Positions 1 through 64,000 of a stretch of DNA of 64,000 nt are shown in pieces (within the stretch, counting starts at the first letter, position 1; every line of letters starts with the position of its first letter). The notes beneath the pieces are model-generated. The model was given only the letters and a program-made list of their open reading frames with translations. It ran no database searches and was not told the DNA's origin. The stretch comes from Octopus vulgaris (lineage: Eukaryota). The DNA is taken from NCBI GenBank assembly GCA_951406725.2, contig OX597827.1, forward strand, positions 63,364,001 to 63,428,000, in the 5' to 3' direction. Made by a program: the position numbers and the translations under genes.

Positions 1-138
1 TCTTTTTGCTTAAAGCCTGCTACCTGTTCTGTTGTGTTGGTTACCTATGGTCACACCGTTATGTTACGTGGTCGCTAACAAACCAACGCCGTGTGTCAAG
101 CGGTTAATAGAGGCAAATGCCAACATATGCTTATATTC

Positions 139-433
<295 letters not shown>

Positions 434-469
434 GCGGAGGAGATAGGTGTAAACGAGTATCACCACCTG

Positions 470-611
470 GTTAGTACTCGTTCCATGCTGAGTAAACTCG
501 AGCCACGTGAAATGAAGTGCCTTGCTCAAGGACACAACCCTGATACCCGTGTGTGGAATTGAATCCACGACGTTAGGGGCTCGAGCCGAACACCTTAACC
601 ACAAGGCCAAG
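470..611 (-). mobile_element. tRNA-headed CORE-type SINE fragment
   Basis: Reverse complement reads TGGCCTTGTGGTTAAGG (A box) ... GATTCAATTCC (B box) ... GTGTCCTTGAGCAAGGCACTT (CORE-like). Confidence 0.75.
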
Positions 612-1690
612 TGGTTCTGAATAAATATGACATAGTGAAAGACAAAGCTCGCTTTTTGAATTACAAGTGTACTCAATCTTCCAGAGTATTTACTATATCT
701 TTAAGTTTCGATATAGACTACACTGTGAAGGTGTTTTAACACTACAAAAGCTAAATCAGTGACAAACACGGAACAAACTTATATCTCTTCTCAACGACTG
801 CCTTCACAAATGCGACTGCACTCACCACACTGTACTCTGCACTGTCAATACGCATGCGCCTTTATAAGGTTTAGGACAGTTCACTTGCTAACCTACATGG
901 ATGTCAGGATTTCACCACATTAGTAAAGTGGCTGAGTATTGCTTTGACACTCGTTCCCTGAAGATAATTTTCATTTATATAGAATAAAACACGGACGGTA
1001 CTTTGATTGTAAGTACAGTCCGTCCTTGAGTATAATACGCAGGGGTTTTTAGGGGGCTGTACCTCTGAAAAACCTAAACCTTGTGTATAATGTGCACCCC
1101 TTCTCTAACTTGAGTCAAGGAGGTCATATAACGTCCCTGGTTTGTAAAAATGAATACGGTAACGTCCTTTATTATTATTGTATATATAACATAATGCAAA
1201 TGTGTAGCTTTTTGTGCATTTTGTTTGCAGAAAATAAAGAAATAACAGTAATAACAGTAATAACGTTTAATAAATGTTGCTTGCTGCAAGTTATGGATGA
1301 TTCTTTTATGACTTCCCTGCTTTCAGGCTCAGCTTAAGGTATTTTCGCGCCCGACATCACAAAATGTGTCTGAATAAACATTGCCGGACAGCAAATAGAG
1401 ACTCGGACATTGCTTAGAAAATATTTAAAATTTTTAACCTCGTATATAGTACGCACTATATATATGGAAAAAATGCGGATTATACTCGGGGATTTACGGT
1501 ATACACATAAATGCGTGCATATAATCATACATTCATACATACATACGAATGGAAAAAACTAATTAGAAGATTTCAGACAGAAGATATGAATGGAAGTGTC
1601 AAAATATGTGCGGCTTTTCAAAAATTTAGCATATACGTACTCATGCACATGTGTAGACGTTCAATTATATGTAAGAGTAAGCGTACATAA

Positions 1691-2003
1691 CAGGCACTTC
1701 GTCGGTTACGACGACGAGGATTCCAGTTGATCCGATCAGCGGAACAGCATGCTCGTGAAATTAACGTGCAAGTGGCTGAGTACTCCACAGACACGCGTTC
1801 TCTTAACGTAGTTCTCAATGAGATTCAGCGTGACACAGAATGTGACAAGGCTGGCCATACAGGTACTGCTCATTTTTTCAAGATTTGAACAACATGAAAA
1901 ACAAATGCAGTGTTGAAGGTCACAAGGCGCCGCTGAGAATCGAACTCCCAACAGAACGATATTGAGCCGAATACCCTAACCACTAAGCCACGCGCTTTCA
2001 CGC
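1691..2003 (-). mobile_element. tRNA-headed SINE with Nin/Deu-like 3' body
   Basis: Shares GTGTCTGTGGAGTACTCAGCCACTTGCACGTTAATTTCACGAGCA...GTCGTAACCGAC with copies at 33852-34228 and 57750-58045. Confidence 0.75.
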
Positions 2004-2149
2004 AACTGTTTCCAGATACATGCACACGTATACACAACCAAGAAAAGCTACCTTGTTAATGTTCTTTAAAATTTCACTGCAGGAGATTTGGATCTAGGTT
2101 AGAAACCGACTCTTCCGCCATTGGCAAGAAATCTAGAAAAATCACTTAC

Positions 2150-2375
2150 TAACCGATAATGGTTTCCAATTTTGACAAAATACTAGTAGTTTCGAGAGAG
2201 GGGACAGGTCCATAACATCGACTCCAATGTTTAACTGGTATTTATTTTATCGACCCTGAAAGGATGGAAGTCAAGGACGACGTCCGCAGAGTTTGAACTC
2301 AGAATGTAAAGACAGACGGGAAGACATCATGCATTTACTCCGGCGTGCTAGCGATTATTCCGGCTCGTTGCCTTA
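2150..2375 (-). mobile_element. Degenerate Meta-domain-like SINE
   Basis: Reverse complement contains TTCCATCCTTTCAGGGTCGATAAAATAAATACCAG, matching the family at 13884. Confidence 0.7.
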
Positions 2376-2649
2376 ATATAACTTAATAACACACACACAC
2401 TAACACACACACACACAGACATAAATACACGCACACACATACACACGCTCGCGCGCACACGCATACACACGCATACACACACATACACGCACACATACAC
2501 ACACACACGCACACGCGTACACATACACACACATACACACACACATACACACATACGCACACGCACTCGCACATGTACACATACACACACACGCACACGC
2601 ATACACATACACACACATACACACACACGCATACACACACACACATACG

Positions 2650-2680
<31 letters not shown>

Positions 2681-2701
2681 AATGTTTTTAGTGTTTACGT
2701 A

Positions 2702-2736
<35 letters not shown>

Positions 2737-2740
<4 letters not shown>

Positions 2741-2925
2741 AGAATTCACAAGAAAAAACAAAAGACGAGAAAGGTGGTGTAGACAACAAACAGATGTATT
2801 AGTTTAACGCTCGGGAAGTGAAAAAGTCTTTAACGTTTCGAGCCTACGATCCTCCACAGAAAGGAACACAGAAAGAAACAAGGAGAGAAAATAAAGACTG
2901 TGTAATGGCTAGCGATCTATTATAG
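2737..2925 (-). mobile_element. Short Penelope-pLTR-like repeat with a minimal hammerhead-like motif
   Basis: Close copy at 27228-27410 (-) and related copy at 11320-11530 (+). Contains CTGTGGAGGATCGTAGGCTCGAAACGTT. Sits beside (TA)n. Confidence 0.55.
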
Positions 2926-3221
2926 CGATCTGTGAGTGCTGTGTATGTTTGTGTATGTGCTTATTATATCAAAACTTAGCGGTCTTCTGTGAGTTTCACC
3001 GCGGGCATTTGTGTTGACGTAAATTTTTATATTAGATAATCTTTCCACTATGTAAAATATATTTTCAATATACGTTACATTTTCTCTCTGACTGAACACA
3101 AACACACGCACACGCACGCACACAGACACACACACACACACACTCACACACACCTGCATACTCACATAGACTCATACCACGTACACGCACACACTCACAC
3201 ATATGTCTAACCACCTATGCT

Positions 3222-3261
<40 letters not shown>

Positions 3262-3386
3262 TGTAATTGTGTGTATGTGTGAAATTATTGCACGTGTGTG
3301 TGTGTATTTATGTATATATAAACTTATTTGTAGATGGATGTAGCGATAATACATATATATAAATATAGGTATATAGATAGATAGAT

Positions 3387-3463
<77 letters not shown>

Positions 3464-4014
3464 TGCATATAAGGTTACATGACAGGACGTCACCATCTGT
3501 GTATACAACATGAAGTACGAAAACGAGCGAGTTAAATAAGCAAGCAACGAGAGAAAAAAATAATTGTAAACAGGACAAGTAACGCAAAGAACGACCCTTC
3601 ATCAGTTGTCGGCTGTCTATCTACTCCTCATTTCGAGCATTTAAATGACAATATGAGTCTTCCAAAACAGTTGCTCTCATAAATATCAAAATAAAATTTT
3701 GGATTTATGGAGGATCAGAGTTGGGAGCAAAAACAGGACAGTGGCGACTTACAAGGAAATCGAACGAAAACAAACATGGAGGGTTGTTAAACCAGAACGA
3801 GGGGTAAAATAGTGAACGCTTGAAGAAATATTTTCTTTGGAAAGAGAAAAGATAGAAGAGAGAGATAGAAGACATCCAGTCCTTAGAACTTCGAGTAGGA
3901 AAAGGAAAATGGTCACGAGAGGAAAAGAAAAATGGACGATGGTCATGTGTGAGAAAAAAATCCATTTTTATAAAAATAACATAAACATAAAGCTAAATTA
4001 TCAGTTTAATAATT

Positions 4015-4689
4015 TCATTCAATAAAACGACCATAAGCATCACTGACTGCGCCTATTCGTGGTCGAAATTGTTTAGAAGCTCGAATTAAGTGGATCTTGT
4101 TCGTATTGGACATGACTCGAAATATGGTGACTTTCAAAGAATCTTTGGTGCTATGGGGGTGTTCATTAACATTTTTCTCAACGATGCTCTATACATAGTA
4201 GTCCAGTAGATTGAGATCTGGAGAATTAGGAGGCCAAATGTTGGGGGTGATGTGATCATGCAAATTGTCGGCCATCCATTCTTGTATCATTTGAGCCTTG
4301 TGTGATGGTGCAGAATTTTGTTGAAACACATAAGGCCTTCCACTGCATACACTGTTACTCCAAGGCTTAACAACTTTATTCAGAACCTCAATATACGCAG
4401 CAGCATCCACCCTAATGCCGTGTGGGTGGCGTCACATGTCAATCATTGCTAACAACAGCAAAAACCATGATACTTGCAGGAAATTTTGTGTACATTACTC
4501 TTGGAACCCTAGAAGGATCTGCACATATCCATCTGTCATTTCTTCTGTTGGTTTTCTGGTTCTTTACAAAGTTTTTCTCATCCAAGAAAAACAAAATCAC
4601 GCTATCTTCTGATGGATTTTTAAATTTGTTCAAATGTCTTTTGGATCTGATTAAACGGTTTTCTTTTGTTTTTTTTTTTCTGACATGAA
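4015..4689 (-). pseudogene. Tc1/mariner DD37D (maT-type) transposase remnant, C-terminal part
   Basis: Translates FFLDEKNF...NRRNDRW...IMVFAVV...FQQNSAPSH...WPPNSPDLNLLDY...FRPRIGAV. 37 residues lie between the second catalytic position (D mutated to N) and the third D. Has frameshifts and stops; the 5' part is cut off by the satellite block at 4690. Confidence 0.85.
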
Positions 4690-5656
4690 TTGACCTCTCC
4701 TCATCATATGGAGCATATTCGTTATATGGATTTCCGAAAATTTTCATTGGAATTTACCCAAAAATTTTCGAAAATTTTCACCACAAATTTTACCCAAACA
4801 TTTTACGAAAATTTTCACGGAAAATTTTCCCCAAAGTATGGAAAGCCAGAGGTGACAAAATCATATAGTATGGAAAGCCAGCGGTGCCAAAATCACAAAG
4901 TATGGAAACCTAGCAGTGCTGAAATCACAAAGCATGGAAAGCTAGCGGTGCCAAAATCACAATGTTTGGAAGACCAGAGATGCCTAAATCATAAAGTATG
5001 AAAGGCCAATGGTGCCAAATCACCAAAAGTCTTTCCAAAATTTTCACCAAAAATCTTTCCAAAATTTTCACCAAAGATTTTTCGAAAATTTTCACAGAAA
5101 ATTTAACCCAAAAATTTTATGAAAATTTTCCGAAAATTTTCACTAAAAATTGTCCAAAAATTTTTCGAGAATTTTCACCGAAAATTTTGTCCAAATATTT
5201 TTCGAAAATTTTCACCGAAAACTTTGCCCAAAAATTTTTCGAATATTTTCACTGAAAATTTTAACCAAAAATTTTTCGAAAATTGTCCCAAAAATTTTTC
5301 GAAAATTTTCACCAAAAATCTTTCCAAAATTTTCACCAAAAATCTTTCCAAAACTTTCACCAAAAATTTTTCGAAAATTTTCACAGAAAATTTAACCCAA
5401 AAATTTTATGAAAATTTTCCGAAAATTTTCACTAAATATTTTCTCCAAAAATTTTTCGAGAATTTTCACCGAAAATTTTGTCCAAATATTTTTCGAAAAT
5501 TTTCACCGAAAACTTTGCCCAAAAATTTTTCGAAAATCTTCACTGAAAATTTTACCCAAAAATTTTTCGAAAATTTTCCCCGAGCTAAAAATAGATGTTA
5601 TGGCTAAAAATAGAATTTTAGGTGGCTGCTTCTGCTGCTTTCTTTGTATAGAGTGA

Positions 5657-5683
5657 ATTCTGGTTGAATATTACAGTCAAGAT
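5657..5683 (+). other. Putative rolling-circle origin: NANTATTAC nonamer (GAATATTAC, 5666-5674) in a degenerate stem-loop
   Basis: ATTCTGGTT-GAATATTAC-AGTCAAGAT; the arms pair with three G-T wobbles and one mismatch. The nonamer ends 7 nt before the ATG of the Rep-like stub. Confidence 0.4.
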
Positions 5684-5789
5684 GCCTCACGATCAACGAT
5701 ACACCAGATTCTACTTTACACTTAACAACTACGACCATATCGACGTTTATAGACATCAGCATATGGAGCATATTCGTTATATGGGTTTC
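5682..5789 (+). pseudogene. N-terminal fragment of a CRESS-DNA-virus-like HUH replication initiator (Rep)
   Basis: Translates MPHDQRYTRFYFTLNNYDHIDVYRHQHMEHIRYMGF. This has RCR motif I (FTLNN) near the start and a downstream RY-hydrophobic strand, as in circo/nanovirus Reps. It is truncated by satellite before motif II. Confidence 0.5.
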
Positions 5790-6976
5790 CGAAAATTTTC
5801 ATTGGAACTTTTACCCAAAAATTTTCTAAAATTTTCGCCACAAATTTTACCCAAAAATTTTACGAAAATTTTCACCGAAAATTTTACCCAAAAATTTTTC
5901 GAAAATTTTCAACAAATTTTCGGAAAATTTTCCCCAAAGTATGGAAAACCAGAGGTGACAAAATCATATAGTATGGAAAGCCAGCGGTGCCAAAATCACA
6001 AAGTATGGAAACCTGCCAAAATCACAAATATGGAAGACCAGAGATGCCAAAGTCATAAAGTATGGAAGGCCAATGGTGCCAAAATCACCAAAAGTCTTTC
6101 CAAAATTTTCACCAAAAATCTTTCCAAAATACTCACCAAAGATTTTTCGAAAATTTTCACAGAAAATTTAACCCAAAAATTTTATGAAAATTTTCCGAAA
6201 ATTTTCACTAAAAATTTTGTCCAAAAATTTTTCGAGAATTTTCACCGAAAATTTGTCCAAATACTTTATGAAAATTTTCACCGAAAACTTTGCCCAAAAA
6301 TTTTTCGAAAATTTTCACTGAAAATTTTACCCAAAAATATTTCGAAAATTTTCTCAAAAATTTTTCGAAAATTTTCACCAAAAATCTTTCCAAAATTTTC
6401 ACTAAAAATCTTTCCAAAACTTTCACCAAAAATTTTTCTAAAATTTTCACAGAAAATTTAACCCAAAAGTTTTATGAAAATTTTTCGAAAATTTTCACTA
6501 TAAATTTTGTCCAAAAATTTTTCGAGAATTTTTACCGAAAATTTTATATAAAAATTTTTCGAAAATTTTCACTGAAAATTTTCCCCAAAAATTTATCAAA
6601 AATTTTCACCAAAATTTTTCGAAAACTTTTGCCGAAAATTTTCCCCAAATTTTCCACTAAATTTTCCACTAAAATTTGCCTCCAAATTTTCCATGAAAAT
6701 TTTCACCGATAAATTTACCCAAAAATTTTTCGAAAATTTACGCATTCAAAGCAGTTTGCTAACGGCCCTTCACTAACAACATACCCTGATAGGCTTTGTG
6801 ACTACTATTAAATTAAGGCCACGACAGAGTGATAGAATGTTCTTGAAGCCAAGGATTTTAAATTTACATATCACCTGCGATATGACACAACTAGAGCTCA
6901 TAATGCAGGGAAATAGGTTCTGCACATCTGGAGATCTACGCAGCGTGCAAACAATTGTAGTGATTAAAAAATAAAT

Positions 6977-9660
6977 GTCCTCTCTGATCTCTTTCGAGAC
7001 ACCTCTTTGATCTCTTTCGGCACCCTCTTTTATCTCTTTCGGCACCCTCTTTGATCTCTTACGGGACTCCTCTTTGATCTCTAGCGGGACCATCTTTGAT
7101 CTCTTTCGGTACCCTCTTTGATCTCTTTCGGCACCCTCTATTATCTCTTCCGGCACCATCTTTGATCTCTTTCGTTACTCTCTTTGATCTCTTTCAAGAC
7201 TCCTCTTTGATCTCTTTCGGCACCCTCTTTGATCTTTTTCGGGTTTCCTCTTTGATCTCTTTCGGCACCCTCTTTGATCTTTTTCGGCACCCTCTTTGAT
7301 CTCTTTCGGCACCCTCTTTGATCTCTTTCGGGACTCGTCTTTGATATCTGTCGGCGCCCTCTTTGCTCTTTGTCGGCACACACTTTGATCTCTGTCGGCA
7401 CAATCTTTGATCTATGTCGGCACACTCTTTGATCCCTGTCGGCGCCCTCTGATCTCTGTCGGCACCCTCTTTGATCTCTTTCGGCACCCTCTTTGATCTC
7501 ATCGGCACCATCTTTGATCTATGTCGACACCCTCTTTGATCCCTGTCGGCACCCTCATACATCTCTTTCGGCACCCTCTTTGATATCTTTCGGCACTCTC
7601 TTTGATATCTTTCGGGACTCTTTGATCGATGTCGGCACCATCTTTGATCGCTGTCGGCACCCTCTTTGATCTCTGTCGACGCCCTCTTTGATCTCTGTCG
7701 GCGCCCTCTTTGATCTATGTCGACGCCCTCATTGATCCCTGTCGGCACCCTCTTTGATCTCTTTCGGCACCCTCTTTGATATCTTTCGGCACTCTCTTTG
7801 ATCTCTTTCGGGACTCTTTGATCTCTTTCGGGACTATCTTTGATCTTTTTCGAGACTCCTCTTTGATCTCTTTCAGGACTCCTCTTTGATCTTTGTCGAC
7901 GCCCTCTTTGATCTATGTCGGCACCCTCTTTGATATCTTTCGGCACCATCTTTGATCTCTGTCGGCGCCCTCTTTGATCTCTTTCGGCACCATCTTTGAT
8001 CTCTATCGGCACTTTCATTGATCTCTGTCGACACCCCCTCTTTGATCTCTGTCGCCACCGTCTTTGATCTCTGTCGGCGCTTTCTTTGATCTATGTCGGC
8101 GCCCTCTTTGATCTCTTTCAGGACTCCTCAGTGATCTCTTTCGGGACTCTCTTTGATCTCTGTCGGCACCCTCTTTGATCTCTTTCGGGGATCCTTTTTG
8201 ATCTTTTTCGGCAACCTCTTTTGTCTCTTTCGGCACCATCTTTGATCTCTGTCGGTACCCTCTTTGATATCTTTCGGCACCATCTTTGATCTCTGTCGGT
8301 GCCCTCTTTGATCCCTTTCGGCACCATCTTTGATCTCTGTCGGCAATTTCTTTGATCTCTGTCGGCGCCCTCTTTGATCTCTGGCGGTGCCCTCTTTGAT
8401 CCCTTTCGGCACCATCTTTGATCTCTGTCGGCAATTTCTTTGATCTCTGTCGGCGCCCTCTTTGATCTATGTCGGCACCCTCTTTTGTCTCTTTCGGCAC
8501 CATCTTTGATCTCTGTCGGCACCCTCTTTGATCACTGACAGCACCCTCTTTGATCACTGACAGCACCCTCTTTGATCTATGTCTGCACCCTCTTTGATCT
8601 CTGTCGGTGCCCTCTTTGATCTCTGTCGGCACTCTCTTTGATCTCTTTCGGGACTCCTCTTTGATCTCTTTCGGGACTCCTCTTTGATCTCTGTCGGCAC
8701 CCTCTTTGATCTATGTCAGCACCCTCTTTGATCTCTGTCGGCACCCTCTTTGATCACTGTCAGCACCCTCTTTGATCTATGTCGGCACCCTCTTTGATCT
8801 CTGTCGACATCCTCTTTGCTCTCTTTCGGCACCTTATTTGATCACTATCGGCACCGTCTTTGATCTCTTTCGGCACCCTCTTTGATCTCTGTCGGCACTT
8901 TCTTTGATCTCTGTCGACACACCCTCTTTGATCTCTGTCGGCACAATCTTTGATCTCTGTCGGTGCCCTCTTTGATCTATGTCGGCGCCCTCTTGGATCT
9001 CTTTCGGCACCATCTTTTATCTCTGTCGGCACCTTCTTTGATCTCTGTTGGCATCCTCTTTGATCTCTTTCGGCACCCTCTTTGATCTCTTTCGGCACCC
9101 TCTTTGATCTCTGTCGGCACTTTCTTTGATCTCTGTCGACACCCCCTCTTTGATCTCTGTCGGCACACTCTTTGATTTCTGTCGGTGCCCTCTTTCATCT
9201 ATGTCGGTGCCCTCTTTGATCCCTGTCGGCACCCTATTTGATCTCTTTCGACACCCTCTTTGATATCTTTCGAGACTCCTCTTTGATCTCTTTCGGCACC
9301 CTCTTTGATCTCTTTCGGGGCTCCTTTTTTATCTTTTTCGGCACCCTCTTTGGTCTATTTCCGGACTTCTCATTGATCTCTTTCGGGACTCCTCTTTAAT
9401 CTCTTTCAGCACCCTCTTTGGTCTCTTTCGGGACTCCTCTTTGATCTCTGTCGGCACCCTCTTTGATCTCTTTCGGGGCTCCTTTTTGATCTCTTTCGGG
9501 ACCCTCTTTGATCTCTTTTCGGACTCCTCATTGATCTCTTTCGGGACTCCTCTTTGATCTCTTTCGGGACTTCTCTTAGATCTCTTTCGGGACCCTTTTT
9601 GATCTCTTTCGGCACCCTCTTTGATCTCTTTCGGGACTCCTTTTTGATCTCTTTCGGCAC
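6977..9660. repeat. 22-bp satellite (GATCTCTTTCGGCACCCTCTTT)n, ~120 copies
   Basis: Visible directly. The variants GGCACC/GGGACT/GGCGCC and CTTT/CTGT cluster in sub-blocks. Confidence 0.97.
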
Positions 9661-9854
9661 AACCGTACCTTTGTTGTTGACTCCAATTTTTTCAGTTATC
9701 TATTCACACACGGCAGATGCCCAAACGCAAACTTGGAAATACATATAATACTCCTACTGGAAAGCCCAGTTTAAATGTTTCAGTGGACGAGCGAGCTTTA
9801 TACTGTATTCTACTATGTTCTTAACAGAATATACTATAATTATATATATACATA

Positions 9855-9985
9855 TATAAGACGGGCTTCTTATGATTTACGTCAACCAGATATACTCACA
9901 AGTCTTTGGTTGGCCCGAGTCTATAGCAGAAGACACTTGCGCAAGGTGTCACGCAATAGTACTGAACCCAGAACCATGTGGTTGG
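9855..9985 (-). mobile_element. Partial CORE-type SINE (5' half)
   Basis: Contains ACGGGCTTCTT...GAAGACACTTGCGCAAGGTGTCACGCAATAGTACTGAACCCAGAACCATGTGG. Confidence 0.8.
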
Positions 9986-10197
9986 GAATACATATATATT
10001 TATATATATCTGTATATATAAATATATACAGATATATATACAGATACGGCAAGATGTGTGTGTGTGTGTGTACGTGATTGTAGTTTATGCTCATCCACAA
10101 ATTAGCACGCATGTCGTTCAAATTTAGGAGGACATTCGTCAACATCCTATCTGGGTTTTGTCAACTTATTTTTTTCCCGAGGCACCCGCCGATAGCG

Positions 10198-10515
10198 GTA
10201 AAAATCTATTTTCATCCATAACTTTTTGCGGTAAAAATCTATTTTCAGCCATAGCTTTTTGACGGCGTCTAACAAAAAAAAACAAGATAAAGAAAAGTGG
10301 AAGAAGAGAGGCAGATAGTTTCACGGGAAAGACAAAGTGACAGAGGAAGAGAGAGTAAGTGACGACGTTCCTAAAAATCTATTTTCAGCCATAGCTTTCT
10401 GACGGCGTCTAACAAAAATAAAAACAAGATAAAGAAAGTGGAAGAGAAGCAGAGAGTTTCACGGGAAAGACAAAGTGAGAGAGGGAGAGAGAGAAAGTGA
10501 CGACGTTCATAAAAT
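10198..10515. repeat. ~140-bp tandem duplication in an unclassified repeat
   Basis: TAAAAATCTATTTTCAGCCATAGC...GTGACGACGTTC occurs at ~10232 and ~10372. Confidence 0.85.
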
Positions 10516-11136
10516 ATGAAATTTAAAATGTTTTTTCTTCTCTTAAACACGAGATATAGTGTTCAAATTCAGGATGTTTTTGAAAGACACTATATTTTAT
10601 AATCATAGTATTTATACTTTCTCACACAACAATTACAATATATTTATTTTGAATCATTTATTTATTTTAAGTCGTTCATCTTTCTCCCCCTCTCTCTCTC
10701 TCTCTCTCTCTCTCACACATTACTTTGGGCGCGAAGAGTTTTGTTTTTATTTTACGCCGAGTAAAAAAGTGTTTTGTTGACTATCCATTTATTTAACAAC
10801 AAAGAAACAAAGAGGTGAGTAGCAATTTGTCAGTGAATTGCACAATATAAATGGGTACAATTTCCGAGGCTTCCACCACACCCACTCCGTTTCACGGACC
10901 ACAAAAAGGGTTTTGTAGCATATTAGGAGGCCAGAGTAATTGATTCCACGCAAAAAAAAAACCGATTATTTTTCTTAGTGAAAATCGTGCGAGTGTTAAT
11001 CTACAAATTTAACAACATTTTTCCATTCATTTCTGTTTATGAACATGCACAAAACATGCAATAGGTGTACGTACGTACATGTGTGTTCGTGTCTGTTGCC
11101 CATATATATTTATATTATATTATATTATATTATATT

Positions 11137-11169
<33 letters not shown>

Positions 11170-11170
<1 letters not shown>

Positions 11171-11292
11171 ATATAACCAATTTCAACGGATTTTGCCCAA
11201 ATTTGACGTCGATATTACTTAGTTTGGTTTGAAATAAAGAACTTGATTAGCTTAATAATCGTAAATTAATCCCGGGCGGGTTATACTGCTAG
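11170..11292 (+). mobile_element. Degenerate Helitron 3' end
   Basis: CCCGGGCGGGTTATACTGCTAG|T has the same terminus as the element ending at 11953. Confidence 0.55.
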
Positions 11293-11319
11293 TATATATA
11301 TAAACACATACATTTCATC

Positions 11320-11530
11320 ATGTTGAACCGTTAAATCCTACACATTCTTTTCTCTCGGGTTTTTCTTTTCGTTCTTTCTCCATTTATTTTTCCCCTCAAC
11401 CATTTCTGTCGAAGAGCCTAGGCACGAAACGTCAAAGAACTTTTCCATTATTCCCGAGCATTAAACTAATACACCTGCTTGTTGTTCCCTCACCTGTATT
11501 CGTTTTTGTTTTCTGTAAATTTGAACTACA
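11320..11530 (+). mobile_element. Penelope-pLTR-like repeat (family of 2737 and 27228)
   Basis: Contains CTGTCGAAGAGCCTAGGCACGAAACGTCAAAG followed by TTCCCGAGCATTAAACTAATACACCTGCTTGTTG. Confidence 0.55.
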
Positions 11531-11558
11531 TACACACACACACACACACATTTATATA

Positions 11559-11953
11559 TCTTTATATATAAAAGTAAGGTTGTGTGTCTGTCTACTCCGA
11601 TTTAGATTCCTAACTACTCCCACATTTTGCGGTGCAGTTTAACCAAAACCGGGTATCTTATAGTCGTGATTCCTATCGAGCCCTTCTGGGTACTAGCGCG
11701 CGTCTACGATGAGTCTACGATTTTAAAAATAATTTACCATCATTTTTTTCCATTTTAATGCATATTTTTCTAAATATAAGGGAAGTAACTCTCTAAAAAT
11801 GTCTACGATGAGTCAACGATTTTAAAAAAAGCTTACCAACATATTTTTTCCATTTTTAATGCATTTTTTTGCTATTTTTTGGCTATAACTCTCTAAAATT
11901 GCTTTATAGTTATTTCCCTTACAAACCCGAGCAACGCCGGGCGATACTGCTAG
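11559..11953 (+). mobile_element. Non-autonomous Helitron (395 bp)
   Basis: 5' end A|TCTTTATATATAAAAG. 3' hairpin CCCGAGCAACGCCGGG lies about 9 nt before CTAG|T. Inserted at an AT dinucleotide with no TSD. Has an internal ~65-bp duplication (GTCTACGATGAGTC). Confidence 0.85.
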
Positions 11954-12119
11954 TATATTATATATATATATATACATACATACAGCATACACATATACAT
12001 ACATATATATATACATATATACGTGCGTACATCCACACACACACACGTACATACATACTTACACACATGCAGAAAGATATACATACATACATACATGTAT
12101 ACATCTATATACTGAATAA

Positions 12120-12475
12120 TATAGCAGAAATTCATCCGATGAATTTTTCTCAATGAACAATTATTTTATTGTTAGCAAATTTTCCGTCAACCAAACGTTA
12201 TTTCGGCGATTACGTCATTATCATGTTTCACATGAATTACATTTAGCACTTTAGAGACTCTTTCAAAATTTCGCCTTAACGCTCAGATTCCATATTGTCC
12301 ACTGAACGTTAAGGCGATATTTCTAGTGGGTCTCTAAAGTACTATAATTTTCATTAACTCTGAAAATAGCGTATTCAACGAAATATCGATTGGTGGATGG
12401 ATAATTTGTGTACAATAAAAAGAAATTTGTTAGTTAAAAAAAAAAAAGCTATTGCATAAAATATCCTGCTACTAT
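12120..12475. mobile_element. Old palindromic foldback/MITE
   Basis: Arms pair across a 15-nt loop at ~12287-12301. Example: CTTTAGAGACTC...CGCCTTAACGCTCAG pairs with CTGAACGTTAAGGCG...GGTCTCTAAAG. The outer arms are also complementary. Confidence 0.75.
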
Positions 12476-13084
12476 TTTATTCAAAATTACATTATTAACA
12501 TGGTGTGTCTATAAAATTCTCTAATACTTAAAAAAAGAAAAAAGGATTCAAGTTCACACCGCTGCCGGGCGATAGAGATCTAGAGGAGAGATGAATGAAG
12601 AAGACCAACTGTTGTTATTAACGGCATCACGCTGGTGAGATGAGATTTCAACGTGACTTCGTTTTTTCACTTCACTGGAGGGTTCTGGAAGTTAAAGAGA
12701 TATTTGATAAAATGGCTGACCGTTTATTTCAAAGATTTTGTGGGGGGTTTGTGAAAACGAACTATCAAAAAAAAAAAAGAGCGGAGAAAGGGTGAAAGAA
12801 GACGTACAAATAGATACTCCATTTGTATATCTATTTGTATATACTAGAGAAGTTTACTTTCACTTTCGTTTCAATTGTTATTCCATCTGCTGAGTCCTAG
12901 GGTGACGTAAGGGGACAGCTTGTGCAGACTTAATCAGCTAGAAGCGCACAGTAAACTACAACTTTCGAAAGTACAGTCAATTACGAAGTGTCAAAAGTTT
13001 CATCGCGCACTCCAGCAACTTGGTTGCCTACATAATTCGACTTTATCATCTAATTTGCCAAACAAGTAAACGCAGAAATTTGTA

Positions 13085-13702
13085 TACATACATATATACA
13101 TACATACAAACATACACACATGCATACACACATGCACACACATACATTACATACATGCACACTCACACATACATTACATACATGCACACTCACACATACA
13201 TACATACACACACATACGCGCACACACACATGCATACACACTTACACACACTCACAACACGTACATACATACACACACCCCCACACATACACACTCACAC
13301 ATGCATGCATACATACACACACATACATGCACACACACATGCATACATATTTACACACATTCACAACACGCACATACATACATACATACACACACACTCA
13401 TACATACACACACATGCATACATACATACATACATACATACATACATACATACATACATACATAATACATACACACACATACATACACACAGTTTTATCT
13501 GTTTAATTCATTGTCTATATGCATACATACAGGGATACGTACATACGTACATACGTACATCCATCCATCCATCCATCCATCCATCCATACATACATACAT
13601 ACATACATACATACATACATACACACACACATACATACATACATACATACATACATACATACATACATACATACATACATACATACATACATGCATGCAT
13701 AC
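13085..13702. repeat. (CATA)n/(CA)n microsatellite tract
   Basis: Visible directly in the sequence. Confidence 0.95.
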
Positions 13703-13883
13703 ATGGTGATTGCCCCATCTTCAGAAATGATTGACGGCTCCTTGTGCTTCCCCGTTGTCAATGGCATTTCCGGCTCTCTGCCCACAACCTCTCTGATGAC
13801 CATTCAATCTTGTTCTAAATCTGCATGGTTTGAAGTTATAGGTGACAGAAGAAAGCTGTGCGCTTCCAGCTGATTAGGTCCCA

Positions 13884-14545
13884 GGCGGCGAGCGGGCAGA
13901 AACGTTAGCACGCCGGGCGAAATGTGTAGCCGTATTTCGTCTGCCATTACGTTCTGAGTTCAAATTCCGCCGAGGTCAACTTTTCCGTTCATCCTTTCGG
14001 GGGTCGATTAAATAAGTACCAGTTACGCACTGGGGTCGATGTAATCGACTTAATCCCCTTGTCTGTCCTTTTTTGTCCCCTCTGTGTTTAGCCCCTTGTG
14101 GGAAGTAAAGAAATCGGTATTTCGTCTACCGTTACGTTCTGAGTTCAAATTCCGCCGAGGTCGACTTTGCCTTTCATCCTTTCGGGGTCGATTAAATAAG
14201 TACCAGTTACGCACTAGGGTCGATATAATCGATTTAATCCGTTTGTCTGTCCCTGTTTGTCCCCTCTGTGTTTAGCCCCTTGTGGGTAATAAAGAAATAG
14301 GTATTTCGTCTGCCTCTACGTTCTGAGTTCAAATTCCACCGAGATCGACTTTGCCTTTCATCCTTTCGGGGTCGATTAAATAAGTACCAGTTACGCACTG
14401 GGATCGCTGTAATCGAAATAGGTATTTCGTCTACCGTTACGTTCTACCAGTTACGCACTAGGGTCGATATAATCGATTTAATCCGTTTGTCTGTCCTTGT
14501 TTGTCCCCTTTGTGTGTAGCCCCTTGTGGACAGTAAAGAAATACG
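13884..14545 (+). mobile_element. Meta-domain-like SINE with tandemly repeated ~184-bp body (about 3.5 bodies)
   Basis: Head GGCGGCGAGCGGGCAGAAACGTTAGC, B box GAGTTCAAATTCC, and central GCCTTTCATCCTTTCGGGGTCGATTAAATAAGTACCAG. Confidence 0.85.
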
Positions 14546-15174
14546 AAACTACCCCCTTACGTCACCCCAGGTCTCAGCAGATGGAATAACAATTGAGGTC
14601 ACCCTAAAGAAACATCTGTACAGCATTGGATTATAGTTATAAACGCTTGTACAACACGAATACCATTCCCTGAGTCTCTGTAATTAATACCCAGAGACAA
14701 ACAGAAGTTCGATGCCCAGTAATCACATAAGCTGGTGGTTTTATATCAAAATGCCTTTCTCCTAGAAGATGCAGTGACAACTACTTAGGATATTTCACTC
14801 CTCGTGGTTCTACTGCGAGCCCTGACCCCAGCCAAGTGTATTTCTACGGCCCCATGCTGTGGATCGATCGTCATTACATATGCTTGTTAATCCCATAGTT
14901 GGGATCCCGCCAGATGCTACTTCTCGGCGTCAGAGAAGACTTGGGGGCAATGAGAGGTAAGTGCGGGTTCCTCACTCCTCAAAACCTTGCGGCATCAAGT
15001 AGAAACCCCACTACTTTGAAGTTTCGGCATAATAGTCTTCATCAGTCTAATTTAAATATGTAATAATTGTGAACTCTAACAAAACGTATTGGGTAATACT
15101 AAATATTAAAGCAGGATTGTTTTTATTGTAACTTCACATACATACACGCACATACATATATACACAGACACATT

Positions 15175-15223
<49 letters not shown>

Positions 15224-15271
15224 ACATACGCATATTTATGCGTGTGTGTGTGTATATACACGCACACACAC

Positions 15272-15352
<81 letters not shown>

Positions 15353-15521
15353 ATATATATATGTATATATATATATATATATTATATATATATACACATA
15401 TATATATGCATATATGTATGCACATGTGCACATATGTATATGCACATATATATACATATATACCTATATATACACATATATATACATGTATATATATGTG
15501 TGTGTAAGCACACACACACAT

Positions 15522-15565
<44 letters not shown>

Positions 15566-16169
15566 GCACGCACACACAAACACACACACATACATACACA
15601 TACGCATACACTCACACACAGAGTTTACATTGTGGGTTACACATCATAGAGCAACGCATTTCCAAGCATCCGAAATGACCTTGTACAGTTTAACCTATCA
15701 TGCTTTCACTAAGAAATAAATTGAATTTGATTTTCACAATGTGTCTGTGTCTGTGTATATGGGTGTGTGGTCGTGTGGACGGTTGTGATTATGTGCGTGC
15801 GTGTGACTGTGTGTGCGTGTGAAAAGAAGAAGAAAAAACAGTTGTACTGTGTCTGTGTATGAGCGATGTGTAGACGTGTGAGCGAGTGTGTCTGGTTTGC
15901 TATAGTGTTTTGTATTACTGAGTGTGTCAGAGGGTGCACATGGGCATATGCAGACACAGAATAGTTAGATGCCTAAGCCATTAAAGCTGGGTGTGCTTGC
16001 GTGCGTGCGTGTGTGTGTTTGTGTGTTTGTGAATGTCTGTATGTGTGCGTGTGTGTGTGTGTGTGTTTGTGAATGTCTGTATGTGTGGGTGTGTGTGTGC
16101 GTGTACATGTGCGTGTGTGTGTGCATCAGTTATGAGAATTCAATGTGTATGTGCGTGTGAGTATAGACA

Positions 16170-16183
16170 GGTAGGTAGATAGC

Positions 16184-16248
<65 letters not shown>

Positions 16249-16251
16249 GGA

Positions 16252-16303
<52 letters not shown>

Positions 16304-16530
16304 AAAAGAAAGAAAGGAAGGAAGAAAGATAGAAAGAAAGACAGAAAGAAAGAAGATGAGTAGAGAGACGGAGAAAGAGTGAGGTATACAGAAAGAAAGA
16401 TAGAAAGAGAGAATGAGAGAGAGGGAGACAGAGAGAAACAGGCAGTCAAATAGAAAGAGAGAGAGAGACATACATACACACATACATACATACATACATA
16501 CATACATACATAAATACATACATACATACA

Positions 16531-16564
<34 letters not shown>

Positions 16565-16678
16565 CATACATACATACATAAATACATACATACATATATA
16601 CATACATACATACATACATACATTCATACATACATACATATATACATGCATACATACATACATTCATACATACATATA

Positions 16679-16712
<34 letters not shown>

Positions 16713-16882
16713 CATGCATACATACATACATTCATACATACATATATACATACATACATACATACATGCATACATACATACATTCATACATACACACACA
16801 TATACATACATACATACATACATACATACATACATACATACATACATACATACATTCATACATACATACATACATGCATACA

Positions 16883-16916
<34 letters not shown>

Positions 16917-17165
16917 CATACATACATACATACATACATACATACATACATACATACATACATACATACATACATACATACATTCATACATACATACATA
17001 CATGCATACATACATACATACATACATACATGCATGCATACATACATACATACATACATACATACATACATGCATGCATACATGCATACATACATACATA
17101 CATACATACATACATACATACATACATACATACATACATACGTACGTACGTACATACATACATGC
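16170..17165. repeat. (TAGA)n, (GAAA)n and long (CATA)n microsatellites
   Basis: Visible directly in the sequence. Confidence 0.95.
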
Positions 17166-17730
17166 AAACACACAGCTATACTGTGTACTAGTAAAAATGA
17201 GACGCATGTATATGCACATTTAGCAGTACATATATGACGTACGACTCTATATAGGTATACATACATGCAACAAAAATAAACATTCAGATCTGCGCATGCT
17301 CCGACTTGCACACATACAGTTATACACTCGTACCCTGTTGATGTTCCTAAAATTTCCGTGAAGTACCTTGGATCTGGGTTAGAAACGAACCCTTCGGTGT
17401 CGACGCCACAAGAATTTTGTAAACTTTCGAGAGAACGTGAAATAATTCATTTTTGGAAGAGTGGTTCTCGAAGTATACATAAAACCATAACTAACAGCAC
17501 GTAAGTATTGGGTTTAAAACAACTTCTGATTGGTAGCAAAGTTGTAAGGGAAAGCGTCTTGGTTTAACCGTCATCCTTTAAATCTTAAGAAGGTCTTGCA
17601 GATTTTTATCGTTCCAGATATTACGCTTATTTATAGAGTATGAATTAAGGATTTGTGTTCTGCCCTCAATAACCCACGTTCAGCCAGAATTTGCTCCGGA
17701 CGGACTGGTATGTAACCTTTTGCTCCAAAA

Positions 17731-17742
17731 ATAATAGTAATG

Positions 17743-17812
<70 letters not shown>

Positions 17813-17828
17813 TAATAATAATAATAAC

Positions 17829-17877
<49 letters not shown>
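17731..17877. repeat. (AAT)n microsatellite, probable target of the adjacent RLE retrotransposon
   Basis: Visible directly in the sequence. Confidence 0.95.
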
Positions 17878-17878
<1 letters not shown>

Positions 17879-18310
17879 GGCTGTAACTGAAGGAGAAAAT
17901 GTAACCATTCTGTGGGACTTTCCAGTACATACAGACCGAACCATCAAGGCCAATAAACCAGATATTGTTGTGAAAGACCAAAACAATAAAGTTTGCTTAT
18001 TGATCGACATGAGCATCCCCTGTGATCATAATATCTCAGCGAAAGAGTTTGACAAGCTCAGAAAATATAAAGACCTACTCATTGAAATTGAGAAAATGTG
18101 GCATCTCAAGGCGGTTACAATACCAGTGATCGTAGGAGCACTAGGAATGATCAAGAAGGGAACCGAAAATTATATGAGAATGATCCCTGGCTTACCATCC
18201 CTGCAAGAAGTGCAAAAGATTGTCTTAACTGGTACATCACACGTATTGAGAAGAGCATTGTCGATGTGAGAACTGTTGCTGCTCATGTATTTTAATTTAA
18301 CTTTAAAAAA
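17878..18310 (+). mobile_element. 5'-truncated R4/Dong-like non-LTR retrotransposon; restriction-like endonuclease domain (frame open to stop at 18269)
   Basis: Translates ILWDFPVHTDRTIKANKPDIVV...LLIDMSIP...KLRKYKDL...IPVIVGALG, a PD-(D/E)xK RLE pattern. Abuts (TAA)n. Confidence 0.88.
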
Positions 18311-18514
18311 ATAAAAAAATGATGGAGAAAATTATGATAATCGTGGTGATGATGGTTATGATGATGATGATGATAATGATGATTACGAGGATGATGATGG
18401 TGGAGACGTGGTGGGGGTGATGATGGTAATGACAGTAAGTTCTCCACCTTTCTTTATATGCATGTATGTGTATATGTGTATGTGTGTGTGTGTGTATGTA
18501 TTATATATATTCTC

Positions 18515-18721
18515 TTATTCTTTTATTTGTTTCAGTCATTTGACTGCGGCCATGCTGGAGCATCGCCTTTAGTCGAACAAATCGCCCCCCAGGACTTATT
18601 ATTTGTAAGCCTAGTACTTATCCTGTTGGTCTCTTTTGCCGAACCGCTAAGTTACGGGGGTGTAAACATACCAGCATCGGTTATCAAGCGATGGTGAGGG
18701 ACAAACAGACACACAAACACG

Positions 18722-18813
<92 letters not shown>

Positions 18814-18977
18814 CGACGGGCTTCTTTCAGTTTCCGTCTACCAAATCCACTCACAAAGCTTTGGTCGACCCGAGGCTATAGTAGAGGACACATGCCCAAG
18901 GTGGCACGGAGTGGTACTGAACCTGGAACCATGTGGTTGGTAGGCAAGCTACCTACTACAAGCCATGTCTGCGCCCA
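18515..18977 (-). mobile_element. Full-length CORE-type SINE with internal microsatellite and LINE-like tail
   Basis: tRNA-like head, CCTTGGGCA CORE-like box, internal (TA)/(TG) tract, and tail AAGGCGATGCTCCAGCATGGCCGCAGTCAAATGACTGAAAC. Confidence 0.9.
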
Positions 18978-19035
18978 TATACAGTCATGTCTGCGCCATA
19001 TATACATACAGGATTTATTTTCGATTTTCGTCGAC

Positions 19036-19662
19036 TACACAGTGACGTAGGGTCCGTTGGGCACCGTCTGTGAGAAAAACAGCACCATCACGCATTTCAC
19101 TCTATCAGAAATTATGAAAGCCCAGGCTATACTGCTTGGCATTCGCATCGGAACCTCCAATACGAACAGATGGTGAACAGACAGAACAACCGTTGGCTTG
19201 CCGCGTTCCCAAGATATGTACCGAGAGGGACAAAAATTAAACATCCAGTCATCACGGTGTTTGGAGCGATCACTAGTGATGGCAACGCTGTGCCTCCATT
19301 CATCTTCCCACACGACAGTACGGATGATTCAACACGGAGGACGACATCAAACGCCTGGAGGATGTAGTGCTGCTCTAGGTCAAGAGGGTGGCTGCTGGAA
19401 GAGCCTGTGTCTGGCAGCAGGACTCCTCACCATTCAACACAAACACGAGAACTCAATCATGTCTGTGAGAGGTGCAAGAAGTTCCGAAGTCATCTGGAGG
19501 CCGTGATCGAAGCCAATGGCGATTTTAATTGAATAAATTTACTCTTTAGTGTTTCAAGATAATTTTATGTAATTTTGATAAATAAAGCTGTTAACATGAG
19601 ATGTCACTGTTATTTTTCATTTTTGCGCAATTTAGACGACAATATATTCATCGCACTCTGTG
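19036..19662 (+). pseudogene. Internally deleted DD37D/maT-like mariner remnant
   Basis: Translates NRQNNRWLA...VPR...KHPVITVFGAITSDG...PPFIF, then VWQQDSSP. The end resembles RFR-LEAVIEANGDF. Homologous to 4015-4689. Confidence 0.75.
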
Positions 19663-19670
19663 TGTTGTAT

Positions 19671-19764
<94 letters not shown>

Positions 19765-19912
19765 ATTTATGTATGTGTACTCACAAGTAAGCATATAGAT
19801 GTGAACAAGGGGGGAAAAGATCGTATTTGAAATACCAAAGGTACAGTGATGTGCTTCTATATATATATACGTATATATATGTATATATATATATGTGTGT
19901 GTGTGTCTGTAT

Positions 19913-19945
<33 letters not shown>

Positions 19946-20232
19946 TATGCATGTCCTTTAGAATGTGCATATATATTTCAGTAACATACATCTATAAACA
20001 TATACATGCTTATGTGAATGGGTGCAACGTGTGTAATAAGAGTATGCACAGTGATAATGGTGGTGGAGAGGAATAAACGTCCGTATAAGCATATAATATG
20101 TCTGTGTGTATGAAATGTCATCGAAGAGTTCATTAAAAACAAACATCACAACAAATTTTGGAAACACAGACAAAACTAATACAATTTACACAAGACTTCA
20201 ATAATAACACGAATAGATAGATGTAATATATA

Positions 20233-20523
20233 TAGTGGTTAGAGCAGCGAACTCGCAGTCGAGGGATCGCGGGTTCGAATCTCAGACCGGGCGATGTGTG
20301 TGTTTATGAGCGAAAACACCTAAGCTCCACGGGGCTCCGGCAGAAGGTAATGGCGAACTTCTGCTGACTCTTTGGCCACAACTTCCTCTCACTCTTTCCT
20401 CTTGCATCTTGCAGCTCACCCGCAACGGAGCGGCGTCCCATCCAGGTGGGGAACCTATACGCCAAGAAAAGCGGGAAACCGGCCCTTATGAGCCAGGCAT
20501 GGCTTGAGAAGGAACAAACAAAA
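20233..20523 (+). mobile_element. tRNA-headed SINE with V-domain-like segment
   Basis: Contains GTGGTTAGAGCAGCG...GGGTTCGAATCTC and CCCGCAACGGAGCGGCGTCCCATCCAGGTGGGG. A copy lies at 26205-26517 (-). Confidence 0.85.
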
Positions 20524-20634
20524 ATATACATATATGTGTGTGTGTACGTGTGTGTGTGTGAGTATGTGTATGTGTGTATGTATATATATACATGTATGTA
20601 TGTGTGTGTATATATATATATATATATACATACA

Positions 20635-20670
<36 letters not shown>

Positions 20671-21258
20671 TATGTATATATATATACATACATATATATA
20701 TATATATATATTTACATATATATATATATATTTACATATATATAATGATTCACTAGTGTTTCTATGTGGTGAAAGTTTCGCTTCCCAAGGTTTCGAGTAC
20801 AGTCCCGCTCCGTGGCAACTTGAGCAAGTGTTATCAACTAAAACTGTGGGTCGGTCAAAGCTTTGAGAGCATCAGGTACTGGAAGAGGCATCGCATTTTA
20901 TTAAGATTGATCTCTGTTATCTCCACTATAAGAAGAGAGGGCTGTATCCCGAAGAGAGTAAATGTAGACAATTTATGTATTTTTAATATATTTTAATGGA
21001 TAGTTTACCGGTTTCGCATTTCGCTAATCATGACAAAAAAATTGGTGAAAATATTGCAATCCCGTATTTTTTTAAAGTGGTTTTTAGACCATGTTGTTCG
21101 TATGAGAATTTGTTTGTAAATGAATCAGCGTCTAGAAAAAATGTAAGGGGAGGTAACTGGTGATTACGAAACCTCTTCTAATCCGCACTAATATACTGGT
21201 ACCTGTTTGTCATTTACTTATTCTTTGGAAGATCCAAAAGTTAAACCCACACACACAT

Positions 21259-21339
<81 letters not shown>

Positions 21340-21399
21340 TACGACGGGCTTCTTTCAGTTTCTGTCTACCAAATCCACTCACAAGGTTGTTCATGGAAG

Positions 21400-21648
21400 A
21401 CTAGCTGTCGCCCATGCATACCAATCTACCCTCTCCACGGCACCGATTTTATCCATGGAAAGGGCAAAGGCTGGTACAGCTTGGCACCATTGACGTCGCA
21501 ACTCATTTTTACAGCTGAGTGAACTGGAGTAACATGAAGTAAAGTGTCTTGCTTAAGAACACAACGCACAGCCCGGTGCGGGAATCAAACTCACTACCTT
21601 ATGATTGTCAGACTGACGCTCTAACCTCTGAGACATGTGCCTTCACAT
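21400..21648 (-). mobile_element. CORE-type SINE
   Basis: Reverse complement shows a tRNA head then GTGTTCTTAAGCAAGACACTT...CACTCAGCTGTAAAAATGAG. Confidence 0.8.
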
Positions 21649-22189
21649 GTATCTATGTATGTCCTCACGCCTGTCTCCTCTCATAAGCTCGTCCTTCTAG
21701 CGTTCATAATAATTTTTCACATCGACTTGGCTTAACAGCCCTCACCATTTGTTTTTACTGTTTTGTTCTCACTTTCCTGTTTTTATTACCACTTTCACCC
21801 TCCGCCAAAAAATCCCAAATTTTATTTAATTTGCGTTGCGGGAAGGACTGTTTCAACAGAGTCGCGTATTGTCCTTGCCTTCGTAACGCGGAGTAGATGA
21901 AACAGGGACAACTCATTTATATATTATTTATATCATTATATGTATATATATGTGTATGTGTGTATTTGTGTATATAATCAACCAGAGAGGGGTTAGTGCG
22001 TAAAGATATATGATGCATAGGCACGCACTCAACAGTGGTCCACGTATAGACGCAATCACACGCATAGACAGACATGCGTGCACGCGAAATTAGACGCGCG
22101 CGCGTACAGATACGCACACACATGCATACACACCTCACTGAAATTTATTTGAGCACATGTACACTATACATGAGTACGAGTATATACTC

Positions 22190-22590
22190 TTTTACTCTTT
22201 ACTTGTTTCAGTCATTTGACAGTGGCCATGCTGGAGCACCGCCTTTAGTCGAGCAAATCGGCCCCAGGGTTTATTCTTTGTAAGCCCAGTACCTATTCTA
22301 TCGTTCTCTTTTGCCGAACCGCTAAGTTACGGGGACGTAAACACACCAGCATCGGTTGTCAAACGATGCTGGGGGGACAAATACAGACACACAAACATAT
22401 ACACTCACATACATATTTAAGTACATATATACGACGGGCTTCCTTCAGTTTCTGTCTACCAAATCCACTCACAAGGTTTTGGTCGACCCGAGGCTATAGC
22501 AGAAGACACTTGCCCAAGGTGCCACGCAGTGGGACCGAAGCTGGAACCATTTCGTTCGTAAGCAAGCTACTTACCGCACAGCCACTCCCA
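22190..22590 (-). mobile_element. Full-length CORE-type SINE (family of 18515)
   Basis: Same head, body and tail as the copy at 18515. Confidence 0.9.
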
Positions 22591-22914
22591 CATTCACATA
22601 TACCTAGACATACATGCATACATACAGGTATACATGCATAAATACACTATATATATCCAATCACATATACATAAATGCGTTACTTATATACATACATAAA
22701 AGAGCCGCTTCCACATACACACACTCACATACACATACACACGCGCTTCGATTACATTTATTTGCACACACGTACTCATACAAGTGAATAAAGATATACA
22801 TACATATGCACGCACATGCATAAATATAAACACATACACGCACACACACACACACACACATGCACATACACACGCACACACGCATGCATAGAAAGAAAAG
22901 TAGAGATCTTACTG

Positions 22915-22943
22915 TCATCACCATCATCATCCCCACCACGTCT

Positions 22944-22976
<33 letters not shown>

Positions 22977-24359
22977 TCACCACCACGATTACTATCATTC
23001 TCCATCATAATCACCACCATCACCATAACCATCATCATCATCAGTTTCACCATCATTACCACCACTACCACCCCCACCCCCACCACCATCATCGTCATCA
23101 TCATCATCATCACCACCATCATAACTACCACCATCATCATCACCACCATCACTTCCACCACCACAATCATCGTCTTCGTCACCATCATCATAGCTATCAC
23201 CATCATCACCACCACCACCATCATCAGCAACGTCATCACCACCACCACCACCAACACCAACACCATCATCATCGTCATTGCAACCACCACTAGCACCACC
23301 ACCACTACAACCACTACCATCATCATCATCGTCATCATCGTCATCATCAATTACAGCAGCATCGTGGGACGGGAGGAGGGGTGGGGCAGACGACTGTTCT
23401 GTAATGTTGTTTGTTTTTTATTTGTATTTCTTTATTTGTCATTGAATACTTATTGTTTTATTTCTATTTTATTTTTATTTTTATTTCACTTTATTTCTAT
23501 TTTATTTTACTTTATTTCTATTTTATTTCATTTCTATTTTATTTCATTTCTATTTTATTTTTACTTTATTTTATTTTATTTCTGTTTTATTTCATTTTTA
23601 TTTTCATTTTATTTTATGCTGTATTTCATTTTCCACCGTTTTTATTGCTGTGACCTTAACTATTAGTAAAAGGTCAAGTGTGGAGAGCTTGCTTGTTTAG
23701 TAAAGTTTCCTTAAGCTAGCGGTAGAAGAAGAATTTCAGGAAAAGGTTCTTTTACAATACGAGATTCCGCAGACATTCTGAGACTTACTGAAAGGTCAAT
23801 TCTACCGAAAGGTCAAGGGGCGGTGGTGGGGAGTGAAGGGTGGTGGGGGTGGAGAAGCTGGGCGGGTGGGGGGTGGGGGAGATATGATTTCGATAGCTTC
23901 GGATGATTGCCATAGCAACGACTAACGCAAGGTGATGGTTTTAGAAACGATGTTGTTGACGTCTTCGATGGCGGTGGTGGTAGTGGTGGTGGTGGTGGTG
24001 GTGGTGGTGGTGGTGGTGGTGGTGGTGGTGGTGGTGGTGGTGGTGGGGATATTGATGGTGATGGTATTGGTGGTGGTAGTGTTGGTGGCGATCGTAGTGG
24101 TGATATTGATGACGGCGATGGTAGTGGTGGCGGTTGCAATTGTGGTGATGGTGGTGGTGGTGGTAGTAGTGGTGGTGGTGGTTGTGGTGGTGGTGGTGGT
24201 GGTGTGGTGGTACTGCTGATGCTGTTATATAAGGTGTGATTGTGGAATTGTTGTGGTGATGGTGGTGGTGGTAGAAGTGTGAATGGTATTGATTGTGGTC
24301 GTAGACTGGAAGGAAGATGGTAACAGTGCTGGTGGAAGTTGATTAGTGGTGGTGGTGGT

Positions 24360-24391
<32 letters not shown>

Positions 24392-24790
24392 TGATGGAGT
24401 TCATGGTGGCATTGGCGGCGGCGTTGATGGTGATGACAATGGTATTGGTGGTGGTAGTGGTGGTGGTGATGGTGGTGGTGGTGTGGGTGGTGGTGTAGGT
24501 GGTGGTTGTGGTTGGTTGGTTGGATGGTTGTTTGATGGACATAGTACAAATAATGTTATTTCTGGTGTTGCTGTAGTTGTTGTTGTTGTCGTCGTCGTCG
24601 TCGTCGTCGTTGTTGTTGTTGTTGGTGGTGGTGGTGGTGGTGGTTCACGATAGCAGAAGTGGTGCTTGTGGTCGATTTGGCGATGATGATGATGATGATG
24701 ATGATGATGTTGCTGATAGTGTTGATAGGTGTTGTCGTAGGTGTTGGCGGTGCGGTGGTGGCGGTGGCGGTGATGACGATGACGACAGAA
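22915..24790. repeat. Trinucleotide/low-complexity island: (CAT/CAC)n, (TTTTA)n, (GGT)n, (GTT)n
   Basis: Visible directly. Encloses a unique core at ~23640-23960. Confidence 0.9.
23651..23815. promoter_or_regulatory. Cluster of four AGGTCA nuclear-receptor half-sites, three of them perfect AAAGGTCA (NBRE)
   Basis: TGACCTT at 23651-23657; AAAGGTCA at 23669, 23791 and 23808. Confidence 0.45.
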
Positions 24791-25340
24791 CTATTGGCGT
24801 TGTTACACTTCGTGCTATTTAATTAGTCCACTGGTATTTTGTTTCTTTTATTTATTTATTTATCTATTTATTTATTTATTTATTTATTTATTTATTGTTT
24901 CCTTTTGTTACTCTTTGCACAATTCGTGTTAAACCGCCTATTAGAAGGATGAGACTTGTAAGTAGTTAACTACGTTATCGTACGTACTTTTACGTAGATA
25001 ATGACGGATCTTAACGGATCTTGACGAATCGTGCCGAATTGCGTTGGATAGTCGCTGTTCGTGTCGGGTCGCACAGGTCAGTATTGAGATTTACAATACG
25101 TGAAACTATGGCGAATGGTAGAATTGTTACTGGTTATGTTGGTCTGTGAAGGGCCGTATCGTGAGTGGACCCCTGTTGGAGAGTTTATTATATCGATAAT
25201 ATAGTCAAATGCAGTCACTGAATTTCGGAGGAAAAGCTAGTTGTGGTTTGTATCGGCAAAAATCAATAAAAATAGATTCGAACTTGAATATTTTTATTAC
25301 AGTTGTCTTGCCTACCGAAGACTGGGTTTTTAGATATATA

Positions 25341-25543
25341 GCGCAGGCGTGGTTGTGTGGTAAGAAGCTTGCTTCCCAACCACATGGTTCCGGACTCAGT
25401 CCCACAGTGTTGCACCTTGGTTGGACAAGTGTCTTCTACTATAGCCTCGGGCTGACCAAAGCCCTGTGAGTGAATTTGGTAGACAGAGACTGAAAGAAGC
25501 CCGTCGTATATATATATATATATATATATACATATATATATAC

Positions 25544-25589
<46 letters not shown>

Positions 25590-25603
25590 TTGTATGTATA
25601 TAC

Positions 25604-25653
<50 letters not shown>

Positions 25654-25935
25654 ATATGTATGTATGTATGTATGTATATACATATATATGTGTGCGTGTA
25701 TGTGTGTGTGTGTTTATATCTATATGTGTGTCTTTGTATCTGTGCTTGTCCCCCACCACCGCTTGACAACCGGTGTTGGTGTGCTTACGTTCCCGTAACT
25801 AAGCGATTCGGCAAAAAAGACCGGTAGAATTAATACCAGGGCTTTGAAACAAGTCCTGAGGTTAAGCTGTTCACTGAAAGTCCTTCAAAGTGGTGCTCCA
25901 GTATGGCCGCAGTCAAATGACTGAAACAAGTAAAA
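25341..25935 (+). mobile_element. Full-length CORE-type SINE with expanded internal microsatellite
   Basis: Belongs to the family of 18515. Confidence 0.9.
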
Positions 25936-26204
25936 TATAATTGTGTTAAATTCTAAGAAATCAATGAAGCTGTTGCGAATGAAATGTGTCAGTTGTGTGA
26001 AACAGAGAGAAAAGTAAGAGCTACAAGTTAGATTCAAATTGCTTGACCGAAATTCGAAACCGCTTTTCTAGGCCGAATACGCTGAAGGTCTAGCCCATTG
26101 TTGAAGCACGCAACTACAAGTACGAGGCAAGGAAGCAGAGGGAAAGGTATAAAGTATGAGATAGGTATTTCTCGGGCGGGAATCGAAACTGTATCGATTG
26201 CACA

Positions 26205-26517
26205 GATTTTGTTTGTTTGTTCCTTCTCGAGCCATGACTGGCTCATAAGGACCAGTTTCTCAGTTTCCTTGGCGTATAGGTTCCCCAACTGGACGGGACG
26301 CCGGTCCGTCGCAGGTGAGCTTCAAGATACAGGAGGAAAGAGTGGGAGAAAGTTGTGGCGAAAGAGTCAGGAGAAGCTCGCCATTACGTTCTGCCGGAGC
26401 CGCGTGGAGCTTAGGTGTTTCGCTCATAAACACACACATCGCCCGGTCTGAGATTCGAACCCGTGATCCCTCGACCGTGAGTCCGCTGCTCTAACCACTA
26501 GGCCATGTGCCTCCACC
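26205..26517 (-). mobile_element. tRNA-headed V-domain-like SINE
   Basis: Reverse complement reads GGAGGCACATGGCCTAGTGGTTAGAGCAGCGGACTC...GGGTTCGAATCTC. Matches 20233. Confidence 0.88.
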
Positions 26518-26916
26518 ATTGCACAAATTCGTTCAAGGCTTCCTGCATTTCCAAGGGTGTATGTACTTACATAATCCAATGAGAGAGCATGTATTTGGAC
26601 ACTCGACCTGAAAGGCACAATGACCTGATCACTGTCACATCACACCTTACTGTCGCGAGGGACACTTTGGGTAATGTTGTATGAAATACAGTGAAAAAAA
26701 AGCGGGATGGTCAGGGCTTTAGCGCATTTGGTGATAGGTGAAGACATGGCTTTGTGGTAAGCGATTTGCTTCCGGACCACATGGTTTGGGGTTCAATTCC
26801 CACTGCGTGGCACCTTAGTTGAATGTCTTCTGATATAGTCCCGAACCAACTAAAGCCTCATTAGGGAGGTTGGTAGATGGAAACTGAAAGAAACCCCGTC
26901 GTATTTACGTATATAC

Positions 26917-26982
<66 letters not shown>

Positions 26983-27047
26983 ATATATGTATGTTTATGT
27001 GCATACGTACATGTATATATGTATGTATGTATAAATATATGTATATA

Positions 27048-27079
<32 letters not shown>

Positions 27080-27091
27080 CGTGTATGTATG

Positions 27092-27169
<78 letters not shown>

Positions 27170-27227
27170 TACCCATATATATGTATATATATATGTTTGT
27201 GTATATATGTATATATATATATACATA

Positions 27228-27410
27228 TTAGGAGAATTCACAAAAAATAAAAGACGAAACAGTTGGTATAGACAACAAACAGATGTATTAGTGTAACGCT
27301 CGAGAAGGGAAAATGTCTTAAGCGTTTCGAGCCTACGCTCTTCCACAGAAAGGAACACAGAAAGAAACAAGGAGAGAAAATAAAGAATGTGGCTAACGCT
27401 CTATCCTGGC
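27228..27410 (-). mobile_element. Penelope-pLTR-like repeat (copy of 2737)
   Basis: High similarity to 2737-2925. Confidence 0.6.
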
Positions 27411-27523
27411 GAATATATATATATATACATATATATACATATATATACATATATGTATATATATACACATATATGTATATATTTATGTATATATGTGTGT
27501 GTGTGTGTGTATGTGTGTGTGTA

Positions 27524-27586
<63 letters not shown>

Positions 27587-28486
27587 AATAAAAAGTTGTG
27601 AATTGTACAATGCACTATAACACAAACAATGGGCTATGTACCTGTTGTAATTAAGTCATCCATAGTCTGATATGATATTTCGGAATAATATTCCTTCTTC
27701 AGATATTCTTAGATGGAGTCGCTGCTATAATCGATATATGCGTGTGAACTGTATGAATACAGTGCAAATTGAAATGTTATTGATGGATAAATGGCGATTT
27801 CTCTCTGCTTGTGTGGGTGGTTGTTACATAGAATTCGCCGTCACAAAACACCAAGACATCTATCAATATGAATTAAGAAGGTGTTCCTACATGTAAACAG
27901 GGTGTGATATTTGTGATGACAGTGCATTTGTCTAAAAGCAGAACAGTTCTTCATGCAGCGCCTGTCATCTATATGGCTGAAATGACTTGAAAGGCATCGT
28001 CATTTGTGGTATATTCGTGAATACGTCACTAACCGAAATAAGTGGATCTATTGTTTAGGAAAATACTATTTACTTGTTTAAGGGTTGCACTGGGTAAATT
28101 GTGAAAACAACTCTAACAAATAAGCATATTCAACTTAATTTGTACCAAGTAAAATCACTGACCTTGTCTGACAATTTCTTGTAAGAAAGTCCACGTAATG
28201 TAGAATGCTTTTTAATAAATCGAGAAGCATTTATTATACAATTTTTTTCATTTATTATATATAGGAAGATGAATGGGTTATTTCCCTTGGCGGGTAATGG
28301 TTATGTATATGGATCCCTTCCAGGAGCCCTAGCCATCCATTTATAGATTTTTATTAAACTTCAATGAGATTAGAAACAAACTGGATGCTACTTTAGAATG
28401 TTTGCAAAATTTCACGATAATTCGTTAACGGTGTAGACGGCAACTTGTCACAGACAAAGATGCAACTTGCTTTATATATGTATAAG

Positions 28487-28559
<73 letters not shown>

Positions 28560-28602
28560 CATATAGTTATATATACATACATATATATGTATATATACAT
28601 AT

Positions 28603-28652
<50 letters not shown>

Positions 28653-28684
28653 GTATATGTGTGTATGTATGTGTGTGTATATGT

Positions 28685-29130
28685 TTGTGTGTCTGTGTTT
28701 GTCTCCCCAACATCGCTTGACAACCGATGCTGGTGTGTTTACGTCCCCGTAACTTAACGATTTGGCAAAAGAGACCGATAGAATAAGTACTAGGCTTACG
28801 AAAAATAAGTCCTGGGGTCGATTTGCTCGACTAAAGGCGGCGCTTCAGCATGGCCACAGTCAAATGACTGAAACAAGTAAACGATTAAAAGAATAAAAGA
28901 GTATGCAGGTTTTAGAAATCGGCGAACTGACAGAATCGGCACCGCGCCGGACAAAATGCTTAATGATATTTCTTCCGACTTAACGCTCTGATTTCAAATA
29001 CCGCCAAGTTCGACTTTGCTTTTCACCTTTTCGGAGTCGATGAAATAAGTACCAGTTGAACATTAAGGTCGATGGAATCGACTTACTCTTTCTTCGAAAT
29101 TGCTGACCTTTTGCCAAAATTTGAAATCTC
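28685..29130 (+). mobile_element. 3' half of a CORE-type SINE followed by a degenerate Meta-like SINE
   Basis: Family motifs visible (CGCTTGACAACCGATGCTGG...; CACCTTTTCGGAGTCGATGAAATAAGTACCAG). Confidence 0.8.
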
Positions 29131-29309
29131 ACAGGGTAAATTTTCAATGAGATGCTGTGTTTTATGAAGTGAAATTCTTGCAAAACTTTTATCTTCTTCA
29201 GGCAACATGTAACAGTTTTCCTACAGACTTTCGTGGTCTGGCTGAAGTTTCTCGGAATTTTGGATAAATGCTTGATTTGATCTGAGACAATGTTTTAAAA
29301 CTAAAACAA

Positions 29310-29462
29310 TCCGTATGTATCATAGGTTGAAAACGGGAAGGATAGCTTCCCTTTGCAATTACTGATAGGGCACAGAAATTGTGTCAATAGCCAGCTGGAG
29401 GAGGTATCCTCCTGGGGCTACAAGCTACAGTAGCATCCACCCTTAGGGGTTGGCCACATTTA
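29310..29462 (+). mobile_element. Truncated copy of the hammerhead-bearing repeat at 41496-42105
   Basis: TCCGTATGTATCATAGGTTGAAAACGGGAAGG...GCATCCACCCTTAGGGGTTGGCCA matches 41888-42034. Confidence 0.85.
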
Positions 29463-29919
29463 AGTGGTAAAAATACTTCACGATGTGTTACAGCTACTGT
29501 TTATAGCTCGCTCAGAGATTTATAATTACATGGTGGTTAACACATTAATAACCATTCAAATGCACACAAAAACTGTTAACTTCATTTAAATATATATTAT
29601 TTGGTGTAAAAATTCTCGTCGTACCAAATAAAGCCTGGCCACTGGGATGATTTCACTGCATCTAATTTTGTGAGGTGGTTGTTATAAATCAAAATTAGAT
29701 AAAAAAAAAACCTTCGATTGAAAAATAACGAATGCACTTAAGACTATCATTAAATTGTGCCTCAAAATGGTAGCCTTTCAAGTATGGCTCAAAAATTTCT
29801 GACCTGGAATTCAATAGAAAGTTAGGGATCTTAGATCTTAACAGGATCTATGCTCTTTCAGCCAAACAAAGTCTACATTTATTCTTTCTATCTATCTATC
29901 TATCTATCTATCTTATATA

Positions 29920-30014
<95 letters not shown>

Positions 30015-30206
30015 CGGAATAAACACATAAATGTGAAACAAGGTGGAAAAAAGAGTACTCAAATGCCAGTGGTAGAGTAATATGCTTTATTTAAAGCAGC
30101 AGAAAATTCAACCAAACGTGTTACTCTGAGTATATGTATATACATACATATATATATATATATATATGTTTATATATATATGCCTATATATACATTTGTA
30201 TGTATG

Positions 30207-30246
<40 letters not shown>

Positions 30247-30247
30247 T

Positions 30248-30360
<113 letters not shown>

Positions 30361-30429
30361 AATGTATATTACCACGTTTCAAGTTTCGCACTAAATTGAA
30401 GCGTTTCATTTATCGCTCACAACTGCAAG

Positions 30430-31056
30430 TTTTCAAGCAACGTCCCAAGCGTGGCTCAAAATTTCTTAGCCTACAGATAGTAAGTGAGTCTGCAATTAAG
30501 ACTGCAAGCAATGATAAAGAAACTGTTTTTGAGGTTCCTGGCTTGATTGGATAATATATGCATGAAAGACGATAGACACCGAAGCAAATTTTTCGTATAA
30601 ATGAATCAGGCCTGTTTTGAAAACGAACGCTAAAACGAACTTAGATTTCCGAAGCGAATTAAATAAATAAATAAATAAATAAACTGCATTATAGTTCAAA
30701 ACTGCCAAAGATCATAAGAATTTTCTACTTGATGGTAATTATCCAGGTGATTTAAAGGTCAAGCGACTGACTATTTATAATTCTGAGGCATCACTAACTA
30801 CAAAAGGTTACTCTGAATCTCATCTTCCTATTATAAGGTGATAATCTAAAAAGGGATGGATCACCGAAACCGTTTCCCAAGATTTGTTTATTTCGTGTTT
30901 CTTCCCAGCTTTGTCAAAGAATATTTTTATGCTAAGAATCTTGAGAATAAAACCTTGTTTATCGCATACAATTTGCCATTCATTTAATCCAGGTGACCTG
31001 ACGGATGATGTTTAAGTAGCTTTTCCGCCTCCAGACACAACCAGCTTCATTTAACC
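30430..31056 (+). pseudogene. pogo/Tigger-family DDE transposase remnant
   Basis: Degenerate translations: LQIVSESA; KQIF-NESGLF*KRTLKRT*IS; LLDGNYPGDLKVK; V*VAFPPPDTTSFI*P (compare FLPPNTTSLIQP). Confidence 0.75.
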
Positions 31057-31472
31057 TATTTCTTTACTACCTACAAGGGGCTAAACACAGAGAGGACAAA
31101 CAAGGACAAACAAACGGATCAAGTCGATTATATCGACCCCAGTGCGTAACTGGTACTTATTTAATCGACCCCGAAAGGATGAAAGGCAAAGTCGACCTCG
31201 GCGGAATTTGAACTTAGAACGTAGCGGCAGACGAAATACCTATTTCTTTACTACCCACAAGGGGCTAAACACAGAGGGGACAGACAAAGACAGACAAACG
31301 GATTAAGTCGATTACATCGACCCCAGTATTCATCTGGTACTTAATTTATCGACCCCGAAAGGATGAAAGGCAAAGTCAACCTCGGCGGAATTTGAACTCA
31401 CAACAAAACGGCAGAGGAAATACGGCTACGCATTTCGCCCGGCGTGCTAACGTCTCTGCCAGCTCGCCACCT
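31057..31472 (-). mobile_element. Meta-like SINE with 2 tandem bodies
   Basis: Family of 13884; period 184 bp (31057 and 31241). Confidence 0.88.
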
Positions 31473-31811
31473 TTTTATAGCTTGTTTTAACCTATAGACA
31501 AAAAGGACAATTAAAATCTATATTTTACGGTCACCTTAAATTTTCAGATGGTAAAACTATGTCTGTTGTACAGGATCTTCGGCAGGCATTGTTGTGTGGT
31601 TAAGAAGCCGGGTTTGTAACCACGCGGTTTCGGGTTCACTCTCACTGCACGGCATCTTGCGCATATGTTTTTGCGAGTAAATTTGGTTGATGAAATCAGT
31701 GGAAGTTTGTCGCATATATACACACATGTAGACCTTCCTCTCAGGTCAACATTATTCAGTGTCCTTCGCGACAGTAAGCTGTGATTTAACAATGATTTAG
31801 TTATTATTTCT

Positions 31812-32413
31812 TATTTCTTTATTACCCACAAGGGGGTACACACAGAGGGGACCAACAAGGACAGACAAAGGGATTAAATTGATTACATCGATCCCAGTGC
31901 GTAACAGCAGGTACTTATTTAATCGACCCCGAAAGGATGAAAGGCAAAGTCGACCTCGGCAGAATTTGAACTCAGAACGTAACGGCAGACTAAATACCCA
32001 TTTCTTTACTGCCCACAAGAGGCTAAACACAGAGGGGACAAACAAGGACAGACAAACGGATTAAGTCGATTATATCGACCCCAGTGCGCAACTGGTACTT
32101 ATTTAATCGACCCCCGAAAAGATGAAAGGCAAAGTCGAGCCCGACGGAATTTGAACTCAGAACGTAACGGCAGACGAAATACCCATTTCTTTACTACCCA
32201 CAAGGGGCTAAACACAGAGTGGACAAACAAGGACAGACAAAGGATTGAGTCGATTATATCGACCTCAGTGCGTAACTGGTACTTATTTAATCGACCCCGA
32301 AAAGATGAAAAGCAAAGTCGACCTCGACGGAATTTGAACTCAGAACGTAACGGCGGGCGAAATACCACAAAGCATTTCGCCCGGTGAGCTAACGTTTCTG
32401 CCAGCTCGCCGCC
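31812..32413 (-). mobile_element. Meta-like SINE with 3 tandem bodies
   Basis: Family of 13884. Confidence 0.88.
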
Positions 32414-32823
32414 GTGTGTATCTTTCTATTTGTCCTCTACCACTGCTTGACGTCCTCGTATCTTAGCAATCTGCAAAAAAAAAGGAAATGAGTCCGAAAC
32501 AGTAATTAGTAGTCTTAATAATAAGTACTACGTCCAATTTGTTCGATTAAACACTACTAGTTGGTGCACCAGAATGACTGTATTCCAATGACTGAAACAA
32601 GTAGAAGATAAAAGACAAGTTTGCTTGATCGTGGTTGATTTGGGGTTAAACAACAACATCGACCACGCATGTACGTCAGCAGAGTAATAATAGCTACAAC
32701 AACAGCAACAACAATAAAAGTGTCATGTGTTAATAAGGTCGTAAGAAGAAAGCGAAGGCGTTGGATTAATACTGCAATCTATGTATATTTTTCTGTGCTC
32801 CCGCGTGTGTGGGTTTATCTACC

Positions 32824-33684
32824 TATTTCTTTACTACCCACAAGGGGCTAAACACAGAGAGGACAAACAAGGACAGACAAACGGATTAAGTCGATTACAT
32901 CGACCCCAGTGCGTAACTGGTGCTTATTAAATCGACCCCGGAAGGACGAAAGGCAAAGTCGACCTCGGCGGAATTTGAACTCAGAACGTAATGGCAGACG
33001 AAATACCTATTTCTTTACTACCCACAAGGGGCTAAATACAGAGAGGACAAACAAGGACAGACAAACGGATTAAGTCGATTACATCGACCCCAGTGCATAA
33101 CTGGTGCTTATTTAATCGAACCCCGGAAGGATGAAAGGCAAAGTAGACCTCGGCGGAATTTGAACTCAGAACGTAGCGGCAGACGAAATACGGCTACGCA
33201 TTTCGCCCGGCGTGCTAACGTTTCTGCCAACTCTCCGCCTTCAAATATTTTTTTCTACTCTAGGCACAAGGCCCGAAATTTTGGGGGAGAGATCCAATCG
33301 ATTAGATCGACCGCAGAACGCAACTGGTATTTAATTTATCGTTCCTGAAAAGATGAAAGACAAAGTTGACCTCGGCGGAATTTGAACTCAGAACGTAGCG
33401 GCAGACGAAATACGGCTACGCATTTCGCCCGGCGTGCTAACGTTTCTGCCAGCTCTCCGCCTTCAAATATTTTTTCCTACTCTAGGCACAAGGCTCGAAA
33501 TTTGGGGGGAGAGAACCAATCGATTAGATCGACCGCAGAACGCAACTGGTATTTAATTTATCGTTCCCGAAAAGATGAAAGACAAAGTCGACCTCAGCGG
33601 AATTTGAACTCAGAACGTAAAAATAGACGAAACACTGCAAAGCATTTCGCCCGGCGATCTAACGTTTCTGCCAGCTCGCCGCCT
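32824..33684 (-). mobile_element. Meta-like SINE (2 bodies) followed by two tandem ~222-bp copies of a related shorter-tailed SINE
   Basis: Family motifs present; duplication at 33245 and 33467. Confidence 0.85.
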
Positions 33685-33851
33685 CGTGGGTTTATCTACC
33701 CACTAATGCCAAAAAGTACCGTCGCGAAAGCATGTTGACTGTCCAAACCGTCGTCATCCGAATGTTTGCTTAGAGCGATTCGCTCGACTAAAATCCTTCA
33801 AAATGGTGTCCCTTCGTGACTGCAGTCATAAACCAAATTAAAATATAAGAG

Positions 33852-34228
33852 AGGCGCAATGACCCAGTGGTTAGGGCAGCGGACTCGCGGTCGTAGGATC
33901 GCGGTTTCGATTCCCAGACCGGGCGTTGTGAGTGTTTATTGAGCGAAAACACCTAAAGCTCCACGATGCTCCGGCAGGGGATGGTGGTGATCCCTGCTGT
34001 ACTCTTTCACCACAACTTTCTCTCACTCTTACTTCCTGTTTCTGTTGTGCCTGTACTTCAAAGGGCCGGCCTTGTCACTCTCTGTGTCACGCTGAATATC
34101 TCCGAGAACTGCGTTAAGGGTACACGTGTCTGTGGAGTGCTCAGCCACTTACACGTTAATTTCACGAGCAGGCTGTTCCGTTGATTCGGATCAACCGGAA
34201 CCCTCGTCGTCGTAACCGACGGAGTGCT
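33852..34228 (+). mobile_element. Full-length tRNA(Arg)-like-headed SINE with Nin/Deu-like body
   Basis: Head GAGGCGCAATGACCCAGTGGTTAGGGCAGCGGACTCGCGG...GGTTTCGATTCCC. The 3' body matches 1691. Confidence 0.88.
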
Positions 34229-34629
34229 TCCATAAAATATAAGAATGAACAATCGAAGCATAGAGATATTAGACTTACCACTGACTCACCTCCAACATTA
34301 AACAGGCAGTCGCTATGCTTCTCCTCAGAGATAGATAATGGGTTGAATATTCGAAAATAATTACGTATGTTACGCTCGAAATGTATGCAAATGTATTCTC
34401 GGTTATACATTTTTTTTTTCAAAATGGTGGCGAAAAGACAACTCATTAACAGAAAGCAGAAATGGAAATATTTTGAGTTTGGTATATCAAAGAACGTAGA
34501 ATTAGCTATAAGAATTTTAAGTAGATTAATGATGATCAAACAGAACCTACTTTAGAAGTCAATTAATTTGTATCTGTTAATTACAGTTTTGCTCCTTTTA
34601 TTACGTACATACATACACACAAACAAACA

Positions 34630-34720
<91 letters not shown>

Positions 34721-34876
34721 ATACACACATTTATACATACATATATATATGCATGAATATATTTGTCTATCTCTGTATATATACTTGTATATATGTGTAT
34801 ATGTGTGTATATAAATATATATATGGATGTATATATAAAAGAGGTGAGACCGAAATCCTTTTTATATATACATACA

Positions 34877-34950
<74 letters not shown>

Positions 34951-35025
34951 GAAGGAAAGGTACTAAAAGAAATGGGAGAAGGAGACGTAGGAGAAGCATG
35001 CAGCCAAATAAGATATTTAGGTAAG

Positions 35026-35065
<40 letters not shown>

Positions 35066-35162
35066 GAGACAGACAGACAGGCAGGCAGGCAGGCAGGCAG
35101 ACAGACAGGCAGGCAGGAAGACAGGCAGACGCACAAGCAGGCAGACAGATAGACAGACAGAC

Positions 35163-35278
<116 letters not shown>

Positions 35279-35312
35279 GGATGGATAAATAGATAGAAAG
35301 ACAGACAGACAT

Positions 35313-35351
<39 letters not shown>

Positions 35352-35545
35352 CATACATACATACATACATACATACATACATACATACATACATACATAC
35401 ATACATACATACATACATAACTTTCTTTATTGGCCACATAGGGCCAAACAGAGGGAACAAATACAAATGTAGAGCTTTTCTTTTCGAAGATGGAAAAAGA
35501 AAAAGGAAGAGGCAGACAAACAGACAGAGCGGTAGATAAATAGAT

Positions 35546-35625
<80 letters not shown>

Positions 35626-36930
35626 CTACTCAATAGCAAAACTTCGTAAATACGATTTATTTCTCAATTATCCAACCAGTCTATTATAGAAGATAAGTAC
35701 CGTTGACATCGGGATCAGATTAGATATGATTATAAGAGAGCTAAATCTAGCTTAAATCACATGAAACGGACGAATCAAACATCTGTCAGTCTGCGACTTT
35801 GAGTACAAATTGTCACGAGAATCAATCACATCCATAATCGATAATACTTGGAATATATGTTGTTGTTGTTGTTGTTGCTGTTGTTGTCACTTTTGTCAAT
35901 GTTGTTTATCTACAAATCAGCCTTAAATCGAGAAGGCATATGATCTGTCGGCTTCTAAACATGCCCACCTCGTTGATTCTCTATATTATAGTTGCACTGA
36001 AATATCTAGTGTGCCCTTCTGTTTCAAGACGGTGCGTTGTAACTTCCTTTTATTGGAAGAAGAAGAGATTTGGCTGTTATTTCTAGTAAACCGGAGAACT
36101 AGGTAGAGACTCATATTTGTTGGTTTTGTAGTTATTCTTCTTGCTATGGCTGTTGCTATGACTGTTATTATGATTGTTGTTATGGTTGTTATAGCTATTG
36201 ATATGGCTGTTGTTATTCTTGTTGCTATAGCTGTCGTTATGGTTGTTGTTATGATTGTTCTTATGGTTGTTGTTGTAGATGTTGTTATAGTTGTTGTTAT
36301 GGTTGTTGTTGTGTTTGTTGTTATGGTTGTTGTTATGGCTGTTGTTATGGCTGCTTTATGTCTATTGTTAAGGCTGTTGTGGTTGTTATTGTTTTTATTG
36401 TTGTTGCTATGATTGTTGTTATGGTTGTCGTTATGGTTGTTGTTATAATTGTTATGGTTGCTGTTATGATTGTTGTTGTGGTTGTTGTTATGGCTGTTGT
36501 TATGGCTGTTGTTATGGTTGCTGTCATGTCACGTTGCTCCAGTCCATTCAGCTGGCAACAATGAGTAATCCTGCGAGGGACCAGCGCTCCATCCAGGTGG
36601 GGAATTTATACGCCATAGAAACCGGGAGACCGAACTTATGAGTCGGCGTGACTCGTGAAGGAAAGATTTACTTCAGTTTTTACATCACGCCTACCTCATC
36701 CGCAGTTGAGTTGGTCATCATTTTTAGCATTCAGAGCGACCGCGAAGAACAATCCTCATTGGCTCTTTCTTGCTTTCTTTTTCTCTTATGTACTGATAGA
36801 TTCCAGCCTGACACTTATTCTACCTTTTGCCGAACCGCTAAGTTACGGGATAACATCGGATATCAGGCGGTTGAGGCACAACAAAGCAACACCGGGTATC
36901 AAGCGGTTGGAGGGACAAACACATATGCAT

Positions 36931-37003
<73 letters not shown>

Positions 37004-37292
37004 TATACTCACGCATACACATACACACACACGCGCGCGCACGTACACACGAGCGAACGAACGAACGCATACACGCACACACGTTCATACGCATACACGC
37101 ACACACATACACACGCACGCACGATCGGCTGCCACAGTTTCTCTCCACAAAATTCACTCGAAATGCACTGGTCATCTCAATGCTTTTATACAGGACACTT
37201 TCTTCAAGGTGCTGCACTATGCGTCTGAACCTAAAACTACGTAGCTGCAAAGCCGTCGTTCTGATAAGGTTGCAAACGACGAATTCGATATC

Positions 37293-37337
37293 CGTTACTG
37301 ATGATACATAACAACATAGAAACCGAAGCGGTCTACG
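37293..37337 (+). ncRNA. Type I hammerhead ribozyme motif (stem II degenerate)
   Basis: CGTTA-CTGATGA-TACATAACAACATA-GAAA-CCG-AAG-CGG-TC^TACG. Confidence 0.5.
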
Positions 37338-37384
37338 ACTCTGAGTTGTCAGTCATAGGCCAATTTGTTTTTACACATACTCTT

Positions 37385-37786
37385 TTTTCTTTTACTTGTT
37401 TCAGTCATTTCACTGAGGCCATGCTGGAGCTCCGCCTTTAGTCGAGCAAATCGGCCCCAGGACTTATTCTTTGGAAACCTAGTACTTATTCTATCGGCCT
37501 CTTTTGCCGAACCGCTAAGTGACGGGGACGTAAACACACCAGCATAGGTTGTCAAGTGATGTTGGGGGGGGGGGACAAACACAGACACACAAACATATAC
37601 ATACACATACATATACATACATATATACGACGGGCTTCTTTCAGTTTCCGTCTACCAAATCTACTCACAAGGCTCTGGTCGGCCCGTGGCTATAGTAGAA
37701 GACACTTGCCCAAGGTGTCACGCAGTGGGACTGAACCCGGAACCCTGTGGTTGGTAAGCAAGCTACTTGCCACACAGCCACTCCTG
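37385..37786 (-). mobile_element. Full-length CORE-type SINE
   Basis: Belongs to the family of 18515. Confidence 0.9.
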
Positions 37787-37965
37787 TCTAAAAGAAGAAT
37801 TTTTTTCTTGAGGCTATTTCTACATGAAAGCTCTTCCCATGTTCGAGTGAACGTGAATAAGTTAAACATCATTGTAAACGCATATGTTTTATTCAATGCT
37901 GCTTCATGCAATTCTTTATATGTATGCATATTATGCATGTATGAATATCACACACACATTGTTAT

Positions 37966-38054
<89 letters not shown>

Positions 38055-38236
38055 TATATATATATATGAGTGTATATCACCATGATCACCATGACCGACC
38101 AGGCTATCAGATGTTACTACACATTGCTGGTCACAATGCACTTCGCATTGTTCTAGCCTTCAAATGACGCCACCCTGCTGGCTAAGCAAGCAGGCCAATA
38201 TGAGTGTATATATATGTATATATATATACATGCATA

Positions 38237-38268
<32 letters not shown>

Positions 38269-38492
38269 CATACATACCCACACACTCACCCATATATGTA
38301 CATACATATATATGTGTGTGTGTATATATATATATATATGCATATAGATGCATATATTACATATATATGTGTGTGTGTATATATATATATATATGCATAT
38401 AGATGCATATATTCATATATGTGTGTGCGTGTCTCTCTGTATGTGTGTGTTGTATGTGTGTGATGTGTGTGTGTTTGTTTGTGTGTGTGTGT

Positions 38493-39745
38493 GATCATGG
38501 GATGATATGTCACAAACTACGTGACCTTGGTATCAGTGGAAAACTGGGAGAGTGGCTGCACGACTTTTAAAGGACAAACGTCAGACATTTGCAGCCAACG
38601 GTGCTCTCTCTAGGGAGATATCCTCAGCGGAGTTCCTCAGGGAACTGTACTGGGACCATTACTGTTTGTAGCAGCTCTCTCAGTCATGCCGTAAGTCGTA
38701 CAGTTAGCCATTCCCATCAGCTACGCTGATAATACAAGAGTATCTCAGGCGGTCAAGGACCCCGATGATATAGTAAAACTACAAAATGACCTGCATGCAG
38801 TATATAGATTGAAAATAACATGCAGTTCAATGCTGATAAGCTTCAAGCGCCCTACAATCGGCCCACAAACAGACTACAATCAGAATACATAGGACCAGAG
38901 TTAGAATCCCAGAGTTAGAATCGGTGTGTGACCTGGGAATCCACATGAGCAGTGATGCAGCGTTCTATGTGCATATTGCTAGAATGGCAACACTGCGCAG
39001 ACGGGCAGATAGATGGATCCTTAGATTGTTCAGAACCAGATATAAGGATACCTTGCTACTACTACGGAGGACATTTGTCCGCAGTCATCTGGATTACTGC
39101 TCCCAACTGTGATCGACGCAGAGCATCGAATTGTTGACGGAACTTGAGGCAACCCAGCATCACTACATGAAGAAGATTGACTCGGTTAAACAGATGAGCT
39201 ATTTTGGAGAGGCTACAACAACTGAAGCTTCACTCCTTGGATAGAAGGCGAGAAAGGTATGCAGTGATATACATATGGAAGATTCTTGAAAATCTAGCTC
39301 CCAACTTTGGAATTAAAAGTTATATCAACCACCGAACTAGACGGCACTGCATAATACAAAAGATACCGTCTTCTTCATCTCAGATAAGGGCCCAATATTG
39401 CAACAGCATGGGTTTCAGGGGACCTTGAACTGTTTAGCATCTTGCCAATGAATCCAAGACATATGCAAGGTGTAAGGTGTGGAAACTTCAAACCCAAGAT
39501 ATCTGCAAGGTGTGGAACTCAAGACATCTGCAAGGTGTGGAAACGTTCAAAAAGAACCTGGACAAATTTCTGTCTGGAATCTCAGATGAGCTCATATCGC
39601 AGCAGGAGACACAAGGAAGAACAGCTTCGTCCAACTCGCTTCTTCGTCCAAAACAGTACTGAAAGGAAAACCGAAAACACTAAAAGGCGGCGCCCTAGCA
39701 TGGTCCTAGCCCCAAGTTGAAATCAGTAAAAGAATAAGAGAATAA
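38493..39745 (+). pseudogene. 5'-truncated CR1/L2-group LINE (RT C-terminal half and 3' tail)
   Basis: Translates DHGMICHKLRDLGISGKLGEWL, SGVPQGTVLGPLLF, SYADNT, FVRSHLDYCSQL and ERLQQLKLHSLDRRRERY. Has many stops and frameshifts. Tail AAGGCGGCGCCCTAGCATGG...TGAAATCAGTAAAAGA. Confidence 0.9.
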
Positions 39746-39787
39746 TATATATAAATATGTGTGTGTGTGTGCGAGTGTGTATAACGC

Positions 39788-39895
39788 ATACATCGCTACA
39801 GCAGTACATAGGCTAAAATTGGAACTATACAGGGAGGATTAGCATGGCTTCTTCGCAAAGATGACACGCAAATTCGTGAAGCGTTCTATATTCTT
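39788..39895 (+). pseudogene. U6: U6 snRNA retrocopy/pseudogene, full length
   Basis: TCGCTACAGCAGTACATAGGCTAAAATTGGAACTATACAGGGAGGATTAGCATGGCTTCTTCGCAAAGATGACACGCAAATTCGTGAAGCGTTCTATATTCTT aligns end-to-end with canonical U6. The ACAGAGA box is mutated to ACAGGGA. Confidence 0.92.
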
Positions 39896-39957
39896 CAAGG
39901 CGGCGCCCCACCGTGGCCGCAGTTTAATGACTAAAGCAAAAGATAAAAGATATATAT

Positions 39958-40368
39958 AGGCGCAGGAGTGGCTGTGTGGTAAGTAGCTTGCTAACCAACA
40001 ACATGGTTCCGGGTTCAGTCCCATTGCGTGGCACCTTGCGCAAGTGTCTTCTGCTATAGCTCCGGGCCGACCAATGCCTTGTGAGTGGATTTGGTAGACG
40101 GAAACTGAAAGAAGCCTGTCGTATATATGTATATGTGTATGTGTGTGTGTTTGTGTGTGTGTGTTTGTCTCCCTAGCATTGCTTGACAACCGATGGTGGT
40201 GTGTTTACGTCCCCGTCACTTAGCGGTTCGGCAAAAGAGACCGATGGAATAAGTACTGGGCTTATGAAAAGAATAAGTGCCGGGGTCGATTTGCTCGATT
40301 AAAGGCGGTGCTCCAGCATGGCCGCAGTCAAGTGATTGAAACAAGTAAAAGAGTAAAGAGTAAGAGTA
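39958..40368 (+). mobile_element. Full-length CORE-type SINE
   Basis: Head GGCGCAGGAGTGGCTGTGTGGTAAG and tail AAGGCGGTGCTCCAGCATGGCCGCAGTC. Confidence 0.92.
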
Positions 40369-40745
40369 TAGTGCAGGTATCGTAATAAGCTCCTCTAGAG
40401 AACACAGCTATATCAGTCGCCGAAGCATTCAATTACAACGTAGTGTAGTGTAAAGGATTCATATAGTTGAAAATCCAGATAATCCGAGCGATAAAATTAC
40501 TCTATGAGGAGAATATAAAATCATAAAGTCCGGATGTATGAGACGTGAATATGTAATTATTTAACCACGTGACTTCCATACGTTTACGGTCGTTTCGCAA
40601 TCTCTTTCATGTAGTTTTAATTATTAACTTCAGTATGAAAGAAATTATGCTTACATGTATGTATGTATGTATGTATGTATGTATGTATGTATGTATGTAT
40701 GTATGTATGTATGTATGTATGTATGTATGAATGTATGTATGTATG

Positions 40746-40798
<53 letters not shown>

Positions 40799-40867
40799 AT
40801 ACACACATTCATTTCTCATGCCTTCTGACTTAATGATATATATATATATATATATGCACTTATACGA

Positions 40868-40910
<43 letters not shown>

Positions 40911-40920
40911 CATACATACA

Positions 40921-41006
<86 letters not shown>

Positions 41007-41204
41007 GCATAAATAGAATTTGAAAATGCACGGAGAGTAGTTAAAATATTTTTTTAATAATATATTTAAAGCTTTAACCGGTTTCACAGTTTACACTGAT
41101 TTTCAAAAAGTTCAAACAGAAATATGTGGCTTATGTCGCAGCTGTCTTGCTTCTGATAAGTGCTTGAAGTTTGTCCTGCTTTTGTAGGGAGTTTATGGCT
41201 CATA

Positions 41205-41488
41205 TTAACATGCTATGTTGATATTCGCAGCAGTTTGGGAGGCATTGTGCCCAAACTTGAACTTATGCAAGAAAAGTAAGCAAATGTCCTTTTTAGTCAT
41301 GTTCATAATTAAGGACGTACAGGCTTCGAGAATGTTTTCTATCTAAACTAAGTAGAAAATTATTAAAGAGCATACATTAATTATTAAGTATGTCGAAACT
41401 CACTTAAAATGTCATTAAAATACTACGATAAAGTTGCGTATCGAAACACAACACTTAGAGTGGCCATTATTTTCGGAACAATCTAGTA
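41205..41488 (-). pseudogene. Mariner 5' end: TIR plus transposase N-terminus
   Basis: TA-CTAGATTGTTCCGAAAATAATGG is TIR-like. MNMTKKDICLLFLHKFKFGHNASQTAANINIA matches the mariner HTH start. Confidence 0.7.
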
Positions 41489-41495
41489 CATATAT

Positions 41496-42105
41496 ATCGT
41501 GATGTAAATATGCCATTTGAATATGGCTAACCCCTAAGGGTGGATGCTACTGTAGTTTTTAGCCCCAGGAAGACATCTCCTCCAGCTGGCTATAGACACA
41601 CTTTCTGTGTCCTATCAGTATTTGCAAAGGGATGCCATCCTTCCCGTCTTCAACTTATGATACACACGGACCCGAGTTTCAAGATTCAAATGGCATATTT
41701 ACATCACGATGTGTTTCTGCTACTGTTGATAACTCACTCTGATATTTATCATTGTTTGATTTCACTTTTTCAATATCAGTGTCACTGAACACTGGAAAAA
41801 GTATATGTATTTGTAGAGAGAACCTCCGTCCTATCGACAACTGTGATTGTCACACGCTGATGATAGGTCAATACCTTGAAACTCGGGTCCGTGTGTATCA
41901 TAAGTTGAAGACGGGAAGGATGGCTTCCCTTTGCAAATACTGATAGGGCACAGAAAGTGTGTCTATAGCCAGCTGGAGGAGATGTCTTCCTGGGGCTAAA
42001 AACTACAGTAGCATCCACCCTTAGGGGTTAGCCATATTCAAATGGCATATTTACATCACGATGTGTTTCTGGTACTGTTGATAACTCACTCTGATATTTA
42101 TCATT
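41496..42105 (+). mobile_element. Penelope/retrozyme-like non-autonomous element with inverted and partial-tandem ends
   Basis: 188-bp inverted repeat (41496-41683 vs 41875-42062), 70-bp direct repeat (41684-41753 vs 42036-42105), and a hammerhead inside. Flanked by TA repeats. Confidence 0.8.
41851..41895 (+). ncRNA. Type I hammerhead ribozyme
   Basis: Stem I CACACG/CGTGTG, core CTGATGA, stem II AGGT-CAAT-ACCT, GAAA, mini stem III AC-TCGG-GT, and predicted cleavage GUC^ after 41889. Confidence 0.8.
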
Positions 42106-42106
42106 C

Positions 42107-42140
<34 letters not shown>

Positions 42141-42200
42141 ATGTATGTATGTATGTATGTATATATATATACATATATATGTATATATGTATGTATATAT

Positions 42201-42770
42201 TACCTTTAACAGGTAATTTTTACATGCTAGGAGAAGCAGTCAAAACGACCAAAGCCACATTTAAGAGCAATTTTCAGAAGGGAATGAAATATAAAAACTT
42301 TTACCTTATTTTTTTACGGTTATACCGAGGTTTCACATTTCTTCAGCAAATAAAATAATTTGCTAGGCGAACCCTCATCAGTAACCGTGCCATAACAATT
42401 AATATATAATTTACAAAAAAATAACACGTGTCTCATCATTATATGTTATATTTTTTAAAAGTTCACTGCGCAAGCGCAGTTTCAGTCGGCAGTAAATGTA
42501 AAGTGCCGAACCGATCTTGGAAATGCCAAAATCATATTCGTAGATATATAGGATGGTGAATAGCTTTAGAAATTTCACCATAGTGGCCTAGCATGTATAA
42601 AAAGTCAATAGACAACATATTCTCAATATAAAATAGTGTACATTTAAACACAAGAGAAAACTACCTTTAACAGAAGAAGCCAGGCAAAGCGACCAAAATG
42701 TGGTTTTGGTCGTTTTGACTGCTTCTTCTAGCGTGTAAAAATTACCTGTTAAAGGTAGTTTTCTCTTGTT
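42201..42770 (-). mobile_element. Second Penelope-pLTR-like element with inverted end and hammerhead
   Basis: 62-bp inverted repeat at 42201-42262 vs 42696-42757. TACCTTTAACAG is repeated at 42201 and 42662. Confidence 0.7.
42316..42388 (-). ncRNA. Type I hammerhead ribozyme with extended stem II
   Basis: ACGGTTA-CTGATGA-[GGGTTCGCCTAGCAAATTATTTTATTTGCTGAAGAAATGT]-GAAA-CCTCGG-TA^TAACCGT. Stem I is a perfect 7 bp. Confidence 0.7.
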
Positions 42771-43204
42771 CCGGGTTCAGTCCCACTGACTACTGGCATC
42801 GATTCATTCGATTAATGATTCTTCATGGTGGTACCCCTGCATGGCCGCAGTCTAATGACTAAAACAAGTAAAAGATAAAAGATACAAGATAATATATAAT
42901 ACTTACATAAATACATGTATACAAACACACACACACACACACATATAGACATATGATAACTAAACGGATACCATCATCTTTGAATAATTTCTTGACACAA
43001 GATAATGTCATTTGATGCGTTTAAATACTTAATCCAGTATTAAGTGAGCATGCCTCGAACATTAACAACTTTGAAGCACCAGGTAGCATCCACTCGGATA
43101 AAGCGGTATACCGAGGTATGTCTATATACATTTAAAGTGCGCGCGCGTGTGTGTGTAAGTTTGTGTGTGCTTGTGTAAGAGAAAGAGAGAGAGAGAATGC
43201 ATGT

Positions 43205-43699
43205 ATATGTAAGTATCACTAAGTTGAGAACAGCAAATTTCTTTGCTGTTACTTCTAACTTTACTATAGATAAATGTAAGCCATATGAAAAGCATATATA
43301 TATTAACATAGTTTCCAGAAACCTAATCAATACTATCAGTAGCAGAATCTCTAAACCATCGTCAAATAAAGAAATATTCGGCAATGCTGCATCCTGATAT
43401 AACAAATGACTAGAAGCTAGAGAATATAAAGATAAGATTAAACATACCCCTATCCCATGGCTACCCGCTAACAAACATAATACGCTTAATATAATCTGGC
43501 TCACACCTTCCTTCTTCTCTTTAAATGTTAGATATAACATAGAAAGATACTTCCTAGCTTTAATAAATAAACACTTCCCCCTTAACCACCATTACAGGAA
43601 ATTACTTAATAGAAATTACTTTAAACCGAGTCACAGTTATACTACCAATATGATAAACGTGTTCACAGGTAATTCAACAAAAGCAACAATGACAAGCTG

Positions 43700-43700
<1 letters not shown>
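43205..43700 (+). pseudogene. Penelope-like element ORF remnant (RT thumb/linker region)
   Basis: Translates NLINTISSRISKPSSNKEIFGNAA...NIIWLTPSF-SLNVRYNIERYFLALINKHFPLNHHYRKLLNRN...SHSYTTNM. Compare PLE-type IIWFNPP...FL.LI.KHFP...FNRN...SYSC..NM. Confidence 0.8.
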
Positions 43701-43746
<46 letters not shown>

Positions 43747-43771
43747 TCCGTTTTCTGCCTCTATCATTTGT

Positions 43772-43856
<85 letters not shown>

Positions 43857-44769
43857 TTTTGTAAGTATGTATGTGTATATGAGTTTGATGTGTTTATAAG
43901 TAGTGAACCTTTTGTATCTTTTGTTCTCGTGTTCTATCCTATCCTATACTGAAATATCAGCCCTCTTAGGGCTGAACTTTTTTTGGGGGCCCTCGGTTTC
44001 TTGCTTTATGATGGTTTGATGTATACATTATATCGTACAATGATATTGCATGATTGTTCTTCATAGGAATTCTAATTCTTGTAAGGATAATACTTGTTTA
44101 AGGGTTTCTAGTTTATGGAAGTTTTGTTGCATAATATATCAAAATTCAACTTATCTCACTCTCCGCTTTCTCTTTCTCTCTCACCTTCTCCTCCTCTCCC
44201 CCTCTCACTCACACCCACTTTGTGAAGATCATGTCTTTAAAACACACCTTTTGTTTTCCATCACATGCATACACACATTAACTTTAGAAAATTATATTTC
44301 CATTTCATTTAGTTAGTCCAAAGGGAGTAATAAATTATAATAAATTATCCACAAGTTGTTACTTGCCAGCTATAAGTCGTACGTCTCCCGATAGATTGAT
44401 CTAGAAATGAGTCTTCTTTTGCTAGCTGAAAAATTTTATCTGCGCACGCAACGACTACAAATAATAGCAGTAGTTAGCTAACTGAACTCGTTGATTCCTG
44501 GCCGTGAACAGTTTGTTGTCTGTTCACCGGCTCAGCATAAGTCATGTCTACCACCGATTCAATAAGTTCGTTTGCCGAAATAGTTCTCATCTCCGATGCT
44601 GTATCGCGTAATTGCAGCGTAACCCTTGCTCGGATGTTTATCGCATGCAAGGCCTTGGAAAGGAGCTACCTGTGATTTGATCCGGATAGGGAGTAATAGG
44701 AAGTAACCAATACCTTTTCAATATTTTTTTCTTTTTTTTAATTTAGTACAGCGAAATATTATACACCAA

Positions 44770-45005
44770 TCTCTAGAATGTATGAGTGTGTGTGTTTGTC
44801 TGTGTCTGTATGTGTGTATCACTAAAACTCGAGAACTACCAAACCAATTTCATTCAAATTCTACACATGCCTTACTTAGGGTTCATGGAGTGTCATAGGT
44901 CAAAAAAATTTTCAACTTCTTGCCTAATGCGAGCCCGTAGCAATCTTTTATCTCTTAGACTGTTTCGGTATTACGTGTCAAAAGTCAAACAATAACATCT
45001 CTATT
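44770..45005 (+). mobile_element. Probable Helitron-type non-autonomous 5' fragment
   Basis: A|TC start, TG/TGTC microsatellite, then AACTACCAAACCAATTTTCATTCAAATT, a pattern typical of such elements. No 3' end seen. Confidence 0.35.
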
Positions 45006-45152
45006 CGGGTCTGATGATTGCTACGGGTCAAATTCTACATTATGGAACTCTTTGTAATGAACTATTAATAGTAAGAAACTATTCAATATTTAACTTCCAT
45101 ATCTGTATGAGTACTCTGAGTATAACAAGCTCACAATGTACATATATATATA

Positions 45153-45237
<85 letters not shown>

Positions 45238-45786
45238 GTGGGCACATAAGTGGAAAAAAAGGTGGAAGAGCTAGCGTTGGTAAGAATAAGTTACTAAAAT
45301 AGAGGATGAAATTCAAGCGATTGGTTTGCTACAATGCAAGCACGCCTGCCACGTCTACAAAAGTCACGGGTTCGAATACCTTCAATTCTTTTTTCTATCC
45401 TGCAGTCAATATCTTCATGTTATTATTTGTAGCTTTATACCTATGCGCTTCGAGATATCCCAAAACAGAAGAAATATGATATACTTTTATACACACAAAC
45501 ACGCACACATATATATATCCATATGTGTGTGTGTGTGTGTGTTTGTGTTTGTATGTATGTATATATATATATATATATAATAATAATAAATCAGAGGAAA
45601 ATTCAATTTAGTATTAAATCAAATTTCACAGTATAAATATATAAAATATAAATTAGAGATAAAACCACTATTATGCAACACAAACAGTGATAGCCATAAA
45701 CCAATACATAAATAACAAATGATATATATTTTTATAAAACATATAACGAATAACTAGATCTCAAAAAGTATAAAAATGAATTATCA

Positions 45787-45817
<31 letters not shown>

Positions 45818-45928
45818 GGCCTGTCCACCGAGCTAGCGGGTATCATCATTCGAAATCTATAACAATAAGAGTAGGCGCATTGTGACTAATGATATATAAC
45901 AACATCCGATAGTTTGGTCAATACAGTG

Positions 45929-45984
<56 letters not shown>

Positions 45985-46312
45985 ACACGCGTCATGCGAT
46001 AATGCAGTTGTATGATACGTTTTCACAATAAAAATGGCCGCCGTGTTAGACACAAGTTACAACTTTACAACTCTTAAAAAAAAAACACAGGGCCATGTTT
46101 CCTTTCATTCGCCCCCCAAGTTAAAGAGAATGTGTAATGAAGAAAGAATGACGGAGAAGACGAAGGAGATGCTGGGGGTGACGGTAGTGTGTTTGTGGCG
46201 ATGGTGTGATGTATTTGGTGTGACGGTGGGGGAAGCAGAAACAGCCAAAGTATGATGACGGTAACGATGATGAAGATGAGGAAATGAAGGTTACCAAGAA
46301 AAAAATATATAC

Positions 46313-46458
<146 letters not shown>

Positions 46459-46499
46459 ATTTATATATATATATTTATATATAATTATATATATATATG

Positions 46500-46551
<52 letters not shown>

Positions 46552-46577
46552 TGTGCATATATATATATATATATACC

Positions 46578-46628
<51 letters not shown>

Positions 46629-47502
46629 TTTCTTCGCTTATTTTAAACCTAACTTTGTTTATGTCCCTTATTTTAACTCTGAAACAAAGAACGGTTTGAA
46701 GGGATGATGAAGACAATAACAACTGGTTCCCGGCGGCGCAGACGAATCTAGAAGGGGAAAAAAAGGACCTCGTCTCTACGAGGCATAACATGGAGGATTT
46801 TTCAGGGATCCTTGCTATTGCTACCTTTCTTACACTGATTTATCAAAGTTGTTATGGTTTGCCCTCATTATCACCATCTCATCCACCACCTGTACTACCA
46901 TCATCACCACAGTCTTTTCCTTCTCCTTTTTTCCTTTGACTCTTCTTCCTCTTCCTCTTCCTCTTCCTCCTCCTCCTCCACTTGCATATTCTCATTTGTC
47001 TTCGGGTATTCTTTCGCTTAATTTTTTTTTCTTTCAAAGGGTTGGTTACACACGCGCGGGCACACACAGACACATACGCATACTAATACTCGCACACACA
47101 AATTCACACACATTTTTTTATATCTATGTATATACATGTGTGTGCCTATATGTCTATATATCATTTATCTATGCATATGTTTATAAACATCTTCAAACAT
47201 ACACCCTCCCCACACATATATATATATAAATTTATATACATATATATATATAAATGCATGTGTGTGTATATATATATATGTATACATATATATTATACAT
47301 ATATATATATATATATATAAATTTATAAATATATATATATAAATTTATATATATATATATATAAATATATATATATTAAATATATACATTTAAATTTATA
47401 TATATACATGCGTGTATGTATGTGTATATATATATATATAAAGATAGATATATATATGTATATATATATACATATATGTATATATATATGTATGTATACA
47501 CA

Positions 47503-47557
<55 letters not shown>

Positions 47558-47991
47558 TTATATATATAACGTTAAGTTTAAATTTAATTAAAAACTGCTC
47601 AAAACTTTGCAATATATGACCTTAGAGCTACACAATTTGATTATAAGAATATATTGTCTTTTTTTTTTATTTTTCAGTCATATTCAACCAAATATATATA
47701 ATCTTCATTCGTATGTGTGTGTGACGGAGACGAAGACAGAGACAGAGAAAGAGAGAGAGAGATAGAGAGAGAAAGAGAGAGAGAATGTGTAAGGGTTTAT
47801 TTATATTGTACATATGTGCATAAGCATATATATATTTATGTATGTATAAAATACAATGTATGTATATATACTATATATATATATAATATATACATGTACG
47901 TATACGCATATAAATACATGTTAATACATATTTATCTATACATATATAAATATTTGTACATTTATTTTGATATATATATATGTGTATATGC

Positions 47992-48068
<77 letters not shown>

Positions 48069-48307
48069 TATATATATATATATATATATATAGGCGTATA
48101 CATATATATATATATAAACACACACGCACACATATATGTATTTATAAATGTCTGTCTCTCTCTGTGTATATGTGTATGTGAGTGTGTCTATATATAGATA
48201 TATTTGATTATATGTGTATATATATAAATATGTATATATATGTATGCATATATATATATATATGTATATACATATATATACATATATATATAGCTATATA
48301 GCTATAT

Positions 48308-48373
<66 letters not shown>

Positions 48374-48756
48374 TATATATATATAACTATATATATATAT
48401 ATTTAGCTATTTTGCATTGGTTTAACTTCTACTGGGGGGTTTTTTGGGCTTTTTTTTTGTTGTTGCGCACGAAAAGATAAGAAAGAGAGGAAGAAAAAGA
48501 AACCCCTTTCAATAATTTACGAAAATTAAGAGAGAAGAGCGTGGAGGGGAACGAGAGAGAGTCGGATTGAGACAAAGAGAGACAGAAGGAGAGTGAGAAG
48601 GCGAACGAAAAAAAAAACGAGACAAATAACAACATACATACCCCGCATACCCATACACACATGCACACAAACATATGCATATAATTACGCAAACGGACAT
48701 ACACATACTCGCCAACAATCACACACAAATACAATTTTTTTTTTTTTTTATAATTT

Positions 48757-48791
<35 letters not shown>

Positions 48792-49129
48792 TTCAATTTA
48801 TTCATTTCCTTTAACGCAAATTTAAAAAAATTTTTTTTCCAATTTTATTTTTTTCATTTTTCGTTTTTATTTTTATTTTTGCAATTTTTTTTTTTTTCAA
48901 TTTTTGGTGGTTTTTTGTTTTCTGCTTTGCTTTTTCTTGCGATGTGTGTTGGGTATTGCGCGGGTAGATTTGCGAGTGATTTAAACAAAAACAAAAACAA
49001 AAACCAAAAACAAAAAAATAACATTGTGCAATCACTTGTGTTACCTTCATCATGCTGAGTTCTATAGCTGTTTTGTTTTGTGTGGTTTTGTTTGTTTGTC
49101 GCCTTATTATTGTTGTTTTTTGTAGGTGT

Positions 49130-49310
49130 TGTTATTATTATTATTATTATCATTATTATTATCATCATCATTATTATTATTATTATCATTATTATTATTA
49201 TTATCATTATTATCATATTATTATTATTATTATCATTATTATTATCATTATCATTATTATTATTATCATTATCATTATTAATATTATTATTATTATTATT
49301 ATTATCATCA

Positions 49311-49380
<70 letters not shown>

Positions 49381-49501
49381 TATCATCATCATTATTATTA
49401 TCATTATCATTATTATTATTATCATTATCATTATTAATATTATTATTATTATTATTATTATCATCATCATTATCATTATTAATATTATTATTGTTATTAT
49501 T

Positions 49502-49536
<35 letters not shown>

Positions 49537-49633
49537 TATCATCATCATTATTATTATTGTTATTATTATTATTATTATTATCATTATTATTATTATTATC
49601 ATTATTATTATCATTATTATTACCATCATCATC

Positions 49634-49665
<32 letters not shown>

Positions 49666-49730
49666 CATTATTATTATTATTATCATTATTATTATTATTA
49701 TTATTATTATTGTCGTTGTTGTTGTTGTTT
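49130..49730. repeat. Long (ATT)/(ATC) trinucleotide tract
   Basis: Visible directly in the sequence. Confidence 0.95.
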
Positions 49731-49809
49731 TTCGTATGGGTTGGTGGATGGGGGTGGGTGGAGAGGCGGCGACGGTAACGGAGGAACACCGTTGTATTTC
49801 ATACGACGG

Positions 49810-49925
49810 TGCTGTAGCGTGGCGCGCGGGAGTGGGCAGGAATGGTTTTATACGGCCAGGCAGTAGGATGGTGGTGCAGGTGGTGGTGGTGGCGGCAATG
49901 GCAGGAGGAATGGCGCAATCAGAGT
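49810..49925 (-). promoter_or_regulatory. Candidate Pol II core promoter (TATAAAA 49852-49846; CCAAT-like GCAATCAG ~65 bp upstream)
   Basis: The TATA box is embedded in a GC/CpG-rich unique island, within several kb that lack recognisable SINEs. Confidence 0.4.
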
Positions 49926-50671
49926 GTGGGGGGTGCGGAGGGGTTTGAGGGGTCTGTTACTACTAATTAAAGAAGAAATATGGTATTGGATAATAAAAGC
50001 ACATAAGAACAAAAGAAGTCCAAATCGAAAAAAAAAACACCCCAAAAAAAAAAAAAGGATTTCTCTACTAATTAATCGTGCTGAAGAATCATTTTGTTTG
50101 AAGTTCGTGGGTGTACCAAGAGAAAAAGGGAGAATTTCTACACATTTGTTATTGCCGCCGCCGCCGTTGTTATTATTATTATTATTATTATTGATGTTGT
50201 TGCTGTTGTTGTTATGGTCGTTGATGATGTTAGTATATCATTGCTGTTGTTGATGAAGCTGTTGTCGTTGTCGTTGTCGTAGTCGGCGTTGTTGCGGTCG
50301 TTGACGATGTTGGTGATTGTTGTTGTTGTTGTTGTTATTGTGCTGGTGGTGGTGGTGGTGGTGGTGGTGGTGGTGGTGGTGGTGGTGGTGGTGGTGGTGG
50401 CAGTGGTGGTGGTGGTGGTGGTGGTGGTGGTGGTCGATGTTCGTCTTGTTGTTCCTGGCGTAATGCTTGTTTACAGCAAAGCAAACCATCTGAAACAACA
50501 AGTTGTTTAAACTGCAAAAAAAAAAAAAAATAATAATAATAATAATAATAAAACAAACCAGAAAATCCTTCTTAACCTCCTTCTTCTTCTTCTTTCTTTC
50601 TTTCTTTCTTTTCCTTTTGTACCCCTTTTTTACCGCTTTCTCCCTTCCACTGCAACTACTACTACTACTAT

Positions 50672-50710
<39 letters not shown>

Positions 50711-51354
50711 CGCTACTGCTGCTGCTCTACTCGTTCGCTATCATTTACCTTTTTTTTCTGGGGTGACTCTAATTCCTATTGAGCATATAATCACTGTTCA
50801 TTAAAAAGGTGTTGATGTTGATACTATTGCTACCGTTGTTGTTGTTGTTACTGGTGTTTGGCTTTCCATCATCAGCCACAATCATCACCAAATCAAGACT
50901 TGATTGACTAGAACAATGATCAAAGCCATTCCAGCCTTGACCATCCTTTTTTTTTTTTTGCACATCAACATCTATATTGTCTAAATACTTTCTTCCAGTC
51001 ACAATAAAATAAGGTGTTACGGAAGAAAATTTTGTGGCTTTTTAAATATTTTTAATCAGATGGGACAACCATGTGGAGGCTCCCTTATTAGCTCCATCAA
51101 CAAGTTAATTCAAATGTAGGATTTAGAGAGATTGTAGAAGCTGCAGGTCAATTCCTACTAAACGGAATGAGACGATAAGGCGTAGCTGGTTTGACGCTGA
51201 TGATTTGGCTCGGCTGGCTGGATATTCAGGCTGCTTTGATGACAGTACTTTTTGGCCCTGGGGGCAAGCACACACTCGCAGATGCAGAAACATTCAAATA
51301 CTGCTACAAAGAGGGAGATATATTACAATTTATTAACTGAATACGATTCACATA

Positions 51355-51563
51355 ACCTTTTAGCATTCATATTACTTTGTCAAATGTAAAGCATTGTTTT
51401 GAACTGATCAGATATTATCCCACAGTTTTAAGATTTCGCTGATGCGATTGTTTATTTTTAAAATGACATTGTGGGGTAGATACGAGAAGCCAGATCTGGC
51501 TGACTTGAATATAAAGCAGGTAGAATAATTTGGCCGGATATGGTCAGTTTAAGTGCGAAAGGG
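51355..51563. mobile_element. Degenerate piggyBac-type MITE
   Basis: Ends ATAA-CCTTTTAGCATTCA ... TTAAGTGCGAAAGGG-ATAA, with an ATAA (TTAA-like) tetramer on both sides. Confidence 0.5.
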
Positions 51564-51699
51564 ATAAATATTTTCGCTCTCGTACACACAGAGAAATATG
51601 TTCACATTCACAAACACAAAGATAGATGTGGGGAGGGAGCGAGGAAAACATAAAAACTACTGATGTTAAATATGCCAGTGTCGAATCAGTGATACGCAA

Positions 51700-51870
51700 A
51701 ACAGCTGTGCCAAACGGCTGTACCAAATTTCTGTGGCAAGCAGCTGTGCCAAACGGCTGTACCAAATTACTGTGGCAAACAGCTGTGCCAAACAGCTGTA
51801 CCAAATTGCTGTGGCAAACAGCTGTGCCAAACGGCTGTACTAAATTGCAATGGCAAGCAGCTGTGCCAAG
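51700..51870. repeat. 39-bp minisatellite, ~4.3 copies
   Basis: CAGCTGTGCCAAACGGCTGTACCAAATTACTGTGGCAAA starts at 51702, 51741, 51780, 51819 and 51858. Confidence 0.92.
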
Positions 51871-52874
51871 TTAAATGAGCATTAACATACCAACAGTTTC
51901 AGTAAGGAAGAAATTTCACGGCCGCATCAAAATACAAGCCATAAAGAGCACATGGGCCAAAATGCATACCGATCTCAAAATTTATTGCTATAAAGATGCT
52001 ACTGTCTGAGATAGACTTTATATCGACGATATGTACTATAGGACTATTTACATCTCGAAAACACTCAGTTAAAATCCTCGAATCCACAACTATAATGCGA
52101 GGTCGCAGAATTTCTGATTACCTCTTGTGTCACCCCATATTTACAATATTGAAAAACTCCAACAAAAGAACTAAACTTTTTCTTCGGGACAAGAAGATAT
52201 TTCAACTCTTCTCAGTTACTGACTCGCTATACAGCTCAAATAACATGTCTCTTGATGTTGGTGGCGTAATATTGTCCTAAAATAACCTCAAGAACGTACA
52301 GGGTATCTTAGAGTAGTGGTTCCCAACCACATATCTGTGGATCATTGAGTAGAAGACCATACTGAAAGAATAAATTTTAAAATTCAGTTTCTATCTTATC
52401 ACTGACAGCAGGGTGGTTTTGTATGATATATATATATATATATTGGTAGTTTTGACTTTAAGAGTCCCTCTTAGCGTGCGACATTTATATGTAATAATGC
52501 CCTCTATATAATATAAATAAATAAATATATTCAAGTGGAAAAAATTTACAGATTTTTTTCTCTTATGAGGTTTTTCACGCTAAACTACTTGATAATTTCT
52601 TATGAAGATTTTATCCTATTTTTAAATTATATATATATATATATTCTTCTCTACTCTGGGCACAAGGCCAGAAATTTTTGGGGAACGGGGCCAGTCGTTC
52701 CTAGTACGCAACATAATTTAACGACTGCGAAAGAAAGACAAAGGCAACCTCGGCAGAATTTGAACTCAGAACGTTAAGCCAAACGAAAACCCGAAGTATT
52801 TCGTCCGGCGTGCAAACGTTTCTGCCAGCTCACTGCCTTATGATATTTATATATTGTATATGTAATATGTTAAA

Positions 52875-53262
52875 TGCATGGCTTTGTGGTTAGTGTGTTG
52901 GACTCGTGATCGTAAAATTGTAGTTTCGATTCCTGGACAAGGCGATGCGTTGTGTTCTTGAGCAAAGCACTTCATTTCATGTTGCTCCTGTTTACTCATC
53001 TGGTAAAAATGATTAATTAAAAGTGGTGTGGACGGTTTAGCTTAATTGGTTCAGAGCATCGCGACGCATAATCACGGAGGTGTGAGTTCGAGTCTCATAG
53101 CCGGCCGCCAACACTTTTTAACGGCGGTGCATCAGCATGGCCACATCTATAAGCTGAAATTACAGCAAAAAAAAGTCCTGCGACGGACCGGCGTCGCATC
53201 AAGGTAGGGATATATATACGCCAGACAAACCGGCAAAATGGCCTTATGCTCCTTACGGAGTA
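52875..53262 (+). mobile_element. CORE+V-like SINE interrupted by a nested insertion
   Basis: Head and CORE run to ~53018; the host resumes with TCCTGCGACGGACCGGCGTC at ~53176. Confidence 0.75.
53030..53110 (+). tRNA. tRNA-Met(CAT)-like pseudogene / retroposon head
   Basis: Cloverleaf: acceptor GACGGTT/AGCCGGC (1 mismatch), D stem GCTT/GAGC, anticodon CAT at 53067-53069, T arm GTGAG-TTCGAGT-CTCAT. CCA at 53108-53110. U33 is replaced by G. Confidence 0.6.
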
Positions 53263-53368
53263 ATGTGGAATAACTATATATGTAAAGTATGGTGGTCTCA
53301 CCCGTCGAAGACACCGTATGTGTGTTCAGCTTTTTGCTGAACGACCGTCACAGATGGTTTGTTAATAG

Positions 53369-53587
53369 CAGTGGTTTTCAACAAGGGTTCCGCCGAACCT
53401 TAGGGATCCGCCAGTACAGTCCAGGGGTTCTGCAAGAAGTTACAAAACTTCTAAAATCGGCAGTAATTTTTAATTCTCCTGTGCAGATATGTGTGCATAA
53501 GACTATTAAATTATTGAACAGGGGTTCCTTGAGCCAGTGGAATGTTTCCTTGGGGTTCCGCTCCAGCAAAAAGTTTGAAAAGCACTG
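53369..53587. mobile_element. hAT (Charlie-type) MITE, 219 bp
   Basis: TIRs CAGTGGTTTTCAA / TTGAAAAGCACTG and 8-bp TSD GTTAATAG / GTTTATAG. Confidence 0.85.
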
Positions 53588-53839
53588 GTTTATAGTGATC
53601 AAATGTATGTGATGTGCATTAGCTCACGCCCTACATCAAATTGACGTTGCCTGAACAGGTGCACGGTTTGTCATGCATCAGGTGTCGCACTCAGCGCCGA
53701 GCGACGTAAGATGAAGGGCCTTGCTCAGGAACACAACGCACCAGTCGGTCAAGGAACTGAAACCACTATCTCGTGATCGTGATCGCAACACCCTAACCAT
53801 TAGGCCATGCGTCCACACTATGTAATAATTAAATTTTCC

Positions 53840-56363
53840 TTTATTCTTTTATTTGTTTCAATCATATGACTGTGGCCACGCTGAAGCACCGCCTTTAGTC
53901 GAAAAAATCGACCCCAGGCCTTATTCTTTGCAAGCCTAGTACGTATTTTATCAGTTTCTTTTACCGACCAACTAGGTTACGGAGACGTAAACACATCAAC
54001 ATCGGTTGTCAAGCGATGGTGGGCAGACAAACACAGACACGGGCTTCTTTCAGTTTCCGTCTGCCAAGTCCACTCACAAGGCTTTGGTCGGCCGTAGGCT
54101 ATAGTAGAAGACACCTTCCCAAGGTACCCAGAACCATGTAGTTCGTAAGCAACCTACTTACCACACAGCCACTCCTATGCCTATTGTTAAATTTAGCATC
54201 ATGCTGCCAAAGACCTAATTTATAACCCTGGACCATAACACTGGGCAGGGTATCCCTTACTACTTTAGTCGAACAAATCGACCCCAGGCCTTATTCTTTG
54301 CAAGCCAAGTACGTATTTTATCAGTTTCTTTTACCGACCAACTAGGTTACGGAGACGTAAACACATCAACATCGGTTGTCAAGCGATGGTGGGCAGACAA
54401 ACACAGACACGAGCTTCTTTCAGTTTCCGTCTGCCAAGTCCACTCACAAGGCTTTGGTCGGCCGTAGGCTATAGTAGAAGACACTTGCCCAAGGTACCCA
54501 GAACCATGTAGTTCGTAAGCAGCCTACTTACCACACAGCCACTCCTATGCCTATTGTTAAATTTAGCTTCATGCTGCCAAAGACCTAATTTATAACCCTG
54601 AACTATAACCCTGGGCAGGGTATCCCTTACTACTTTAGTCGAACAAATAGACCCCAGGCCTTATTCTTTGCAAGCCTAGTACGTATTTTATCAGTTTCTT
54701 TTGCCGACCAACTAGATTACGGAGACGTAAACACACCAACATCGGTTGTCAAGTGATGGTGGGTAGACAAACACAGACACGGGCTTCTTTCAGTTTCCGT
54801 CTGTCAAATCCACTCACAAGGCCTTGGTCGGCCGGAGGCTATAGTTGAAGACACTTGCCCAAGGTACTCAGAACCATGTAGTTTGTAAGCAACCTACTTA
54901 CCACACAACCACTCCTATGCCTATTGTTAAATTTAGCATCATGCTGCCAAAGACCTAATTTATAACCCTGGACCATAACACTTGGCAGGGTATCCCTTAC
55001 TACTTTAGTCGAACAAATCGACCCCAGGCCTTATTCTTTGCAAGCCTAGTACGTATTTTATCAGTTTCTTTTACCGACCAACTAGGTTACGGAGACGTAA
55101 ACACATCAACATCGGTTGTCAAGCGATGGTGGGCAGACAAACACAGACACGAGCTTCTTTCAGTTTCCGTCTGCCAAGTTCACTCACAAGGCTTTGGTCG
55201 GCCGTAGGCTATAGTAGAAGACACTTTCCCAAGGTACCCAGAACCATACTTACACACAGTAGTTCGTAAGCAGCCTACTTACCACACAGCCACCCCTATG
55301 CCTACTGTTAAATTTAGCATCATGCTGCCAAAGACCTAATTTATAACCATGGACCATAACCCTGGGCAGGGTCAAGCGATGGTGGGCAGACAAACACAGA
55401 CACAGGCTTCTTTCAGTTTCCGTCTGCCAAGTCCACTCACAAGGCTTTGGTCGGCCGTAGGCTATAGTAGAAGACACTTGCCCAAGGTACCCAGAACCAT
55501 GTAGTTCGTAAGCAGCCTACTTACCACACAGCCACTCCTATGCCTACTGTTAAATTTAGCTTCATCCCAAAGACCTAATTTATAACCCTGAACTATAACC
55601 CTGGGCAGGGTATCCCTTACTACTTTAGTCGAACAAATAGACCCCAGGCCTTATTCTTTGCAAGCCTAGTACGTATTTTATCAGTTTCTTTTGCCGACCA
55701 ACTAGATTACGGAGACGTAAACACACCAACATCGGTTGTCAAGTGATGGTGGGTAGACAAACACAGACACGGGCTTCTTTCAGTTTCCGTCTGTCAAATC
55801 CACTCACAAGGCCTTGGTCGGCCGGAGGCTATAGTTGAAGACACTTGCCCAAGGTACTCAGAACCATGTAGTTTGTAAGCAACCTACTTACCACACAACC
55901 ACTCCTATGCCTATTGTTAAATTTAGCTTCATGCTGCCAAAGACCTAATTTATAACCCTGGACCATAACACTTGGCAGGGTATCCCTTACTACTTTAGTC
56001 GAACAAATCGACCCCAGGCCTTATTCTTTGCAAGCCTAGTACGTATTTTATCAGTTTCTTTTACCGACCAACTAGGTTACGGAGACGTAAACACATCAAC
56101 ATCGGTTGTCAAGCTTGATGGTGGGCAGACAAACACAGACACGAGCTTCTTTCAGTTTCCGTCTGCCAAGTTCACTCACAAGGCTTTGGTCGGCTGTAGG
56201 CTATAGTAGAAGACACTTGCCCAAGTACCCAGAACCATGTAGTTCGTAAGCAGCCTACTTACCACACAGCCACCCCTATGCCTACTGTTAAATTTAGCAT
56301 CATGCTGCCAAAGACCTAATTTATAACCCTGAACTATAACCCTGGGCAGGGTATCCCTTACTA
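53840..56363 (-). repeat. 370-bp tandem array built from a CORE SINE plus ~85 bp of flank (6 full units + 1 partial)
   Basis: TTTAGTCGAA unit starts at 53894, 54264, 54634, 55004, 55624 and 55994. Confidence 0.95.
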
Positions 56364-56397
56364 GACGAAGTCAGCCAGCGCCAGATAATCATAGATA

Positions 56398-56540
56398 TCT
56401 ATTTCTTTACTACCCACAAGGGGCTAAACACGGAGAGGACAAACAAACGGATGAAGTCGATTACATCGACCCCAGTGCGTAACTGGTACTTTTTTAAATC
56501 GACCCCGAAAGGATGAAAGGCAAAGTCGACCTCGACGGCG
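56398..56540 (-). mobile_element. 5'-truncated Meta-like SINE
   Basis: Family of 13884. Confidence 0.85.
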
Positions 56541-56948
56541 ACGGCGTCATTACTCCCTGAAAATAGCTGAAATACTTACCCCGCTATTTTATTTCGTTTA
56601 AAATATAAATATTAATACGCTTATTGTCGATAGCAAAAAAAAACAACAACAAAAAAAACAAATGACCACACAAACAAACAAACAAAAAAAAAAACAAAGA
56701 AATCTGCTCACATTAAAACTGAAATTGATGTGGCTAATAAAAATATGTTTCTTTGATATTCGGAACGTTTCGCTCAATAGATCGTGAAGCTGTAATGTTT
56801 TATGTATGCTAGATTTGTTGTCCAATCATCACTGCACAATTGCAGTCACCCTATACCGAAGCATTCATAATGAAAATTTTAGTCTTGGTGAGAATCGATC
56901 AATAAAATTACTAGTTTAGACTATTGGGATCGATTATTATTATTATTA

Positions 56949-57006
<58 letters not shown>

Positions 57007-57010
57007 CATC

Positions 57011-57081
<71 letters not shown>

Positions 57082-57749
57082 GATTATCATTATTATTATT
57101 ATTATTATTATTTGGTGTATTGAAGAAGAATAAGCAATTTATTGAAAGGAAAATTTTAGCAAAAAATCTCGTGTGGCCCCTCAAGGGTTACAACGACTTA
57201 GGTTGAGAACCACTGACCTAGGTACTTAAAATACGGTTACATAAAATACAGTCCTCTACAACTATTTTTTTCAAAACAACGAAGGTGCCCTGAAACAATG
57301 AAGACGAGAACTGTCGAGCCGAGTAGGTGTCCTCCGAGTCAATCATGGGCTAAATGCGGCCCGAGGGACTTCCTGAATGACACGCCTGACGAAAAATTAT
57401 TTTGACTTTTATTTATTATTTTTTTTTCTTTAGAAGTGCTAAAACTGAGTATGTTACAAAGAACTCCCTGAAAATTTTATAATCCAATTAAGAAATGATA
57501 AAAAGGTAAGCAAGCGTGTCTGGTATCTCCCGGAAAAAGGAAGGACTGAGCACACAGATGAGTTAAGAGTAAGCAAGAAAATTGTTTAATGTCATGGCTT
57601 TCATGTGATTTGGCTTGAAATATTTCAAATTTTTGCCAGTAAGATTTACTCAATATGAATGATTTATAAATCTATGGATTTCTTTCTTTACTGGTTTAAC
57701 AAATTTATTCAGTGATATGAAAATTAAAAAAAAAATTTAATCTGGCAAT

Positions 57750-58140
57750 CCGTCGCTTACGACGTGAAGGGTTCCAGTCAATCCAATTAATAGAACAGAC
57801 AGCTCGTGAAATTAATGCGCAAGTGGCTGAGCACTCCACAAACTGGTTCCCTTAACGTAGCTCTCAGGGAGATTGTGACAAGGCTGGCCCTTTGAAATAG
57901 AAGTACTATTCATGTTAGCCAGCTGAGTGGACTGGAGCAACATGAAATAAAGTATCTTGCTGAAGGACACAACACGCCGCCGGGTACCGAACTCGCGACC
58001 TTACGATCGTGACCCGAATATCCTAAGCACTTAGTGACGCGCCTTCATTATTCGGGAGATTGTGACAAGGCTGGCCCTTTGAAATAGAAGTACTATTCAT
58101 GTTAGCCAGCTGAGTGGACTGGAGCAACATGAAATAAAGA
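57750..58140 (-). mobile_element. CORE + Nin/Deu-like SINE with an adjacent ~85-bp duplicated segment
   Basis: GGGAGATTGTGACAAGG...ATGAAATAAAG occurs at ~57867 and ~58054. Confidence 0.8.
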
Positions 58141-58255
58141 GGGTCTCACTACAGGAATCGAAGAAGGGTGCACACATTGCAGGGCTGACACAGGGCAACC
58201 ATATACACTGGCATCCATCGTGCTTAATGTGGTCGCTCTCTTGCTTTTGAGTGAC

Positions 58256-59503
58256 AGCACGAGGTCTAGTGGTTAGGATGTGAGAGCACGAGGTCTAGTG
58301 GTTAGGATGTGAGAGCACGAGGTCTAGTGGTTAGGATGTGAGAGCACGAGGTCTAGTGGTTAGGATGTGAGAGCACGAGGTCTAGTGGTTAGGATGTGAG
58401 AGCACGAGGTCTAGTGGTTAGGATGTGAGAGCATGAGGTCTAGTGGTTAGGATGTGAGAGCACGAGGTCTAGTGGTTAGGATGTGAGAGCACGAGGTCTA
58501 GTGGTTAGGATGTGAGAGCACGAGGTCTAGTGGTTAGGATGTGAGAGCACGAGGTCTACTGGTTAGGATGTGAGAGCACGAGATCTAGTGGTTAGGATGT
58601 GAGAGCACGAGGTCTAGTGGTTAGGATGTGAGAGCACGAGGTCTAGTGGTTAGGATGTGAGAGCACGAGGTCTAGTGGTTAGGATGTGAGAGCACGAGGT
58701 CTAGTGGTTAGGATGTGAGAGCACGAGGTCTAGTGGTTAGGATGTGAGAGCACGAGGTCTAGTGGTTAGGATGTGAGAGCACGAGGTCTAGTGGTTAGGA
58801 TGTGAGAGCACGAGGTCTAGTGGTTAGGATGTGAGAGCACGAGGTCTAGTGGTTAGGATGTGAGAGCACGAGGTCTACTGGTTAGGATGTGATCGAGCTT
58901 AATCCGTTGTCTAGTCCTTGTTTGTCACGAGTGTCTAGTGGTTAGGATGTGAGAGCACCTTGTTAGATAAGAAACAGATTAAGATGTGAGAGCAGGAGGT
59001 CTAGTGGTTAGGATGTGAGAGCACGAGGTCTAGTGGTTAGGATGTGAGAGCACGAGGTCTAGTGGTTAGGATGTGAGAGCACGAGGTCTAGTGGTTAGGA
59101 TGTGAGAGCACGAGGTCTAGTGGTTAGGATGTGAGAGCACGAGGTCTAGTGGTTAGGATGTGAGAGCACGAGGTCTAGTGGTTAGGATGTGAGAGCACGA
59201 GGTCTAGTGGTTAGGATGTGAGAGCACGAGGTCTAGTGGTTAGGATGTGAGAGCACGAGGTCTAGTGGTTAGGATGTGAGAGCACGAGGTCTAGTGGTTA
59301 GGATGTGAGAGCACGAGGTCTAGTGGTTAGGATGTGAGAGCACGAGGTCTAGTGGTTAGGATGTGAGAGCACGAGGTCTAGTGGTTAGGATGTGAGAGCA
59401 CGAGGTCTAGTGGTTAGGATGTGAGAGCACGAGGTCTAGTGGTTAGGATGTGAGAGCACGAGGTCTAGTGGTTAGGGTGTGAGAGCACGAGGTCTAGTGG
59501 TTA
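58256..59503 (+). repeat. 29-bp tandem array (GAGGTCTAGTGGTTAGGATGTGAGAGCAC)n, ~40 copies, derived from a SINE 5' end
   Basis: Near-identical units. The last unit runs into B box GGTTTCGATTCCC and CORE at 59504-59605. Confidence 0.95.
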
Positions 59504-59609
59504 ATGGTTGATTGTAAGGTCGTGGTTTCGATTCCCGAACCAAGCCATGTGTTGTGTTCTTGAGCAAGACACTTCATTTCACATTCCTCCAGTTCACTCA
59601 GCTTTACAT

Positions 59610-60252
59610 TTTAGTTGCTTCAGTCATTGGACTACAGCCATGCTGGAGCACTGCCTTGAAGGGTTTAGTTAAACAAATCGACCCCAGGATTTAATTTATT
59701 TTAAAGACTGGTACTTATTTTACCGTCCTCTTTTGCCGAACTGCTAAGTTAGGGGCACAAACACAAAGACACGATACACATACGTACACACACACACACA
59801 CATACATACATACATACATACATACATACATACATACATACATACATACATACATACATACATACATACATACATACGTACGTACGTACATACATACGTA
59901 CGTACATACATACATACATACATACATACATACATACATACATACATACATACATACATACATACATACGTAAGTACATACGTACATACATACATACATA
60001 CATACATACGTACGTACATACGTACGTACATACGTACATACATACATACATACATACATACATACATACATACATACATACATACATACATTACGACAGC
60101 TTAGCTTCTGTCTACCAAATTTACCCACAAGTCTCTAGTTTGTGCGGAACTATAATTGAAGAAACTTGCCCAAGGTGCGGCACAGTGGGATTGAATCAAA
60201 GACCACACACTTGAGAAGCAAGCTTCTTACCACAAAGCCACGCCTACGCCTG
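59610..60252 (-). mobile_element. CORE-type SINE with long internal (CATA)n
   Basis: Family of 18515, more diverged. Confidence 0.8.
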
Positions 60253-60744
60253 CCATACAGCTACGCCAGTATATTTTTTCATTTTTTTCATCTAGTTTCA
60301 GTTCACGAGCTGTGGCCATGCTGGGGCACCGCCATTTAAAGAAATATGCTTAGCAGTAAATAATGTTTAAGAAATAGCCGGGGAGTTCAGCCTGCGGCGG
60401 AACTGCGTCCTGTTCAGGGGTTAGTTTTGTAATCTGTCACTTATATTCCATAGAAACCAAGTTATGCTCCGGTTTTAAGAATCCTGGAGCGCAGGACAGA
60501 CTTAAGGCTCGCTCTTTTGCTCTTAAACCTACACGTTAGTGGAGGCGCGTAGCTTAGCGGTTGGGCTCATGATCATGAGATTGTGGTTTCGATTACTGGG
60601 CCGGGCGATGTATTATGTTCTTGAGCAAAACACTTCATTTCACGTTGCTTTAGTTCACTCGGCTGGCAAAAATGAGTCATCCTGCCCTTATGCGTCAGCA
60701 TAACTCTAGAAGCGAACTTTACTTCTACTTACTAAACCTTCAGG

Positions 60745-60965
60745 TTTTCTTAACATGAAGTTCTTGTCCATGCTATCCGCCTTCATAACGTGACCAAAGA
60801 ACTTTAATCTTTTGTTATACAATCAATGCTTCCAAAGTACTCTGAAGTTTCACTTGCTGCAGTATTGATCTGTTTGTCCCAGTTTCCATCCTGGATATTC
60901 TCAATAATCTTCGCCGGCACCACATATCGAATGCACCAAAATTGTCCTTCTAGCTTGTTTGCTAA
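60745..60965 (-). pseudogene. RTE (BovB-like) LINE fragment
   Basis: Translates AFDMWCRRRLLRIS...TNRSILQQV...LEALI...RLKFFGHVMKADSMDK. Compare the RTE-BovB motif AFELWCWRRLLRV...YFGHLMRR.DSLEK. Confidence 0.8.
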
Positions 60966-61136
60966 CTTGTTTGTCCTGCTTCCGCATTACATACCATTTA
61001 CTACAAGTGCACCGCTACAACAGCACCCTAACAGGCTTCAACATCACTACACATCACATATACAGCCTGGCTAGCCGTGTACTGTACTATATATATATAT
61101 CTGCGTGTATGTATGTGTAAGTATATAAATGAATAA

Positions 61137-61168
<32 letters not shown>

Positions 61169-61171
61169 GCC

Positions 61172-61368
61172 TCTTTTACTTGTTTCAGTAATTTAGTCGA
61201 GCAAATCGATCCCAAGACTTATTCTTTGTAAACTTAGTACTTATTCTCTTGGTCTGTTTTGCCGAACCGCTAAGTTACGGGGACGTGAACACACCAGCAT
61301 CGGTTGTCAAGCGATGTTGTGGGGACAAACACAGATACACAAACACACACACACACACACACACACAC

Positions 61369-61411
<43 letters not shown>

Positions 61412-61557
61412 CGATAGGCTTCTTTCAGTTTCCCTCTACCAAATCCATTCACAAGGCTTTATTCGGCCTGAGAATATAGTAGAAGACACTTGGTGAAGGT
61501 GCCACGCAGTGAGATTGAACCCGGAACCATGTAGTTGGTAAGCAAGCTACTTACCAA
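61172..61557 (-). mobile_element. CORE-type SINE
   Basis: Belongs to the family of 18515. Confidence 0.88.
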
Positions 61558-61674
61558 GTATTAAGTAATTGTAATAAACCTAATTAAGGGATCATGAGGA
61601 TCATATATGCGTGTGTGTGAGTGTGTGCGTGTTTGTGTGTGTATACAGATACACACACACACACACACACACAT

Positions 61675-61723
<49 letters not shown>

Positions 61724-61726
<3 letters not shown>

Positions 61727-63361
61727 TTGCGGCCAAAATGTTCAGAACGGCATTGTTTTCGTCAAAAAAGTAGGTACAATTTTTTATCAAAGTTGTTTTA
61801 TATTCTATAATTTACACAGACAATAAATACAATATAATTTGTTATTGCCTGAGATTTTGGTGTAATTTGAGAGGATAATACAAAAGTCATGGATGATTTA
61901 GTGATTTACTGCAAAACCCATGGCGGCCAAAATGATCAGAACGGTTGCGTTTACTCTGTGTTTTAGTATATTGAACCGGCGAACTCTAATGTTTTGAATT
62001 TGTTTACTTGATGGTTCGTTTACTAAACATTAGTAAGAATATCCACAGTGTACTTTCTTTATATAATGCCACTTACTTCGTTACCAATTCGTCAGCAGAT
62101 TATTAAGCTTCGAAAGAAGGATAATTTAAGTATTGGGTCAATTGCAAAGATTGTTAACAAGTCAAAAAGTGTTGTTCACGGTATTCTTAAGGTCTACGAT
62201 GATTGTGGTTCGTGTGAAGCAAGAAAGTCTACAGGTAGGCCAAGAAAAACGACCAAGAGAGAAGATCGTGCTATGGTAAAGTTGGTTAAAAAGAACAGAT
62301 TTAAAACTGCTGCTGCTGCTGCTGTTTCTCGGGAAATGAGCATTGTACTGAAGAAAACTTTATCTTGAAAAACTGTGTCTCGTCGTTTAGTTGAACATGA
62401 CCTACCAGCAAGAGCACCTGCAGTGAAGCCACTGATCAGCTCCAAGAATAAAAAGTGTCGTCTTACCTTTGCAACCGAACATGTGTTGTGGTCTCAAGAA
62501 AAATGGCAAACGTTGCATTTCAGTGATGAATCTAAGTTTATGTTATTTGGCTCAGATGGGAAAAGGTACGTTCGTCGAAAAGTAGGTGAAAAATTGTCGA
62601 CTAAATGCCTTAAGACTAGTGTTAAATTCGGTGGAGGAAGTGTCATGGTTTGGGGGATGATATCTGGAGATGGTATGGGCCCTTTGGTGCGATTACATGG
62701 AAAGTAAAATGCAGGAGTTTATAAACAACTTGTAAAAGATCATGTCTTGCCTGTGCTGAGAAATTCAACTAAGCGACCACCCATATTCATGCAGGACAAT
62801 GCCCTATGTCACAAGGCTAAAGTTGTCATGAACTTCCTCAAGGCTGAAAAGGTTATTGTTATGGATTGGCCTGCTCAAAGCCCAGATCTCAATCCTATTG
62901 AAAATGTGTGGAATATTCTAGGAGAACGTTCGAAAGCCAGAAATCCTAAAACAACCGAGCAATTATGGAATGCCCATCAAGAAGAAAATTGAATAAGATC
63001 ACCCAGCAAGAAATTGAAAATTTAGTTTCCTCATACAGTCGAAGATGTCAAAGTCTGATTGAAGCTAAAGGGCTTCACGCTAAATATTAAATAATTCCGG
63101 TATTCTCTGTCATTTTTGATTATTTTGTTATTTTTTCAACCGTTCTGATCATTTTAGCCGGTATGGGTTTTGCAGTAAATCACTAAATCATCCATAAGTT
63201 TTGTATTTTCCTCTCACATTACACCAGAATCTCAGACAATAACAAATAATATCGTATTTATTGTCTGTGAAAATTATAGAATATAAAACAACTTTGATAA
63301 AAAAATTGTACCTACTTTTCTGACGAAAACAATGCCGTTCTGAACATTTTGGCCGCAACTG
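61724..63361 (+). mobile_element. Full-length Tc1-family transposon (1638 bp) with ~225-bp IR-DR terminal repeats
   Basis: TA|CAGTTGCGGCC...GGCCGCAACTG|TA. TIRs at 61724-61947 and 63137-63361. The DR GCGGCCAAAATG(T/A)TCAGAACGG lies at both ends of the TIR. Confidence 0.97.
62066..63090 (+). pseudogene. Tc1 DD34E transposase, inactivated
   Basis: Translates MPLTS...GRPRKTT...FSDESKF...GGGSVMVWG...QDNA-(34)-SPDLNPIE. In-frame stops at 62366 and 62705, and a frameshift near 62990. Confidence 0.95.
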
Positions 63362-63457
63362 TATATATAAGTAATTTAAAGAAGACAGAAAATGGAGAAA
63401 TGTCGATGAACAACAATTAACTTACAACAATTATTATTTACTAATTCAATATAAATA

Positions 63458-63633
63458 GGCGTAGGAGTGACTGTGTGGTAAGTAGCTTGCTTATCAACCA
63501 CATGGTTCCGAGTTCAGTCCCACTGCGCGGCACCTTGGGCAAGTGTCTTCTACAATAGCCTCGAGCCGACCAAAGCCTTGTGAGTGGATTTGGCAGACGG
63601 ACACTGAAAAAACCAGTCGTTTGTATGTATATG

Positions 63634-63699
<66 letters not shown>

Positions 63700-63900
63700 T
63701 ATGTGTGTGTTAGTGTGTCTGTTTGTCCTCCCACAACATCGCTTGACAACCGATACTGGTGTGTTTACGTCCGCGTAACTTAGCGGTTCGGCAAAACAGA
63801 CCGATAGAATAAGTACTAGGCTTACAAAGAATAAGTACTGGGGTCGATTTGCTCGACTAAAGGCGGTGCTCCAGCATGGCCACAGTCAAAACAAGTAAAG
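63458..63900 (+). mobile_element. Full-length CORE-type SINE
   Basis: Belongs to the family of 18515. Confidence 0.92.
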
Positions 63901-64000
63901 AGAGAAAAGAAATGCGAGACTGCATCTCGTCTAACAGCTGTTTCTGCTTCCAATGTTGTATGGTATTGCCATTGATATGCTGAAATATTTATCATATTTG

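Follow-up and report, generated by a model that had tools for sequence, protein, structure and literature searches.

A fragment of a viral gene, almost certainly derived from a CRESS-DNA-virus rep, has become a repeated module in the genome of Octopus vulgaris, and we consider a non-autonomous Helitron to be its main vehicle, with a probability of roughly 0.6. The module of ~210 bp comprises a TATA-like box, a leader and rep codons 1-36/38. We counted at least 237 pieces of the module, grouped in 40 clusters over 13 contigs; the count covers the stretches that were fetched and is a lower bound. The copy described here lies in a window of 64,000 nucleotides, that is the whole stretch of DNA analysed (G000:C14:63364001-63428000, in a genome of 2.8 Gb).

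The rep fragment and its copies

The left end of the array severs a decayed Tc1/mariner transposase remnant (4018-4709, minus strand). Its stretch 4192-4431 matched Pfam DDE_3 with E 2.2e-6, narrowly below the cut-off, and it has 39 further genomic copies among 40 scored, with homology reaching 4707-4709 in the best of them. At a microhomology of about 10 nt (4701-4710), the remnant is joined to a partial module with rep codons about 25-36 (4701-4735, plus strand; 33/35 nt identical to 5756-5790). The preliminary description had seen there a duplicate at 4690-4732 and read from it an "ancestral LTSPH". The partial module is real, but the match covers 4701-4735, and 4690-4709 is the antisense strand of the mariner remnant. 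LTSPH was also rejected as ancestral Rep sequence because the alignment of a real rep with the window ORF needs no insertion.

The rest of the array lies on the plus strand. An A-tract satellite with 12-, 24- and 37-bp periods (4736-5580, including a block of 32-bp units at 4832-5023) leads to a unique stretch of ~210 bp (5581-5790) and resumes beyond it (5790-6739, with a 32-bp block at 5935-6088), so that the unique stretch stands between A-tract satellite and 32-bp repeat blocks. It consists of the module 5' end (5581-5622), a (GCT)n tract with TATA-like box and leader (5623-5681), which we read as the probable core promoter and 5' UTR of rep, and rep codons 1-36 with motif I (FTLNN), which are non-functional (5682-5789). 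The 32-bp units at 4832-5023 and the 22-bp units of a further satellite (6979-9660) have CAAAG...GGTGCC in common and may be related minisatellites. Tandem units of 184-222 bp, which are putatively SINE-like, are found at 13932-14416 and 31054-33684 and also flank the C15 provirus described below.

The ATG at 5682 opening MPHDQRYTRFYFTLNNYDHIDVYRHQHMEHIRYMGF is present, and its frame is continuous before it enters the satellite. Its proposed derivation from the N-terminus of a CRESS-virus Rep is upheld by homology to endogenous reps of the same genome. A PF02407 profile search of the genome gave a single place among 3 candidates (C14:64337847, E 1.3e-19), and the rep fragment there (G000:C14:64337823, 1 Mb from the window) has an ORF of 104 residues that holds motifs I, II and III, matches PF02407 with E 5e-23 and is similar in sequence to circovirus Rep structures. 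The names given to these motifs are the usual ones for Rep. These names are also used in the accessible part of PMC10288648.

Window positions 5682-5784 align with the C14 rep without a gap (70/103 nt, 68%; pairwise E 1e-12). As a genome-wide query, the C14 rep found the window ORF with E 6.3e-5 (58% over 36 aa) and the best module copy with E 5e-10, among at least 135 matches in the best 150 of 173 candidates scored. Within residues 1-43 lie 129/135 of these matches, one is the query itself, and five are longer, contain stop codons and continue into satellite. The module lacks motifs II and III and the helicase, as had been claimed; these occur only in separate remnants: motifs I-III on C14, the helicase on C15 and C11. 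The proposed Pfam check gave no match for the window peptide at the three lengths scanned; one other module copy reached E 0.005, below the cut-off.

Between module copies and the C14 rep, pS is 0.73 and pN 0.23, which indicates that they separated at a time when purifying selection acted on the gene, and that the C14 rep is a relative of the module, not its parent. Both the C14 and the C15 rep were rejected as direct parent because synonymous sites are near saturation, and the genome-wide rep searches found no direct parent. Nor did the genome searches yield a complete rep, the copy with a continuous Rep ORF that had been proposed for a check. We also rejected the C14 ORF as a stand-alone helicase-less (Replitron-like) Rep because its stop comes 3 nt short of a junction and its relatives, including P0004, read on. 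At this junction, about 40 bp of a Merlin/IS1595-type transposase copy have given way to a ~410-bp cassette. The surrounding locus (C14:64.33-64.34 Mb) is a foreign-DNA cluster in which two parvovirus NS1 fragments (PF01057) and the rep cassette are found together with rearranged Merlin/IS1595-type transposase copies and a Tc1-like remnant. It is possibly a trap locus and lies inside the 13 Mb over which the young C14 module clade extends.

Module clusters hold 1-32 pieces each, mostly in one orientation, and A-tract satellite adjoins the module in 40/40 clusters. One exact module 21-mer has 80 occurrences, against 0 for its reversed control. Indels affect 39/142 copies spanning codons 1-34, and among the 103 ungapped copies stops are present in 27 and the ATG is absent in 12; motif I is readable in frame in 58/93 copies. 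Median identity among copies is 90%, and pN/pS amounts to 0.85 for copies of different clusters and to 0.95 for copies of the same cluster (bootstrap 0.55-1.41). Together, these substitution patterns indicate that the copies decay neutrally and that the peptide is without function.

Endogenous relatives of the parent virus

A database relative of the octopus reps (P0004) led to a locus at C15:38.11 Mb (G000:C15:38111804-38114122) that is more than one unit long. First, its origin has TAGTATTAC in a perfect 9-bp stem (z -4.4), lies upstream of a TATA-like box with 81 nt from the end of the nonamer to the rep ATG, and recurs as a second copy 2144 bp after the first. Over 175 alignment columns, the terminal repeats show 7 mismatches and a single gap of 11 nt, and this difference of 7/164 aligned positions makes dating possible. 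Second, the rep is broken, with a motif II stretch missing and frame changes, and continues into the helicase region; the C15 and C11 reps both read into an SF3-type helicase (PF00910, E 2.7e-5). Third, an opposed ORF with an Arg-rich N-terminus lies 3' of rep. For this ORF, Atlas gave a lead to capsid (score 0.90; Circo_capsid in 29-31% of cluster members) and Pfam no match, and a 34% homologue stands beside a second rep on C11 (25.61 Mb). With an origin hairpin, a helicase-bearing rep, a capsid-like ORF and a unit of ~2 kb, the C15 locus can, from its sequence, be regarded as an endogenous CRESS provirus.

The helicase part used as query gave seven further Rep-helicase places. The one on C11 is a Rep+Cap remnant; the other six are Rep-helicase remnants, also decayed, and are spread over C1, C3, C15, C17 and C30. 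The octopus reps and two to three database proteins form one group in both the nuclease-domain tree, in which three rows are short, and the helicase tree, with modest support (SH-aLRT 84 and 89). In the nuclease-domain tree P0012 falls together with the module, and P0012 and P0004 are closely related to the octopus reps. An octopus host, as had been supposed, is supported by a database protein that is 97% identical to the C15 rep and labelled Octopus vulgaris. These data indicate that the lineage is integrated at nine or more places in the genome.

A Replitron-like element had also been considered as parent. A lineage with an SF3-type helicase and a capsid-like ORF points to a virus instead, and the module arrays have no shared termini. 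To our knowledge, the hosts of most aquatic CRESS viruses are unknown; the provirus and at least eight grouping remnants tie one unclassified CRESS lineage to an octopus host.

Vehicle of the module

The satellites around the module are part of a non-autonomous Helitron, which the preliminary description did not notice. Window positions 6736-11292 represent a dispersed family (best 40 of 948 candidates scored) whose elements start with A/TC, end with a short palindrome and CTAG/T, and have no target duplication. According to the accessible part of PMC4778049, 5'-TC, CTAG-3', an AT target and a subterminal palindrome are hallmarks of Helitrons, which also capture foreign fragments. We saw the A/TC start in copies L034, L033, L214, L221, L222 and L225, and the CTAG/T end in the window, L034 and most copies fetched. 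Of the GC-rich palindrome expected about 11 nt ahead of a Helitron 3' end, these elements show a weak form: it has a 5-bp stem in the right place in three copies (z -1.2 to -1.9) and is degraded in the window and L034.

In the window, the Helitron comprises three parts on the plus strand: a unique internal arm that adjoins the array (6736-6980), 121 copies of a 22-bp satellite whose insertion point is contiguous in satellite-free copies (6979-9660), and a 3' part with 138-bp repeats, the degraded subterminal palindrome and the CTAG/T end (9660-11292). The arm has 78-84% identity to 8/11 other Helitron copies. A ninth copy, L174, matches it at 71%, and there the match continues into A-tract satellite with the same A-tract junction. 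A-tract satellite stands upstream of the Helitron 3' half in 16/20 copies (one of the 16 is doubtful, its satellite being 5.5 kb away) compared to 0/21 control stretches (Fisher p 5e-8). The A-tract satellite is an internal part of this Helitron family.

As for the module itself, a complete 3.9-kb A/TC...CTAG/T element at C14:62.43 Mb encloses a module array with an internal inversion; both Helitron arms were found around the module in 1/40 clusters. At C14:59.33 Mb a Helitron 5' arm adjoins the array, in the window array 3' arms adjoin with no 5' arm, and on C4, which is not part of the C14 clade, modules are interspersed with blocks of internal Helitron sequence. Moreover, the first ~35 bp of the module resemble, reversed, a motif of the Helitron 138-bp repeat: in the window, 5597-5622 is the reverse complement of this motif, at 88-92% over 22-24 nt to 10199-10253 and 10370-10393. 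Any Helitron arm within 4 kb was present at 7/40 clusters versus 1/20 control stretches (Fisher p 0.25), and arms were present at 4/5 loci of the C14 clade versus 3/35 elsewhere (p 0.002, tested after seeing the data). The module was found in 0/20 Helitron copies picked by their 3' half. Since 33/40 clusters have no arms, Helitron carriage is likely, not proven.

RepHel genes are abundant in the genome, with 150/150 scored Helitron_like_N matches over the cut-off and open frames of up to 1744 aa; no autonomous element was tied to the ends of this Helitron family. Eight Helitron_like_N matches lie within 190 kb at G000:C29:27.64-27.83 Mb, which suggests tandem or locally hopped Helitrons.

We propose the following history. 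A virus from a lineage with several entries into the octopus germline would have left a rep fragment in the internal array of the Helitron, with the capture junction between the viral origin and the TATA box, because the module begins with Helitron-like sequence. Unequal exchange or slippage would have multiplied the fragment locally, up to 32 pieces per array, and a RepHel transposase acting in trans would have moved module-bearing elements, most clearly in the young chromosome-14 clade that includes the window. Older arrays would have lost their arms or spread on as bare satellite, and the viral Rep would have had no part in mobility. A further step is conceivable and, in our opinion, unlikely: two unrelated rolling-circle replicons might have recombined when the Helitron acquired a CRESS rep promoter along with the rep 5' end, and the copies that it seeded at 40 or more loci might be transcribed into RNAs or small RNAs able to act on the cognate virus. 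If true, a cephalopod would possess a satellite that a transposon built from viral sequence and that serves a role in the host.

The main rival to Helitron carriage is the spread of a free satellite. Here the viral origin would be the same, but the module would have spread in a free satellite family through extrachromosomal circles, ectopic recombination or segmental copying, and the Helitron would have come in late and only in the chromosome-14 clade. This tentative explanation, which we judge clearly less likely than Helitron carriage, would fit the arm-free clusters, the coding tree, which is star-like except for a few groups, and the array ends, which have no sequence or target duplications in common among the arrays compared. 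It would also fit the upstream MITE junction common to copies on C1, C3 and C7, which suggests that flanking DNA moved along with the copies. However, it sits badly with the strong tie between satellite and Helitron, with a module 5' end that resembles the Helitron motif in most copies (131/246 starts at -110 to -120), and with the interleaving on C4, outside the C14 clade. The MITE-like element, whose position upstream of the module is identical on the three contigs, is ~370 bp long with ~120-bp inverted repeats and stands beside a (TA)n run (L022:3182-3555, L020 and L072).

The nonamer GAATATTAC is present at 5666-5674 on the plus strand as described. By contrast, the imperfect hairpin claimed for it did not hold up (MFE -1.8/-1.9 kcal/mol, z +0.9/+1.0, centroid unpaired), nor did the claim of a retained origin, given the lack of a stable stem, the rarity of the nonamer among copies and its wrong spacing to the ATG. 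The nonamer pattern has 10 matches in the window, versus 26.6 expected. Among near-full module copies, 12/136 have the NANTATTAC nonamer; at the nonamer position, 13/102 copies match NANTATTAC, of which one equals TAGTATTAC, and the commonest state is TACTACTAC (37/102), which departs from TAGTATTAC in two positions. Ahead of its ATG, the C14 rep carries GACTACTAG. No stable hairpin was found in five module or C14 tests, versus z -4.4 for the C15 origin, and a hairpin in the TAGTATTAC-bearing module copy was rejected (z -1.4).

The nonamer lies 7 nt from the ATG in the window copy. Among 114 free viral contigs examined, 78 show, upstream of rep, a stem of 7 bp or more that bears a nonamer, with a gap to the ATG of at least 24 nt (median 63). 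On a tree of the coding part, the nonamer label changes 2 times versus 11 in shuffles and marks two derived groups; this tree has 56 rows (all nonamer copies and up to two others per cluster), excludes the nonamer columns and has an unsure root on a long branch. The TATA-like box is present in 84/99 near-full copies, is degraded in the window copy and stands 40-60 nt ahead of the ATG in the C14 and C15 reps. From this we infer that promoter and leader is the best reading of the stretch. The nonamer is very probably not an origin but a subfamily variant of the leader.

These results bear on a non-autonomous element with a CRESS-type origin, mobilised by a viral or Replitron-like Rep that nicks at the nonamer. 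Rep genes in the genome, the few copies with the nonamer, a common state only two positions off, and two copies (L011 and L032) that end at or near the nick-equivalent position would agree with such an element. Nevertheless, breakpoints do not pile up at the nick site, a candidate that we rejected as the nick-equivalent bin holds 4/246 alignment starts and 0/246 ends. Moreover, the hairpin is missing, the nonamer is limited to derived groups, the spacing to the ATG is shorter than in 78/78 relatives, and neither terminal direct repeats nor a complete rep were seen. This explanation is largely refuted, and we hold it to be improbable.

Still less probable are a large number of separate viral integrations, or a short peptide that was domesticated and stays under selection. 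The integration of the lineage at nine or more places and the copies with motif I in frame could be cited for them, but the copies have a 5' junction and a 3' truncation in common and are about 90% identical, and a pN/pS near 1 leaves no purifying selection. Finally, chance likeness of satellite-adjacent DNA to motif I, which the window peptide without Pfam match might suggest, is refuted by the ungapped 103-nt alignment, the genome-wide protein matches to E 5e-10 and the synonymous-biased divergence from the C14 rep.

Relation to known systems

Searches of titles and abstract openings, in a collection with few subscription papers, found no report of CRESS elements in cephalopods, none of the present family and none of a Helitron capturing a CRESS fragment; a paper on octopus horizontal transfer (PMC6011040) has no passage on "virus". 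Our data provide evidence, apparently unreported so far, for a CRESS virus lineage with cephalopods as hosts. Among named free viruses, the nearest is Dragonfly larvae associated circular virus-10, whose Rep has a PF02407 domain, is 43% identical over the scored part of the C15 rep and falls outside the octopus group in both trees.

The following comparisons draw on the accessible parts of the papers cited. Replitrons, reported in plants, algae and protists, have no helicase and carry short terminal direct repeats (Craig 2023, PMC10288648). They have a CRESS-like HUH Rep ancestry in common with the octopus rep lineage, whereas the octopus parent combines a helicase with a capsid-like ORF, and terminal repeats were not seen. 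In the oyster, non-autonomous Cg_HINE Helentrons are reported to disperse satellite-like arrays as central repeats of rolling-circle elements (PMC7492417); the octopus termini are of the TC/CTAG Helitron type, not the Helentron type, and one of the octopus repeat modules is viral. In Tuber melanosporum, a geminivirus-like TIR transposon carries a viral rep remnant as passenger in 42 copies (PMC3198968). The vehicle in the truffle is a fungal TIR element with transposase ORFs, and in octopus the satellite array of a non-autonomous Helitron.

Endogenous CRESS reps in animals usually have fewer than 10 copies, about 60 at most, and are mostly independent insertions (Liu et al. 2011, PMC3198968). 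Like them, the octopus sequences include truncated and degraded rep fragments in non-coding DNA and several integrations of a related lineage. Unlike them, the octopus 5' fragment has common junctions and more than 200 copies as a satellite module. A fragment of a non-retroviral virus has here become a satellite module, probably amplified inside a Helitron, to numbers well above those given for CRESS sequences in PMC3198968.
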